Notes under the pieces: generated by a model
Told to the model about the DNA's origin: nothing
The model's input: the letters and a program-made list of their open reading frames with translations, nothing else
The model's database searches: none
Shown: positions 1 through 43,587 of the stretch, piece by piece
How the letters are laid out: each line of letters starts with the position of its first letter
Numbering within the stretch: the stretch's first letter is position 1
Virus record (IMG/VR): IMGVR_UViG_3300012942_000015
Coordinates: 1-43,587 of that record
DNA length: 43,587 nt
Strand: one strand, 5' to 3'
Source: a virus
Lineage: Duplodnaviria > Caudoviricetes
Translations under genes and position numbers: made by a program

Positions 1-123
1 GACTCGTGGACGCTCGTCTCGGAATGGGAGTCTGGCCGGTGTGCCTCCGTGATCGACGTCACTCGCGCCAGCACGCCGCTCCGGAAACCGGCAGGTTCTT
101 GGTTCGAGTCCAAGTGGGGGAGC
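1..123. repeat. Left copy of 123-bp terminal direct repeat (circular assembly overlap)
   Basis: Identical to 43465-43587; the repressor reading frame runs continuously across the join. Confidence 0.95.
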
Positions 124-401
124 TCCTTCGGCCCGGTCTTTTCGAAGACCGGGCCTTTTTCGTATCTGAGCCACTCGAGCCGCGCGCCCGTCGCATAGGC
201 GATCGCACTCAGGACGGTGTCCTTCGGTCGCTGATTGCCTGCCTCGTACTTCGCGAGCGTGCCGCGATCGGTTCCGATGATCCGCGCGAACTCTGTCTTG
301 TGCGTACCGAAGCCGACAATTTCGCGGACCTTCCGAATGCGATCGCCCACATGGAACGGCGACTCATCCCAGGGATTGTGGAGTGGCGTCACGTTGCTCA
401 T
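1..401 (-). CDS. Immunity repressor, Xre/cI-type HTH; 5' part (ATG at 401). Continues across the circular join to TAA at 43425; 146 aa in total
   Basis: Manual translation: MSNVTPLHNPWDESPFHVGDRIRKVREIVGFGTHKTEFARIIGTDRGTLAKYEAGNQRPKDTVLSAIAYATGARLEWLRYEKG... Typical HTH_3 pattern, divergent from a cro/xis-like gene, upstream of the integrase. Not in the ORF track. Confidence 0.9.
   Translation of the reverse strand, partial: MSNVTPLHNPWDESPFHVGDRIRKVREIVGFGTHKTEFARIIGTDRGTLAKYEAGNQRPKDTVLSAIAYATGARLEWLRYEKGPVFEKTGPKELPHLDSNQEPAGFRSGVLARVTSITEAHRPDSHSETSVHE
86..123 (+). other. attP common core: 3' half of a tRNA, probably tRNA-Asn(GTT)
   Basis: AACCGGCAGGTTCTTGGTTCGAGTCCAAGTGGGGGAGC reads as anticodon 3' stem CCGGC, variable loop, T arm CTTGG-TTCGAGT-CCAAG, acceptor strand TGGGGGA and discriminator G. 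No 5' half. Asn identity is recalled from actinobacterial tRNAs, not searched. Confidence 0.85.
130..160 (+). terminator. Intrinsic terminator just after the att core; would terminate the reconstituted tRNA in the prophage
   Basis: GGCCCGGTCTT-TTCG-AAGACCGGGCC perfect 11-bp stem followed by TTTTT. Confidence 0.85.
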
Positions 402-418
402 ATGTCGATGTTACGACA
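402..418 (-). promoter_or_regulatory. Leaderless repressor promoter (-10 TAACAT) inside a palindromic operator candidate
   Basis: TAACAT (413-408) is 6 nt before the ATG at 401; TGTCG-N6-CGACA palindrome (403-418) straddles it. Confidence 0.65.
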
Positions 419-473
419 AGCGCGGCGATGCCGCAATAACGCGCTAAAGCAAGACACGCCGATAAATCGACGC

Positions 474-507
474 TTGCGGAAAAACGACAAAACCGTACAC
501 TCGCCAT
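474..507 (+). promoter_or_regulatory. Leaderless early lytic promoter
   Basis: TTGCGG (474-479), 16 nt, TACACT (496-501), 6 nt, GTG start at 508; an ACGACAA half-site between the boxes also occurs at 413-419. Confidence 0.7.
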
Positions 508-738
508 GTGACGAAAAACCCGCAAGTGCTGATTTCGACGCGAGAAGCTGCCGCGATCCTCAAGGAGGATCCTCGCAGCGTCCAGCGCAAAGCATCCGCA
601 GGCACGCTCCCATTCGTCCAGAAAATGCCTGGCGCGAAGGGTGCCTACATCTTCGACGAGGCCTCGATCCGCAAGTTCAAGGAAATCGCGGATAAGGAAT
701 CCGCCGCGCTCGCCGAGGACGATGGGGACGAGCAGTGA
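508..738 (+). CDS. Cro/Xis-like helix-turn-helix DNA-binding protein
   Basis: LISTREAAAILKEDPRSVQRKASAGTLP...GAYIFD is an HTH_17/MerR-like pattern; divergent from the repressor. Confidence 0.8.
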   Translation: MTKNPQVLISTREAAAILKEDPRSVQRKASAGTLPFVQKMPGAKGAYIFDEASIRKFKEIADKESAALAEDDGDEQ

Positions 739-1244
739 TCGTCCCGGTTAGCGAAGCAGATAGTCGAGCTGCGCACGTAGACGAGATGGCTCGTCGGTCT
801 CGTACAGCAGCCACGGAACGGCGTGCCCAGTCTCAGGTCGTGCTGGCACAAACTTCGCGCGGCACCAGACGGCCACGCCTTGTGTCTGCAGTTCGGCGAT
901 CGGCTCTTCTATCGCTTTCGCCTCTCGCTCCGTCGCGTACGCGATCGCACGGCCCCCGAGGAACAGTCCCAGCGTGGACTGGTCTTCGGGCGGATCAGAC
1001 ACGCGCCGCAGCTGTAATAGAAGGTTCGGCTGTTCGAAAGCCGTGCGGCCATCTACGGCCAGCGGCGCCGGCCATTCTTTCGACTCCGCCGCGGATCGGA
1101 TCTCGCGCAACCAGCCCGCTGGTCCCGGCACCAAATCGGCCGTATGCCACGAGCGCACCGGCGTATCCAACACATACACGTCTCCAAGCAACATGCGCAC
1201 ATCCTTCACCAACTGCGCTCGCCGAGGGTGAGGTGCAGCAGTGA
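735..1244 (+). CDS. Possible bridge ORF antisense to 748-1194
   Basis: GTGA overlaps with neighbours at both ends; Arg/Pro-rich product that is not obviously protein-like. Confidence 0.35.
   Translation: MIVPVSEADSRAAHVDEMARRSRTAATERRAQSQVVLAQTSRGTRRPRLVSAVRRSALLSLSPLAPSRTRSHGPRGTVPAWTGLRADQTRAAAVIEGSAVRKPCGHLRPAAPAILSTPPRIGSRATSPLVPAPNRPYATSAPAYPTHTRLQATCAHPSPTALAEGEVQQ
748..1194 (-). CDS. Hypothetical protein, possibly HIRAN-like
   Basis: Globular composition; QLRRVSDPPEDQSTLGLFLGGRAIAYATEREAKAI resembles the HIRAN pattern. ATG at 1194 follows AAGGA; alternative starts at 1209 and 1212. Confidence 0.6.
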   Translation of the reverse strand: MLLGDVYVLDTPVRSWHTADLVPGPAGWLREIRSAAESKEWPAPLAVDGRTAFEQPNLLLQLRRVSDPPEDQSTLGLFLGGRAIAYATEREAKAIEEPIAELQTQGVAVWCRAKFVPARPETGHAVPWLLYETDEPSRLRAQLDYLLR

Positions 1245-1516
1245 TCTATCTGAAGTCGTTCGTGCTTGTCGGTGTGCTGTTCATTCCGTGGGCTCTGCGG
1301 GATCCTCAGTCTCTTCTTGCCACGCTTCCATGTCTCGGAGTGTTCGTCGCTCTAGTCGTCTCCATCTGCGCCATCGGCGAGGCATCGGAGTTCCTGCTTC
1401 AGCGGAGGACGGGAACGGCCAGGAGAACGGCAGCGCGTTCAGCCGCACGGTCACGGTCCGCCGCGGAACCGTCAACCAGGTCAGCTTTCTCGGGGCGTGG
1501 AGGTACTGCACGATGA
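1241..1516 (+). CDS. Possible small membrane protein or bridge ORF
   Basis: GTGA and ATGA overlaps at its ends, GAGGTG SD-like sequence upstream, two hydrophobic N-terminal segments. Confidence 0.4.
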   Translation: MIYLKSFVLVGVLFIPWALRDPQSLLATLPCLGVFVALVVSICAIGEASEFLLQRRTGTARRTAARSAARSRSAAEPSTRSAFSGRGGTAR

Positions 1517-1874
1517 GCTCCGCCGAATCCATGTCATCCCGCTTCAGTGCGATGAAGATCCGCATCGATCGCCCTGCCTCCAGTTGCGGCACCCGCTGCG
1601 CCCACCGGCTCCCGTGGATCTCATCTGGCCGCTTCAACGGCGTGGTGACGTCGCATAAGTGCCCGATGAGGCTGACATCGAACGCCGTCCCATCGCCGGC
1701 ATTCGTAACCTCAACCCACAACTCCGTGTGGCCCTCGACCGGGCTGAGGAATGAACGGTCCGTCGACAACGCGTCGAACACGAGTCGTGGCCTCGGCCGA
1801 TCCCACCATCGGATCCCCAACGTCACCGCCGCTGACACCAACGCTGCTGTCGGCACGACTTGCCACCACTCCAC
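1281..1874 (-). CDS. Membrane-anchored hypothetical protein, leaderless
   Basis: GTG at 1874 is 7 nt after TAGGCT; N-terminal TM segment WWQVVPTAALVSAAVTLGIRWW, then a beta-rich domain (VEVTNAGDGTAFDV). Confidence 0.7.
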   Translation of the reverse strand: MEWWQVVPTAALVSAAVTLGIRWWDRPRPRLVFDALSTDRSFLSPVEGHTELWVEVTNAGDGTAFDVSLIGHLCDVTTPLKRPDEIHGSRWAQRVPQLEAGRSMRIFIALKRDDMDSAELIVQYLHAPRKLTWLTVPRRTVTVRLNALPFSWPFPSSAEAGTPMPRRWRRWRRLERRTLRDMEAWQEETEDPAEPTE

Positions 1875-1929
1875 GTACGAGAGCCTAAGGGCGCTCGCGG
1901 CCATCGCCGAGGGCGAGGCGCAGCAATGA
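1513..1929 (+). CDS. Possible bridge ORF antisense to 1281-1874
   Basis: ATGA overlaps at 1513-1516 and 1926-1929; ends AEGEAQQ like the 735-1244 ORF (AEGEVQQ). Confidence 0.3.
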   Translation: MSSAESMSSRFSAMKIRIDRPASSCGTRCAHRLPWISSGRFNGVVTSHKCPMRLTSNAVPSPAFVTSTHNSVWPSTGLRNERSVDNASNTSRGLGRSHHRIPNVTAADTNAAVGTTCHHSTYESLRALAAIAEGEAQQ

Positions 1930-2507
1930 GCGCAAAGCTGATGGTGAGCCTGCGTGGCCCGGTGCGGCGGGAGTGGTCAGTTCTGCTTGCGGGCGATCTC
2001 TTCGATAGCGCGAGCGAGATCTCGGACGGCCTCCGCGAGGTATCGGGTCCCGTAGTCCTTGGAATTGTTGACGGCGTTGTCTGCAGCGCGCTTGGCGCGA
2101 CTGGCGTATGTGACGGCGGTGCTGTTGGACATGAAGATGTTCCTCCTGCGGTCGACGGTCAGGTGCGGGATACACCTGATGCCGTCACGAAGACCGTACG
2201 AGGGACCGCCGACACCGAACCCTCCTGCGGCGGTGTTGGCAGGCGCGCCGGGTCGAGCTCACCGGGCTCCCCGGCGCGCCCCGACTTCCTCAAGCAGGTC
2301 CACGACTCCGGCGTGCATATCGAAGAGCTCGGCCATTCTCTGGTCGAGTTCACCAAGAACTCCTCGGTCACGAGTCGCGGCACCCTCCCGCGCAGCGCGT
2401 CCGAGGCTACTGGCGCACCCGAATGCGCCGGTACACCCGCGTCGGCGGCCGGACCCGCAGCCGACCCGAACCCCTACGGTTCCGGCCCCGACGCGGAGAC
2501 ACGGTGA
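1926..2507 (+). CDS. Hypothetical or bridge ORF spanning the antisense gene 1977-2132
   Basis: ATGA start overlap; GTGA end overlap with the antirepressor frame. Confidence 0.4.
   Translation: MSAKLMVSLRGPVRREWSVLLAGDLFDSASEISDGLREVSGPVVLGIVDGVVCSALGATGVCDGGAVGHEDVPPAVDGQVRDTPDAVTKTVRGTADTEPSCGGVGRRAGSSSPGSPARPDFLKQVHDSGVHIEELGHSLVEFTKNSSVTSRGTLPRSASEATGAPECAGTPASAAGPAADPNPYGSGPDAETR
1977..2132 (-). CDS. Small 51-aa helical protein (not in ORF track)
   Basis: MSNSTAVTYASRAKRAADNAVNNSKDYGTRYLAEAVRDLARAIEEIARKQN; strong AGGAGG RBS; candidate -10 TACGGT at 2198-2193 and a 5' hairpin at about 2154-2186. Confidence 0.7.
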   Translation of the reverse strand: MSNSTAVTYASRAKRAADNAVNNSKDYGTRYLAEAVRDLARAIEEIARKQN

Positions 2508-3244
2508 TAGCGATGGCCGCGCGCACGGATCGTCCGATCATCCCGTTCCGGTGGGTGGGGCACCACGTCGACATCTGCGCTGTGCACACTGAGTTCGAGG
2601 TGCGGTTCATCGCCCGCGACATTCTCGACGCTGTCGGCCTCGACGTCGACGCGACGCTCGGCGCGCAACCATCGCATGAGGGCTTCCTCGAGGAGCACGC
2701 CGACGCGACCGCGTGGACGTTGGACGAGATCCGCACCGTGCTCGACCCGATCGCGTCGACGCCGCTCGCCCGCGAGCTGATGACATGGCTCGCTGCGCGT
2801 GCTGCAGAGGTCGACGCGATGCGGCACATGCAGCACGAAGCACCGCAGCGGCCGCCCGTGCTGCTGCCCACAGTGGATCCCGCCGCGGTCCCGGACACCG
2901 TGCCCGCCGTGGATGAGCCGCGCACCTGGTCGGTCGCGCAGACGGCGCGGATCCTGTCGCGGGACCCGTCGATCCAGATCGGGCAGCAAGGACTCTTCGA
3001 CTGGTTGCACGTGCACGCATGGATCGACAAGCGCGGCGAGGTGTGGATCCCGAACCGCGACGTCGTGTTCATCGGCTACCTCACCCGCCTGGACCGCAAG
3101 ATCCCCGGTCACCACGACCTCTACCCGCAGGTGCTGATCACGGAGCTCGGCATCCAGGCGCTGCACCAGCGCATGGGCGGCACCGCAGACCTCGACCTGA
3201 ACCGCCACCAGCTGATGCTCGTCGAAGACGGAGACACGCAATGA
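2504..3244 (+). CDS. Antirepressor (Bro-N-like N-terminus, ANT/KilAC C-terminus)
   Basis: FIARDILDAVG at the N-terminus; WSVAQTARILSRDPSIQIGQQGLFDWL...PQVLITELGIQAL is typical of KilAC. Start at 2504 or 2513. Confidence 0.8.
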   Translation: MIAMAARTDRPIIPFRWVGHHVDICAVHTEFEVRFIARDILDAVGLDVDATLGAQPSHEGFLEEHADATAWTLDEIRTVLDPIASTPLARELMTWLAARAAEVDAMRHMQHEAPQRPPVLLPTVDPAAVPDTVPAVDEPRTWSVAQTARILSRDPSIQIGQQGLFDWLHVHAWIDKRGEVWIPNRDVVFIGYLTRLDRKIPGHHDLYPQVLITELGIQALHQRMGGTADLDLNRHQLMLVEDGDTQ

Positions 3245-3429
3245 CCACCACCCCGCACCCGTCACCACGGCCACGCCCGCACGGCCGCCGAGCGCTCGCC
3301 GCCGTCGTCCTCCTGGCCGTGTTCCTGCTCCCGGCCGTCCTGATCGGCACCGGGCAGTGGTGGCTGCTGGTCATCCTCGCGCTCGCGTTGTGGGTCGTCG
3401 TCATCAGGGGACGCCTGTGGCGACCGTGA
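3241..3429 (+). CDS. Small membrane protein
   Basis: ATGA overlap; two TM segments. Confidence 0.7.
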   Translation: MTTTPHPSPRPRPHGRRALAAVVLLAVFLLPAVLIGTGQWWLLVILALALWVVVIRGRLWRP

Positions 3430-3523
3430 TCAGTCGCCTCATCGTCGCGTACCAGCACGCGACGTCCCGCCCCAGGCACCGTCTCACACCCGCTCACCGA
3501 CCCCGATACCGCAGGAGCACCCG

Positions 3524-3805
3524 ATGACCTCACCAGCAGTCGCGCTGACCACGGAGTACGTCCTCACTCTCACCGCGGTCGCTGCGATCGGGGAAGTGCC
3601 TGACCGGGACATGCCGGAGGCGGATGCGATGGCACACATCGCCGCGCACACGCAGGACCAGAAGCTCGTCACGTTCACGATCCGCTCCAGCGACGTATTC
3701 GTTCTCGACGACCCTCTCCTGCACCTCGACTGCAAGCAAGTGCTGGACTGCTTCGCCGGCGCGGTCTCCCGCGCCACCGCGCTCGCGTCCACGGGCCAGC
3801 TCTGA
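3524..3805 (+). CDS. Hypothetical protein
   Basis: AGGAG RBS; GC-rich third positions; coupled to the next gene. Confidence 0.75.
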   Translation: MTSPAVALTTEYVLTLTAVAAIGEVPDRDMPEADAMAHIAAHTQDQKLVTFTIRSSDVFVLDDPLLHLDCKQVLDCFAGAVSRATALASTGQL

Positions 3806-4020
3806 TGCCGACCGTGGAGGTGACCGTCACGGTCTGGATCTGCAACCTGTGCGGCCGCACGGTGACCAGCAAGGGGCCGGCGCTGCTCGCCGCTCAGGAG
3901 TTCATCGACGTGCTCCGGTGGCTGCAGCTCGACGTCGACACGGTCTTCTGCGACCGGTGCCGGCACACGCGGGAGGTCGTCGACGCGCTCCTCCAACGGC
4001 AGAGGGCCGGCGCCGTATGA
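3805..4020 (+). CDS. Small putative Zn-binding protein
   Basis: CNLC and CDRC pairs; TGATG overlap. Confidence 0.7.
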   Translation: MPTVEVTVTVWICNLCGRTVTSKGPALLAAQEFIDVLRWLQLDVDTVFCDRCRHTREVVDALLQRQRAGAV

Positions 4021-4100
4021 GCGCCGCACTCCGCTACCTCACCGCGGCCGCGTTCGGCGCACTGCTCGCCGCGATCGTCTTCCGAATCCTGACCCAGTAG
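4017..4100 (+). CDS. 27-aa single-TM peptide
   Basis: ATGA overlap; MSAALRYLTAAAFGALLAAIVFRILTQ. Confidence 0.55.
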   Translation: MSAALRYLTAAAFGALLAAIVFRILTQ

Positions 4101-4110
4101 GAGGCCACCT

Positions 4111-5346
4111 GTGCCCACGACCGCTCCCGACCAGGCAGTCGACTACACCACACTCACCGACAAGCAACTCCGCGGCCTCTACGCCAAGGGCATCCGCAAC
4201 AAGCACACCAGGCGCGCGAACGCCGACTACCAACGCGCACGCCTGGCGCTCAAGCGTGGCGATGTCGCCACGTCGAAGACCTCGGGCGGAGGTGAGGACA
4301 TCGCCGCCCATTCGGCCAACGAAGGCGACACCGCAGCGGCCGCGCCCGCCGGGTTGGGGGCAACCACCGGAACGCCGGAGCCAGACGCCGCGCCGCGCAA
4401 CCTCACCCCGCCCGAGCCGGCCAAAACCACACCGCCACGGCCGGCGAACCAGGTGAACATGACCGCCTCCACCGGCACCGTACGCCGGCTCCGCGGCCTC
4501 GCCGTCATCGGCATCACCCCGGACCGCATCGCCGAGCTCACCCGCATCCGCCTCAGCGACATCTGGTGGCTGCTCATGAAGCCCCCGGCCGGCATCCCCG
4601 TCGCCGTCCACAACAGGGTCGCCGAAACCTTCAAGACGCTCCGCACCCAGCCCGTCACACCCGAGCCGAAGACCATCGGGGGCGCCGCGGCCGCGCAGAT
4701 CATCGCGCTCGCCGACGACCAGAAGTGGCCGGGCCCGTTCGACTGGGACCGCATCGACGCCGACCTCGCACCGGTCGCCACCCACCGGCACCGCGACCAG
4801 GCCGTCCTCCAAGCGGCGATCGACGAAACCAGCATCCACCCCATCCCAGCAGTCGTCGACACGGCCGCGCTCGCCACGGAACGCGAACGCGCCGACGCCG
4901 CCGATAAGCGTTCGGCAGACCTGCAGGCGCAGCTGCAGCGCGCCCAGGACCTCGCCGCCGAGCTCCGGAAGACTGCGGGCTCGCGCGCCCTCGTCATCGA
5001 TGGGCTGAAGCACGACGTCGATCAGGAACGTCACCTGGTGGCCGAGCTGCGCGCCACGATCGAATCCCAGGTCCGCACCATCGGGGATCTCCGCGACGAC
5101 CTCAAGCACGCCCAGTCGGACTACGAGACGGCCGTGAAGGCCGGCGACGCGCTCCTAACCGAGAAGCAGCGGCTGGAAGCCGTCCTCGCCACTACCGACC
5201 TCCAGGCGGCCGCACAGCGCGCCGACGACAGCACACCCGTCGAGGTCGACAGCTCGAGCACGATCATGCGCGAGCTCCGCAAACTGATCGCCCCGCTGTC
5301 CGTGTCCGGCATCACCATGCACGTCACCATCGGGGAACCCCGATGA
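4111..5346 (+). CDS. Hypothetical protein with central HTH-like region and C-terminal coiled coil
   Basis: AGGAGG RBS; GTVRRLRGLAVIGITPDRIAELT; long heptad region. Confidence 0.75.
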   Translation: MPTTAPDQAVDYTTLTDKQLRGLYAKGIRNKHTRRANADYQRARLALKRGDVATSKTSGGGEDIAAHSANEGDTAAAAPAGLGATTGTPEPDAAPRNLTPPEPAKTTPPRPANQVNMTASTGTVRRLRGLAVIGITPDRIAELTRIRLSDIWWLLMKPPAGIPVAVHNRVAETFKTLRTQPVTPEPKTIGGAAAAQIIALADDQKWPGPFDWDRIDADLAPVATHRHRDQAVLQAAIDETSIHPIPAVVDTAALATERERADAADKRSADLQAQLQRAQDLAAELRKTAGSRALVIDGLKHDVDQERHLVAELRATIESQVRTIGDLRDDLKHAQSDYETAVKAGDALLTEKQRLEAVLATTDLQAAAQRADDSTPVEVDSSSTIMRELRKLIAPLSVSGITMHVTIGEPR

Positions 5347-5594
5347 CACGCAACCGCGCACAGCACCGACGCGACCGGGCCAACCCGCACGCCGACTTCG
5401 AATTCCCGCCACGCAGGCAGGCACGCCGCGGCGACCGATGGTGGGTGCGCCGTTCCCCACGCGGCACCTGGCTCGCCGGACCGAAACGCTACCGCGTCTA
5501 CGTCGACCCCGCCTGCCTGCACCTCTACCTCGAATTCGCCACCTGGACCGACGCCCTCGCCTTCGCGTTCACAAGAGCAGGTGCACGCCGATGA
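5343..5594 (+). CDS. Hypothetical protein
   Basis: ATGA overlaps at both ends. Confidence 0.65.
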   Translation: MTRNRAQHRRDRANPHADFEFPPRRQARRGDRWWVRRSPRGTWLAGPKRYRVYVDPACLHLYLEFATWTDALAFAFTRAGARR

Positions 5595-6412
5595 AGCCGC
5601 CGTTCCCATACTTCGGCGGCAAGACCCGCCTGGCCGAGCGGATCGTCGAACGATTCCCCGAGCACCTCCACTACGTCGAGCCGTTCTTCGGCGCCGGCAG
5701 CATCCTGCTCGCGAAGCCGATCTCCGCGACGGAGACCGTCAACGACATCGACGGCGACGTCGTCTGCTTCTTCCAAATCCTCCGCGATCGCCCCGACGAG
5801 CTCGAGCGTGTCTGCGCTCTCACCCCTCACTCGCGCGCCGAGTACGAGACCTCAAAGTCCCGCGACCAGGTGGACGAGCTCGAGCGTGCACGACGCGTAT
5901 TTGTCCACCTCACGCAGTCCCGCGCCTCCACACTTCGCCCCACCGGCTGGCACCACCGCCTGGACTCGCACCGCGGCGACGCCGCGCGCTCGCGACCCCG
6001 ATACCTCCACACCCTCACCGACCGATTCGCCGGCATCGCGGAACGCCTGCTCAACGTCACCTTCGAATGCCGCGACGGCATCGACGTGATCCGCGACTAC
6101 GGACGACGACCCGACGTGCTCCTCTACGTCGACCCGCCATACCTCCACACCTCGCGCAGCGCGCGCGGCGGATCCGGCGGCTACGCACACGAATTCGGGC
6201 GCGCCGACCAACACGCCGAGCTGCTCGACGCGCTCGCGGAATGCACAGCCGCCGTCATCGTGTCCGGGTACGACTCAGCCCTGTACCGCGACCGCCTCGC
6301 CACCTGGGAACGCACCAGCCTCATCGCCCTCGACGGCGCCGGTCAGAAACGCCAAGAAGTCATCTGGCAGAACCGTCCCGCCCACCCCGCACTATTCGAG
6401 GTCACAGCATGA
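5591..6412 (+). CDS. DNA adenine methyltransferase (D12/Dam-like)
   Basis: PFPYFGGK, YVEPFFGAGS (SAM binding), VNDIDG and catalytic YVDPPY. Confidence 0.92.
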   Translation: MKPPFPYFGGKTRLAERIVERFPEHLHYVEPFFGAGSILLAKPISATETVNDIDGDVVCFFQILRDRPDELERVCALTPHSRAEYETSKSRDQVDELERARRVFVHLTQSRASTLRPTGWHHRLDSHRGDAARSRPRYLHTLTDRFAGIAERLLNVTFECRDGIDVIRDYGRRPDVLLYVDPPYLHTSRSARGGSGGYAHEFGRADQHAELLDALAECTAAVIVSGYDSALYRDRLATWERTSLIALDGAGQKRQEVIWQNRPAHPALFEVTA

Positions 6413-7302
6413 GCAACCGCGCGATCACCTGGGCGTACCAGCAGGAGCTCAAGGGCGGCACGAAGTTCGTGCTCGTCACCCTCGCCGACATGGCCGACCA
6501 GGAACACTCCTGCATCCCCGGCATCAAGCTCCTATCCCGCCTCACCGGCTTCGGAGAGACCGCCGTCAAGAGCCACCTCGCGACGCTCACCGACGCCGGC
6601 CACATCCGCCGCGAGTCCCGCTTCCGCAAGGACGGATCCCGTACGTCCAGCCGCTACTACCTCAACGTCGACGGAGCACTCGACGCATCCAGAGACGACG
6701 CAGACCCCCAGTCGGAATCCGACTCTGGTGACGATCAGACCAAAGCCGGAATCCGACCGGGGGGTGGGTCGGAATCCGTCACACCTAAGTCCGGAATCCG
6801 ACCCCCCATTCTTGAACCCAAAGTTAACCCCCAGAAGGAACCCAAAGACATTAACGCCGATCCCGGCGAAACCGAGTTCGAGCTCATCGCCGTCAACGAC
6901 GTCATCGAAAACACGAACCTCCTCGAGATCGACTTCGACGACTTCTGGACACGCTGGCCACGCCACGACGGCAAGAAGGCCGCGCTCGCCGCGTGGACGA
7001 AGGCGATCAAACGTGCACCTGCCGAGGTGATCCTCGCGGCCGCCGCGGTCTACGCCGAGTCGCCGTGGCGTCCTGAGCGGCAGTTCGTGCCGCACGCGTC
7101 GACCTGGCTGAACGGCGATCGGTGGGACGACCCGCCGCCGGGACCGCCAGAGCAACGCGCCGCACCAGCGCCCGCTCACCGCCCGGCTGTGCAGGCCGGC
7201 CTCGACCTCGTCGCCCAGTTCGCCCAGGAGGAAGCTCATGAACCTCACCGAGACCGCGCAGCTCTTGACGATCGCGTCGACCCTGGACGGCATCAGGCGT
7301 GA
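6409..7302 (+). CDS. Replication initiator (N-terminal winged HTH, lambda O-like architecture)
   Basis: MSNRAITWAY...KFVLVTLADMAD...PGIKLLSRLTG; C-terminal FDDFWTRWPR...FVPHASTWLNGDRW; internal iterons. Confidence 0.85.
   Translation: MSNRAITWAYQQELKGGTKFVLVTLADMADQEHSCIPGIKLLSRLTGFGETAVKSHLATLTDAGHIRRESRFRKDGSRTSSRYYLNVDGALDASRDDADPQSESDSGDDQTKAGIRPGGGSESVTPKSGIRPPILEPKVNPQKEPKDINADPGETEFELIAVNDVIENTNLLEIDFDDFWTRWPRHDGKKAALAAWTKAIKRAPAEVILAAAAVYAESPWRPERQFVPHASTWLNGDRWDDPPPGPPEQRAAPAPAHRPAVQAGLDLVAQFAQEEAHEPHRDRAALDDRVDPGRHQA
6713..6856 (+). repeat. Probable replication origin: four CGGAATCCG iterons plus an A-rich tract
   Basis: Copies at 6713, 6747, 6770 and 6792, followed by an A-rich stretch with GAACCCAAAG twice, inside the initiator gene. 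Confidence 0.75.
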
Positions 7303-7642
7303 CGCCGACACGGTCCGCGCCTGGCAACTCGTCCTCAACGACGTCGCGTACCAGGCCGGCCTCGACGCGCTGCGGAACCACTTCGCGGACCCGAACCACG
7401 GAACCGAGTTCCTCAAGCCCGCGCACATCACCGCACAGATCGTCGCCGCCGCACCGTCGGTGCAGCTGCCGCCTCGAGCTGGTACGGGGGAGTGCACGGT
7501 GCACGCCGGCTACCCGGTGATCACCGCCGACGGACGCTGCGACCAATGCCGGCGTCATCCCGAGGACCTTCTGCCGGACGCGGCACCGGTCGAGTACGTG
7601 CACTTCGACGCGGCCGCCATGACTGCGGGCAGGACCGCCTGA
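7238..7642 (+). CDS. Putative helicase loader/inhibitor-like protein
   Basis: MNLTETAQLLTIASTLD...VRAWQLVL...FLKPAHI pattern typical of the gene after the initiator; GGAGG RBS. Confidence 0.65.
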   Translation: MNLTETAQLLTIASTLDGIRRDADTVRAWQLVLNDVAYQAGLDALRNHFADPNHGTEFLKPAHITAQIVAAAPSVQLPPRAGTGECTVHAGYPVITADGRCDQCRRHPEDLLPDAAPVEYVHFDAAAMTAGRTA

Positions 7643-8124
7643 TGGCCGTCGCCGAACCGATCCAGGACCGCGCGATCGCCACACGCCAGAAGATTCTCGA
7701 CGCCGCCCAGAACGTCATCCTCGCCGACGGCGCATTCCGCGCCACCACAGCCGCCGTCGCCGCCACAGCCGGCGTGTCCATCGGCACCGTCTACCGGTAC
7801 TTCGAAGACATGCCCGCGATCCTCCACGAGCTCGGCTGGGCCGCCATCCGCATCAGCCCAGGAAAGGACGACCCGATGCCGACATCCGTGCTGCCCAGCA
7901 GCTTCCAGATCGAAGCCGAATACCTCCACCTGTACGTCGGTCGCCGCATCGCCGTCCGCGTCGACATCGGCGCGATCCCGTTCACGATCCAGACCGTCCG
8001 CCACGAACCCGAGCGCCGCACCGTGATCGTGGAAGTCGATACCCCGATGATCGAGCCGCTCGAGATCGAGTTCGTTCCCGGCGACATTGTCGAGGTGCAG
8101 CATGTCGCACCGGTGATCGCATGA
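7642..8124 (+). CDS. TetR-type HTH fused to a small beta-rich domain
   Basis: TRQKILDAA...TTAAVAATAGVSIGTVYRYF is TetR_N; the C-terminus is unlike a TetR ligand domain. Confidence 0.75.
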   Translation: MAVAEPIQDRAIATRQKILDAAQNVILADGAFRATTAAVAATAGVSIGTVYRYFEDMPAILHELGWAAIRISPGKDDPMPTSVLPSSFQIEAEYLHLYVGRRIAVRVDIGAIPFTIQTVRHEPERRTVIVEVDTPMIEPLEIEFVPGDIVEVQHVAPVIA

Positions 8125-8495
8125 GGCCGTCCAACCCGCTCACACCCGAGCAGCGGTTCGTGCGCGACAAGGCGCGAGCCATGTCCGAGAAGCAGTTCCA
8201 GGCGGTCGTGGTCGCCTCCGCCGGCCGGCACGGCTGGCTGGTCTACCACACGTACGACTCGCGCCGCTCCGCACCCGGCTACCCGGACCTGCACCTCGTG
8301 CACGTCAACGCCGGCCTGTCCGTGTTCCGAGAGCTGAAGACCGAGACCGGGCGCCTCTCACCCGACCAGCGCACCTGGCTGGAGGCGATCACCGCGACCG
8401 GCGGCGACGCCGCCGTGTGGCGGCCCATGGACTGGTTCACCGGCCACATCGGCGACTTCCTCGCCGCACCCAACAGAGAAAGGCACCACCTGTGA
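8121..8495 (+). CDS. VRR-NUC nuclease
   Basis: MSEKQFQ...GYPDL...FRELKTETGRLSPDQRTW...VWRP. Confidence 0.88.
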   Translation: MRPSNPLTPEQRFVRDKARAMSEKQFQAVVVASAGRHGWLVYHTYDSRRSAPGYPDLHLVHVNAGLSVFRELKTETGRLSPDQRTWLEAITATGGDAAVWRPMDWFTGHIGDFLAAPNRERHHL

Positions 8496-8737
8496 AGAAG
8501 AGCATCGCCATCGAAACCGACCCGCGCTTCCGGGACCGCGTGAAGGTCGTCGTCATCGTCGAAGGCGACTTCGCCGACGTCGTCACCGACACGATGGCCG
8601 CGTTCGAGGAGACGTCGAAACGCCTGCAGCGCCTGAGTGACGAGCGTGAGGCGCGCGCTGCGCACAGGCGCGGAAACGGCGGCGCAGTGTCACCCGATCA
8701 CCCGAAGTGCCCGCCGGCGACTCCTCCCGCAGCGTGA
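8492..8737 (+). CDS. Hypothetical protein
   Basis: GTGA overlap; AAAGG RBS. Confidence 0.6.
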   Translation: MKKSIAIETDPRFRDRVKVVVIVEGDFADVVTDTMAAFEETSKRLQRLSDEREARAAHRRGNGGAVSPDHPKCPPATPPAA

Positions 8738-8994
8738 TGCCCGCCCCGACCGTGGCCGATCTGATCGACTTCGCCGCCGCCCACGAGGGCTGGCCGCGCG
8801 GCCGACTCGAGGAGGCGATCAGGACCCGGTTCGGGGTGTCACCGGCCCGCTACTACCAGCTCCTCCACCGTGCCGCCGGCACCCGCGACGCGGCAGAGCA
8901 CGACCCGACCACCACCCGGCGCATCCTCACCCGGATGGGTGCGCACCTGAAACACCGACAGGAGAGAACACCATGGCCGAATTCTTCGAACTGA
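8737..8994 (+). CDS. DUF3263-like protein
   Basis: LIDF...EEAIRTRFGVSPARYYQLL...AAEHDP. Confidence 0.75.
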   Translation: MPAPTVADLIDFAAAHEGWPRGRLEEAIRTRFGVSPARYYQLLHRAAGTRDAAEHDPTTTRRILTRMGAHLKHRQERTPWPNSSN

Positions 8995-10346
8995 ACCCCG
9001 GACAGCTCACCTTCGACGCCGGCACCAACGTGCGCGCCGACCTGCGCCTGAACAAACAGTTCCTGAAGTCCGTGGAAACCAACGGCGTCGTGCAACCCAT
9101 CGTCGCCTACCCCGACCCGGACACACCCGGCCTGTACCGGGTCTGGTTCGGTCACCGCCGCACCGCGGCCGCCGTGCAGCTCGGACTCGACACCATCCCG
9201 GTCGTCGTCGTCGACAAGCCCGAAGACCCCGACCGGGTCGCCGAGCAGCTCGTGGAGAACATCCACCGCGAGAACCTCACCACCGCCGAACAGGTCACCG
9301 GCTACAAACAGCTCTTCCTCGACTTCGGCCTGTCCGCGACCGCGATCTCGAAGAAGACCGCATCCCCGATCGCGACCGTCGGCGACGCGCTCCGCATCGC
9401 CCAGTCCGAAACCGCCACCCGGATCCTCACCGACCACCAGATCACCATCGGCGAAGCGCTCGTGTTCGACGAATTCGCCGACGACCCCGATGCGATCGAC
9501 CAGCTCACGCAAACCCTCGCTGATGACCCCGCACAGTTCGCCCATGACGCGCAGGTCCTCCGCGACGAACGCGACCGGCAGCAGCAGAAACAGGACATCG
9601 AAGACGAACTCGACGCCGCCGGCATCACGATCATCGACCCGCCCACCTACAACGACAAGACCTGGCGCCGCGCCGACAGCCTCACGATCGGCGACACCCG
9701 CACCGAACTCGACGAAACCACAGCGCTCGCCGAAGCCGGAGACGACCTCGCCGGGTTCGCCCAGCTGGCCGGCGGATACGACGACGACGGGCACTGGGTG
9801 CAGCGCTACGAGAAGTTCTACGCGGTCAAGAACTGGCGCGACCACGGATGGCACCACTACTCCGACACCGCCACGCCTGCACCACTCAGCTCGGACGAGA
9901 AGGAGCAACGCCGCACCGCCCGCGCCAACGGGAAACTGTGGGCGTCCGCGACCACGGTCCGCAAGGAGTGGGTGAAGCAGCTACTCCAACGCCGCACCCT
10001 TCCCACCGACTGGGCCGTCGTCCCCGCCGTGTACACGGCCGACAACAACGAACTCCTCGCGTACCACGTGAAGACAGACGCGGCCGAGCTCCTCGGCCTG
10101 CCCGAACCGAGCTACAAACACAACCCGTTCACCGAGCTGCTGCACCGCAACATGCACCAGGTCCCGCACTTCATGCTCGCCGTCGGCGTCGCCGCCCACG
10201 AACGCTCCGTCGACGGCAACCAGGGCTGGAACACTCCCCGGGAAGCGTTCGGCCTCTACCTCGGCATGCTCGCCGCCTGGGGTTACACGCTCTCCGACCT
10301 CGAGAAGCAGACCATGGACCGCGTCACGAAGACGGACGAGCAGTGA
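8973..10346 (+). CDS. ParB/Spo0J-like nuclease-domain protein
   Basis: SVETNGVVQPI...GHRRTAAA...QLVENIHRENL; AGGAG RBS. Confidence 0.88.
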   Translation: MAEFFELNPGQLTFDAGTNVRADLRLNKQFLKSVETNGVVQPIVAYPDPDTPGLYRVWFGHRRTAAAVQLGLDTIPVVVVDKPEDPDRVAEQLVENIHRENLTTAEQVTGYKQLFLDFGLSATAISKKTASPIATVGDALRIAQSETATRILTDHQITIGEALVFDEFADDPDAIDQLTQTLADDPAQFAHDAQVLRDERDRQQQKQDIEDELDAAGITIIDPPTYNDKTWRRADSLTIGDTRTELDETTALAEAGDDLAGFAQLAGGYDDDGHWVQRYEKFYAVKNWRDHGWHHYSDTATPAPLSSDEKEQRRTARANGKLWASATTVRKEWVKQLLQRRTLPTDWAVVPAVYTADNNELLAYHVKTDAAELLGLPEPSYKHNPFTELLHRNMHQVPHFMLAVGVAAHERSVDGNQGWNTPREAFGLYLGMLAAWGYTLSDLEKQTMDRVTKTDEQ

Positions 10347-10410
10347 GCCGGCAGGTGCGCCGTGTCCCCGACGGCTTCGACTGGCCACTCGACATCACGC
10401 GAGGCAACTC

Positions 10411-10770
10411 ATGAGCGCCACCCTCATCCTCAACACGCTGCGCACCCTGACCCCGCAGTACTCGAACGAGGACGAACTGCAGCGCGCGCTCGCCGAAGCC
10501 CTCGAAGACGTGGGCGTGTTCGTGCACCGGGAGCATCTCCTCGACCTGGGCAACCGCATCGACCTTTACTGCCCGCTTTCCGCCACGGGCATCGAAGTGA
10601 AGATCAAAGGCTCGGCGCGCTCAGTGACCAGGCAGCTCACCCGGTACGCCGCATTCGACGAGATCCACGATCTCGTCCTGGTGACGACCCGGTCGGCGCA
10701 CCATCACGTGCCGGCGACGATCGGGACGACGCCGGTGCACCTGGTCACGTACGTCGAGGGCGGCCTGTGA
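10411..10770 (+). CDS. Putative PD-(D/E)xK nuclease-fold protein
   Basis: EDELQ...RIDL...GIEVK...QLTRY. Confidence 0.65.
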   Translation: MSATLILNTLRTLTPQYSNEDELQRALAEALEDVGVFVHREHLLDLGNRIDLYCPLSATGIEVKIKGSARSVTRQLTRYAAFDEIHDLVLVTTRSAHHHVPATIGTTPVHLVTYVEGGL

Positions 10771-12509
10771 GAACGTACGGCACCTACAAGTACACGGGCC
10801 CTGTGCCGGGGTCGCGTGCGCGTGGCCGGTGGACGCTCGAGCTTGAGCCGGCGGTGCGGCAGCGTGCACGCCGCATCTTCGGTCGCGTGTCGGAGGACCG
10901 GCGCACGGCGCTGTTCATCACGGACACGATCGAGGTGGCCCGCGACCTGACCTGGCTGATGGAGCGGTGGCCGCTTCGCCCGGTCGACGTGCACTCGGAG
11001 CGTTGGCTGCGGCAATCGTCGGAAGAGCACGCCCGGCAGGAGCAGCTGATCGGCGAGATCGTCACCGGCCAGTACGAGCGGCGTGACCTTCCGTCGAAGC
11101 CGGCGAAGGAGCCGCGCGACTACCAGCTCGACGCGATGCAGATGCTCCGCATTCGCGGCCGCTACCTCCTCACCGACGAGGTCGGCCTGGGGAAGACGTT
11201 CACCGGCCTCCTCGGTCTCGTGCACGCGGACGCCCTGCCAGCGCTCGTCGTGCCGCCCACGCACCTGCCGCGCCGGTGGGAGACCGAGCTGAAGGACGCG
11301 TTCCCGTGGCTGACGTACGAGATCGCGAAGTCCACGAAACCGTCGATCCGCGCGAAGACGGGCGTGCTCGCTGACGTCACGATCGTGCCGTACTCGAAGT
11401 TGCACGGGTGGGCTTCGACGCTCGCGAACCAGGTCCGCACGGTCCTGTTCGATGAGGCGCAGGAGCTCCGCAACGGCATCGCCACCGACAAGGGCCGTGC
11501 GGCCGCCCGGGTTGCGGACAATGCGGCCTACGTGATGGGCCTGACCGCGACGCCGGTGTACAACTACGGCAACGAGATCTGGAACGTGATGGACATCATC
11601 GCTCCCGGATGCTTGGGCAACCGTGAAGAGTTCTCCCGCGAGTGGGGCGGCCAGTCGTTGCCGAACGGCCGGCAGCTGGTGAAGGACCCGGCCGCGCTCG
11701 GCTCCTACCTTCGGGAGAACGGGTTCATGCTCGGCCGTACCCGCGCCGACGTCGGACGTGAACTGCCGAAGACGGTGAAGAACTCGATGCTGGTCGAGTC
11801 GAACCACGCCGAGCTCGACAAGGTCATCGGCGACAGCAAAGCCCTCGCCCGCATGATCCTCGACACGGCCACGGACAAGACGGAACGGTTCCGCGCGTCC
11901 GGGCAGATCGACTGGATGCTGCGCGAAGCGACCGGCGTCGACAAGGCACCGTTCGTGGCCGAGTTCGTGCGACTGCTCCTCGAGTCGGAGGAGAAGGTTG
12001 TCCTATGGGGCTGGCACCGCCGCGTCTACGACATCTGGCTTCAGCAGCTGGCCGACTTCAACCCGACCATGTACACCGGCACCGAGTCCCCGAAGCAGAA
12101 GGCGGCCGCGGAGGAAGCGTTCTGCACCCCGATCACGGACGACAACCGCGACACCGCCGCCCGGGTGCTGATCATGTCGCTGCGCTCCGGCGCCGGCGTC
12201 GACGGCCTCCAGGAGCACGCACGCGTCGGCGTGTTCGGGGAACTCGACTGGTCGCCGCAGGTGCACGAGCAGGCGATCGGCCGGCTCCGCCGGGACGGCA
12301 TGGGCGAGGACCCGGCCGTCATCTACTTCCTGAACTCGCCGGAGGGGTCCGACCCGGCGATCATGGACGCCCTCCAAGTGAAGCGCCAACAGTCCGAACC
12401 GATGATCTCGGCCGACGGGAAGCTCTTCAGCAACGCCACCGTCGACACGTCCCGCGCCCGCCGTCTCGCCGAGCACATCCTCGGCATCACCCCGAAGGAA
12501 CCCGAATGA
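10767..12509 (+). CDS. SNF2-family helicase
   Basis: DEVGLGKT, DEAQ, LTATP, GVDGLQ, DWSP and QAIGRLRRDG motifs. Confidence 0.92.
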   Translation: MRTYGTYKYTGPVPGSRARGRWTLELEPAVRQRARRIFGRVSEDRRTALFITDTIEVARDLTWLMERWPLRPVDVHSERWLRQSSEEHARQEQLIGEIVTGQYERRDLPSKPAKEPRDYQLDAMQMLRIRGRYLLTDEVGLGKTFTGLLGLVHADALPALVVPPTHLPRRWETELKDAFPWLTYEIAKSTKPSIRAKTGVLADVTIVPYSKLHGWASTLANQVRTVLFDEAQELRNGIATDKGRAAARVADNAAYVMGLTATPVYNYGNEIWNVMDIIAPGCLGNREEFSREWGGQSLPNGRQLVKDPAALGSYLRENGFMLGRTRADVGRELPKTVKNSMLVESNHAELDKVIGDSKALARMILDTATDKTERFRASGQIDWMLREATGVDKAPFVAEFVRLLLESEEKVVLWGWHRRVYDIWLQQLADFNPTMYTGTESPKQKAAAEEAFCTPITDDNRDTAARVLIMSLRSGAGVDGLQEHARVGVFGELDWSPQVHEQAIGRLRRDGMGEDPAVIYFLNSPEGSDPAIMDALQVKRQQSEPMISADGKLFSNATVDTSRARRLAEHILGITPKEPE

Positions 12510-12685
12510 ACCCCTGGATCATCGCCGCCTGGACGTCAGCGATCTGCCTCTCCGTGCTGGTTGTCGCGATCAACACGGCCATCATCGTCGCGGTCGTGCG
12601 CGCGCTGCGCGCCGCCCCGAAAGAACCCGGCCGGAAGGAGATCGACCACACGACGACGATCCTCTCGACCCGGAACAAGAAGTGA
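12506..12685 (+). CDS. Small membrane protein
   Basis: ATGA overlap; one long TM segment. Confidence 0.65.
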   Translation: MNPWIIAAWTSAICLSVLVVAINTAIIVAVVRALRAAPKEPGRKEIDHTTTILSTRNKK

Positions 12686-13395
12686 CCGCCTACCAGTACC
12701 CGGCCTGGGTGATCCCCGTCCACACGGCAACGTGCCTGCGCACGGGCGTGCGCGGCGGGCACGACGCGGCCCGTCCGGCGCAACCGGGCAGCGACCTGTG
12801 CACCGGATGCCATCGTGCGTTCCAGAGGCTCCTGATCGACCTCTCCGCGTACCCGTCCGTGCTCGCCGACCACATCACCGCACGCCGCGGCACCCGGTAC
12901 GACACGACCCGGGTGCAGTCATCACCGACCGACTACGCACCGACCTACAACCGTGCCGCCGACGTCGCGCTCGCCGAGCTCGACGACTGGACCTTCTCGC
13001 TTGTGCGCACGATCCGGCGCGAATGCCCGCAGATGTCGCCCGTGCACCGCAGCATGCGCGCGGGGGAAGCGCTCCTCGCGATGGCCCGCTGGCACACCGG
13101 ATGGCTCTCCCACTATCCCGGCCTCGGTCCGTCCTGGCTTGGCGACATGATCCGGCTCCAGTCCATGTGCCGGCGCGCCCTCGACGCGCACGCACCCCGC
13201 TTCCGGCGCGTCCTGATCCGCGAAGGCGTGTGCATGCAAGAAGTCGAAGACACCGACCTCGGCCCCATCATCTGCGGTGCACCGCTCGTCGGCCTCATCC
13301 CGCCCGGTGGCGGCACACGGCCCGCCGAGATCGTCTGCTCCGCCGACAGCACCCACCAACGCATCCCCATCCAGGACTGGATCCTCACCCACTGA
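12682..13395 (+). CDS. Cys-rich hypothetical protein, possible late-transcription regulator
   Basis: LCTGC and C...CGAPL...IVC motifs; followed by an HTH gene near the end of the early operon. Function inferred from position only. Confidence 0.6.
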   Translation: MTAYQYPAWVIPVHTATCLRTGVRGGHDAARPAQPGSDLCTGCHRAFQRLLIDLSAYPSVLADHITARRGTRYDTTRVQSSPTDYAPTYNRAADVALAELDDWTFSLVRTIRRECPQMSPVHRSMRAGEALLAMARWHTGWLSHYPGLGPSWLGDMIRLQSMCRRALDAHAPRFRRVLIREGVCMQEVEDTDLGPIICGAPLVGLIPPGGGTRPAEIVCSADSTHQRIPIQDWILTH

Positions 13396-13406
13396 ACGGA
13401 CCGAAC

Positions 13407-13607
13407 ATGCCGCGCCCCGACCTCACCGGTCACGACAACTACTGGATCCCGATCGACGTCGCCGCAGCAGCACTCCAAGTCACCACCGCCCAGGCCTACG
13501 TCATCGCCCACCGCGACCGGTGGCGCCGCACCAACACCCGACCCCGCCAATACCTCATGGCCGACGTGAAAACCACCGCACAACGCAGAAGAAAGGCGCC
13601 CCGATGA
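13407..13607 (+). CDS. Small HTH-like DNA-binding protein
   Basis: WIPIDVAAAALQVTTAQAYVIAHRDRW...YLMADV. Confidence 0.65.
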   Translation: MPRPDLTGHDNYWIPIDVAAAALQVTTAQAYVIAHRDRWRRTNTRPRQYLMADVKTTAQRRRKAPR

Positions 13608-13804
13608 GCAACCCCCGCACGCCCCGATACTTCCCGCACATGAGAGTCCGCGGCGCCCGACGACGTCGCTTCGCTCCCTTCCAACGGCTCGCAGGCTCCT
13701 TCGACCAGCTCGCAGGCGCCTTCGACCAGCTCGGCCGAGCCAGCGCCACCGCGACCGCCACCGGCCGCCATGCAAGCGCATCGCTCGTCCGGTGGGTCCG
13801 CTGA
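13604..13804 (+). CDS. Hypothetical protein with an internal 21-bp tandem repeat
   Basis: ATGA and TGATG overlaps; LAG(S/A)FDQ twice at 13687-13733. Confidence 0.5.
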   Translation: MSNPRTPRYFPHMRVRGARRRRFAPFQRLAGSFDQLAGAFDQLGRASATATATGRHASASLVRWVR

Positions 13805-14231
13805 TGGGCATCCTGAACTACACAACGAAGATCGCCGTCGACAAGACCACGGGGGAGTGCGTCGGCCTCCTGTCGCGCCGAGGCGTCCGCTCGATCTCGA
13901 CCCTCTACGACGACACAGGCAAACCCGAGGGGCTCGCGTTCACGATGAACACCGAATACGGGCCTCGCCACTTCGAACTCCCCGTCCGCGTGCAAGGCAC
14001 CCTCGACGCCATGAAACGCGACACCACCGTGCCCCGCACCTAGTCAACCCGGCACAAGCCGAACGCACAGCCTGGCGCATCGCCGCCGACTGGCTCAAAG
14101 CCCAAGCCGCGCTCATCGACGCCGGCCTCACCACCCAAGACGAAGTCATGCTCCCCTTCATGGTCGACAACGGAGGCCGCACCATCTACGAGGTCGTCAC
14201 CACCCAACTCCGGAAAGAACTCGAAGCATGA
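13804..14231 (+). pseudogene. Phage protein gene split by a 1-bp frameshift near 14035
   Basis: First frame MGILNYTTKI...VPRT stops at 14043; another frame continues HLVNPAQAERTAWRIAADWLKAQ...EVMLPFM with no start of its own and couples to the next gene. Confidence 0.7.
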
Positions 14232-15067
14232 CCACACACGCCGACCTCATCTCCCACCTCCGCACCATGGGCACCGAAGACCGCACCGAAATCAGCGACG
14301 CACTCGAAACAGCCGCCAACGCGCTCGCCGAAGTGGACCGCTCCGCGACCAAGGCGCAGGAAGATGCGGGCCCTTCGCGCGTTACCCTCGCGGCACGTCG
14401 TGGCGGCAAGACGCGGTCGATGATCGATGCGATCCTCGCGCAGGCGAACGAGCGCGGCGTCGAGCTGACCATCGTCACGCCCGAGGAGACCACAGACGAC
14501 CGGGAAGCGCTCGCGAGGGTTATCGACCCGGCGATCTACATGAACATCAACCGACTTACAGGGGACAGCTGGAAGGCCAGCCTGCGAGCGGCCGATGCGA
14601 TCCTGGCGGCGGGTTTCCGTCGTCGCCCCACAGAACCCAGCGGGGAAGCGTTCGACGCCGCGGCGATTCTCGACGCCATACGGGCGTGGGTGAAGGACCG
14701 CTGGCATGACGGCCTGTTGCAGGCTCCGCCGGCACTTCTCGCTCTTCTCGATGCGTCTCCTGCCGCCCACCTGACCTCACGAGACGCCGAGAAGTGGGAC
14801 GAAGGCCGACAGGCGTGGGGTCGCTACATCACACGGTGCGAGGACGCCGATGCCGCAGGCTGGGGCGTCAACATCGAAGCACCCGTGAACCCGTACCGCA
14901 CCAAGCAGGGAGAAGCGAAGCGCATGACGTGTCCAGGATGCGGGCACGAGGTCTATCTCGATCCGCTCGACGGGTGGCGGAACGATTCGGACGGCTTCAC
15001 GTGTGAGCCACCGCGGACGACGCATTCTCAGCACATCGTGGGCGCCGAGCAGGGAGAGCAGGCATGA
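14228..15067 (+). CDS. Mosaic hypothetical protein
   Basis: ATGA overlaps; modular segments; internal RBS and ATG at 14924. Confidence 0.65.
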   Translation: MTTHADLISHLRTMGTEDRTEISDALETAANALAEVDRSATKAQEDAGPSRVTLAARRGGKTRSMIDAILAQANERGVELTIVTPEETTDDREALARVIDPAIYMNINRLTGDSWKASLRAADAILAAGFRRRPTEPSGEAFDAAAILDAIRAWVKDRWHDGLLQAPPALLALLDASPAAHLTSRDAEKWDEGRQAWGRYITRCEDADAAGWGVNIEAPVNPYRTKQGEAKRMTCPGCGHEVYLDPLDGWRNDSDGFTCEPPRTTHSQHIVGAEQGEQA

Positions 15068-15615
15068 GCACCGGAGCAGAACTGATCGCCGCTGAGCGCG
15101 ACCGGCAGATCACCAACGAGGGATACACCCCGGAAGACGACCGAGGGAAAGAGGTCCAACTCGTTCGAGCGGTGCAGTGCTATGTAGGCGTGTCGCTCAG
15201 AGACATTGCGGGCGCAACCAACCAGATCAATCAGGTGCCGATCATGTGGCCGTGGATGGACGAATTCTGGAAACCGACAGGCGATCCGATCCGCGACCTG
15301 ACGAAGTGGGGCAACCCGATCACGATGAGCGACGTCGGCGCCCAGTACCGATCGCTCGACGATCGCGGCGTCGCGACGCTCGTCGTCCGGGACTTCCGAG
15401 TGTTGGCGACGCGTGGCCGTCTCGCCTTCCCGAACTGGCGGTTCCTCGGCGGCCGACGCGGTGCGGTCGAGTGGACGTATCCCGGTCTCGACGAGATCCG
15501 TGCCGAGCTCGCCGGTCATGATCTCGCATGCTGGTGCCCACTGGACCAGCCGTGCCATGCGGACGTGCTGCTCGAACTCGCCAACGCACAGGTTGGGGAA
15601 GGGAACACACCATGA
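15064..15615 (+). CDS. Chimeric protein: phage protein N-terminus joined to a DUF4326-like C-terminus
   Basis: IAAERDRQI...WPW...WKP...RDLTK followed by KWGNP...LAGHDLACWCPLDQPCHADVLLELAN. Confidence 0.7.
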   Translation: MSTGAELIAAERDRQITNEGYTPEDDRGKEVQLVRAVQCYVGVSLRDIAGATNQINQVPIMWPWMDEFWKPTGDPIRDLTKWGNPITMSDVGAQYRSLDDRGVATLVVRDFRVLATRGRLAFPNWRFLGGRRGAVEWTYPGLDEIRAELAGHDLACWCPLDQPCHADVLLELANAQVGEGNTP

Positions 15616-15788
15616 GCGAACCCAACGCCCAGCACATCAACTGCCTGTGCGACAGCGAGCCTGTCTGCGGCGCACCTGACGTCAGTGCCTGCCCCGTCTG
15701 CATGCGTGAATTCGGGCACAGGGGACCGCACGTTCTCTGCGGCATGCCCACCCTGTCGGGTTCTGCCAGTACGGAGAAAGACACCTGA
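15612..15788 (+). CDS. Small Cys-rich protein
   Basis: ATGA overlap; six Cys in 58 aa. Confidence 0.55.
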   Translation: MSEPNAQHINCLCDSEPVCGAPDVSACPVCMREFGHRGPHVLCGMPTLSGSASTEKDT

Positions 15789-15802
15789 GCGGTGGCCAAC
15801 TG

Positions 15803-15890
15803 CCCGATGAGGCGCGGCTCGACGCTCTCGGTTACGTCAAGTAGACGATCTATGCGAACGCTGCTGGCCGAGGTCGCGGAACGGCTGCGC
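15803..15890 (+). pseudogene. Decayed paralog of the gene at 41918-42241
   Basis: PDEARLDALGYVK*TIYAN then LLAEVAERL, versus PDEARLDALGYVEQTIYAN...LLQEVAERL. Confidence 0.85.
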
Positions 15891-15917
15891 GCTCGTGCTG
15901 TGAGCGTTCAAGACTGA

Positions 15918-16406
15918 TCACATTTGCGCGAACGCTTGCAGGAAGGTGTCGTCGAGCCCCTCGAGCCATTCGATGGCTTCAGTATCCGAGTCGCCGCGCA
16001 CGGCAGCCGCCGCAGCTCGTTTTCCATACCGAACAGCCTGCCTCGTTGTTTGCGCCGGCCTGAACTCATCATCGTCCGCGATGACGCGCAGCACGTCCGC
16101 GTTCCAGAACGCGTCTTCCATCGACATCAGCGCACTTCGAAGACGCGTGTCCGGCATGAGAAGAACCGCGATGCTCAGGTCATGCTGCAACTTTCGATCA
16201 CCCACAGCGTCTGCACGGCGCTCATCAAACGCGTTGATGAGCTTCAGCACGTCCATCGCGCGCGACCGCAGGTTCTCACGATCCGCCCGCGCCTCCTCGC
16301 GCTTCGCCATCCGCAACGCCATCGAGTTCGTCGACAACGCAGCCAACCACGCGAACAACCCACCGACGCCGGCGCCAGCTACCGGACCGACCCAACTGAA
16401 GTCCAT
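15918..16406 (-). CDS. Membrane-anchored hypothetical protein, leaderless
   Basis: ATG at 16406 is 6 nt after TATGTT; N-terminal TM WVGPVAGAGVGGLFAWLAAL, then helical domain. Confidence 0.75.
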   Translation of the reverse strand: MDFSWVGPVAGAGVGGLFAWLAALSTNSMALRMAKREEARADRENLRSRAMDVLKLINAFDERRADAVGDRKLQHDLSIAVLLMPDTRLRSALMSMEDAFWNADVLRVIADDDEFRPAQTTRQAVRYGKRAAAAAVRGDSDTEAIEWLEGLDDTFLQAFAQM

Positions 16407-16541
16407 CGCCAAAACATAGCGCGACCCGAATCCGCGGCGCTCGCCGAAGCGACACGCCGAGAAACACGCGGTTGCACGGGGGATGCTTGACAAGCGTGCA
16501 AGATTACAGACCGTAAGCTTGCGCCACGCGCGTAGATGATG

Positions 16542-16569
16542 AAGGCCTCGCACCTGCGGGGCCTTTGTT
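16542..16569 (+). terminator. Terminator-like hairpin upstream of the late region
   Basis: AAGGCCTCGCA/TGCGGGGCCTT stem followed by TGTT. Confidence 0.55.
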
Positions 16570-16790
16570 GTACCCGCGGCGCCTCAGACAGCCGGGCACG
16601 GCACAATCGGGAGCGTCGTGCCCGGCGATGATCTTGCCGCGGGTACCCATCGGACACGCTCACTCACGCGATGCGAGCTCCTGCGGCACATCGTGGTGGC
16701 GCGTCAAACGGTTCTAGCCATTGGGGGACCGAAGGACGTTCACGACGCCGTTCTCCTTTCCGGCGAGGCGTACCTGCGCGCCACCAACGG

Positions 16791-17066
16791 TCAGGCGTGC
16801 CAGAAGTGGTTCGGACTGACCGAGTAGTAGATCAGCCAGATGATCGGGATCCCGAGGATGCAGGTCAGCACGATCCACAGCGTGAGGCTGTGGCCCTTCT
16901 GCTGGCGCACGTACGAGACGTTCATCCCGTTCGCGGTGCGGCCGCTCGTCTGTTTGCTCGCGGGCGGGGGAGTCTGGTCGGGCGCGTAGATCGTCCACTG
17001 GGAGCCGTCCCAGTACCGCTTCCTTCCTGATCCGTCGTCGTACCAACCAGCTGCTGCATTGCTCAT
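16791..17066 (-). CDS. DUF2510-domain membrane protein, leaderless
   Basis: AGWYDDGSGRKRYWDGSQWT motif; C-terminal TM; TAGCGT 7 nt before the ATG. Confidence 0.85.
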   Translation of the reverse strand: MSNAAAGWYDDGSGRKRYWDGSQWTIYAPDQTPPPASKQTSGRTANGMNVSYVRQQKGHSLTLWIVLTCILGIPIIWLIYYSVSPNHFWHA

Positions 17067-17116
17067 GCGCGCGACGCTACCGCGCGCGACCGTCGTGCGG
17101 CAGCACGTGAACGGGG

Positions 17117-17383
17117 GTGACGCTCATGGCCACAGTGAAGCCGGATGCTGTCGCGGATCCGCGACCAGGCTCGCGCGGCTACCTCAAGTGGTACTGGACG
17201 AAAGGTCCGGGGCTCGCGAAGTGGGCGGCATCGCCGCATCCTTACACCGCACTGCTGTCCCATCTGATCAAGTTCCTCAGCCCTCAGGTCGCGAAGAAGA
17301 CCGCAGCCCAGTGGTTCCACGACACGCTCGGCTTCTGGCCCGGCACACCCCACGTTGGCCCTGTGCCGACGCCAAAGAAGTAG
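17117..17383 (+). CDS. Trp-rich hypothetical phage protein
   Basis: LKWYWTKGPGLAKW...GFWPG; start at 17117 or 17126. Confidence 0.7.
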   Translation: MTLMATVKPDAVADPRPGSRGYLKWYWTKGPGLAKWAASPHPYTALLSHLIKFLSPQVAKKTAAQWFHDTLGFWPGTPHVGPVPTPKK

Positions 17384-17417
17384 CCGCTCAGCGGCACGAC
17401 GATCGTACAGGCGAGGA

Positions 17418-17906
17418 ATGATCGATCACTTCCGAGTCGCGACCCGCTCGGCGGAGTACACGCCGGAAGCGCAGGCCGCTGGCATCCGACGCACCGTCCA
17501 TGTGCACATCTACGATGACCGCGACGAGCTCATCCGCGCGCACGCCCGAGCGCTCGGCAAAGATCCCGCGACGCTCGGCGACATGGCCGGCGGCATGGCC
17601 GCGCAGACGACCCACGGATTCCCGTGGCCGAGGCCAGATCCCGGACCAGTCCTCGTAGTTCGACTCTGGACGGCACAGCTGACCACGAGCACGATCGCCC
17701 ACGAAGCAACGCACGCTGCCGCCGCGATCTTCTTCATGGACCACCTGAGCGGGTGGGACGCACGAGCGCGCGGCATCTTCCTGGGCGACAACGAGCCGCT
17801 CTGCTACGCGGTCGGCGACGTCACCGCCGGCATCATCGCCCAGCTGTACAAGCGCGGCTACCTGCGTGAAGGCATCCGCGTCCGCGCGAAGACGGAGCAG
17901 CCATGA
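17418..17906 (+). CDS. Putative HExxH metallopeptidase-like protein
   Basis: TIAHEATHAA with a downstream Glu (NEPLCY); GAGG before the ATG. Confidence 0.65.
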   Translation: MIDHFRVATRSAEYTPEAQAAGIRRTVHVHIYDDRDELIRAHARALGKDPATLGDMAGGMAAQTTHGFPWPRPDPGPVLVVRLWTAQLTTSTIAHEATHAAAAIFFMDHLSGWDARARGIFLGDNEPLCYAVGDVTAGIIAQLYKRGYLREGIRVRAKTEQP

Positions 17907-18166
17907 GCGACCAGACGAAGCGTGCTCTCGACGAGGCGATCCGGGCGCACCTGGCAGATGAAGGCCAGGGCGACGTCACGACGGCATGGCTCCTCGTTAG
18001 CGGATCGCTCGACTCGAGCAATATCGAGGACGACGGCACTGTGTGGATGGAGAGTCCGGACGGTCAACCTCGATACGTGTCGCTCGGTCTGATCGAAGCC
18101 GCATCGATCTTCCATCACGGGTTCGTCTACTCGGTGATGACCAAGAACGAGCTGGACGACGACTGA
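17903..18166 (+). CDS. Hypothetical protein
   Basis: ATGA and TGATG overlaps; acidic globular composition. Confidence 0.7.
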   Translation: MSDQTKRALDEAIRAHLADEGQGDVTTAWLLVSGSLDSSNIEDDGTVWMESPDGQPRYVSLGLIEAASIFHHGFVYSVMTKNELDDD

Positions 18167-18546
18167 TGCCGAACTGGCAGGGCAGCGACCGGCGTGACAC
18201 GCTGCCGGCGGACTGGGCTCAGATCACCGTGCGGATCCTGCGCCGCGACTTCCACCGGTGCCAGCACATCCGGGAGGACACGGGCCGGCGCTGCCTCGCA
18301 CAGGCGCGCGACGTCGATCACATCATCCCGCACAGTCAGGGCGGCGGCGACGACGACGGCAACCTCCAGTCGCTGTGCCCGTACCATCACCTGCGCAAGT
18401 CAGGCCGTGAGGGCGGGCTCGCGTCCGGCCGCGCACGCCGGGCACGGCGCGATGCTGCTCGGCCTCTGCATCCCGGGCTGATGACGGACGACGAAGCACG
18501 CGCGGCGGCTCGCCGAACGCGCGGCGATGATGCTGCGCCGTTCTGA
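18166..18546 (+). CDS. HNH endonuclease (terminase-associated)
   Basis: ILRRDFHRCQ...DVDHIIP...NLQSLCPYHHLRKS; upstream of the terminase. Confidence 0.92.
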   Translation: MPNWQGSDRRDTLPADWAQITVRILRRDFHRCQHIREDTGRRCLAQARDVDHIIPHSQGGGDDDGNLQSLCPYHHLRKSGREGGLASGRARRARRDAARPLHPGLMTDDEARAAARRTRGDDAAPF

Positions 18547-18815
18547 GACCACCCCGGGGTCCACCCCCTCCCCGGGGTCGATGTTTGATCGCTTCGCGTC
18601 CTGCTGCTCGCGGTGCGCGCGAGTCTGGGCGGGATCCGCGCGGCGCGGCCGGCACGTCGGACTCGCCTTAGAAACGACTGGCATCCGCCGACGTCGATGG
18701 GCGGCGCGCATCCGGCCTCTCGAATGACTGAAACCTCGCACCGCCGCCATGGCGACGCGAACTCCGACACGGAGGATCCCATGCACCACTCGAGTACCGA
18801 ACCGGCGGCCAGCTG

Positions 18816-19271
18816 ATGGCCGGCCGTGGACCCGCACCGGCGTCGCAGCGCTCACGCGATCGCGACAACAAGGACACCATCAAGCTCGTCTCCGATGGCA
18901 AGAAGCGCGGCACCGCGCTCCCGCCGCTGTGGCGCAACGGGAAGCGGCAGAAGTGGCACCCGCGCACGGTCGCGTGGTGGAACCACTGGCGGCTGTCGCC
19001 GCAGGCGGTACGGATGATGACCGAGCCGGACTGGGACTTCCTCCTCGATACCGCGCTCATGCATCACGAAATGTGGACTAACGGCCGCTGGGAGCTCGCC
19101 GCCGAGGTGCGACTGCGCGTGCAGAAGTTCGGCGCCACGCCGGAAGACCGCTCGCGGCTGCGCGTCGAGATCGGCGTCGCCATGCCGTCCGACACGAAGA
19201 CTGAGACGCGGACGAAGTCGAACGTCACCTCGATCGACGACCGCCGTGCACGCCTGACCGGCACCAGCTGA
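18816..19271 (+). CDS. terS: Terminase small subunit
   Basis: MAGRGPAP...WHPRTVAWW...DWDFLLDTALMH...EVRLRVQKFGATPEDRSRLR; immediately before terL. Confidence 0.85.
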   Translation: MAGRGPAPASQRSRDRDNKDTIKLVSDGKKRGTALPPLWRNGKRQKWHPRTVAWWNHWRLSPQAVRMMTEPDWDFLLDTALMHHEMWTNGRWELAAEVRLRVQKFGATPEDRSRLRVEIGVAMPSDTKTETRTKSNVTSIDDRRARLTGTS

Positions 19272-20977
19272 TGCCGCGCCGGGTGATCACCGCGCCCGGC
19301 CACTCACGCACCAGGTCACTCGGCTGGCTCGCCACCTGGTGGATCGAGACCTTCACCGTCCACGGGCCCGGCGACATCGTCGGCGAACCCACCCGGTACG
19401 GCGACGAGTACACCGGCTTCCTCGTCGACTGCTACGCCCTCGACGAGAACGGGCGCCGACTCTACGACTCCGTGTTCCTGTCCCGACCAAAGGGATGCGA
19501 CAAGTCCGGGCTTGCCGCTCGCCTCGCGCTGTTTGAAGCATTCGGGCCCGCGCGGTTCGCCGGCTGGGCCAAGGGCGGCGAGAAGTACGAGTACCTCGGA
19601 CACACGTACGTCTACCAGGCCGGCGAGCCGATGGGACGTCCCGTGACGGCGCCGCTCGTGCGGATCCTCGCGACCGAGGAAGAGCAGACCGGCAACACCT
19701 ATGGCACGATCCACTACAACCTGACGACATCGACCGCGCCGCTGTTCGAGCTGCAGGCGTGGGGCGTCGTCGCCGGGCTCTCGCAGGTCGTGATCCCGGG
19801 CGGTGGCGTCATCAAACGGTCGACCGCCGGCGCGAAGTCGAAAGACGGCGGCCTCGAAACCTTCGCCGTGTTCGATGAGACGCACCTGTACAGCACTCCG
19901 CAGCTGCACGAGATGTACGAGACCGTCGTCGACAACCTCGGCAAGCGGGCAATGACCGCCGAGCCGTGGTACATCGAGACGACCACGATGTTCCTCCCAG
20001 GTGAGGAATCCGTGGCCGAGGAGACATACAAGTACGCGGACGAGATCGGCGAAGGCCGCGCGAAGCGGCCGCGGCTGCTGTTCGACCACCGTTGGGGCGA
20101 GGTCAAGGACTTCCGCGACGAGGAGGCCCTCGCCGAAGCGTTCCGCGAGGCGTACGGCGACGCGATCGCATGGAACCCCGTCCAGGGCCTCATCGACAAG
20201 GCGCTCGACCCTCGCAAACCTGAGGAGCGCACCCGCCGGATGCGTCTGAACACCATCACCGGTGCGAAGAACGCATGGATCAAACCCGAGTTCCTCGTCC
20301 CGCGCGGGATCTCACGCCTTCGTCGCGCCGCCGGCGCCGCGTGGGCGTGGGTGCGCCCGTGGAAGGGCGACACGATCACGCTCGGCTTCGACGGTGCGCT
20401 CACCGACGACGCCACCGCACTCGTCGCCGTCCGCGTGAAAGACCTGCACGTCTTCCCGATCCTCATCCAAGAGGTCCCCGACGGGCCCGAAGCCGAGAAC
20501 TGGGAAGTCGACCGTGTCGCGTTCGACGCGGCCGTGTCCCGCGCGTTCAAGCGGTACAAGGTCGTTGGGTTCTACGCAGACCCGCCGCACTGGCAGGACT
20601 ACGTCGACGCGTGGGCGAAGGAGTTCGGGCAGGACCTGACCGTGAAGTCGTCCGCGAAGCACGCGATCGCGTGGTGGACGAAACGCGACGTGCAGATGGC
20701 GGAGGCGCTTGAGCGGTTCCAGACCTCGATCCTCGTCGGCGACGTCACTCTCGACGACGAAACACCGTTCGGCCGGCAGATGATGCGGCACTTCACGAAC
20801 GCGCGGAAGTGGTCCCGGCGCGGCGGCACCGTGATCGGCAAGGAAGGCAAGAACTCGCCGAAGAAGATCGACGCCGCCATGGCAGCGACCCTCGCGTTCA
20901 AGGCCGCATCCGACTACCTCGCGAAGAAGGACCCGAAGAAGTCGGGCAGCTCCAAGATCCCAGTCCGTCTCCGATGA
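19271..20977 (+). CDS. terL: Terminase large subunit
   Basis: Walker A variant RPKGCDKSG, Walker B AVFDETH, nuclease LGFDG...DATAL and KIDAA. Confidence 0.93.
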   Translation: MPRRVITAPGHSRTRSLGWLATWWIETFTVHGPGDIVGEPTRYGDEYTGFLVDCYALDENGRRLYDSVFLSRPKGCDKSGLAARLALFEAFGPARFAGWAKGGEKYEYLGHTYVYQAGEPMGRPVTAPLVRILATEEEQTGNTYGTIHYNLTTSTAPLFELQAWGVVAGLSQVVIPGGGVIKRSTAGAKSKDGGLETFAVFDETHLYSTPQLHEMYETVVDNLGKRAMTAEPWYIETTTMFLPGEESVAEETYKYADEIGEGRAKRPRLLFDHRWGEVKDFRDEEALAEAFREAYGDAIAWNPVQGLIDKALDPRKPEERTRRMRLNTITGAKNAWIKPEFLVPRGISRLRRAAGAAWAWVRPWKGDTITLGFDGALTDDATALVAVRVKDLHVFPILIQEVPDGPEAENWEVDRVAFDAAVSRAFKRYKVVGFYADPPHWQDYVDAWAKEFGQDLTVKSSAKHAIAWWTKRDVQMAEALERFQTSILVGDVTLDDETPFGRQMMRHFTNARKWSRRGGTVIGKEGKNSPKKIDAAMAATLAFKAASDYLAKKDPKKSGSSKIPVRLR

Positions 20978-20987
20978 GGGAGGTCAC

Positions 20988-22376
20988 ATGCTCGACCAGA
21001 CGAGCGTCCCCGGCACGGACGACTGGTACCTCATGGAGCTCGCGCAGCGGTTCGGTGATGGCCTGCCCCGCATGTACGAGATGAAGGCATACGCCGACGG
21101 CACCAACGCGCTGCCCGACGAGTGGGACCCCGGCATGAGGGAAACGTACCGGCGCTTCATCCACCTGTCGCGGCTGAACATGGCCGAGCTCGTCGTCGCT
21201 GCCCGCACCAACCGGATGAAGCCGATCGGATTCCGCACCGCGGCCCCCGGTGACGACACCGGGGACGCGGCCGCGTGGACCATGTGGAAGCGCAACGGCA
21301 TGAAGGTTACGATCCGCGACTTCTTCGCCCACGGCGGCACGTACGGATCGGCGTTCCTGACCACCACAGGGCCGACCAAGCCGTCGGCGGCCGCGCAACC
21401 GCTGATCCTCGAGTCGGATGGTTTCGCCACGGCCACGATCCAGAACGCGAACCAGCCGTGGATCTCGGATGCGGCGCTCACGGTCGGCTGGGATGCCGTC
21501 AGTGGTGCGGACGTACTCACGCTGTACCGTCCGGGGTACTGGCGGCAGGCGGTCCGTGCCGGCAAGAAGTCGAGCGTCCCGTCGAACGGCCGCCGTTGGG
21601 CGCCCGGCCGCGGTTGGTCCTGGGTGAGCGACCCGATCGCGCTCGGCTACACCGACCAGGTGCCGGTGTTCCGGCTCGACGGGCCTGGCGGCAAGGGCAT
21701 GTTCGAGAAGCACCTCGACAGCCTTAACCGGATCTCGAACACGATCCGCGAACGCCTCACGATCACCGCCATGCAGGCGTTCAAGCAGCGCGCCATCGAC
21801 GGCGACCTGCCGGACTACTACCCGGATGATCATCCGCTGGCGGGCCAGAAGATCGACTACGACGGGCTGTTCAAGGCCGGTCCTGCCGCGGTCTGGAAGC
21901 TGCCCGCCGGCGCGAAGATGTGGGAATCCGTCGCGACCGACATCACGCCGATCCTCACCGCAGTGAAGGACGACGCGAAACACCTCGCCGCGGTGACCAG
22001 CACCCCGCTGTACATCCTGTCGCCAGATGCCGCGAACGGGTCCGCCGAGGGTGCGTCGCTCGCGCGCGAGGCGCTCACGTTCTCGGTCGAAGAATGGATC
22101 GACCGGGCCGAGATGCCGATCATCCTCGCCATGGGCACCGGCTTCCGCGCACAAGCAGACGAGGTCCGCGCGCAGGTCGGCGACCTGGAGATCATGTGGG
22201 CGCACGTCGACCGGTCCTCGATCCTCGAGCGCGCAGCCGCGGCCGCCAACGCGAAGAACGGTGGCCTCTCGCAGCGGATGATCAACGAGAAGATCTTCCA
22301 GCTGACACCGCAGGAGCTCCAGCAGGAGGAGCAGAACAAGCAGGATGAGGCGTTCCTGACACCGGCGGCCAGCTGA
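20988..22376 (+). CDS. Portal protein
   Basis: 462 aa after terL; SRLNMAELVV, QAFKQR and ANGSAEGA resemble SPP1 gp6-like portals. Confidence 0.9.
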   Translation: MLDQTSVPGTDDWYLMELAQRFGDGLPRMYEMKAYADGTNALPDEWDPGMRETYRRFIHLSRLNMAELVVAARTNRMKPIGFRTAAPGDDTGDAAAWTMWKRNGMKVTIRDFFAHGGTYGSAFLTTTGPTKPSAAAQPLILESDGFATATIQNANQPWISDAALTVGWDAVSGADVLTLYRPGYWRQAVRAGKKSSVPSNGRRWAPGRGWSWVSDPIALGYTDQVPVFRLDGPGGKGMFEKHLDSLNRISNTIRERLTITAMQAFKQRAIDGDLPDYYPDDHPLAGQKIDYDGLFKAGPAAVWKLPAGAKMWESVATDITPILTAVKDDAKHLAAVTSTPLYILSPDAANGSAEGASLAREALTFSVEEWIDRAEMPIILAMGTGFRAQADEVRAQVGDLEIMWAHVDRSSILERAAAAANAKNGGLSQRMINEKIFQLTPQELQQEEQNKQDEAFLTPAAS

Positions 22377-23431
22377 TGGCCACCACCGCCGACCGGCTCG
22401 CCGCGATCTCGAACCGGCACGCGCAGCAACGCGACTCCATCGTCGAGAAGCTCCTCAAACTGCTGCTGGGCCTGTGGGGCGACTTCGCCGTCGCACGTGA
22501 CCCGGACCAAGTGACTGCCCTCGCGGCGCGCTCGGCCACGCTGGTGTCGTCGGCGACATCACGGATGCGGTTGCAGACCCGCTCCTACAACGCATCCGTG
22601 ATGCGCGAGCTCGGGCAGAAGCTCACGCTTCCCACGTCGATCAACCCGTACCCGCGCGCCAACACGTCACCACTCGAGGTGTACGGGCGCCCGGCCCACC
22701 AGTTCATCTACGAACTCTCGCAAGGCGCCACCGTCGACGACGCCTCCGCAGCGGCAGCCGACCGGCTCGAGGACATCGTCCAACAGGACCTGGCCGTCGT
22801 CGACCGCGACGAATCGCAACGCATCTACGAGGAGAACCCGGTCATCGTCGGCTACCGGCGGGTCATCCACCCGGAGCTCGCGAAAGACGGCATGTCCTGC
22901 GGCCTCTGCATCGTCGCCTCCGACCAGTGGTACGGATCCGATGACCTGATGCCGATCCACGACCACTGCCACTGCCTGCCGATGCCGATAGTGCAAGGCG
23001 ACGACCCCGGCAAGCAGCTCAACCGCGACGACCTCGACAAGCTCTACGCGGCAGCGGGCGGCACGTTCGGTGAACAGCTGAAGGAAGTCCGCGTCTCCGT
23101 CAACGAGCACGGCGAACTCGGGCCCGTCCTCGTGAAGAAGGGCAACCACTTCCGCACGCCCGAGGAAGCCGGCCGGCCCGCGTACAAGAATCCGACGTCG
23201 GAAAACCTGCGGCAACAGAACGCGGCCAACATCGCCGAGGCGACCAAGAACCTCGACGAGGCCGCGGCGGAGCTCGAACAGCTGCAGAAGCAGATCCCGG
23301 CCGGCCTCAACTACAACCGTCTCACCGACGACATGTCGGCTCTCGTGGACCGTCGCACCACGCTCACCCAGATGACCAAGAACCTTCGCGACTACATCGC
23401 GATGCTGCAGGCGACCGGCCGGTCCCTGTAA
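22376..23431 (+). CDS. MuF-like minor capsid / capsid maturation protein
   Basis: GYRRVIHPE...SCGLC...IHDHCHC; follows the portal. Confidence 0.8.
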   Translation: MATTADRLAAISNRHAQQRDSIVEKLLKLLLGLWGDFAVARDPDQVTALAARSATLVSSATSRMRLQTRSYNASVMRELGQKLTLPTSINPYPRANTSPLEVYGRPAHQFIYELSQGATVDDASAAAADRLEDIVQQDLAVVDRDESQRIYEENPVIVGYRRVIHPELAKDGMSCGLCIVASDQWYGSDDLMPIHDHCHCLPMPIVQGDDPGKQLNRDDLDKLYAAAGGTFGEQLKEVRVSVNEHGELGPVLVKKGNHFRTPEEAGRPAYKNPTSENLRQQNAANIAEATKNLDEAAAELEQLQKQIPAGLNYNRLTDDMSALVDRRTTLTQMTKNLRDYIAMLQATGRSL

Positions 23432-23494
23432 CGCGCCGGGCGTCCCCGGCATCCAGCCTGACACGGGCGCTCGCCCCGACATGGAGGACCAACA

Positions 23495-24160
23495 ATGTTC
23501 CGCTTCAACGCTTTCGGCCAGCGCGTCTACTGCCACCCTCGCATCGTGTTCATCGACCCGGCCGATGGTGCCGGCGGCTCCGGCTCCAGCGCGGATGATC
23601 CCAAGGATGGCAAGGACGGCGACGCCGACAAGGGCTTCCCCGCCAACACGCCGTGGCGGGACATGAAGCCCGAGGAGCAGGCCGCGTACTGGCGCGACAA
23701 GGCGCAGAAGCACGAACGCACCGCGAACGCACGCAAGGACTACGACTCGGTTCTCCAGGAGCTCACGGACCTGAAGAAGGCGAGCCAGACCGACGCGGAG
23801 AAAGCGCTCGAGGAGGCACGCGAGGAAGCCCGCCGGCAGGGCGAGAACATCGGCGCACAGAAGTACCTGAAGGACGCCGTCAAGGGCCGATTCCAGGGCC
23901 TCACCGGCAAGACCGATGACGAGGTGGAAACGATCTTCGCGCACGTCGATCCGGCGAGCTTCACCGACGACCAGGGCGAGATCGACCTCGAGCAGCTCAA
24001 AACCTACGCCGCCACCTTCGGCACGAAGAACGACGGCGGCAGCGAGGACGCGCTCGCGCGGGCCCTCGGACGCCAGCGACAGGCCGGCGGCGGAGCAGGC
24101 GCCTCCATCTCGGAGAAGCGCAAGCAAGTCCGCGAATCCATGACCAGAAAGACAGCCTGA
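23495..24160 (+). CDS. Scaffolding protein
   Basis: GFPANTP...EQAAYWR..A.KHE, coiled coil; GGAGG RBS. Confidence 0.85.
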   Translation: MFRFNAFGQRVYCHPRIVFIDPADGAGGSGSSADDPKDGKDGDADKGFPANTPWRDMKPEEQAAYWRDKAQKHERTANARKDYDSVLQELTDLKKASQTDAEKALEEAREEARRQGENIGAQKYLKDAVKGRFQGLTGKTDDEVETIFAHVDPASFTDDQGEIDLEQLKTYAATFGTKNDGGSEDALARALGRQRQAGGGAGASISEKRKQVRESMTRKTA

Positions 24161-24173
24161 GGAGGCATCAACC

Positions 24174-24881
24174 ATGACTGATCTGTCGATTCAGTCGGTC
24201 CCGGCGGTCCCCGCCGCAGACCACACTTGGCTCGCCGGTGACAGCGGCGCGTTCGCCAACGCGCAGTCCGGCACGCTCGACGTGAGCTCGCTGACCAGCG
24301 GCACCCACTACGACGCCACGACGAAGATCGTGCCCGCCGGAGTCGCCGTCGCGAAGGTCGGCGGACTGCTCGTCCCGTTCGACGCCGTCGCCGAGGTGCA
24401 GAAGGTTACCATCAGCGGTGCGCCCACCGGCGGCACGTTCACGCTCACGTACGACGGGCAGACCACGGACGCGATCGCGTACAACGCGACCGCCGCGACC
24501 GTGCAGGCCGCGATCGAGGCGTTGGCGAACGTCGGCTCCGCGACGGTCTCCGGCGACGCCGGCGGCCCGTACACGGTCACGTTCGGCGGCTCGGACAACA
24601 TCCCGCAGATGACGGCCACGAGCTCGCTCACCGGCGGCACCGACCCCGCCGTCGCCGTCACCACGACCACCAGCGGCGGCAGCGGCGACGGTCAGGGCGT
24701 CCTGGAAGGATTCCTGGCCTTCCCGCTCGCGCTGCAGCGCAGCGATGGCACCCTTCCCGACGTGGTCACCACGGCGCTGATCGTCGACGCGGTCATCATC
24801 CCGGCGAACCTCCCGGTCGCCGCCCAGCGCGGCATCGACCGCACCACCCCGACCAACGGCAAGTTCGCGTTCCGCGCGTAA
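24174..24881 (+). CDS. Head decoration protein with an inserted surface domain
   Basis: Between scaffold and capsid genes; central EVQKVTISGAPTGGTFTLTY...GGPYTVTF module. Confidence 0.7.
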   Translation: MTDLSIQSVPAVPAADHTWLAGDSGAFANAQSGTLDVSSLTSGTHYDATTKIVPAGVAVAKVGGLLVPFDAVAEVQKVTISGAPTGGTFTLTYDGQTTDAIAYNATAATVQAAIEALANVGSATVSGDAGGPYTVTFGGSDNIPQMTATSSLTGGTDPAVAVTTTTSGGSGDGQGVLEGFLAFPLALQRSDGTLPDVVTTALIVDAVIIPANLPVAAQRGIDRTTPTNGKFAFRA

Positions 24882-24896
24882 GGAGGACCACAAATC

Positions 24897-25952
24897 ATGG
24901 GAGTTTACGACCCGTCCATCCGGGACGCCTCGGACCTGACCGCGATCGCCCGCGGCGCAGCCGACGCGGTCGAGGCGCAGGACGCCCTCACCCCGTACCT
25001 GCCGAGCGCTGAGAACCAGACGCTCGACTTCAACCTCGACGCCGACGAGCTCAAGCTGCCGCGCGCCGCCTCGTTCCGCGCGTACGACGCCACCGCGCCG
25101 TACGGCAAGGAGAAGTCGATCGGCACCCGCAAGGGCTCGCTGCCCGCCTCGAGCACGAAGCTGCGCGTCGGTGAGTACGACACGTTGCGACTGCGCGGCG
25201 CCGGCGACGACGCCCTCGGCGCCGCTCTCGAGTCCAAGGCGACGCACAACGGGCAGTCGATCGCCGTCCGCGCGATCTTCGCCCGCGGTGAGGCGATCCA
25301 GACCGGCAAGGTGACCATGGAAGGCGAGAACGGGCTCACGCTCGAAATCGACTTCGGCCGCCCCGCCGGCCAGACGGTCACCGCCGGCACCCCCTGGTCG
25401 ACGACCAGCGCAGACGCGATCGCCGACATCGACTCCTGGCAGCAGGTGCTCATGTCGGACGACTCCGTCGGTGCGCCGGCCGCCGGGGCGATCACCTCCA
25501 CCAAGGTGCTGTCCGACCTGGCGAAGAACGCCGGGTTCATCGCCGCGTCGACCGGCCGCAGCGACTCCGGGCTCACCCGGATCAGCCGCGCCGACGTACT
25601 GTCCGTGCTCGCCGACTACGGTCTGACCGACATCGTCGTCTACGACACGCAGTACGAGGACGTCTCCGGCAGCTGGACGCGCGTCATCTCCGACGACCAG
25701 TTCATTCTCGTGCCGAGCCGCAGCACCGGCCTGGTCGGCAGCACCGGACCGCTCGGGCAGACCCTGTGGGGTGTTCCCTCCGAGGCGCTGAACGACACGT
25801 ACGGCATCAGCGGGGGAGACATCGCCGGGATCTTCGCGGCCGCGTTCCACGAGCCGGACCCGGAGGGCGTCGACGTGCTCGCCTCGTCGATCTTCCTCCC
25901 GGTGCTATCCACGATCGGCGCGAAGTCGGCTCTCGCCGCCACGGTGCTCTGA
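24897..25952 (+). CDS. Major capsid protein
   Basis: 351 aa; AAGGAGG RBS; AASFRAYDA, RGEAIQTGK, IDFG and LPVL motifs of lambda E-like capsids. Confidence 0.9.
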   Translation: MGVYDPSIRDASDLTAIARGAADAVEAQDALTPYLPSAENQTLDFNLDADELKLPRAASFRAYDATAPYGKEKSIGTRKGSLPASSTKLRVGEYDTLRLRGAGDDALGAALESKATHNGQSIAVRAIFARGEAIQTGKVTMEGENGLTLEIDFGRPAGQTVTAGTPWSTTSADAIADIDSWQQVLMSDDSVGAPAAGAITSTKVLSDLAKNAGFIAASTGRSDSGLTRISRADVLSVLADYGLTDIVVYDTQYEDVSGSWTRVISDDQFILVPSRSTGLVGSTGPLGQTLWGVPSEALNDTYGISGGDIAGIFAAAFHEPDPEGVDVLASSIFLPVLSTIGAKSALAATVL

Positions 25953-26278
25953 TGGCCGGCGTCCTCAGGCACGACGTGCACATCCAGCTGCGCAGGAAGA
26001 ACCGATGGGAGACCATCGTGCTCCGCGCCGGCACCGAGGTGCCGAAGCACCTGGCCAAGCACGTCACGAACCCGAAGGCGTACGTGCAGAACGACGTCGC
26101 CGAGTCCGACACGGGCGAGAACGACAGCACCGACGAGCGCGACACGCTCATCGTCGAGCTGCGACTGCGGGACCTGCCCACGGACGGAACGGTCGACGAG
26201 CTCAAGCAGCGCATCGAGGAACACGACGCCGAACTCGCCGCGCAAGGCGAGGCCGGCGCCGGCCAGCAGGAGGAGTAG
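25952..26278 (+). CDS. Small virion-associated protein with SAP-like C-terminus
   Basis: TGATG overlap; LRAGTEVP...VTNP; ELRLRDLPTDGTVDELKQRI. Confidence 0.7.
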   Translation: MAGVLRHDVHIQLRRKNRWETIVLRAGTEVPKHLAKHVTNPKAYVQNDVAESDTGENDSTDERDTLIVELRLRDLPTDGTVDELKQRIEEHDAELAAQGEAGAGQQEE

Positions 26279-26283
26279 GACCG

Positions 26284-26685
26284 ATGGCATCCATCCCCAC
26301 CGTGACCTTCCGCGATGTCGACAACCGGTACCTCGAGGGGAACCTCGAAGACCGGTACGACCAAGCGAAGGTCGAAGTGCAGATCCAGGATGCCGTCGAC
26401 TACGCACTCAGCCGGTGGCGGGCCAGGATCACATCCCGGCTCGCCACCGGCAAACTCACTCCGAACCTGTATAAGCGTGTCATCGCCGACGCCGTGCTCC
26501 GCGTCACACGGAACCCGGAAGGGTATGCCAGCGAAGGCGATGGCGGATACAACTACGCGCTGCGCGCCCAAGTCGCGTCCGGGAACCTGTGGTTCACCGA
26601 CGAGGACATCGCCACGCTCGCAGGAGCGCAGATCGTCTCCACGCCCGGCACCATCGGCCTCGGGCTCGACCGCGGGTGGAGATGA
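26284..26685 (+). CDS. Head-to-tail adaptor
   Basis: VLRVTRNPEGYASEGDGGYNY...GNLWFTDEDI. Confidence 0.85.
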   Translation: MASIPTVTFRDVDNRYLEGNLEDRYDQAKVEVQIQDAVDYALSRWRARITSRLATGKLTPNLYKRVIADAVLRVTRNPEGYASEGDGGYNYALRAQVASGNLWFTDEDIATLAGAQIVSTPGTIGLGLDRGWR

Positions 26686-26686
26686 C

Positions 26687-27016
26687 ATGTCCCTGCTCAC
26701 GAACCCGAAACACTCCCTGACCGTCCAGCGGTACGCGAAGACGGAAGGAAGCATCGGGCAGAACGACTACAGCCCGGCCGGCGACCCGGTGACGGTGCGC
26801 GGCAACAAGCACCCGCTCACCGCCGAAGAGACCACAAACTACGGGCTTCAGAACTTCACCACCGTCGCGTTCCACTGTCTGACCTGGCCAGGTGACCAGC
26901 ACTCCATGATCAGCCTCGACGGCAGCGACTGGGAGCAGATCGGCGATCCGAAGCTCTACGGCATGTCCACCCGCACCCAGCACTACGAAGTGATCCTGAA
27001 GAAGCGAGGCGCCTGA
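26687..27016 (+). CDS. Head-to-tail stopper
   Basis: Synteny; WEQIGDP...STRTQH. Confidence 0.75.
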   Translation: MSLLTNPKHSLTVQRYAKTEGSIGQNDYSPAGDPVTVRGNKHPLTAEETTNYGLQNFTTVAFHCLTWPGDQHSMISLDGSDWEQIGDPKLYGMSTRTQHYEVILKKRGA

Positions 27017-27339
27017 TGGCCGAGGTCTTCGACTCCGTCACCCGAACCGTGTCGATCATGGCAGGCAAGAGCACAGTCATGGACTCCGTCGCCGACGAGC
27101 TCGCCGAACTCGCGCGCGGTTTCGCCTCCAAGCACTCGGGCCCGAACGACGCGTTCGTGCGCAGCATCCGCGTCCAGAAAGCCGGAAACGGCAAGGACCG
27201 GCTCGTCGTGGCCACCGACCCGCTCGCAATCCCGAAAGAGCTCGGGCACGTGGTCATCAGCCACGGCGAACTTGCCGGCTACGTGAAGGGGCAGCACAGC
27301 CTCGGCAAGGCCGTCGCCGCCATCCACGAGGTGTCGTGA
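27016..27339 (+). CDS. Neck / tail completion protein
   Basis: Synteny; DRLVVATDP..I..ELGH...VKGQH. Confidence 0.7.
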   Translation: MAEVFDSVTRTVSIMAGKSTVMDSVADELAELARGFASKHSGPNDAFVRSIRVQKAGNGKDRLVVATDPLAIPKELGHVVISHGELAGYVKGQHSLGKAVAAIHEVS

Positions 27340-27743
27340 TGATCGACCCCGAAGAGCTGCTCTACACGCTGCTGAAGCGGGGGAAGCCGGACGGGTCCAC
27401 CGTCGCACCGGAAACAGACCTCGACTCGATCGACTCGCTGCCGCTCGTGCTGTACGACGTCATCGGCGACGGCCAGGACGGCAACGGTCCCGGCCTGTGG
27501 AACGTCACCCTGAACCTGTCCGTCATCGGCGCCACGCTCGACGACGCACGCACGACAGCAAGAGCGTTCTATGACCTCGTCTGGTCCTGGAACGACGACC
27601 CAGAGGCCGCCACGGTCGACGGCGTCGGCACGGTGTCATCCGTCGCCGACGCATCCCTGTTCTCACGGCAGCCATCCTCGGACATCGCCGTGCACGACAT
27701 CACCCAGTACGACGGGTCCTTCGACCTGCAACTGCGCAACTAA
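27336..27743 (+). CDS. Tail terminator
   Basis: Acidic 135-aa protein just before the major tail gene. Confidence 0.7.
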   Translation: MMIDPEELLYTLLKRGKPDGSTVAPETDLDSIDSLPLVLYDVIGDGQDGNGPGLWNVTLNLSVIGATLDDARTTARAFYDLVWSWNDDPEAATVDGVGTVSSVADASLFSRQPSSDIAVHDITQYDGSFDLQLRN

Positions 27744-27798
27744 CCCATCCACCTCCTGCGCCCACGGGCGGGTCCGCGAAACCCTCATGGAGGCCATC

Positions 27799-28626
27799 AT
27801 GAGCGTCGACAAGACCGCTCTCATCGTCCCGGGACACGGGACGCTCTTCCTCGCCGACGCCAACACCGCGGTGCCCGACAGCCCGCTCACGGCTTTCACC
27901 CTCAAAGGCACCCCACCGGACGGGTGGGAGAACATCGGCCACACGTCCACCGACAACACGGCCGCGTTCAACCGCGACGGCGGCGACGCCACCCAGCTCG
28001 ACTCCTGGCTGGAAGACGGCGTCGAAACGATCTACGCCGCCACCAACTGGTCGCTGGGCTTCAACCCGATCCAGGTCGACAAGAACAGCCTCGACCTCGG
28101 CTTCAACGGCTGGGTCGACACCGACGGCGGCTACGTCATCCCGTCCACCTCCGACGGCCTCGACAAGGCGCTGTTCCTCCTCGCCACCGACGGCACCGGC
28201 GCGCTCGGGTTCTACATGCCCGACACGAACGTGAACATCGGCGACGCGCCCTCGATCGACAACGCGAAGTTCTTCGAGATCCCGCTGTCCGCGTCCATCC
28301 ACGCCGCCGACGAATCCGTCATCGCGTCGAACAACGGCAAGTCCGGACTCATGAAGGTCTACAAGACCGGCATGACCGCGCTGAAGCCGGCCATCCTCTC
28401 CGCGACGCCAGCAGCGGCCGCCGAGGGCGACCAGGTGCTCATCACCGGTTCGAGCTTCACCGGCGCCACCGGCGTCAAGTTCGGCGCCACCGCAGCCACC
28501 GACTTCACCGTCGTCAACGACGGCGTGATCGTCGCCGTGATGCCGGCCGGTTCGGCCGGCGCCGCAAACATCACCGTCACGAACGCGACCGGCACCTCGA
28601 GCGCGTTCACGTACACCCGCGGCTGA
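27799..28626 (+). CDS. Major tail protein with C-terminal IPT/TIG Ig-like domain
   Basis: GWENIGHTS...FNRDGGD; C-terminal VLITGSSFTGATGVKFG...ITVTN...FTY. Confidence 0.9.
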   Translation: MSVDKTALIVPGHGTLFLADANTAVPDSPLTAFTLKGTPPDGWENIGHTSTDNTAAFNRDGGDATQLDSWLEDGVETIYAATNWSLGFNPIQVDKNSLDLGFNGWVDTDGGYVIPSTSDGLDKALFLLATDGTGALGFYMPDTNVNIGDAPSIDNAKFFEIPLSASIHAADESVIASNNGKSGLMKVYKTGMTALKPAILSATPAAAAEGDQVLITGSSFTGATGVKFGATAATDFTVVNDGVIVAVMPAGSAGAANITVTNATGTSSAFTYTRG

Positions 28627-28640
28627 GCCGCACCCCGACC

Positions 28641-28679
28641 GCCCCGCCCTGCTCAGGTAGCGGACCGGCAGGGCGGGGC
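28641..28679 (+). terminator. Stem-loop after the major tail gene
   Basis: GCCCCGCCCTGC/GCAGGGCGGGGC perfect 12-bp stem; no U tract. Confidence 0.5.
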
Positions 28680-28711
28680 ACCCATCAAGGTCCGCTGAAA
28701 GCAGGTCCGCT

Positions 28712-29092
28712 ATGCCCAACGTCCCCGCACGCGCGAAGACGCCCACCGATCGTGAACCGAAGGGCGCCGCGCGCGTCCGCCCGGCCGAGCACCCCGACGG
28801 GTGGGAACTGCTGCGACCCACCCTCGACGTCGAGTACTGGGAACAGGCCGACGTCATGGCCGCCGCCGCCCGAGTGAAGACCCGCGGCGACCAGATCACG
28901 CTCACCGCCACGAACCTGAAGGTCATCGGCCAGCTCGCCAAGCTCCTGCAGGAAGAATTCGCGGTCGACTCGAGCGCGTTCCGCGAATGGGTGCGCTCGC
29001 ACGGCAGCTTCGAAGACGCCACCGGCCCGCTGCTCACCCTCGCTTTCGCGTACGTGACCGAACTGGGGGAAGCCGACAGCTCCGCGAGCTGA
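28712..29092 (+). CDS. Tail assembly chaperone (short form)
   Basis: Between major tail and tape measure genes; ends ELGEADSSAS. Confidence 0.85.
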   Translation: MPNVPARAKTPTDREPKGAARVRPAEHPDGWELLRPTLDVEYWEQADVMAAAARVKTRGDQITLTATNLKVIGQLAKLLQEEFAVDSSAFREWVRSHGSFEDATGPLLTLAFAYVTELGEADSSAS

Positions 29093-29463
29093 TCGACGAG
29101 CACCCGGACGAGATCCTCTTCGACTTCCAACACCTCCTGGGGCTCAACCTCCAGGACCTGTGGACCGGAGGACTCAGCGTCCGTCGCGCTCTTCTGCTCG
29201 TGGGGCAACTCCTCACGCACCCCGATTCACGGCTGCGCGCCGCGCACAGCAATGCTGCGCCGGCATGGCGGTGGCCGCCCGTGCCCGCGATGCTCGCCGA
29301 CCTCTACGACATGCAGAAGTCGCTCATCGCCGCGTTCGGCCGCGTCCAACTCACCGCCGCGGACCTGTATCCGCGGCCGCGGCTGAAGCCCGTCGAGCCC
29401 GAGAAGGTCCCGACGATTGCCGAGTTCGACGTCGCCGGGTTCATGCGACAGATCAACAGCTGA
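28712..29463 (+). CDS. Tail assembly chaperone, -1 frameshift long form
   Basis: Slippery GGGGGAA at 29065-29071; the -1 frame is open to 29463 (RQLRELIDEHPDEILFDFQ...). Confidence 0.85.
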
Positions 29464-29478
29464 ACAGAGGAGGGGCTC

Positions 29479-32238
29479 ATGGCCAAGAGCCCCGGCGGGA
29501 AAAGCGCCGGGCGCGTCTCCATCCGAGTCGTGCCCGACGCATCCCGATTCAAAGAGGACCTCAAGAAGTCCCTCGAACGGATCGAGAAGAGCACCCAGCT
29601 GCAACTGCCTCTCGCGCTCGACACGCGAGACGCCGAGCTCAGCATTCGGAAGTTCCAGAAGAAGTGGAACGGCGAAGACGTCACCCTCGACGTTGACGCC
29701 GCCACGGCTGGCGCGTCCGCCCACATCGCCGAGGTCACCCGCAAGCGGACCGCGAAGGTCGACGTCGACCTGACGAAGACATCGATCGCGAAAGCCACCA
29801 CACTGATCGCGTCGCTGTCCGGCGCCCGGGTCACCACCGACCTCGTCAAGGGGCTCAGCAGCCGGCTGCAGAACCTCGACCGGTCTCTGCCGAAGCTCGC
29901 GCTCGTCGTCTCCTCGATCGGGTCCATCGGCGCGATGGCTCTCAGCTCCGGTGCCGGGATCCTGACCATGGCCGGTTCGCTCGCGACCCTCGCGGCGCTG
30001 GCCGCACCCGTCCCCGGCCTGCTCGCCGCGGCCGGCGTCGCCGGCATTGCGTTGATCGTCGCGCTCAAGGACGCCAGCACCCAGCTCTCCTCGCTCAACC
30101 CGCTGTGGAAGCAGCTGCAGACCACGATCCAGAACAACTTCTGGGCCAAGGCGAAGCAGCCGATCCTCGACCTCGTCAACGGTGTCTTCCCGCAGCTGAA
30201 GAAGGGCCTCGGCGACGTCTCCAGCTCGCTCGGCACCTGGGCCGGCTCCGTCGCAGGATCCTTCCAGAAGGCGTTCGGCGGCAGCGTGCTCACCGGGATG
30301 ATGTCCAAGCTGTCGCAGGCCATCAAGAACTCGACCGCCGGGACCGACGCGTTCGCGTCCTCCATCGCGGCGCTCGGACAGTTCGGTGCCCAATACCTGC
30401 CCGGCATCGGCACCTGGTTCTCGGACATCTCGATCCAGTTCAACGGCTGGATCCAGAAGGTCGCCTCCGACGGCACTCTCCAGACCTGGGTGTCGAACGC
30501 GATGACCGTGCTGCAGCAGCTCGGCTCCATCATCGGCTCCGTCGTCTCCATCATCGGCAGCCTCTTCAAAGCCGCTCAGGCCTCCGGATCCTCCGGGCTC
30601 GACACGCTCACGAACGCGCTGCAGAGCATCTCCGACATCGTCGCGTCACCGGCTTTCCAGTCCACGATGACGACGATCTTCACAGGTGCCGCGGCCGGCG
30701 TGAAAGGGCTCTCCGCGGCGCTCGCCCCGATCGGCGGCATGCTCGGCGCGCTCGCACCAACCCTCAGCACCCTGTTCAGCGGCATCGGCACCACCGTCGG
30801 CGGCGCTCTCTCCGCGATCGCCGGCGCGCTCTCGCAGCCGGCGTTCGCCGAAGGTCTCACCGGCTTGTTCGCCGGGCTCGAGGCCGGCATCCAAGCGATC
30901 CAGCCGGCGCTGCCCGCCATCGCCACCGCGCTCGGCGCGGCCGCGCAGTTCGCTGGTGCACTGGCTGCACAGCTCGGGCCCGTGCTCGGTGCCGCGATGC
31001 AAGCGCTCGCGCCCGTCATCACGGGCGTGTTGCAGGCCGTGCAGCCGCTGATTCCCGTGCTCGGTGGGCTGCTCGTGCAGGGCATCCAGCTCGTCGCACC
31101 GCTCCTGCAGGGCCTCGCACCGCTGTTCGCCGCATTCGTGCCCTACATCACCGCGGCCGCGCAGGCGTTCCTTCCCTTCATCCAAGCGATCCTCCCGCCG
31201 CTGATGAAGCTCATGAACGCGCTCATCCCCATCGTGACCGGCGTGCTGGCCGCGATGCAGCCTTTGATCGCCCCGATCCTGCAGCTCGCGCAGGCGGCCC
31301 TCGTGCCGCTCATCGGCGTCGTCACCGCGCTGCTGCCGGTCTTCACACCGATCGTGCAGCTGCTCAGCTCGATCCTCCTGCCGTTGATTCAGATGCTGAC
31401 ACCCGTCATCGGGATGCTCGCGCAGGTGTTCCTCCAGATCGCGCAGGCGCTCGCCCCGATCATCGCGGCGATCCTGCCGCCGCTCGCGTCGCTGTTCCAA
31501 GCGTTGATGCCCATCATCTCCGCGTTGCTCGGCGACTTCATGGCGCTGATCTCACCGATCCTGCAACTGATCTCACCGCTGCTGCAGCTGATCGGGCCCA
31601 TCCTCAACCCGCTGATCAGCTTGTTCACCACGCTGATCACGGCCGTGCTGTCGCCGATCGCGCCGATCCTGAAAGCCATGCAGCCCGCGTTCTCCGCGAT
31701 CGCGTCCGTGATCGGTGACGTTCTGATGCCCGTCATCAAGACCATCACGACCGTGCTGAAGGGCCTGATCGACTTCCTCACCGGCGTGTTCACCGGCAAC
31801 TGGAAGAAGGCATGGAACGGGATCGTCGAGATCTTCACCGGAATCTGGAACGGGATCGGCGACATCGTCACCGGCGCCATCAACGGGCTGATCGACCTCG
31901 TCAACGGGCTCATCGGGTCCGTGAACGCGATCACCTCAAAGATCGGCATCCCGAAGATCCCGAAGATCCCGCACCTCGCATCCGGTGCCGACGTCGAAGC
32001 CACGCCAGGCGGCACGACCGTCGTGCTCGGCGAAGGAGGCGAGACCGAGACCGTCACGAACTACGGCACCACCAACCGGCTCATCGAGCTCGCGAACAAG
32101 CTCGCAGCCCGCGCCCTGTCGGCTGATGGTGCGCACGTCGACGCGCCCATCACGATCTACACGCCCGAAACAGACGGCCGAATCCTCGGCCGCCAACTCG
32201 GCGCCGAGCTCGAGCGTTCACTCGCAGGAGGAGTGTGA
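29479..32238 (+). CDS. Tape measure protein
   Basis: 919 aa; GRVSIRVVPDASRF start; Ala/Leu-rich with periodic prolines; FTGNWKKAW repeat. Confidence 0.95.
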   Translation: MAKSPGGKSAGRVSIRVVPDASRFKEDLKKSLERIEKSTQLQLPLALDTRDAELSIRKFQKKWNGEDVTLDVDAATAGASAHIAEVTRKRTAKVDVDLTKTSIAKATTLIASLSGARVTTDLVKGLSSRLQNLDRSLPKLALVVSSIGSIGAMALSSGAGILTMAGSLATLAALAAPVPGLLAAAGVAGIALIVALKDASTQLSSLNPLWKQLQTTIQNNFWAKAKQPILDLVNGVFPQLKKGLGDVSSSLGTWAGSVAGSFQKAFGGSVLTGMMSKLSQAIKNSTAGTDAFASSIAALGQFGAQYLPGIGTWFSDISIQFNGWIQKVASDGTLQTWVSNAMTVLQQLGSIIGSVVSIIGSLFKAAQASGSSGLDTLTNALQSISDIVASPAFQSTMTTIFTGAAAGVKGLSAALAPIGGMLGALAPTLSTLFSGIGTTVGGALSAIAGALSQPAFAEGLTGLFAGLEAGIQAIQPALPAIATALGAAAQFAGALAAQLGPVLGAAMQALAPVITGVLQAVQPLIPVLGGLLVQGIQLVAPLLQGLAPLFAAFVPYITAAAQAFLPFIQAILPPLMKLMNALIPIVTGVLAAMQPLIAPILQLAQAALVPLIGVVTALLPVFTPIVQLLSSILLPLIQMLTPVIGMLAQVFLQIAQALAPIIAAILPPLASLFQALMPIISALLGDFMALISPILQLISPLLQLIGPILNPLISLFTTLITAVLSPIAPILKAMQPAFSAIASVIGDVLMPVIKTITTVLKGLIDFLTGVFTGNWKKAWNGIVEIFTGIWNGIGDIVTGAINGLIDLVNGLIGSVNAITSKIGIPKIPKIPHLASGADVEATPGGTTVVLGEGGETETVTNYGTTNRLIELANKLAARALSADGAHVDAPITIYTPETDGRILGRQLGAELERSLAGGV

Positions 32239-32240
32239 CC

Positions 32241-33098
32241 ATGGCGACCCTCACCATCGCCGGCCTCGCCCTCTCCGGCGACAAGACGTCGACCACCGGG
32301 TTCTACTTCCGCAACCCGATCGACTGGGAGTCACTCACCGACTCCAAGTCCGACGTCAACGAACGCGCGCAAGCCGACGGCGCGTTCGGTGTCGCGGAGG
32401 ACTACCGGTCGTCGGCGGCGATCTCCGTCGACGGCTGGTACCGCGGCACCGATCGCGCCGACGCGCTCGCCGCGAAGACGATCCTGAAGGCGGCACTGGG
32501 GAAAGGGCTGCCTGCGACGGCCGTCATGGACGACATCGACGGCCGCCGCAGCAGAGTCGTCTCGATCCGCTCCCTGCCGATCGACGACAACCGCAAGTCG
32601 CGGATCTTCACTTTCACGATCCACATGATCGCCACCGACCCGCTCATGTACGGCGACACGATCACCTTCGACGCGGAACCGCGCGTCTCCGGGGGCGGCC
32701 TCCTGTTCCCACTCGGCACCACGGCCACGAAGTACTGGGACTTCGGCGCCGACGGAACCTCAGGCCGGATCACCGTCACGAATGCGGGTTCCGCGGCCAC
32801 CTGGCCGCGTGTACGCGCACGCGGCGGCATGGGGGAGGGGTTCATCGCCGCGTGCCGTGAAACCGGGGAGACGGTCGAATTCGACAGGCAGATACCTGCC
32901 GGATCCGAAGTCACCATCAACCAGCGCACCGGCACCGCGTCGATCGACGGTGAATCGAACGACGTGTCCGGGTTCCTCACCGGCCGCGACTTCTTCGCCG
33001 TGCCCGCGGGAGCGACCAGGAACATCCAGTTCACCGTGCTCGGCGCGAAGACGGGCACACCCGGGTTCTCGATCGACATCGCGCCCGCCTACCTTTAG
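32241..33098 (+). CDS. Minor tail protein (distal tail-like)
   Basis: First gene after the tape measure; ATDPLMYG and VTNAGSAATWP. Confidence 0.8.
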   Translation: MATLTIAGLALSGDKTSTTGFYFRNPIDWESLTDSKSDVNERAQADGAFGVAEDYRSSAAISVDGWYRGTDRADALAAKTILKAALGKGLPATAVMDDIDGRRSRVVSIRSLPIDDNRKSRIFTFTIHMIATDPLMYGDTITFDAEPRVSGGGLLFPLGTTATKYWDFGADGTSGRITVTNAGSAATWPRVRARGGMGEGFIAACRETGETVEFDRQIPAGSEVTINQRTGTASIDGESNDVSGFLTGRDFFAVPAGATRNIQFTVLGAKTGTPGFSIDIAPAYL

Positions 33099-33107
33099 GA
33101 GCACATC

Positions 33108-34025
33108 GTGACGCTGCGCAAGGGTCTACCCGCCAAGAACGCTGCCACCGACGCCGACGACACCCGGTACGACTTCCGCAACCTGTTCGTCGCGAACGCC
33201 GACGGATCGCCTCGAGGCGGCATCACCGCACCCGTGGGAACCGCGCTGCTGTCCTCAACCGACAGCATGGCGATAGCCGTTGCCGACTTCGCCGGGGCTG
33301 CGATCCGCGACGGGGGACCGGTACTGCTGGCCAACGACGGCACGACGAACGTCACACTGGACCCTGCACCGTCGTCGCAGTCACGCCTCGACGTCGTCTT
33401 CGCCGTGCAGCACGACTCGTCCTCCACCGTGTCCGTCCCGGACGACGACGACGATCCCGTCTTCGGCGTGCTCAAGGGCGTCGCTGCGGCGAACCCGGTC
33501 CGCAACCCGGACGGGCTCCCCGCCGGCGCGCTCGAGCTCGGCACCGTGCTCGTCCCATCGACCGCGACAACCACGAGCGACACCGGGGTCGTCATCACCA
33601 CGACCGCACCGTACACGGCCGGCGCCGGCGGGAAGGTCCCCTTCCGCACCTACGACGACCTGCAGCTGTGGACCACCGCGCAGACCGGCCAGAGCGCTTG
33701 CGTCACGAACGATTCCACCGCAGCGTTGAACGGCGATTACGTGTGGTCCGGCAGCGTGTGGGGAAAGCGGCTGCAGGGCGGAACGGTTCAGGTGAACCTC
33801 AACGGAGCCGCGTCGAACAACAACACGGCCACCGTGACCGTCACGTTTCCCGTTCCGATGGTCGAGGTGCCAAGCGTTAGCGTTCAGCATCAGAGCGCCA
33901 ACATTGGCGCCACATGGAACGTGTACAGCGTCTCCACTACGGGCTTCACCCTCACCGGCCACAACGCCGGCGCGTCGTCGCTTCCGTCGGCGGTAATCAC
34001 GGTGGGTTGGATCGCGATTGCCTGA
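33108..34025 (+). CDS. Minor tail / receptor-binding protein with switchable C-terminal domain (variant A in place)
   Basis: N-terminal LDPAPSSQSRLDVV...LPAGALELG; C-terminal VTFPVPMVEVPSVSV...STTGFT...VGWIAI resembles H-type lectin / gp53-like domains. Confidence 0.85.
   Translation: MTLRKGLPAKNAATDADDTRYDFRNLFVANADGSPRGGITAPVGTALLSSTDSMAIAVADFAGAAIRDGGPVLLANDGTTNVTLDPAPSSQSRLDVVFAVQHDSSSTVSVPDDDDDPVFGVLKGVAAANPVRNPDGLPAGALELGTVLVPSTATTTSDTGVVITTTAPYTAGAGGKVPFRTYDDLQLWTTAQTGQSACVTNDSTAALNGDYVWSGSVWGKRLQGGTVQVNLNGAASNNNTATVTVTFPVPMVEVPSVSVQHQSANIGATWNVYSVSTTGFTLTGHNAGASSLPSAVITVGWIAIA
33729..33762 (+). repeat. Left 34-bp inverted repeat of the invertible tail segment
   Basis: AACGGCGATTACGTGTGGTCCGGCAGCGTGTGGG; exact reverse complement at 34323-34356. 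Confidence 0.95.
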
Positions 34026-34053
34026 CGGCGCAGGACGGCTCAGGACCGAGCGG

Positions 34054-34356
34054 CTACGCAGGAGTGGCGTACCAGTTCGTGTTGATCGCCGACGGATACG
34101 ACGCGATCCGCACGACGCGGAATGTGAAGCCCGTTTTGGTGACCGTCGCGAGCTGCGCCCACTGCACGGCGCTGCCGCCAACCTCCTCTAGCTGAACGAT
34201 CGGCGGCGCAGGGTACGCGATCGGGAACGTGACCGTCTGCGTGTCCGACCAGTCCAGGCCGCTCGACGAAGACCCCTGCGCAGGGTTCGCATTCGTGTAC
34301 GTCCCATGCACCAGCACCGGGACCCACACGCTGCCGGACCACACGTAATCGCCGTT
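34054..34356 (-). CDS. Silent alternative C-terminal cassette (variant B) of the tail protein
   Basis: NGDYVWSGSVW-VPVLVHGTY...QTVTFPIAYPAPPIVQL...TKTGFTFRV...NWYATPA*; same domain pattern as variant A; in frame after inversion. Confidence 0.88.
   Translation of the reverse strand, partial: NGDYVWSGSVWVPVLVHGTYTNANPAQGSSSSGLDWSDTQTVTFPIAYPAPPIVQLEEVGGSAVQWAQLATVTKTGFTFRVVRIASYPSAINTNWYATPA
34323..34356 (-). repeat. Right 34-bp inverted repeat
   Basis: Exact reverse complement of 33729-33762. Confidence 0.95.
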
Positions 34357-34374
34357 ACCGGACCGGAGGATGCC

Positions 34375-35592
34375 ATGACCCGCTACATCATCGGCGACGT
34401 CCGCACCGGCCGACGCATCCAGGATCTCAACGTTCTGACCGGCCCGTGGGACGACCCGCTCAACTCGGCCGAGACCGTGACCGCGACCATCGACCTGAAC
34501 GACCCCGACATGCGCGCCCTGAACCTGCGCGCGTCGGCGACGCCGGCGAAGAGCTTCCTCGTCGTCGTGGAGAAGAACAAGGTCATAGGTGGCCCGATCT
34601 GGACCCGGAAGTACGACTGGGGCAAGAGGCGCCTGCAGCTCGGCGCGAAGGGATTCGCGTCGATCTTCGATCACCGGCTGATCATCCCTCTGCTCGCGGG
34701 CACGATCGACGTCGACGATTGGCTCGTTCCGGACCCGAGCGATAAGACGAAGACGATGGCGAACCCGGATCTCGCCACAACCGAGTCCGGCCTCTCGTAC
34801 GGGACCATCGCGAAACGGCTCGTGCAGCAGTGCCTCGACTGGACCGGCGGCAACCTGCCGGTCGTGTTCCAAGACGACGCAGCGGGCACCCACAGCGACA
34901 CCGTCGAAGGCGTCGACTTCAAGTTTCTCGGCGACAAGCTGCGCGACATCACCGCGCTCGAGAACGGTCCTGACATCAACTTCCTCGGCCGCTTCACCGA
35001 CGACAAGCTCGGCATCGAGTGGCTGATGCAGACCGGCAGTGACGAGCAGCCGCAGGTCTCCTCACCGTCCGTCACCCGATGGAACGTGACCGCACCGCTC
35101 AGCCCGGTCTCGAACCTCGTCACCAATGAGGACGCCACCGCGATGGCCTCGATCGCGTGGGGATCCGCCGGGCGCTCCGCCGACACCGTGCTCGTCTCCC
35201 GCCAGATCGACGACACGCTCATTGACGCCGGCTACCCGCTCATGGAAACGCTCGACACCTCGCACACGTCCGTCGAGTATCAGTCCACCCTCGACAAGTG
35301 GACGTCGGAGAACCTTGTCGCTGGCCAGCAGGCGCAAGAGACCTGGACTTTCGATGTCGAGGCGTACCCGGTCGATGAGAACGGAAAGCCCGCGGGCCCG
35401 CAATTCGGGTCCTACTCCAAAGGCGACTACTGCGAGCTCGACATCCAGAAGTGGGACCCCGAGACGAAGATCGGCGATCCCTACTACGCCGAGGGAGGCA
35501 CGAAGCAGATGCGCATCATCGGGCTCTCCGGCGACGAGAAAGCCAGGACGATCACCGTCAAGACCGCACCCGTGCCCGTAGGTGCACTGTGA
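34375..35592 (+). CDS. Minor tail protein
   Basis: GGAGG RBS; GGPIW and ENGPDINF motifs of actinophage tail proteins. Confidence 0.85.
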   Translation: MTRYIIGDVRTGRRIQDLNVLTGPWDDPLNSAETVTATIDLNDPDMRALNLRASATPAKSFLVVVEKNKVIGGPIWTRKYDWGKRRLQLGAKGFASIFDHRLIIPLLAGTIDVDDWLVPDPSDKTKTMANPDLATTESGLSYGTIAKRLVQQCLDWTGGNLPVVFQDDAAGTHSDTVEGVDFKFLGDKLRDITALENGPDINFLGRFTDDKLGIEWLMQTGSDEQPQVSSPSVTRWNVTAPLSPVSNLVTNEDATAMASIAWGSAGRSADTVLVSRQIDDTLIDAGYPLMETLDTSHTSVEYQSTLDKWTSENLVAGQQAQETWTFDVEAYPVDENGKPAGPQFGSYSKGDYCELDIQKWDPETKIGDPYYAEGGTKQMRIIGLSGDEKARTITVKTAPVPVGAL

Positions 35593-36353
35593 GCGGCGGC
35601 TACCCATCCGGCAGCAACGACCCACTGATCGCGCTCACCAGCGAGATCCGCAAGCTGTGGGCCGCGATCCGCGACCTATCACGCCCCACCGGCACCTCCG
35701 TCGCGTCACTCGTCGATCAGGTGCAAGCCGCGCTCGCGAACATCAACTCCACCGTGCAAACCGCGATCGCCGCGAACTCGTACACGAAGTCGGAGATCGA
35801 CACCAAGATCGCTTCGCCTGGCGACATCACGCCGGGGAACGTGACCGCTTCCGGGAACCTGATCTCCTCAGGGCAGGTGCAGTCCAACGGGTCCCCGCTG
35901 AAGTCGCTGCCGTCGCACAACTACAACATGAACGTCGGTTCCTGGGTTGCTGGATGGATCGACGGCGACGGCACCTTCGGAACATCCGCGTCTTCGGTCC
36001 TCTTGAAGACCGGGCTTGTGCAGATGGCAGCCGATGATGTCGCGAAGCTGCTCACGATCCCGGCGTACTGGGGACGGTACGTGTGGGACGATGCCGACTC
36101 GCCGTTGAAGGTGTTCGTGCTCGCGGAGGACGTTCATGCGGCTGGGTTCGGCCCCGACGTGGCACCCACCACGTCAGAGGACATGCTGCTGACCATGCCG
36201 GATGGGTCGCCGATTCTCGACGATGCCGGGAAGCAATGCGTGATCCCTGCCGGCGGCGCGTGGACCGTGAACTACTCGCAGCTCGTCGTCCCGCTCCTGG
36301 CCGGATTCCAGGACCTGTGCACGCGCGTGACCGCGCTCGAGGCTAAGGCTTGA
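35589..36353 (+). CDS. Minor tail protein with peptidase S74-like chaperone C-terminus
   Basis: SASSVLLKT...LAEDV...VNYSQLVVPLL...LCTRVTALE. Confidence 0.75.
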   Translation: MSGGYPSGSNDPLIALTSEIRKLWAAIRDLSRPTGTSVASLVDQVQAALANINSTVQTAIAANSYTKSEIDTKIASPGDITPGNVTASGNLISSGQVQSNGSPLKSLPSHNYNMNVGSWVAGWIDGDGTFGTSASSVLLKTGLVQMAADDVAKLLTIPAYWGRYVWDDADSPLKVFVLAEDVHAAGFGPDVAPTTSEDMLLTMPDGSPILDDAGKQCVIPAGGAWTVNYSQLVVPLLAGFQDLCTRVTALEAKA

Positions 36354-36921
36354 ACGCCGTCACGCACTCCGGATGATTCGGATCCGGCAACGTGATGTGG
36401 AAGCAGATCTCGGGGAAGCATGACGTGTCGACGCGCACACCGTTGATCGTGGTACCGCTGTTCGCCTGACTTCCAGGAGGGCAGGTCACTGGCTGCTGCG
36501 GGGCGCTCGAATCGCTCGAGTCGCTCGACCCCGAACCGTCATCGCGCTCATCTGCGGCCTGATCCTGAGCCGCCTCCGCGGCCGCGGCGGCCGCAGCATC
36601 CTCCGCGGCCTTCTTCGCTGCTGCAGCCGCAGCAGCTTCCTCGGCAGCTTTCTTCTTCGCGGCCGCTTCCTGCTCGGCGAGCACACCAGCTTGAACCGAC
36701 GACGTCGCCAACGCCTGATCGCGGACACCGTCAGCACGCACCAGCGTCGACGCATCTCTCGCCGCGGCCGTGCGCTGCACCTCAACCTGGTGCGCCTGCG
36801 CGGCCGCGTCTGAAAGCGTCGTCGCCGCCACCACACCGCCGACAACGAACGCGCCGGCGATCGTCCACGCGATCGCCAGCCGTGCCGCCGTCCTCTTCTT
36901 CGATTCCCCGGTGTCGGACAT
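36343..36921 (-). CDS. Membrane-anchored Ala-rich exported protein, leaderless
   Basis: TAAGGT 6 nt before the ATG at 36921; TM segment, Ala/Lys/Glu stalk, four-Cys C-terminal domain. Confidence 0.8.
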   Translation of the reverse strand: MSDTGESKKRTAARLAIAWTIAGAFVVGGVVAATTLSDAAAQAHQVEVQRTAAARDASTLVRADGVRDQALATSSVQAGVLAEQEAAAKKKAAEEAAAAAAAKKAAEDAAAAAAAEAAQDQAADERDDGSGSSDSSDSSAPQQPVTCPPGSQANSGTTINGVRVDTSCFPEICFHITLPDPNHPECVTAFKP

Positions 36922-36995
36922 GCCCACACCTTAAACACACCCTCCGTCCTTTTAAAACCCCACGTGCCCCGAAATGGGGCGGTTAGGAGCATCAC

Positions 36996-37592
36996 ATGGC
37001 AGAGAACGGGCGGCTGAACACCGCCACCCTCGTGCCCGCCTACAACGGCGCACCCGGGCAACTGCTCGAACCACAGACCGCTGCGCAATGGGCATGGATG
37101 TGCCGCGAAGCCGCCGACGCGGCAGTGCACCTCGCACCCGAGCCCGACGACGGTGTGCCGTCCTGCTACCGCGACTACGCCGGACAGCAGGCCGCATGGG
37201 CGATCTACCAGCGCAACGGATCCCCAACCGCAGCCATCCCCGGCACGTCGAACCACGGCCTCGGCACCGCGATCGACATCGCCCTCACCCCGTCCGTGAC
37301 CGCATGGCTGGCACCCAACGCCAGCCGCTACGGCTTCGCGTTCGACGTCCCCGGCGAGCCCTGGCACGCTCACCGGATCAAGACGATCCAAGTGCCAACA
37401 ACCATCGCATCAGGAGAAGAGGAAGTCATGCGATTCGTGAAGATCCAGGGCAAGACCGGCGCACGCCGAGGAGGCACCTACGCCATCCACAACGGGGTGG
37501 CCACGTTCCTCGGCAACGCACCCGCCGACGTCGAGATCACCGACGAGGCCGCCATTGTCGCCCTCCAGGGCGTCGTCTCCGGCCTCCGCTGA
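36996..37592 (+). CDS. Endolysin, peptidase M15 (VanY-like)
   Basis: YRDYAGQ, PGTSNHGLGTAID (SxHxxGxAxD) and EPWH. Confidence 0.92.
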   Translation: MAENGRLNTATLVPAYNGAPGQLLEPQTAAQWAWMCREAADAAVHLAPEPDDGVPSCYRDYAGQQAAWAIYQRNGSPTAAIPGTSNHGLGTAIDIALTPSVTAWLAPNASRYGFAFDVPGEPWHAHRIKTIQVPTTIASGEEEVMRFVKIQGKTGARRGGTYAIHNGVATFLGNAPADVEITDEAAIVALQGVVSGLR

Positions 37593-37659
37593 TCAACTCG
37601 TGTGCCCGCACCGACGCGCAGGCGCGGGCACACGCGCCGACTCGACGAAACGGACACCA

Positions 37660-37803
37660 ATGCACGCCATCCTCCACTGGCTGCAACTCATCGGCATCGG
37701 CGCGCTCGCCGCGGTCGCGTGCGTGCTCTACGGCTGGTTCGTCGCTCCCTACCTGGCGTTGTGGCTGCTCTTCACCGGGCTGACCACAGGCGCCGGAATG
37801 TGA
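37660..37803 (+). CDS. Small membrane protein
   Basis: 47 aa, almost entirely hydrophobic; in the lysis cassette. Confidence 0.55.
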   Translation: MHAILHWLQLIGIGALAAVACVLYGWFVAPYLALWLLFTGLTTGAGM

Positions 37804-37809
37804 GGCCGC

Positions 37810-38322
37810 ATGGACATACCTCAATGGCTCAGCAACACGATCGGGGACGTCGACCTCTCCACGATCATCGTGTGGATCACGATCGCCACCCTGATCTTCA
37901 TCGGCATCCGGCGGGCATGGCCGGCACTGCGCACGATCGTGAAGGCCGCCGACCTGTGGGCGCAACTCGGCCCGTTCATGACGGACACGACCGCGACGAT
38001 CGAGAAGCTGCGCCGCCAGGTCGAGAACGACCACCAGACCAATCTCCGCGACGAACTGACTTCTGCGCTCGAGCAGCTGCACGAGCTGCGCACCTCCGTC
38101 GACGGAATGCACGGCCGCATGGACTCCGTCGAAGCATCCAACGAACGCCAGGAGCAAGCCATCGGCGAAGTCCGCGACGACGTCGGAGATCTTCGCGGGG
38201 TCGTTGTCGTCGTGCAGGAAAAGCTCACCAACGATCACCAACGCCTCAACACTCTCGAAGACACCCTGCCCGCCGACCAGGCGCGGCAACTCACCCAAGG
38301 AGATACCTCATCTCATGACTGA
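37810..38322 (+). CDS. Lysis-cassette membrane protein with coiled coil (DUF2746-like)
   Basis: N-terminal TM; QVENDHQTNLRDEL motif. Confidence 0.75.
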   Translation: MDIPQWLSNTIGDVDLSTIIVWITIATLIFIGIRRAWPALRTIVKAADLWAQLGPFMTDTTATIEKLRRQVENDHQTNLRDELTSALEQLHELRTSVDGMHGRMDSVEASNERQEQAIGEVRDDVGDLRGVVVVVQEKLTNDHQRLNTLEDTLPADQARQLTQGDTSSHD

Positions 38323-38833
38323 CACCATCACCACCAGCACCTGGTGGAAAGCCGCCGGCATGCGCGCGCTGCGCACCGCCGTCGTCATCGCGGTCCCGTA
38401 CATCGGCGGCGCATCACTGCTCGGCATCCCGTGGCTCTCCGTCGCCTCCGCGGTCGTCCTCGGCGGCATCCTTTCGCTGCTCACCTCGCTCGCCGGCATC
38501 GCCGAAACGAGCGGCAGCAGTGTTCCGGTCTGGCTCGCCCTCCTCGAGCGCGTCACCAAGACCGCTGCACAGTCGCTTGTTGCCGGCGTCGGCACTGCCG
38601 TGTTCGTCACCGACGTCGACTGGGCGCAAGTCCTCCAGGCGGCCGCGCTCGCGTCCCTTGGCTCACTCCTGATCGGCGTCCTCGGCTACCTCCCCGAAGC
38701 GAACGCACCCGTGCAGCCCACGCCAATCGCACCGGTCGTGACGACCCCGACAGTCATCCCGTCGACGGACGTCGCACCGACCACGCCGGCAGATCCGGAC
38801 CAGGCAGCTGCCGGCACCCCGCCCAGCGCGTAA
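38315..38833 (+). CDS. Holin with two r1t-like domains
   Basis: WWKAAGMRALRT...LSLLTSLAG and ERVTKTAAQ...VDW...SLL; AAGGAG RBS. Confidence 0.85.
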   Translation: MTDTITTSTWWKAAGMRALRTAVVIAVPYIGGASLLGIPWLSVASAVVLGGILSLLTSLAGIAETSGSSVPVWLALLERVTKTAAQSLVAGVGTAVFVTDVDWAQVLQAAALASLGSLLIGVLGYLPEANAPVQPTPIAPVVTTPTVIPSTDVAPTTPADPDQAAAGTPPSA

Positions 38834-38860
38834 TAGCCGTAACGAAACAGGGAGAGATAG

Positions 38861-39211
38861 ATGTCTGGATTGAGTGCTGCCGCTCTGGCTGTGGGCGGCG
38901 CGGCGATCGCCGCGGATGCGAAGTACCTGCAGCTGCATTCGGCTGCACCTGGGTCAGACGGCACCGGCAGTGAGACGGGTTCACGCACGGCGTGCACGTG
39001 GGAGTCGGACGCGTCCGGCAACCTCAGCCTGTCGGCAGCGGTCGCGTTCACCGGCCTGACGGCGTCCGGTGCGGTCACGCACGTGACGGCATGGTCTGCC
39101 GAGTCCGCGGGCACGTGCCTGGGGGTGTGGGCGCTGACCGGTGATCAGGCCGCGAATGCGGCCGGGCAGTACACGGTCGACAGCCTGAGCAACACCGCCT
39201 CCGCCAGCTGA
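38861..39211 (+). CDS. Putative tail fibre-associated protein
   Basis: YLQLHSAAPGSDG...VTHVTAW.AES.GT pattern. Confidence 0.7.
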   Translation: MSGLSAAALAVGGAAIAADAKYLQLHSAAPGSDGTGSETGSRTACTWESDASGNLSLSAAVAFTGLTASGAVTHVTAWSAESAGTCLGVWALTGDQAANAAGQYTVDSLSNTASAS

Positions 39212-39222
39212 AGGACCCGCTG

Positions 39223-40629
39223 ATGGCTTACCCGGCCCCGGTGGTCGCGTGGGCGGCCGACGAAGGCACCGGAACCACCGTCGCGGACTATTCCGGGAAT
39301 GGTCACACCGGCAATGTGCAAGGCGCTGTCGCGTGGGTCGCCGGTCATCCTCCGCACACGTACGCGACTCAGGGTGAGGCGGGCAACGCGCCGGCGATCT
39401 GGTTGGAAGGCGTCAGCCTGTTCTCCGGGTCGAAGACCGCGACGCTGATGTGTTGGGTGAAAGCAGTCAGCTACACCGGCACCGGCGACCTGATCGAGAT
39501 CCGGTCCACGCTGGATGACTCGACCACGGCGTTCACGATCTTCCGGCCCTCGAAGACGACGCTGCAGACCGAGGTTCACGACTCCAACGGCACGAACACC
39601 GACACGGCCCCGGTGACGGTGACGACGACAGGCGTGTGGAATCACATCGCCGCGGTCCTGTCAGAAACTTCGTTGGTGCTGTACGTGAACGGCACACAGG
39701 TTGCATCCCAACCGGTGGCCGGCACCGGCGACCTCGGTGATGTGAAGTACTTCTACGCCGGCGGCACGAACACGAAGTACAACCAGGGCGCCGTCAACGA
39801 CGTGCGCCTCTTCGATGTCGCATTGTCGGCGGCGGATGTCGCCCACTTCATGGACACGCCCGCGAACGGTGTGCCTGAGGGTTCCGGGACTGGTTCGTAC
39901 GGCTTCGCGGGTGCCGCGTCGGGGTCGCGAGCCTCGCACGGTGCCGCGACCGGTGCGGTGGCCTTCGCCGGTGTGGCGTCGGGCAGCACGGCCATGCATG
40001 GCACGAGCTCGGGCAGTCTCGACTATGAGGGGTCCGCGTCCGGGCGACTGTCACCGCGTGGTGCCGCTGCTGATGCGGTCGTGTTCGAGGGTTCAGCGTC
40101 GGGGAGCGAGGATCCTGCCGGGACCGCATCCGGTGACATGGCATGGTCCGGCACTGCGTCGGGTCATGCACCGTCCCTCACGGAGTCGCACGGTCACGCG
40201 ACCGGCAGCTACGCATTCGACGGTGCAGCATCCGGGTCCACGCAGCGACACGGGAGCGCATCAGGCGTGTTCACCTACGAGGGTGGGGCGGCAGGTCACC
40301 TGGACACTCACGGTGCCGCACACGGCGACCTCGCCTATGTGGGCACCGCTTCCGGGCACGCGCCCTCGGTCGGTGTCCCGCACGGTGATGGTGTAGGCGT
40401 CTACCAGTACGTCGGCGCAGCTGCCGGTGCGACCGACATGCACGGTGCTGCGTCCGGGGTATTCGCCTACGCGGGGTCCGCGCATGGTCGCTCATCGTCG
40501 GCTCCCGCATTCCCACCCGTACGGACGCTCACGGGCACACCGATCGCGCTCACGCTCACCGGCACACCCGTCGAGCACACCCTGGCTGGCACCCCGCAAC
40601 CTCACACTCTGAAAGGTCGTGTCCCGTGA
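39223..40629 (+). CDS. LamG/concanavalin-like domain protein with Gly/Ala/Ser repeats (probable fibre)
   Basis: DEGTGTTVADYSGNG...WNHIAAV...LYVNG...DVRLFDVALS, then ~15-aa repeats. Confidence 0.85.
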   Translation: MAYPAPVVAWAADEGTGTTVADYSGNGHTGNVQGAVAWVAGHPPHTYATQGEAGNAPAIWLEGVSLFSGSKTATLMCWVKAVSYTGTGDLIEIRSTLDDSTTAFTIFRPSKTTLQTEVHDSNGTNTDTAPVTVTTTGVWNHIAAVLSETSLVLYVNGTQVASQPVAGTGDLGDVKYFYAGGTNTKYNQGAVNDVRLFDVALSAADVAHFMDTPANGVPEGSGTGSYGFAGAASGSRASHGAATGAVAFAGVASGSTAMHGTSSGSLDYEGSASGRLSPRGAAADAVVFEGSASGSEDPAGTASGDMAWSGTASGHAPSLTESHGHATGSYAFDGAASGSTQRHGSASGVFTYEGGAAGHLDTHGAAHGDLAYVGTASGHAPSVGVPHGDGVGVYQYVGAAAGATDMHGAASGVFAYAGSAHGRSSSAPAFPPVRTLTGTPIALTLTGTPVEHTLAGTPQPHTLKGRVP

Positions 40630-40913
40630 GCATCAGCGTCAAGCATGGCGACAAGTACCCGATCCAGTTCGTCGTCAATGCGGACCTCACCGGAGCGACC
40701 GTGAGGCTCCTCGCGAAGCCGAACGGGGGAGACACGCTCGTCCTCGACTCCACGATCCCGGACCCGGCCGGCGGGGTCGTGGAGCACATGCTCACCGGCG
40801 AGCTCGACGTCGGCGACTACCGAATCGAAGTCGAAGCAACCCGCGACGGCGAGGTCATCACGTTCCCGAACACCGGCACCGAGTCGCTGCACGTCGAAGC
40901 CGACCTCGGCTGA
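40626..40913 (+). CDS. BppU N-terminal-like protein
   Basis: VKHGD...DLTGATV...GDYRIEVE...TFP. Confidence 0.7.
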   Translation: MSISVKHGDKYPIQFVVNADLTGATVRLLAKPNGGDTLVLDSTIPDPAGGVVEHMLTGELDVGDYRIEVEATRDGEVITFPNTGTESLHVEADLG

Positions 40914-40922
40914 ACGAACTAC

Positions 40923-40966
40923 AAGCGCCCCCGCTCCACCTCGCAAGAGGGGAGCGGGGGCGCTTT
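40923..40966 (+). terminator. Terminator at the end of the late operon
   Basis: AAGCGCCCCCGCTCC...GGAGCGGGGGCGCTT long stem with GCAA loop. Confidence 0.8.
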
Positions 40967-40992
40967 CGACGTTTCGGGCTACGCTGACGCGC

Positions 40993-41214
40993 ATGTGCGG
41001 GCGTTTCGCGATGAACGAAGAGGTCGACGAGCTCATCAAGGAGTACGTCGCCTCGGGCGGCGACTACCGGGACCGGCGGCCGTCATACTCGCTAGCGCCC
41101 ACGGATCCGGCACTGATCGTGCGGGAGCGCACCGACCAGGGCACGGGGGAGCTGCGCCGCACGGTCGACGAGGCGGCATGGACTCCGGTGGTCGGTGCCG
41201 TTCCTTGTATCTAG
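40993..41214 (+). pseudogene. Truncated SRAP (YedK/HMCES-like) gene
   Basis: MCGRF start and SYSLAPTD motif; stops at 73 aa; TACGCT 7 nt before the ATG. Confidence 0.8.
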
Positions 41215-41361
41215 GCCGATTGTTGCTGCGCGGGCGACTGTCCAGTGTGATCGACATCATCTTCGACCCGGCGAACATCATCGTCGCCGCCGCGGCCTTA
41301 CTCCAAATGGCTCGTAGGATCGACGCTCGGCGCGATGAAGTACAGCGATACCGTCGGCCGC

Positions 41362-41553
41362 CTACCGCTCGAGCTCGACATGCTCCACGAGCAGATCCCA
41401 ATCCGACCACGAGATCGTGCATGCACTCGGCACACCGTCACGCAGCACCGACACGGCGACACCATCGGGCACGACCCCCACGCCGAGCGTGCGCTCGCCG
41501 ACTGCCGGATCGTCGTGCGATGGAGCCTGCGAGAAGTGCAACCAGCCAGACAT
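41362..41553 (-). CDS. 63-aa hypothetical protein, leaderless
   Basis: TAGGCT 7 nt before the ATG; MSGWLHFSQAP...WSDWDLLVEHVELER. Confidence 0.6.
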   Translation of the reverse strand: MSGWLHFSQAPSHDDPAVGERTLGVGVVPDGVAVSVLRDGVPSACTISWSDWDLLVEHVELER

Positions 41554-41614
41554 ACGGCGCAGCCTAACGCTCGGTTGCTGCACCACCGGTCCCTGGTTTT
41601 GTTGACGGGCAATT

Positions 41615-41636
41615 GACTGAGAGCCGGTTCTCAGTC
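41615..41636. terminator. Hairpin closing the integrase/cassette operon
   Basis: GACTGAGA-N6-TCTCAGTC overlapping the stop codon at 41631. Confidence 0.45.
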
Positions 41637-41921
41637 CGAATCCCGCGTGTATCCGCGGATATCTTTCTTGATCGATGACCCTGAATTGTCCGATACAGGG
41701 CGGTGGTACATGCGCCACCCTGTTCCCTCTTCGCGGGCGAGGCACCACGAGCAGAGACGGATCCGCGCGAACGGTGGCGCGCCGAAGTCGCGGCATGCTT
41801 CGTCGCTGGGGAAGTACGTCACCACGAGCACGCGATCGCCAGGGTTGATCTGGCATGGGTGAGCGAATTCCGCCGAACACGTTCCTGCCTTGCGCGACTT
41901 CACGATCTTCGTGCTGCTCAT
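41631..41921 (-). CDS. Cassette gene 4, small Cys-containing protein
   Basis: MSSTKIVKSRKAGTC...INPGD...LCSWC; ATGA overlap and GGGAG RBS. Confidence 0.75.
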   Translation of the reverse strand: MSSTKIVKSRKAGTCSAEFAHPCQINPGDRVLVVTYFPSDEACRDFGAPPFARIRLCSWCLAREEGTGWRMYHRPVSDNSGSSIKKDIRGYTRDSD

Positions 41922-42241
41922 GGCTCGCTCCCTGAATTCGGCGATACCGGGACGAGCTCGAACCACGCGCCGCACTCGCATGCGTGCGCGTCGCCGTGGT
42001 CTTGCGGCGCGCAGCAGACGTGCGTGTGACCCACGTCGACGAGACTGTCGATCGTCGCGCCGCACTCGGGCGCGATGATCTCACCGTCGAGCATCAGCCG
42101 TTCGGCGACCTCTTGCAGCAGCTCGAGCACGTCGGCGTTGCTCCACGTGCTCGGCTCGGGGTTGTCCTCGTTCGCGTAGATCGTCTGCTCGACATATCCA
42201 AGCGCGTCGAGCCGTGCCTCGTCGGGTGTTGCGTTGCTCAT
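41918..42241 (-). CDS. Cassette gene 3, with Cys/His-rich C-terminus
   Basis: ATGA overlaps; CGA...HVC...H...HACECG; paralog remnant at 15803. Confidence 0.8.
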   Translation of the reverse strand: MSNATPDEARLDALGYVEQTIYANEDNPEPSTWSNADVLELLQEVAERLMLDGEIIAPECGATIDSLVDVGHTHVCCAPQDHGDAHACECGAWFELVPVSPNSGSEP

Positions 42242-42438
42242 TGCTCGCTCCCTGAATTCGATGATTCGTGGTCACGGAAGTCTCGACGCGCGGCGGCAGA
42301 CGCGACCTCGTAGGCGCCGACGTTGCCGTAGCGTGCACGCATCGCGTGGCCGGCGATCCAGCCGCACGAGCAGCGCGGCTGGTAGTAGACAGTGCGCCCG
42401 AATATTGTTGCCGTCGTGCGGTCCTCGTGCTCGCTCAT
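42238..42438 (-). CDS. Cassette gene 2, CSCGW-type small protein
   Basis: ATGA overlaps; YQPRCSCGW...H. Confidence 0.75.
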   Translation of the reverse strand: MSEHEDRTTATIFGRTVYYQPRCSCGWIAGHAMRARYGNVGAYEVASAAARRDFRDHESSNSGSEQ

Positions 42439-42569
42439 CGCTCCCTACCCGAATTCGATGATTCGTGGCACGAGCAGTTGCACGCGGCATCCCTGCAGCG
42501 CTCGTGCTCGTCGTACCCCTTGCGGGCGCCGACGCACTCGTCGGAGATCCACCATGTGTCGATGCTCAT
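42435..42569 (-). CDS. Cassette gene 1, 44-aa Cys-rich protein
   Basis: ATG overlaps the integrase stop; C...H..C....CNCSCH. Confidence 0.7.
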   Translation of the reverse strand: MSIDTWWISDECVGARKGYDEHERCRDAACNCSCHESSNSGRER

Positions 42570-43387
42570 GCTGCAACGCGCTCTCTGATGTCGAACGGGT
42601 CGGCGAATGCCGTGCCGTCCGCGGCTGCGATGACGGCGCGGAGGCTGGTGTGCAGGTAGCGCTCGGTCGTCGCGAGCGACGAGTGGCCGAGGAGTTCTTG
42701 CACGGCGCGCAGGTCGCGGGTGGCCTCGTACGCTGCGGTCGCGGCCGCGTGCCGGAGCGCGTGCGGGTTGAACCCTGTGCGCGCCTGGATCTTCTTCTCG
42801 ATCGTGCTCTGATGAAGGTGCCCACCGAACTTGCCGGGCAGGTAATAGTCGGTGCCGCGCTTTTCGAGCTCGGCGACGACCGGCATCCACGTCCCATTAA
42901 TAGGGACATTGCGTGTGCGGCCGCCCTTGCCGGTGACGCGGAAGATGCGTCCGACGCGATGCTTCGGTCGAAGCGTGGCGATCTCGGACAGTCGCAGCCC
43001 GCCCATTCGGCCGGCGAGGATCATGTGCCTCTCCTCGAGCGGGGCGCCGACGAGGCCGAGCTGCACGCCCTCGTCCGTAGCTAGCAGCGGCACGCTTTTC
43101 GGGATCCGCACGGAGTCGAGCTCCGCTGCGGGGTCCGACGCGATGTAGCCGCGCTTGTGCGCCCACTTGTAATAGGAGCGGAACGCGGTCCGGTACGACT
43201 TGATCGTCTCCGGTGCCCGGCCGAGCCGCTCTGTCTGGTCGGCGAGGAACGCCTCGAGGTCATCGATCGTCACCCCGTGCAGCTCGCCGACGAAGCGTTC
43301 AAGGCTTCGCAGTTTCGAGAGATAGATGCCGACCGTGCCGGCCGCCGTCCTGGTCGAAAGCAGATGTCTCCTGTATTCCTCAATCAC
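42566..43387 (-). CDS. int: Tyrosine integrase, short form without an evident arm-binding domain
   Basis: GLRLSE (R), GKGG (K), HALRH, LLGH and TERY catalytic motifs; 273 aa; ends RERVAA. Confidence 0.95.
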   Translation of the reverse strand: MIEEYRRHLLSTRTAAGTVGIYLSKLRSLERFVGELHGVTIDDLEAFLADQTERLGRAPETIKSYRTAFRSYYKWAHKRGYIASDPAAELDSVRIPKSVPLLATDEGVQLGLVGAPLEERHMILAGRMGGLRLSEIATLRPKHRVGRIFRVTGKGGRTRNVPINGTWMPVVAELEKRGTDYYLPGKFGGHLHQSTIEKKIQARTGFNPHALRHAAATAAYEATRDLRAVQELLGHSSLATTERYLHTSLRAVIAAADGTAFADPFDIRERVAA

Positions 43388-43424
43388 GCGATGAAGCCCC
43401 TCGTTTTCCCGAATGGATTCGACG

Positions 43425-43587
43425 TTAGAGCGCGACGGGAAGCGTCGTCACGACCGCGTTGTGGGACTCGTGGACGCTCGTCTCGGAATGGGAGTCTGGC
43501 CGGTGTGCCTCCGTGATCGACGTCACTCGCGCCAGCACGCCGCTCCGGAAACCGGCAGGTTCTTGGTTCGAGTCCAAGTGGGGGAGC
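43425..43587 (-). CDS. Repressor 3' part, including the 41-aa tail beyond attP
   Basis: ...EPAG-FRSGVLARVTSITEAHRPDSHSETSVHESHNAVVTTLPVAL* with TAA at 43427-43425. Confidence 0.85.
   Translation of the reverse strand, partial: LPHLDSNQEPAGFRSGVLARVTSITEAHRPDSHSETSVHESHNAVVTTLPVAL
43465..43587. repeat. Right copy of the 123-bp terminal direct repeat
   Basis: Identical to 1-123. Confidence 0.95.

Follow-up and report, generated by a model that had tools for sequence, protein, structure and literature searches.

The window, meaning the whole 43,587-nucleotide stretch analysed here (virus record IMGVR_UViG_3300012942_000015), is the complete genome of a temperate actinobacterial phage from soil; direct terminal repeats are present in the record and the GC content is 67%. 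An immunity repressor gene, which extends past the contig end into the terminal repeat, lies divergent to the early operon. Between the first gene of this operon, which is xis-like, and an antirepressor gene lie three backward genes (m1, m2 and m3, the cargo), and four forward open reading frames (ORFs A to D, the bridges) cross them:

3..401, minus strand: immunity repressor, HTH (Pfam HTH_3, E 3e-7; phrog_2328, E 4e-15)
508..738, plus strand: xis/Cro-like HTH_17 gene, gene 1 of the early operon (Pfam HTH_17, E 1e-6; phrog_66)
735..1244, plus strand: bridge A, 169 aa, across m1; open, GTGA at both ends
748..1194, minus strand: cargo gene m1, 148 aa, HIRAN-like by ESM features (a lead only, not a family match)
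1241..1516, plus strand: bridge B, 91 aa, over the tail of m2; strongest SD pairing in the region (-15.0)
1281..1874, minus strand: cargo gene m2, 197 aa, hydrophobic N-terminal anchor (two homologues, ESM clusters)
1513..1929, plus strand: bridge C, 138 aa, across m2 in the wobble-aligned register; GGAGGT 7 nt before the ATG, pairing -10.7
1926..2507, plus strand: bridge D, 193 aa, across m3 and about 370 nt further; codon-aligned, SD pairing -11.3
1977..2132, minus strand: cargo gene m3, 51 aa; AGGAGG ribosome site, codon score 0.36 (phage-like)
2504..3244, plus strand: antirepressor, KilAC domain (Pfam ANT, E 1e-9; homologues in L059, L108 and L112)

All six plus-strand ORFs between 508 and 3244 are open as the earlier note had described them, each stop overlapping the next start as RTGA. 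Specifically, the xis-like gene (homologues at 67-78%), A, B, C, D and the antirepressor are joined in this order by five exact overlaps, GTGA at 735 (the stop of the xis-like gene), 1241 and 2504 and ATGA at 1513 and 1926, and the coupled plus-strand chain extends to 4100. At the last junction, the GTG of the antirepressor at 2504 overlaps the stop of bridge D, and an ATG at 2513 has its own SD (pairing -11.1). The layout is that of a noncontiguous operon, with antisense genes nested between co-directional operon genes; in cargo-free relatives, these operon genes form one run. We rejected an assembly error: a Logan contig, which may come from the source sample and is not independent, has the stretch unbroken with 0 differences. 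A fourth minus-strand gene at 2159-2383 or 2259-2537 was also rejected, having no family and shadow-like codons.

Backward genes m1, m2 and m3

The earlier note had taken all three backward genes for real proteins. Their ORFs are as it described, and the support differs from gene to gene: m2 has homologues, m3 has a phage-like codon score and a weak match to phrog_36969 in PHROG (E 0.006), and m1 has no Pfam match. ESM features place m1 at 0.94 to HIRAN clusters of Actinomycetota, and its best three Foldseek rows are HLTF HIRAN (E 0.27-0.45), obtained from a model with a pLDDT of 40. The Pfam search with m1 gave nothing at E 0.1 and did not reach the curated cut-off for HIRAN (PF08797), its own sequence was the only homologue found, and tblastn against phages gave no match.

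The two homologues of m2 (P0003 and P0004; 36-37% identity over ~90% of the length) start at the same M(E/D)W, and m2 resembles unnamed Actinomycetota and phage clusters at 0.95-0.96. TAGGCT stands 7 nt ahead of its GTG start, which on sequence grounds is likely to be leaderless. TANNNT precedes the start by 6-7 nt in m2 and in nine cargo genes of relatives, and m1 has AAGGAT at the same spacing; a sigma-70 consensus scan found no promoter site. The earlier note's idea that the cargo serves defence or exclusion gained no direct support, with 0 of 18 proteins, including the cargo, matching the PADLOC 2023 profiles. We found no DNA relative of the window among annotated phages and no viral contigs with genes closely related to m1, m2 or xis, and the sole match in a metagenome scan was the window's own contig. 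L001 was dropped, being the antisense of a ClpX gene.

Registers, junctions and chance

Background stops per 100 codons, measured over 278 genes, amount to 0.31 in the codon-aligned register and to 1.48 and 2.71 in the other two. The bridges use three registers within one locus, and D alone among the four lies in the codon-aligned register of GC shadows. Bridge A lies in the register where background stops are most frequent and has 0 stops over m1 where 4.0 would be expected at that rate, with a probability of no stop of 0.2-0.4 given the protein that m1 itself encodes. The frame of bridge C runs without stops over the entire m2 (0 vs 2.9 at the background rate).

SD pairing at 1241, 1926 and 1513 ranks in the top 0.2%, 1.3% and 2.1% of positions, and it is ordinary at 735 and 2504. 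A junction repeat made up of an SD and RTGA is present in copies at 1221-1244 and 1906-1929, with a looser copy at 704-738, the end of the xis-like gene. In our null model, cargo codons were shuffled synonymously, spacers were shuffled, and any number of coupled ORFs (-1/-4/-8) was allowed, while the junctions at the two ends and the codons of the cargo itself were retained. Per 20,000 shuffles, the whole chain, xis through antirepressor, forms 11 times with random phase and 22 times with the phase kept. Taken singly, cassettes 1, 2 and 3 close in 402, 2179 and 458 per 10,000 shuffles; since cassette 2 closes in ~22% of them, it is not surprising alone, whereas the whole chain is. The claim that five such overlaps are unlikely for random shadow frames is borne out for the chain as a whole.

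Protein-level constraint is supported for the first half of bridge B, not for A or C. The first 55 codons of B are hydrophobic (hydropathy 2.5) and the remainder is shadow; beneath this hydrophobic half, 17 of 35 codons of m2 end in A, compared with 15 of 121 in the rest of m2 (P 1.5e-5). This half is probably a real small membrane gene, resident there and used by the relay proposed below. A deep search with B gave no true homologue, its single match being a tandem-repeat protein judged spurious, and A, C and D matched no family in Pfam or PHROG and nothing in the fetched loci. Codon scores are strongly non-genic in A (-0.76) and in the second half of B, and D has gene-like codons at 2256-2400. 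For A, C and the first half of D, the encoded products are probably incidental. Start signals and open frames are present on both strands, as in an antisense pair of the Fc02 type (see below), and the earlier note's term 'dual-coded', if it is to mean two useful proteins, would suit no part of the four bridges but the first half of B.

Recurrence in relatives and cultured phages

From 58 stretches we collected 29 antisense candidates, of which 10 were kept as in-operon sites and 7 as outside controls; the rest were dropped: five are repressor, IrrE-like or integrase genes, and seven probably just shadow a forward gene. Five others that came to light through their bridges (L100, Bunker g40, Bowser g42, Schnabeltier g42 and HannahD g44) stand outside the counts. 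In the survey, 14 of 15 in-operon sites were bridged where 3.1 were expected. A stricter count treats homologous sites as one, excludes the window and includes three additional misses; it gives 8 of 12 independent sites against 2.1 expected (P 2e-5). The strict test failed at the other four, with near misses at L107 and Mask g51 and plain misses at L068 and L094. None of 14 backward-gene groups outside the operon was bridged, a comparison in which the sorting into inside and outside was manual and done after the bridging status had been seen, and in which the outside controls have longer spacers and so a low chance of bridging anyway. Homologous modules, whose open frames the earlier note had put forward as a check, and analogous ones are mostly uninterrupted.

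Most bridges of relatives lie in the easy codon-aligned register, where many genes stay open through GC content alone and several outside controls also have 0 stops, and null chances at single sites reach 0.2-0.4. At L100 and L107 the open frame is in register 1; stops (6 and 1) interrupt the easy register. Cultured Gordonia phages provide filled alleles (Nyceirae, Phishy, Dogfish and GEazy) and empty ones (Meyran and Ewald). At one site, the cargo differs between Nyceirae, Phishy and Dogfish and every cargo has a bridge of its own, and in Meyran and Ewald the neighbours are coupled directly; L064 and L109 (filled) and L060 (empty) show the same pattern. In GEazy, one 360-codon frame spans two genes and their spacers.

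Bridges vary among relatives in length, register and sequence. Between Nyceirae and Dogfish, 53 of 144 residues are conserved in the cargo and 35 in the bridge. Of 27 changes in the GEazy/Bowser/Schnabeltier family (three homologous cargo genes), 8 leave the cargo protein unaltered and 7 the bridge protein, which does not single out either frame as the free one. Codons of the TTA/CTA/TCA type number 0 of 1178 in bridged cargo of register 2, a set picked for being bridged, vs 16 of 2288 outside; m1 and m2 retain 3 and 4 of them.

Shadow ORFs of GC-rich genomes are long, non-genic antisense frames that are not phased to both neighbours. Bridge D and most relatives' bridges share their register, whereas A, B, C and the bridges of L100 and L107 lie in others. 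Nor are the ends random with respect to the neighbouring genes, given the 11-22 closures in 20,000 shuffles and the excess at the 12 independent sites.

A probable translational relay and its alternatives

The observations comprise the frames, their overlaps, the departure of both from chance, and the recurrence of the layout elsewhere, cultured phages included. On this basis, we think it probable that the four forward ORFs are a coupled relay kept open by selection, through which translation would continue gap-free over 1.8 kb of backward cargo into the antirepressor and the remaining early genes. In the lysogen, the repressor would close the early promoter and the cargo would be transcribed from its own, mostly leaderless, promoters. 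Upon induction, the early transcript would pass antisense through the cargo, and ribosomes would terminate and reinitiate at every RTGA, aided by the SD motifs. Translation of the relay could shield the RNA from Rho and pass ribosomes to the next gene, and the opposing transcript may damp the cargo. Cassettes are likely exchanged at the repeated SD-RTGA junctions, with only frame-open, in-phase ones persisting. The earlier note had proposed a relay of this kind. Its core, that forward frames stay open and linked over the antisense genes, withstands the comparative test; translation of the bridges, polar effects of stops, expression of the cargo in the lysogen and its silencing by convergent transcription are inferred. 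Rho is the dominant terminator in mycobacteria, where termination-reinitiation at overlaps has been demonstrated; one mycobacterial case described in the same source, in which lost coupling acted via reinitiation and not Rho, counts against the Rho part (PMC11260477).

We consider it unlikely that the locus is truly dual-coding, with forward ORFs that are resident or new early genes for important proteins (for example, lytic inhibitors of the cargo) and overprinting in either direction. Such a reading would fit the skewed m2 codons beneath B and the gene-like part of D, as well as the forward ORFs of Bowser and Schnabeltier, which score 0.13-0.15, are annotated as genes and show few second-position changes in their family. 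There are also published parallels: gene 10 and olg1 of Fc02 both yield exclusion-active proteins (PMC9936078), and Ith, positioned antisense, inhibits Tha (PMC11087260). However, the non-genic codons of A and the second half of B do not look like those of genes, A to D have neither family nor homologue (B being the one searched in depth), and different cargo at one site comes with unrelated bridges of differing length and variable register.

A by-product of base composition appears quite improbable. Here GC-rich genes would leave antisense frames open, the left RTGA would come with the preceding gene, the right one with the junction repeat, and neither selection nor translation would be needed. 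The GC content, the low stop rate of the codon-aligned register, the per-site null chances, the existence of junction repeats and the easy closure of cassette 2 are all in its favour, yet nulls that keep the end junctions and cargo codons still reproduce the window's chain only 11-22 times in 20,000 and leave the 8 of 12 sites at P 2e-5; moreover, A, B and C lie outside the easy register and no outside group is bridged. It is very improbable that selection for the relay acts through exposure of the cargo's antisense RNA, or through protection of early mRNA from RNase III or other nucleases in a double-stranded zone, rather than through avoiding Rho or feeding the next gene. Convergent transcripts would pair across 1.2 kb of cargo genes, the antirepressor's own good SD at 2513 may make coupling unneeded, and antisense switching has been demonstrated for 80alpha (PMC11087260); mere coverage would suffice for these roles, however, which leaves the exact end of each frame on the next start unexplained. 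We retain the coupled relay as the preferred reading.

Lambdoid early operons are antiterminated by N, and sieB/sas of phage P22 is located in the pL operon. Unlike in that context, no antiterminator was recognised in 32 scanned proteins of the present phage, a weak negative; sieB is a lysogen-expressed exclusion gene under antisense RNA control (PMC7067206). The noncontiguous operons of the Staphylococcus aureus phage 80alpha (ith-1/tha-1, orf11, orf17 and orf72) likewise have a backward gene inside a phage operon, there with its own promoter and two states switching between lysogeny and lysis. They differ in that transcripts alone overlap, no coupled frame across the antisense gene being mentioned in the available part of that report, in the low-GC host and in the position of ith-1 within the cI operon (PMC11087260). 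In the Pseudomonas transposable phage Fc02, gene 10/olg1-olg2 are antisense overlapping ORFs that also directly follow the first early gene (ner), one strand being lysogenic and the other lytic; by contrast with the window, exclusion proteins come from both strands of a single conserved module, not from a variable-frame relay over variable cargo, and the portion available does not discuss coupling at its two ends (PMC9936078). In ambigrammatic narnaviruses the reverse frame is also stop-free and translation, not product, seems to count, but these are eukaryotic RNA viruses with one genome-long codon-aligned frame over the polymerase gene, without operon, coupling or cargo exchange (PMC8316113, PMC8155312), and the window is a dsDNA temperate phage. 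In the uORF coupling of Mycobacterium tuberculosis, a stop/start overlap passes ribosomes on and untranslated RNA is exposed to Rho, as proposed here, although those are short leader ORFs under riboswitch control and not antisense-gene frames (PMC11260477). The earlier note knew of no description of such a design. Its transcriptional half is already published, as noncontiguous operons in 80alpha (PMC11087260) and as one antisense gene pair in Fc02 (PMC9936078), whereas we found no paper on coupled bridge frames among the main texts of a literature with few subscription journals.

If true, the relay would explain how lysogeny cargo can sit inside tightly coupled operons of temperate phages without a recognisable antiterminator, and would be a case of a DNA phage in which selection acts on translation itself. 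The filled and empty alleles in cultured Gordonia phages make the question directly testable. We put forward a broader rule for temperate phages tentatively, as a possibility: a coupled early operon would admit accessory genes in backward orientation only, and only as cassettes with a ready-made, phased bridge on the opposite strand, swapped at SD-RTGA repeats. Bridges translated at each induction might then be a nursery for overprinted early proteins (B being an example), and many 'hypothetical genes' may have been called on the wrong strand or as one of two. Such a rule, if true, would be relevant to payload placement in engineered phages, and hidden lysogen-expressed genes could be found beneath low-scoring coupled 'hypothetical' ORFs. 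Identical DNA is already annotated in two ways: GEazy has two reverse genes where HannahD has a single forward one.

A coupled chain across three backward genes

Between the xis-like gene and the antirepressor gene, the minus-strand cargo genes m1, m2 and m3 are crossed by plus-strand bridge ORFs A to D. As the earlier note described, stop and start overlap as RTGA (GTGA or ATGA) at every joint of the chain 508-738, 735-1244 (A), 1241-1516 (B), 1513-1929 (C), 1926-2507 (D) and 2504-3244, and the coupled chain goes on as far as 4100.

Annotated genes of the window
3-401, minus: repressor
748-1194, minus: m1
1281-1874, minus: m2, start fixed by two homologues
1977-2132, minus: m3, phage-like codon use
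5591-6412, early operon: D12-class adenine methyltransferase
7642-8124, early operon: TetR-type HTH gene
8707-8994, early operon: DUF3263 gene
15918-16409, minus: membrane-anchored protein gene, beyond the early operon end, unbridged, used as control
16791-17066, minus: DUF2510 protein gene, beyond the early operon end, unbridged, used as control

The HIRAN-like label given earlier to m1 agrees with ESM features and with the top Foldseek rows from a poor model, but there is no Pfam hit. PADLOC profiles matched none of 18 cargo and bridge proteins. An inverted repeat (TCAGGTG...CACCTGA, 2140-2160) lies just upstream of the m3 ribosome site and could serve as an operator or form a 5' hairpin. 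A and C finish on a shared 24-nt motif, of which xis has a looser version at its own end, suggesting cassette-by-cassette gain at these junctions. Scored against an anti-SD motif, pairing at 1241 falls within the best 0.2% of positions, at 1513 within the best 2.1% and at 1926 within the best 1.3%, and it is ordinary at 735 and 2504.

The window has direct terminal repeats, represents the whole virus record, and encodes a repressor, xis-like HTH gene, antirepressor, replication genes, terminase and integrase. Matches to its proteins come from phages of Gordonia, Mycobacterium and Arthrobacter, and the host is therefore an actinobacterium. The only sequencing run listed, a soil metagenome, may be where the record came from. 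No antiterminator was recognised in the 32 window proteins scanned, a weak negative. In integration-dependent immunity, attP is located within the repressor gene. The layout here resembles this arrangement, a remark that also stands in annotated prophage records: the 3' part of the repressor gene (75-170 plus the contig end) contains a tRNA-like 3' end, an attP-like core that reads LPHLDSNQEP, with a terminator-like hairpin (130-155) after it.

Chance closure and recurrence of bridges

We compared the chain with a null in which cargo codons were shuffled synonymously, spacers were shuffled, both end junctions were retained and any relay of -1/-4/-8 overlaps was accepted. The whole chain closes in 11/20,000 shuffles with random phase and 22/20,000 with phase kept, bearing out the earlier claim that it is unlikely by chance, while single cassettes close in 4%, 22% and 5%. 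The background was taken from 278 ordinary genes in these phages, whose three antisense registers hold 0.31, 1.48 and 2.71 stops per 100 codons. D crosses m3 in the easy, codon-aligned register. C crosses m2 in the middle one without a stop anywhere in the gene, where 2.9 would be expected, and A crosses m1 in the hardest, again with 0 stops where 4.0 would be expected; in m1 and m2 the easy register is closed, by 3 and 4 stops respectively. Given the actual cargo proteins, each frame singly would be open with probability 0.2-0.8 (B, 0.03-0.09), so the signal is mainly the phasing.

A search of annotated phages and viral contigs found no homologue of this module. Related phages were therefore collected through other genes (the terminase gene, a ParB-like one and a small early one), together with 24 annotated regions from cultured phages or prophages picked from xis, antirepressor and ParB hits. 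With the window's three sites counted in, 14/15 in-operon sites are bridged (3.1 expected). Plus frames at other sites, a check set earlier, proved mostly uninterrupted: once the window is excluded, homologous sites are counted as one and L107, L068 and L094 go in as misses, 8/12 in-operon sites are bridged (2.1 expected, P 2e-5) versus 0/14 backward-gene groups outside the early operon, where spacers are longer, the inside/outside sorting having been manual and done after inspection. Discarded were 12/29 automatic candidates (5 immunity-cassette genes, 7 probable shadows); m1, m2 and one L064 site were added from outside that list. Of the four counted misses, L107 does have a frame that runs open from an ATG 7 nt past the upstream stop up to the next RTGA, and at Mask g51 the crossing frame stops about 80 nt short. 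Most relatives' bridges use the easy register.

Bridged sites occur elsewhere in the relatives' early operons, two each in L062, L063 and L064 and one in L109; both L062 sites are bridged by an N-terminal extension of the next gene, and L060 is the empty allele for both L064 sites. L059, L108 and L112, with the same antirepressor, have small forward genes upstream of it, several hydrophobic, and lack backward cargo there. In the cultured Gordonia Nyceiraevirus phages Nyceirae, Phishy and Dogfish, a reverse lipoprotein-like gene follows xis, and each such gene is spanned by an ORF missing from the annotation and coupled to its neighbours on either side; in Meyran and Ewald the same two neighbours are joined directly, with no cargo. 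A single 360-codon frame spans two reverse genes in GEazy, and an identical 1083 bases are annotated as two reverse genes there (L137 2365-3447) and as one forward gene in HannahD (L142 1232-2314). The bridged layout is real and recurrent.

Beneath Bunker g40, Bowser g42 and Schnabeltier g42 lie reverse ORFs that the annotation omits and whose codon scores are better. Three Nyceiraevirus cargo genes (L125 6588-7046, L128 2837-3214, L130 1893-2336) share a putative promoter and a lipoprotein-like signal peptide and have divergent mature parts, a pattern that would be expected for superinfection-exclusion lipoproteins; Phishy g39 and Dogfish g35 appear truncated at their annotated starts. In ten cargo genes, m2 included, TANNNT lies 6-7 nt ahead of the start, as would fit leaderless promoters. 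An N-terminal W-rich hydrophobic anchor recurs among cargo (L100 7815-8345 and L107 7288-7911, both minus; m2; window 15918-16409), and the L100 and L107 genes are crossed in register 1, like m2.

A possible translational relay

The forward ORFs probably, though by no means surely, act as a translational relay. For mycobacteria, one study describes Rho-dependent termination as the dominant mode and reinitiation driven by stop/start overlaps (PMC11260477). The 1.8 kb insert, which is C-rich over A and C, would be expected to cause polarity if ribosome-free; translated relay ORFs would avoid a translation gap over the cargo, and hence polarity, and the cargo would be expressed in the lysogen and silenced by convergent transcription. 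Plain early-operon gaps that have no antisense gene are filled by four short ORFs absent from the annotation, each coupled to both neighbours (L133 3867-3998, L131 4652-4747, L128 12464-12643, L127 13015-13191), so relays may extend beyond cargo.

The earlier note knew of no description of this design. That stands for both-end-coupled bridges as a rule, of which a literature search of partial coverage, main texts only, found no account, but not for backward genes within phage operons, which are published as noncontiguous operons that switch upon induction (PMC11087260); a report on phage Fc02 places an antisense gene pair directly after the first early gene (PMC9936078), and reverse frames free of stops are known in narnaviruses. 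The window falls with noncontiguous operons and has the coupled bridges as an added feature. It contributes an actinobacterial case with three registers within one relay and a bridge that is likely, in part, genuinely dual-coded, alongside cultured phages in which the site is either filled or empty.

Coding content of the bridges

Length, register and sequence all vary among the bridges, and different cargo is found at one site. Between Nyceirae and Dogfish, 53 of 144 residues are kept in the cargo and 35 in the bridge, the differences falling mostly at cargo third positions. Codon use is non-genic in A and in the second half of B. The first 55 codons of B are hydrophobic, and adenine is the third base of 17/35 m2 codons lying under them versus 15/121 elsewhere in m2 (P 1.5e-5), so B is, judging from composition, likely in part a genuine membrane gene; a homologue search with B returned none confirming this. 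D has gene-like codon use at 2256-2400 (plus) with no start codon of its own nearby, and this stretch could be what is left of a resident gene that became fused into the bridge. In the GEazy/Bowser/Schnabeltier cargo family, silent changes make up 8/27 for the cargo and 7/27 for the bridge, both at the neutral share, which marks neither frame as the free one and is compatible with constraint on both.

Follow-up and report, generated by a model that had tools for sequence, protein, structure and literature searches.

The stretch of DNA analysed here (43,587 nt; hereafter the window) is a virus record of 43.6 kb, complete and with ends that overlap by 123 bp, and is the genome of a temperate siphophage. 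In its tail region, a distal tail (Dit-like) gene (32235–33098, plus strand; PHROG 5577/33) lies upstream of a gene predicted to encode a receptor-binding tail protein (RBP) of 305 aa (33108–34025, plus strand; PHROG 3398/14469), and one arm of a perfect 34-bp inverted repeat is embedded in the latter. This left arm (33729–33762, plus strand) is in frame and encodes NGDYVWSGSVW, residues 208–218 of the protein, while the right arm (34323–34356, minus strand) is its inverted copy, separated from it by 560 nt. An earlier sequence-only reading had described these repeats as flanking two alternative C-terminal tips, and the description held: the arms are complementary at 34/34 positions, whereas no other perfect inverted repeat in the window exceeds 16 bp, and hexamer shuffles (n = 20) give 14–18 bp. 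Between the arms lie tip A, 87 aa in the expressed orientation (33763–34025, plus strand), and tip B, 89 aa in the silent orientation with an intact frame (34054–34322, minus strand). The frames agree, as had been proposed, such that inversion would exchange one tip for the other in frame (full proteins of 305 aa with tip A and 307 aa with tip B), and the ribosome-binding site of the downstream minor tail gene (34365–35592, plus strand; GGAGG at 34365–34369, ATG at 34375; PHROG 1885) lies outside the repeat and the invertible segment, and so would be left intact. By contrast, a CGTGTGG doublet that had been pointed out in the repeat falls on the codons for its two Val-Trp pairs, and we rejected it as a signal.

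Several measures suggest that tip B is genuinely coding. The minus-strand frame (34356–34054) begins at the right arm, runs intact for 100 codons, and terminates in a TAG that lies just 28 bp from tip A's own stop (TGA); its GC3 (0.86 versus 0.87 in the constant part) is gene-like, and it has the highest codon score among its six frames. Tip A matches Pfam H_lectin and Gp53-like_C with E about 3e-4, below the cut-off, and tip B falls in the same weak family (Gp53-like_C, E = 0.0012, also below the cut-off) and additionally matches a PHROG tail fibre family (E = 1.6e-5); the two tips are 36% identical over 96 columns (11 shared residues counted). Tip-B-like domains also terminate longer proteins—for example, residues 221–315 of 318 in protein P0085. 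The earlier description of this frame as startless does not strictly hold: a GTG within the repeat would start a 96-aa ORF (P0081) on the minus strand. That ORF call, together with the fact that Logan contigs break at both repeats, could be taken to mean that no inversion occurs, tip B being a separate small antisense gene or the repeat an assembly artefact. However, there is no GGAGG upstream of the GTG and no promoter-like site was found in 33000–34600; a contig break is expected at any repeat exceeding the 31-mer, the three resulting pieces are even in depth (52, 51, and 48), and the same architecture recurs in other phages, as described below. We consider this account barely credible.

The AF2 model of the state-A protein (pLDDT 85) is laid out as a shoulder domain (about residues 10–185), a small linker domain (about 172–222), and a lectin-like tip (about 220–305). 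Its N-terminal part aligns with the RBP of lactococcal phage 1358 (4L92) with a middling Z of 7.8 (rmsd 3.0, 129 residues aligned), and tip A (220–305) aligns, again with middling Z (7.5–8.5; rmsd 2.4–2.9, 79–85 aligned), with H-type lectin domains and with the lectin-like domains at the C-termini of tailspikes and pyocin fibres. Foldseek returned nothing at E ≤ 0.001, its top matches being H-type lectins at E 0.05–0.09, and a PDB sequence search gave no match. In the model, the repeat encodes the strand at 209–213 and stops at W218, with the next domain spanning 220–305; the crossover point is thus placed at the predicted domain boundary of the H-type-lectin-like tip. Structure prediction of both tips had been suggested as a check: tip A is lectin-like in the AF2 model, and the single-sequence model of tip B (pLDDT 37.6) is unusable. 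Elsewhere in the genome, Gp80-like and Laminin_G_3 proteins encoded after the lysis genes (38861–40629) form a putative second adsorption module.

Only orientation A is on record for the window phage itself, and no full-length state-B protein was found. The Logan contigs carry no orientation information because the 34-bp repeat exceeds the 31-mer, and in a second run (share 0.08) Logan coverage is limited to 272 bp of the downstream gene. A scan of genome contigs with the tail protein found no relative. A tblastn search, on the other hand, placed the gene in five cultured Bifidobacterium phages (BP677P2/3/4/8 and BP742P1), all of which carry a small antisense ORF after the gene and a 25-bp repeat at the homologous codons. 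Together with 41 IMG/VR relatives, whose hosts are not named, these make up a set of 46 gut loci: 28 intact two-tip cassettes, nine with a single tip, five with a broken partner, and four that are cut. Three tip families (T, R, and F) occur across loci L026–L066, paired as T/R or R/F. Both orientations are represented among the 28 intact cassettes, with T/R in ten (five of them near-identical isolates) versus R/T in seven, and R/F in six versus F/R in five, and a tree built from the 1.4 kb upstream shows the orientations intermixed. These orientations come from assemblies rather than reads, but the repeats, at 14–39 bp, are shorter than an ordinary read. In the pair L046 and L048, the flanks are 98.5–99% identical while the interior is inverted, the switch point lying within the repeats. 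Judging from these loci, the cassette is often gained, swapped, or lost in the gut group, because nine loci are without a partner and five have a broken one.

A single orientation in deep reads and in all relatives had been named as the outcome that would speak against inversion; instead, the gut relatives show both. The central proposal of the sequence-only reading—an invertible, two-state receptor tip with no adjacent invertase—is accordingly borne out by homologous cassettes in both orientations and by a crossover at the modelled domain boundary, though the integrase to which it had pointed as a lead fares poorly (below). The two-state cassette for the RBP tip is thus real and likely functional.

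The gut relatives also bear on what might drive such a switch. The five gut genomes checked yielded no site-specific recombinase: a scan of 41 of the 46 BP677P4 genes turned up neither an integrase nor an invertase, PF00589 was absent from 4/4 gut records, and PF00239, PF07508, and PF01548 were not found in the three of those four records that were tested. The gut repeat, however, reads GCCGATAA-TTGCGA-TTATGTCAGA, which is to say dif arms with a different 6-bp spacer; the predicted B. adolescentis dif is GCCGATAA-TGTACG-TTATGTCAGA (PMC3025954), and the BP677P4 sites agree with it at 8/8 and 10/10 arm bases. Against a matrix built from 34 dif arms of Microbacteriaceae, which is sharpened because the collecting pattern fixed the arms, these two sites score 34.6 and 34.4 bits, the top two in the genome (the next reaches 12.4), and the host dif mean is 35.8 bits. 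Spacer TTGCGA is present in 44/46 left and 29/33 right gut sites, and the outer arm of the partner site, which precedes the silent frame whichever state the segment is in, keeps GC[CT]GATAA in 27/33—a pattern best read as reflecting selection at the DNA level. Conservation of the in-gene site proves little on its own, since 8/9 single-tip gut phages retain a good in-gene dif-like site. Spacers that are the same within a pair but unlike that of host dif are what inversion without integration would require, and reversible inversion of plasmid segments by XerC/D has been described where the two sites have the same spacer (PMC9947245). Because the gut repeats match both the XerC and the XerD arms of host dif, they point to host XerCD, and at the level of the family we regard the case that XerCD drives the gut cassettes as strong, on the evidence of these site comparisons.

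Cassettes also occur, much more sparsely, in Microbacteriaceae-type relatives. Among 86 distinct non-gut homologues, 74 were testable, and a repeat of at least 15 bp was found in 2/74—L021 (22 bp) and L252 (23 bp)—which also have the best junction dif scores (16.8 and 14.1, the next being 7.5). The L021 sites reach 17 and 23 bits on the dif matrix. Silent tips of both loci resemble expressed tips of other family members, with 65% identity to P0006 and 40% to P0063, and the window gene is sister to that of L252 on a quick tree (SH-aLRT 93). None of the Microbacteriaceae-type cassettes was seen in both states. On the same quick tree, the cassette label needs at least three changes, implying repeated gain or repeated loss; the peptide encoded by the repeat is present also in relatives that have no cassette, and the cassette occupies the same N-x-D-Y-V codons in L021, in L252, and in the Bifidobacterium group. 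Searching viral contigs with DNA patterns recovered only L021 as a pair, the 12 other matches being single sites. Single strong dif-like sites (20–31 bits) were observed in unrelated viral contigs (L209, L213, L218, L221, and others), where they are possibly Xer-dependent resolution or integration sites. Separately, L186 and L202 (contig C2 of G329) are two tail-gene homologues in tandem with different tips and without an inverted repeat.

In the window itself, the sites are weakly dif-like, with three of the four arms weak. Placed in the dif register of 11+6+11, the left site (33720–33747, plus strand) has a poor XerC-side arm, spacer CGGCGA at 33731–33736, and a weak XerD-side arm, whereas the right site (34338–34365, minus strand; CGGTCCGGTAA-CGGCGA-TTACGTGTGGT) has an outer arm that is partly XerC-like. 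The two score –9.7 bits (rank 124 of 87,120) and 5.5 bits (rank 2 of 87,120), respectively; the left outer arm is indistinguishable from chance (p = 0.6), and the right outer arm, which precedes the tip B frame in both orientations, reaches only p = 0.02–0.04. Both carry the identical spacer. The top match to the dif matrix in the window (6.6 bits) is instead at 41615–41636, where a perfect 8-bp palindrome is split by a 6-bp spacer (GACTGAGA-N6-TCTCAGTC) and lacks a U-run; it could be an operator or a recombinase-type site. On the host side, a dif-type site was found in 59/61 genomes of the candidate host family, with exactly one in each of the five checked, and the candidate host genomes have two strong PF00589 matches each, not individually typed as XerC or XerD. 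A few Microbacteriaceae genomes (G030, G012, G055, and G281) carry two or three dif-like sites that are near-perfect and differ in spacer, which suggests pdif-like elements.

With these elements in hand, the reading that we advance is that the 628-bp segment is a two-state switch of the predicted lectin-like RBP tip, flipped by host XerC/XerD at two weak, inverted, dif-derived sites; as a whole we consider it evenly balanced between right and wrong. XerCD would bind the 11+6+11 sites sharing the 6-bp spacer CGGCGA, which is unlike the host dif spacer TGCACA. Because the spacer is identical in both copies and differs from that of host dif, recombination would take place between the two phage sites rather than with the chromosome, and would invert the segment. 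With the outer arms staying in place, either tip A or tip B would be joined in frame to the constant 207 residues, and the ribosome-binding site downstream would remain untouched. The two tips would presumably bind different cell-wall glycans, and flipping would probably be slower in the window phage than in its gut relatives. As for the driver in trans, which had been proposed to be the integrase, a host recombinase, or homologous recombination, the first loses ground and the second can now be given a candidate name, XerCD. Since the window's own sites are weak and the driver is read from relatives, we put XerCD as the driver in this phage, by homology, at about an even chance.

Weak sites leave room for two other accounts. 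One is that the segment flips by short-homology recombination across the 34-bp repeat, through a host RecA-type activity or template switching, and that the resemblance to dif is a by-product of the N-G-D-Y-V codons. Consistent with this, the repeat extends 15 bp beyond the XerD-side arm and is longer than those of L021 and L252, the left outer arm shows no resemblance to dif, Erf and RecE are both encoded by BP677P4, and an equally good score on the inner part is reached by 16% of random NGDYVWS recodings (p = 0.16; 8% for L252 and 3% for L021). On the contrary, identity does not start at random—the window and L252 repeats begin at the same AA ahead of the spacer, at the border between arm and spacer—and gut repeats of 36–39 bp with full dif arms exist (L045 and L049), so that the length is compatible with Xer. 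A repeat of 34 bp is also short for RecA, and no Erf/RecT/Sak-type annealing protein was found among the 40 window ORFs scanned in PHROGs; we judge this explanation rather unlikely. The other account, which we think unlikely, is that the cassette descended from an XerCD switch and is now frozen, with tip B a relic or a reservoir for rare rearrangement. Both window sites are decayed, state A alone was found, and loss or breakage of the partner is common in the gut group, as this would predict, but the 34/34 identity of the repeats extends to third codon positions, and the frame of tip B is intact over its 100 codons, with gene-like codon use and a stop placed close to that of tip A.

The remaining candidate is the phage's own integrase, an armless tyrosine recombinase of 273 aa (42566–43387, minus strand) located 8.2 kb from the cassette, beside attP. 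As the sequence-only reading had noted, it is the sole recombinase found: resolvase/invertase (PF00239), large serine recombinase (PF07508), and IS110/Piv domains were not found in the window. The attP core (86–123, plus strand, and again at 43550–43587 in the terminal overlap) is the 3′ half of a tRNA-Asn and falls at the 3′ end of a repressor frame (123–398, minus strand), the repressor being assigned by PHROG. Exact matches to the 38-bp att core occur in 55 genome stretches, including Humibacter, Microbacterium, Catellatospora, and Dermatophilaceae, and a tRNA-Asn is present at the core in 3/3 of these loci that were scanned. The nearest relative found (E = 1e-136) is a prophage in G410, a genome from the genus that holds Humibacter albus, which has an att pair and the same tRNA-Asn target; its integrase is 78% and its large terminase subunit (TerL) 69% identical to that of the window phage. 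Searches at family and genus level added no relative other than G410. On the basis of the att core matches and this sister prophage, the host is likely a Humibacter-like member of the Microbacteriaceae.

That the integrase doubles as the invertase is suggested by its being the only recombinase encoded, and by the fact that the window and L252 have in common both the variant arm CCGGTAA, a single base away from the attP flank CCGGAAA (and likewise from dif CCGATAA), and an integrase (78%); furthermore, a paper title cited by PMC6109161 describes the armless integrase of Brujita as promiscuous. Yet the link originally drawn, a CCGGCAG match between att core and repeat, is absent from the G410 sister prophage, where the att core reads CCGATAG and the repeat has only 4 bp in common with it. 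By chance, 11% of window 34-mers match a 7-mer of the whole core and 4% match one in the core's first nine bases, and we rejected the 7-mer as a signal. In addition, the L021 phage has the same site core with an integrase that is 27% identical to the window's, and the gut relatives are found in both orientations with no integrase in those checked. We regard this possibility as quite unlikely. The window does show the layout of integration-dependent immunity (86–398 and 42566–43387), which is described as combining an armless integrase with an attP at the repressor gene's 3′ end (PMC6109161): the 273-aa integrase ends in VAA, as does that of the G410 prophage, and the repressor frame enters the tRNA-Asn core. 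Nearby, three 36-nt direct repeats (41916–41951, 42236–42271, and 42433–42468) are positioned at the starts of small leftward ORFs beside the integrase and resemble start-associated sequences, and a further inverted pair (15803–15860 and 42169–42226; 58 nt, 84% complementary) is separated by 26 kb.

The cassette would act like the Gin, Cin, and Rin systems, yet it lies outside them because it has no invertase. As in Mu G/Gin, P1 C/Cin, and p15B Min, inverted sites lie in a tail gene, the in-frame swap in those systems concerning a C-terminal host-range part, but they have an adjacent serine invertase (PMC6109161) and the window has no PF00239 match. It resembles the Rin shufflon of dnaJ2 bifidophages in having a constant N-terminus similar to the phage 1358 RBP, swappable tips (about 95–100 aa in Rin), an actinobacterial host, and, if XerCD is the driver, tyrosine-recombinase chemistry; it differs in having two tips, dif-like sites, and no invertase, where Rin has its own adjacent tyrosine invertase, 11-bp rix sites, and several Rv cassettes (PMC6109161). 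Also similar in form is a second inversion that Mavrich et al. 2018 described in bifidophages 689b-1 and Bb423phi2—about 500 bp, two-state, and without a flanking recombinase—for which a driver in trans was proposed but none named, and whose genes had no assigned function (PMC6109161). The two cases share a gene 3′ end that inverts there and would invert here, a small partner gene, the absence of a flanking recombinase, and the layout of integration-dependent immunity; the window gene, however, is a modelled RBP, and in place of the 8-bp site reported there (CAGGGTTA) its family has 11+6+11 copies of dif, a term that does not appear in the main text of that paper (PMC6109161).

Borrowing of host XerCD has parallels of its own. 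Acinetobacter pdif (pXerC/D) modules likewise equip a mobile element with paired dif-like sites whose spacers are identical, their reversible inversions being attributed to host XerC/D, but there whole plasmid modules are shuffled, whereas here the site is within coding sequence and a protein domain would be swapped (PMC9947245). The IMEX phages CTX-phi, VGJ-phi, and TLC-phi also use host XerCD by means of dif mimics, some with a divergent arm, and Xer accepts a divergent XerD arm at TLC-phi attP and at difGGI (PMC5357621); unlike the window phage, whose spacer differs from host dif and whose own integrase targets tRNA-Asn, they integrate at chromosomal dif (PMC5357621). In the open-access literature searched, we found no paper on Xer/dif-driven inversion of a tail tip.

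For the window phage alone, the result is the more modest one of a likely switch whose probable driver is read from its relatives. Across the family, we are inclined to favour, with moderate confidence, a broader interpretation: that actinobacterial siphophages, lytic-looking Bifidobacterium phages included, write dif into RBP codons so that host XerCD may switch their tips; that the N-x-D-Y-V hairpin, already spelling the dif core, was co-opted more than once; and that the window phage represents a weak stage, either early or late. Known tail-tip switches carry their own invertase, and searches that begin from the recombinase would therefore miss a class that lacks one. The in-trans invertase proposed in 2018 becomes directly testable, because BP677P2/3/4/8 and BP742P1 carry near-consensus dif arms. 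Should XerCD prove to be the driver, a phage could vary its receptor-binding tip while encoding no site-specific recombinase at all, and the switch would be tied to a conserved cell-cycle enzyme of the host.

Follow-up and report, generated by a model that had tools for sequence, protein, structure and literature searches.

Directly behind the tyrosine integrase gene of a temperate soil actinophage lie four small genes that end in variants of one short dyad, which raises the question of what the repeat does there and which enzyme might act on it. The DNA analyzed, hereafter the window, is the entire circular contig of this phage (43,587 nucleotides, with a 123-nt terminal repeat), and its gene content includes a terminase small subunit, a capsid, and a peptidase. 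An earlier note, made from the letters alone, had proposed a gene-capture or shuffling array served by the adjacent integrase. We find that the feature is real, that it is conserved at the DNA level, that it has taken part in one base-precise swap, and that the candidate enzyme class is one other than its neighbor. On the sequence comparisons below, the reading that we favor, with a probability of about one half, is that the sites mimic the attP cores of small tRNA-Lys prophages of Microbacteriaceae, elements of about 16-17 kb, and act as low-frequency swap points for Lys-type integrases working in trans.

A pattern scan of the window recovered the four sites at the positions first described (Table 1), with the spacings of 251, 320, and 197 correctly given, and found no others even at two mismatches. 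None of 100 shuffled windows reached four matches (mean, 0.14), a significance that is overstated since the pattern was derived from the tested sites; the same motif does recur in other phages. The integrase gene and the four Cys-containing open reading frames are chained by ATGA overlaps, all four frames start with ATGAGC, and every site is read in one frame (HESSNSG, HESSNSG, PVSPNSG, and PVSDNSG), all as had been reported. The 7-6-7 layout of the supposed palindrome stands, and it is that of a simple tyrosine recombinase core, but its symmetry is imperfect, with 6, 5, 5, and 6 of the 7 arm pairs matching. The repeat unit measures 20 bp (36 bp including the RBS), and its four copies in 43.6 kb all fall within ORF 3' ends. 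At site A2, 30 bp of site plus RBS are identical in prophage L240. Site C lies 21 codons upstream of the gene 4 stop with no RBS after it, and the junction of int and gene 1, which is the upstream edge of the array, has no site.

Table 1. Features of the window that bear on the array and the immunity module
Feature	Position	Strand	Basis or remark
Repressor (HTH_3), 5' part	1..401	-	Domain match; reading frame
Cro-like HTH_17 gene	508..738	+	Divergent from repressor
Gene 4, 96 aa, Cys-rich	41631..41921	-	ATGA overlap; weak PHROG 30261 match, E = 7e-5
Site C, CCTGTAT-CGGACA-ATTCAGG	41680..41699	-	Last in array; spacer as in last L200 site
Gene 3, 107 aa	41918..42241	-	98% identity open frame in L200
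Site B, CCGGTAT-CGCCGA-ATTCAGG	41931..41950	-	Right end of L200-shared block
Block shared with L200 (genes 2 and 3), 534 bp	41931..42464	-	98.7% identical; both ends on sites
Gene 2, 66 aa	42238..42438	-	95% identical copy in small prophage L200; weak PHROG 4656 match, E = 0.0045
Site A2, CACGAAT-CATCGA-ATTCAGG	42251..42270	-	Spacer identical to that of A1
Gene 1, 44 aa, Cys-rich	42435..42569	-	Overlaps int stop (ATGA)
Site A1, CACGAAT-CATCGA-ATTCGGG	42448..42467	-	Left end of L200-shared block
Arm-less tyrosine integrase, 273 aa	42566..43387	-	Pfam Phage_integrase plus N-terminal SAM-like domain from residue 2
attP, 3' half of tRNA-Asn	43546..43587	+	Contig loose end; G405 attL/attR; terminal repeat

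Genes 1 and 4 failed the GC3 filter and were called from the overlaps, to which the weak PHROG match adds in the case of gene 4, while genes 2 and 3 are kept as open frames in prophage L200. Gene 1 has no match in Pfam, PHROG, or NCBIfam; protein searches returned only gene 4 itself for gene 4 and a single partial homolog for gene 3. A decayed start of gene 3, interrupted by stops, lies in the lytic small-gene region of the window (positions 15803-15880; 86% over 58 bp to L200), which suggests that the array genes come from a general small-gene pool. On the far side of the array is a truncated gene for an SOS response-associated peptidase (SRAP; 40993-41214, plus strand, 73 aa, profile positions 1-60 of 214), and a short convergent region separates the two.

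The repeat is conserved as DNA. A search of 1.32 Mb by peptide only yielded eight gene-terminal matches, whose arm-spelling codons were GAA in 8 of 8, NNT in 8 of 8, and TCR in 7 of 8, against a codon usage in the window of 27% for GAA, 5% for AAT, and 13% for GAT; arm-spelling rare codons were found in only one of four internal peptide matches. The rare codons at gene-terminal matches argue for a constraint on DNA, and a motif conserved at the peptide level was rejected on this ground. Across the 21 sites listed, the arms are conserved and the spacer is variable, with covariation between arm position 3 and the base opposite it (T-A in 10 and C-G in 4). Arms that adjoin an RBS at gene ends could instead pair in the mRNA and mask the following RBS until a ribosome arriving from the upstream gene melts the hairpin, and this translational coupling might account for some of the covariation and for folds that reach -9.3 kcal/mol at some sites. 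We consider it very improbable: 9 of the 21 sites have C-A as their innermost pair, the T-T at position 5 (4 of 21) is never compensated, the four window sites reach folding energies of just -0.7 to -3.8 kcal/mol, the pairing probabilities in context are 0.01 for site A2 and 0.11 for site B, and terminal sites have no downstream RBS. RNA pairing is thus not kept, and the 20-mers contain no stable hairpin or T-run. The same short length and weak folding uphold the earlier statement that these are not attC sites.

Evidence for exchange comes from the block that the window shares with L200, a small tRNA-Lys prophage in genome G333. At the left end, identity is continuous from spacer base 1 of site A1, where the two copies have GAA in common and differ at arm base 7 and in the outer arm; at the right end, identity stops directly after the right arm (ATTCAGG) of site B, an end that is ambiguous by a few bases because this arm is the consensus. 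The stops follow 9 and about 4 codons after the block ends, which are therefore not plain gene boundaries. L200 has other units in place of genes 1 and 4, and its gene 3 does not stop at the site but is extended in frame by a further Cys-rich module, which closes with another site and brings the protein to 153 aa. Gene content thus varies with breakpoints at the motif, as the earlier note had anticipated, and co-oriented units of variable content bounded by sites, an integron trait, are seen in this one case, the window against L200. Sequencing runs X2 to X4 all carry the L200 form with the same block ends, so we count a single swap event rather than separate cases. No site-to-site joint appeared in the contigs of run X1 or in those of the two runs that hold the L200 array at a depth of about 1500-2300, a search in which variant contigs of depth 5-20 were kept, two sites of the L200 array share a spacer, and contigs drop rare forms. 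When the L200 array was searched as DNA against 141 genomes, only short chance matches were returned. Organism A (runs X2 and X3) contains the L200 element and also has a tRNA-Asn core that is identical to the window attP. The L200 prophage block has a depth of 1500-2300, whereas a tRNA-Asn contig of X3 is at about 560; this hints that phage was free or replicating in the X2 and X3 cultures, although depth is no copy number.

We scored attachment sites with a site profile trained on 13 sites (range, 20-29 bits) and no att sequence. The att junction of L200, CCTGAAC-CCACTG-ATTCAGG, scored 23.2 bits, followed by the host tRNA-Lys (16.5), L352 and L354 (15.9), L353 (15.1), and L201 (12.8); the six best among the tRNA 3'-arm junctions listed are all tRNA-Lys. 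The remaining Lys-type junctions are weaker, with four at 3.8-7.8 bits and two below 0 (lowest, -5.4), and the tRNA-Thr att of L240 scored -14.7 despite the three sites of that element. None of the 83,162 20-mers of the window outside the array reached 15 bits. In three of seven prophages (G081, G063, and G329), attL and attR differ at the base just outside a 6-bp CAGTGG, which places strand exchange at the edge of the equivalent of the site spacer; the spacer thus lies in the strand exchange register, with one of its edges fixed by this comparison. Such an edge fits the 6-base overlap that the Brujita integrase reportedly uses. The spacers are not the att overlap itself, as CATCGA, CGCCGA, and CGGACA stand against CCACTG. 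Tyrosine recombinase overlaps span 6-8 bp, and mismatches within them are usually strongly deleterious, according to the available text of PMC10865867.

The resemblance extends to the codons. The repressor crosses att as NPEPTD/S, in the codon register that the small genes have at the sites (ESSNSG and EPTDSE), and the small-gene ends EPTDSESD in L317 and ESTGSESD in L040 correspond to the L352 attP tail, with spacers that differ from it by synonymous changes. Part of the match has a simpler cause, since the P arm ATTCAGA is one substitution away from the tRNA sequence ATTAAGA and this substitution removes the repressor stop.

The adjacent integrase belongs to a module of its own. Its catalytic residues (R132, K154, H209, R212, H235, and Y244) are intact in an alignment of 24 proteins, and its C terminus, -VAA, resembles a degradation tag, with an -AA end in nearly all of the 24 aligned relatives. 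It falls below the cut-off of the XerC/D and IntI profiles, and for IntI the scores are far from it (56.5 bits for TIGR02249, cut-off 265; 37.7 for NF011946, cut-off 435), in keeping with the earlier view that the enzyme lacks IntI features. The attP common core spans 43550-43587 and recurs at 86-123 through the 123-nt terminal repeat; the 5' half of tRNA-Asn appears as the loose end at 43550 in contigs, and attL and attR of a related prophage in G405 support the placement. The repressor frame continues from position 401 through the terminal repeat and attP into a phage-form tail that ends in LPVAL at 43425 (146 aa). Hence attP lies inside the repressor gene with the tRNA 3' half as its core, rep and int are co-oriented with cro divergent, and the integrase has no arm-binding domain. 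By their sequence, the -PVAL end of the repressor and the -VAA end of the integrase are putative degradation tags. This rep-attP-int-cro arrangement is the layout of integration-dependent immunity, and the integrase therefore already has an ordinary job. In the gap between rep and cro, positions 397-420 hold CATATGTCG and a nearby CGACA inverted pair, which we take to resemble the BPs operator and which is probably the true repressor operator.

That this tRNA-Asn integrase also captures or shuffles the units is improbable. It is intact and arm-less, its own attP has the 7-6-7 register (43546-43565) and codon frame of the sites with an inner GAAC/GTT in common, and one other locus, L060, likewise has a site downstream of int. 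Against this role, the window attP scores -4.3 bits on the profile on which tRNA-Lys cores score so well. The closest relative found, the G405 prophage (an integrase of 79% identity, the same att, and structural genes about 70% identical at the nucleotide level), has no array or site after int and has unrelated genes there. A site lies within 3.5 kb downstream in only 1 of 47 integrase loci at 31-54% identity (L060) and within 1.5 kb in 0 of a set of 14 loci, and the run X1 contigs, as noted, show no joint. The claim that the adjacent integrase serves the array is thus not supported, and the gene-capture reading as a whole is partly supported. The G405 prophage also has DNA homologous to a window ORF at 13792-14231 (plus strand) that starts MGILNYTTKI and is apparently split by a stop at about 14043.

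Arrays of the sites are present in several other elements. L200 has four sites; L201, a 17.4-kb element at tRNA-Lys in G381, has two; L003/L240, 16.7 kb at tRNA-Thr, has three; and two sites flank one ORF near head-tail genes in L226, a metagenome contig possibly drawn from the dataset that yielded the window. Two of the L240 sites (15511-15548) abut at a distance of 18 bp, differ in spacer, and enclose no gene; they form an empty unit. The window, L200, L240, and L201 all have their spacers in the order CATCGA, CG(C/G)CGA, CGG(A/G)CA. In small prophages the arrays sit between att and int, the last site often about 50-120 bp before int. Seven tRNA-Lys prophages held out of profile training, whose matches had already been met using an earlier profile, contain 4 matches of at least 12 bits in the 4,230 bp of their attP-int intervals, in three of the seven prophages, and none in the 202,172 bp outside them; the other four have no site of 12 bits. 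Prophages hold four of the five matches in G333 and both in G381, and three other genomes have none, so the sites are not a host-wide motif. G333, G381, and G405 belong to one genus (10 genomes), which is therefore probably the host group of these phages.

The association with att and int is not strict. Sites away from att occur in a lytic operon of L040, in L060 (3.2 kb after int), and in L226, and the integrases that sites adjoin, mostly on the upstream side of int, are just 31-35% identical to each other. In L060, a repressor related to that of the window (3527-3916) has a 3' end without a tRNA-derived att; behind it come an arm-less int and then small genes over about 3.3 kb. Neighboring small genes end in degenerate linkers with a left arm and spacer and no right arm, so a widespread gene-end linker may have the sites as one of its branches. 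Different genes also have the RBS/ATG leader in common, which indicates that junctions form outside the sites as well.

In viral contigs, the exact 17-mer had one match, in an unrelated 41% GC phage (L001), which we rejected as chance; site plus RBS gave 17 loci, of which only L003 was kept, and a repeat of that scan gave two, the L003 contig again (L238) and a chance-like match (L237). A metagenome scan returned 24 loci, from which the window itself (L221) was dropped and L226 kept, the others being single matches. A family scan found matches in 40 of 401 genomes, and among the 30 loci fetched only those in G333 and G381 had arrays. In Microbacterium, 128 of 301 genomes matched (150 places listed and 66 more), and only L317 among the 40 fetched is a phage gene end; most of these loose matches are therefore background, and the control with the reversed pattern was too lenient. 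Neither the array and its repeats nor genes 3 and 4 had a meaningful match in the annotated phage collection, and the genome-contig scan covered 5 of 64 parts. Three side findings emerged. In L005, a viral contig of 45% GC, a comparable RBS-bearing repeat (CTCCCTGAATTGTCAGATT) occurs twice, at 2347 and 657 bp away at 3004; it probably represents a distinct family of repeats from a different group of hosts. In L312 (G620:C1), two identical site-like matches 249 bp apart (2232 and 2481), with identical flanks and inside a long frame, look like a local duplication and not a phage array. Perfect palindromes TGAATC-N4-GATTCA, possibly sites of a host regulator, occur one to three times per genome in Microbacterium chromosomes (e.g., G629:C42:201936 and G639:C1:1013505).

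The agreement of both arms, of the spacer register, and of the codon frame with the Lys-type att core, together with the attP-int placement and the site-ended block, leads us to read the sites as att mimics. A site-to-site unit would comprise a right arm, the stop/RBS/start, the gene body, a left arm, and a spacer; taken from spacer to spacer, it would carry the last codons and stop of the previous gene along with its own RBS, start, and body. Because one frame is used at every site, an exchange would keep the operon coupled, and it would either give a gene a new stop or fuse a new C-terminal module to it, as gene 3 of L200 may illustrate. The array would have been imported into the large phage from a small-phage pool, its upstream edge joined at the overlap of the -AA stop and ATGAGC rather than at a site. 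A Lys-type integrase, predicted to bind and cut at the sites, would act on the large phage in trans during co-infection or from a small-phage lysogen. It is conceivable, if doubtful, that this amounts to a working integrase-driven cassette system, in which arm-less directionless integrases would also recombine attP-mimic sites at accessory-gene 3' ends. A frame-locked pool of units would then be traded between unrelated temperate phages of one host group, with slots set by spacer classes and C-terminal tails swapped as they are for the repressor. Against such active shuffling stand the single documented swap, the spacers unlike att, and the lack of joints in contigs at depth 1500-2300.

Two other explanations, which together are nearly as likely as the att-mimic reading, would leave the sites uncut. 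The sites could be bound only, as operators, roadblocks, or decoys that damp the level or activity of a Lys-type integrase in a directionless system, with spacers kept unlike att to avoid recombination and genes moving by homologous or microhomologous exchange. Confinement to the attP-int interval, a last site so close to int, conserved arms around variable spacers, and the missing joints would all suit this explanation, as would the description, in the available text of PMC3694055, of integrase level setting direction in such systems. It is unlikely nonetheless: operators need no position at gene 3' ends in one codon frame (a register in which the 8 peptide-selected matches and the 21 listed sites were themselves taken), it does not explain shared spacers in kept order or a breakpoint at spacer base 1, and the window sites lie downstream of an integrase with another specificity.

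The sites could also be relics, gene-end linkers whose ancestor was either an attP tail or a shared linker carrying an RBS, with no present recombinase and with shuffling by homology like that of PeSL or Cluster O repeats. The L317 and L040 gene ends that match the L352 attP tail, the degenerate linkers in neighboring genes, the gene 3 homolog P0123 that ends without a site, and the deletions between Cluster O repeats (reported in the accessible part of PMC4351075) favor it, and breakpoints on a repeat are also expected under homologous recombination. We regard it as unlikely because the rare codons kept at the arms and the covariation at arm position 3 imply present selection on the dyad. Moreover, 17-20 bp is short for homologous recombination. 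Three further candidates were rejected. A repressor operator is at odds with the rep-cro gap (402-507), which has no match of at least 8 bits; a host-wide regulator is at odds with the concentration of matches in prophages; and the host dif is at odds with dif-like sites that, in two of three genomes (G333 and G381, searched with a dif consensus), carry a TTATGTCA arm unlike the sites.

The published systems most like this locus, consulted in the parts of the literature available to us, each match it in some respects. Integration-dependent immunity is described for the arm-less tyrosine integrases of BPs, Brujita, and Charlie (Broussard and Hatfull 2013, PMC3694055), and the same layout appears in PMC7194413, an IntBrujita subgroup in PMC8138268, and such a module at tRNA-Lys in CyranoPS (bioRxiv 10.64898/2026.10.29.762952). 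The window shares with these modules attP within rep, loss of the C-terminal tail on integration, tag-like protein ends, and the missing arm domain. The phages described in the available text of PMC3694055 have one attP each, and this text mentions neither further cores of that type at accessory-gene ends nor gene exchange there; the window adds att-like cores at accessory-gene ends. Like an integron, the array has co-oriented single-gene units beside a tyrosine recombinase, with the stop tied to the site region; however, its sites are 20-bp dyads of the double-strand type and not long folded attC sites, the neighboring enzyme is unmatched to them, and the array is not an integron.

Short inverted repeats tied to small nonessential genes are also known from actinophages, namely, the 7-3-7 repeats of Cluster O mycobacteriophages, where some indels end on repeats (PMC4351075), the SAS and ESAS of Clusters K and EF, and the 18-bp inverted repeats of Cluster EG (PMC3203893 and PMC7302621, as far as their available text goes). 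Those repeats are mostly intergenic and ahead of start codons, numerous in each genome, and cluster specific, whereas the present sites, four copies inside ORFs, have a 6-bp spacer, lie in frame at gene 3' ends, span unrelated phage types, and match att cores. In T4-type phages, promoter-terminator units called PeSL shuffle small genes, and mini-circles have been shown (Arbiol et al. 2010, PMC2839356, available in part); the array likewise has conserved motifs at small-gene recombination points, yet the motif here is a dyad of att type, and the contigs showed no circle. The sites resemble dif and pdif in being dyads with a 6-bp spacer that flank gene modules, and differ in having arms of 7-8 bp rather than 11 and in lacking the dif-like arm of the host. 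Our literature search, in which subscription journals were thinly covered, found no description of att-like sites at accessory-gene ends. The array is a variant of repeat-mediated phage gene shuffling.

Phage mosaicism is usually ascribed to illegitimate or homology-driven recombination, and the ESAS, Cluster O, and EG repeats have no known binding protein, whereas the present repeat points to a named enzyme class with a known reaction. If the sites are only bound, they would represent a control layer missing from the model of integration-dependent immunity. If they are recombined, these phages would have an integron-like route for trading accessory genes across unrelated genomes and for giving proteins new tails.
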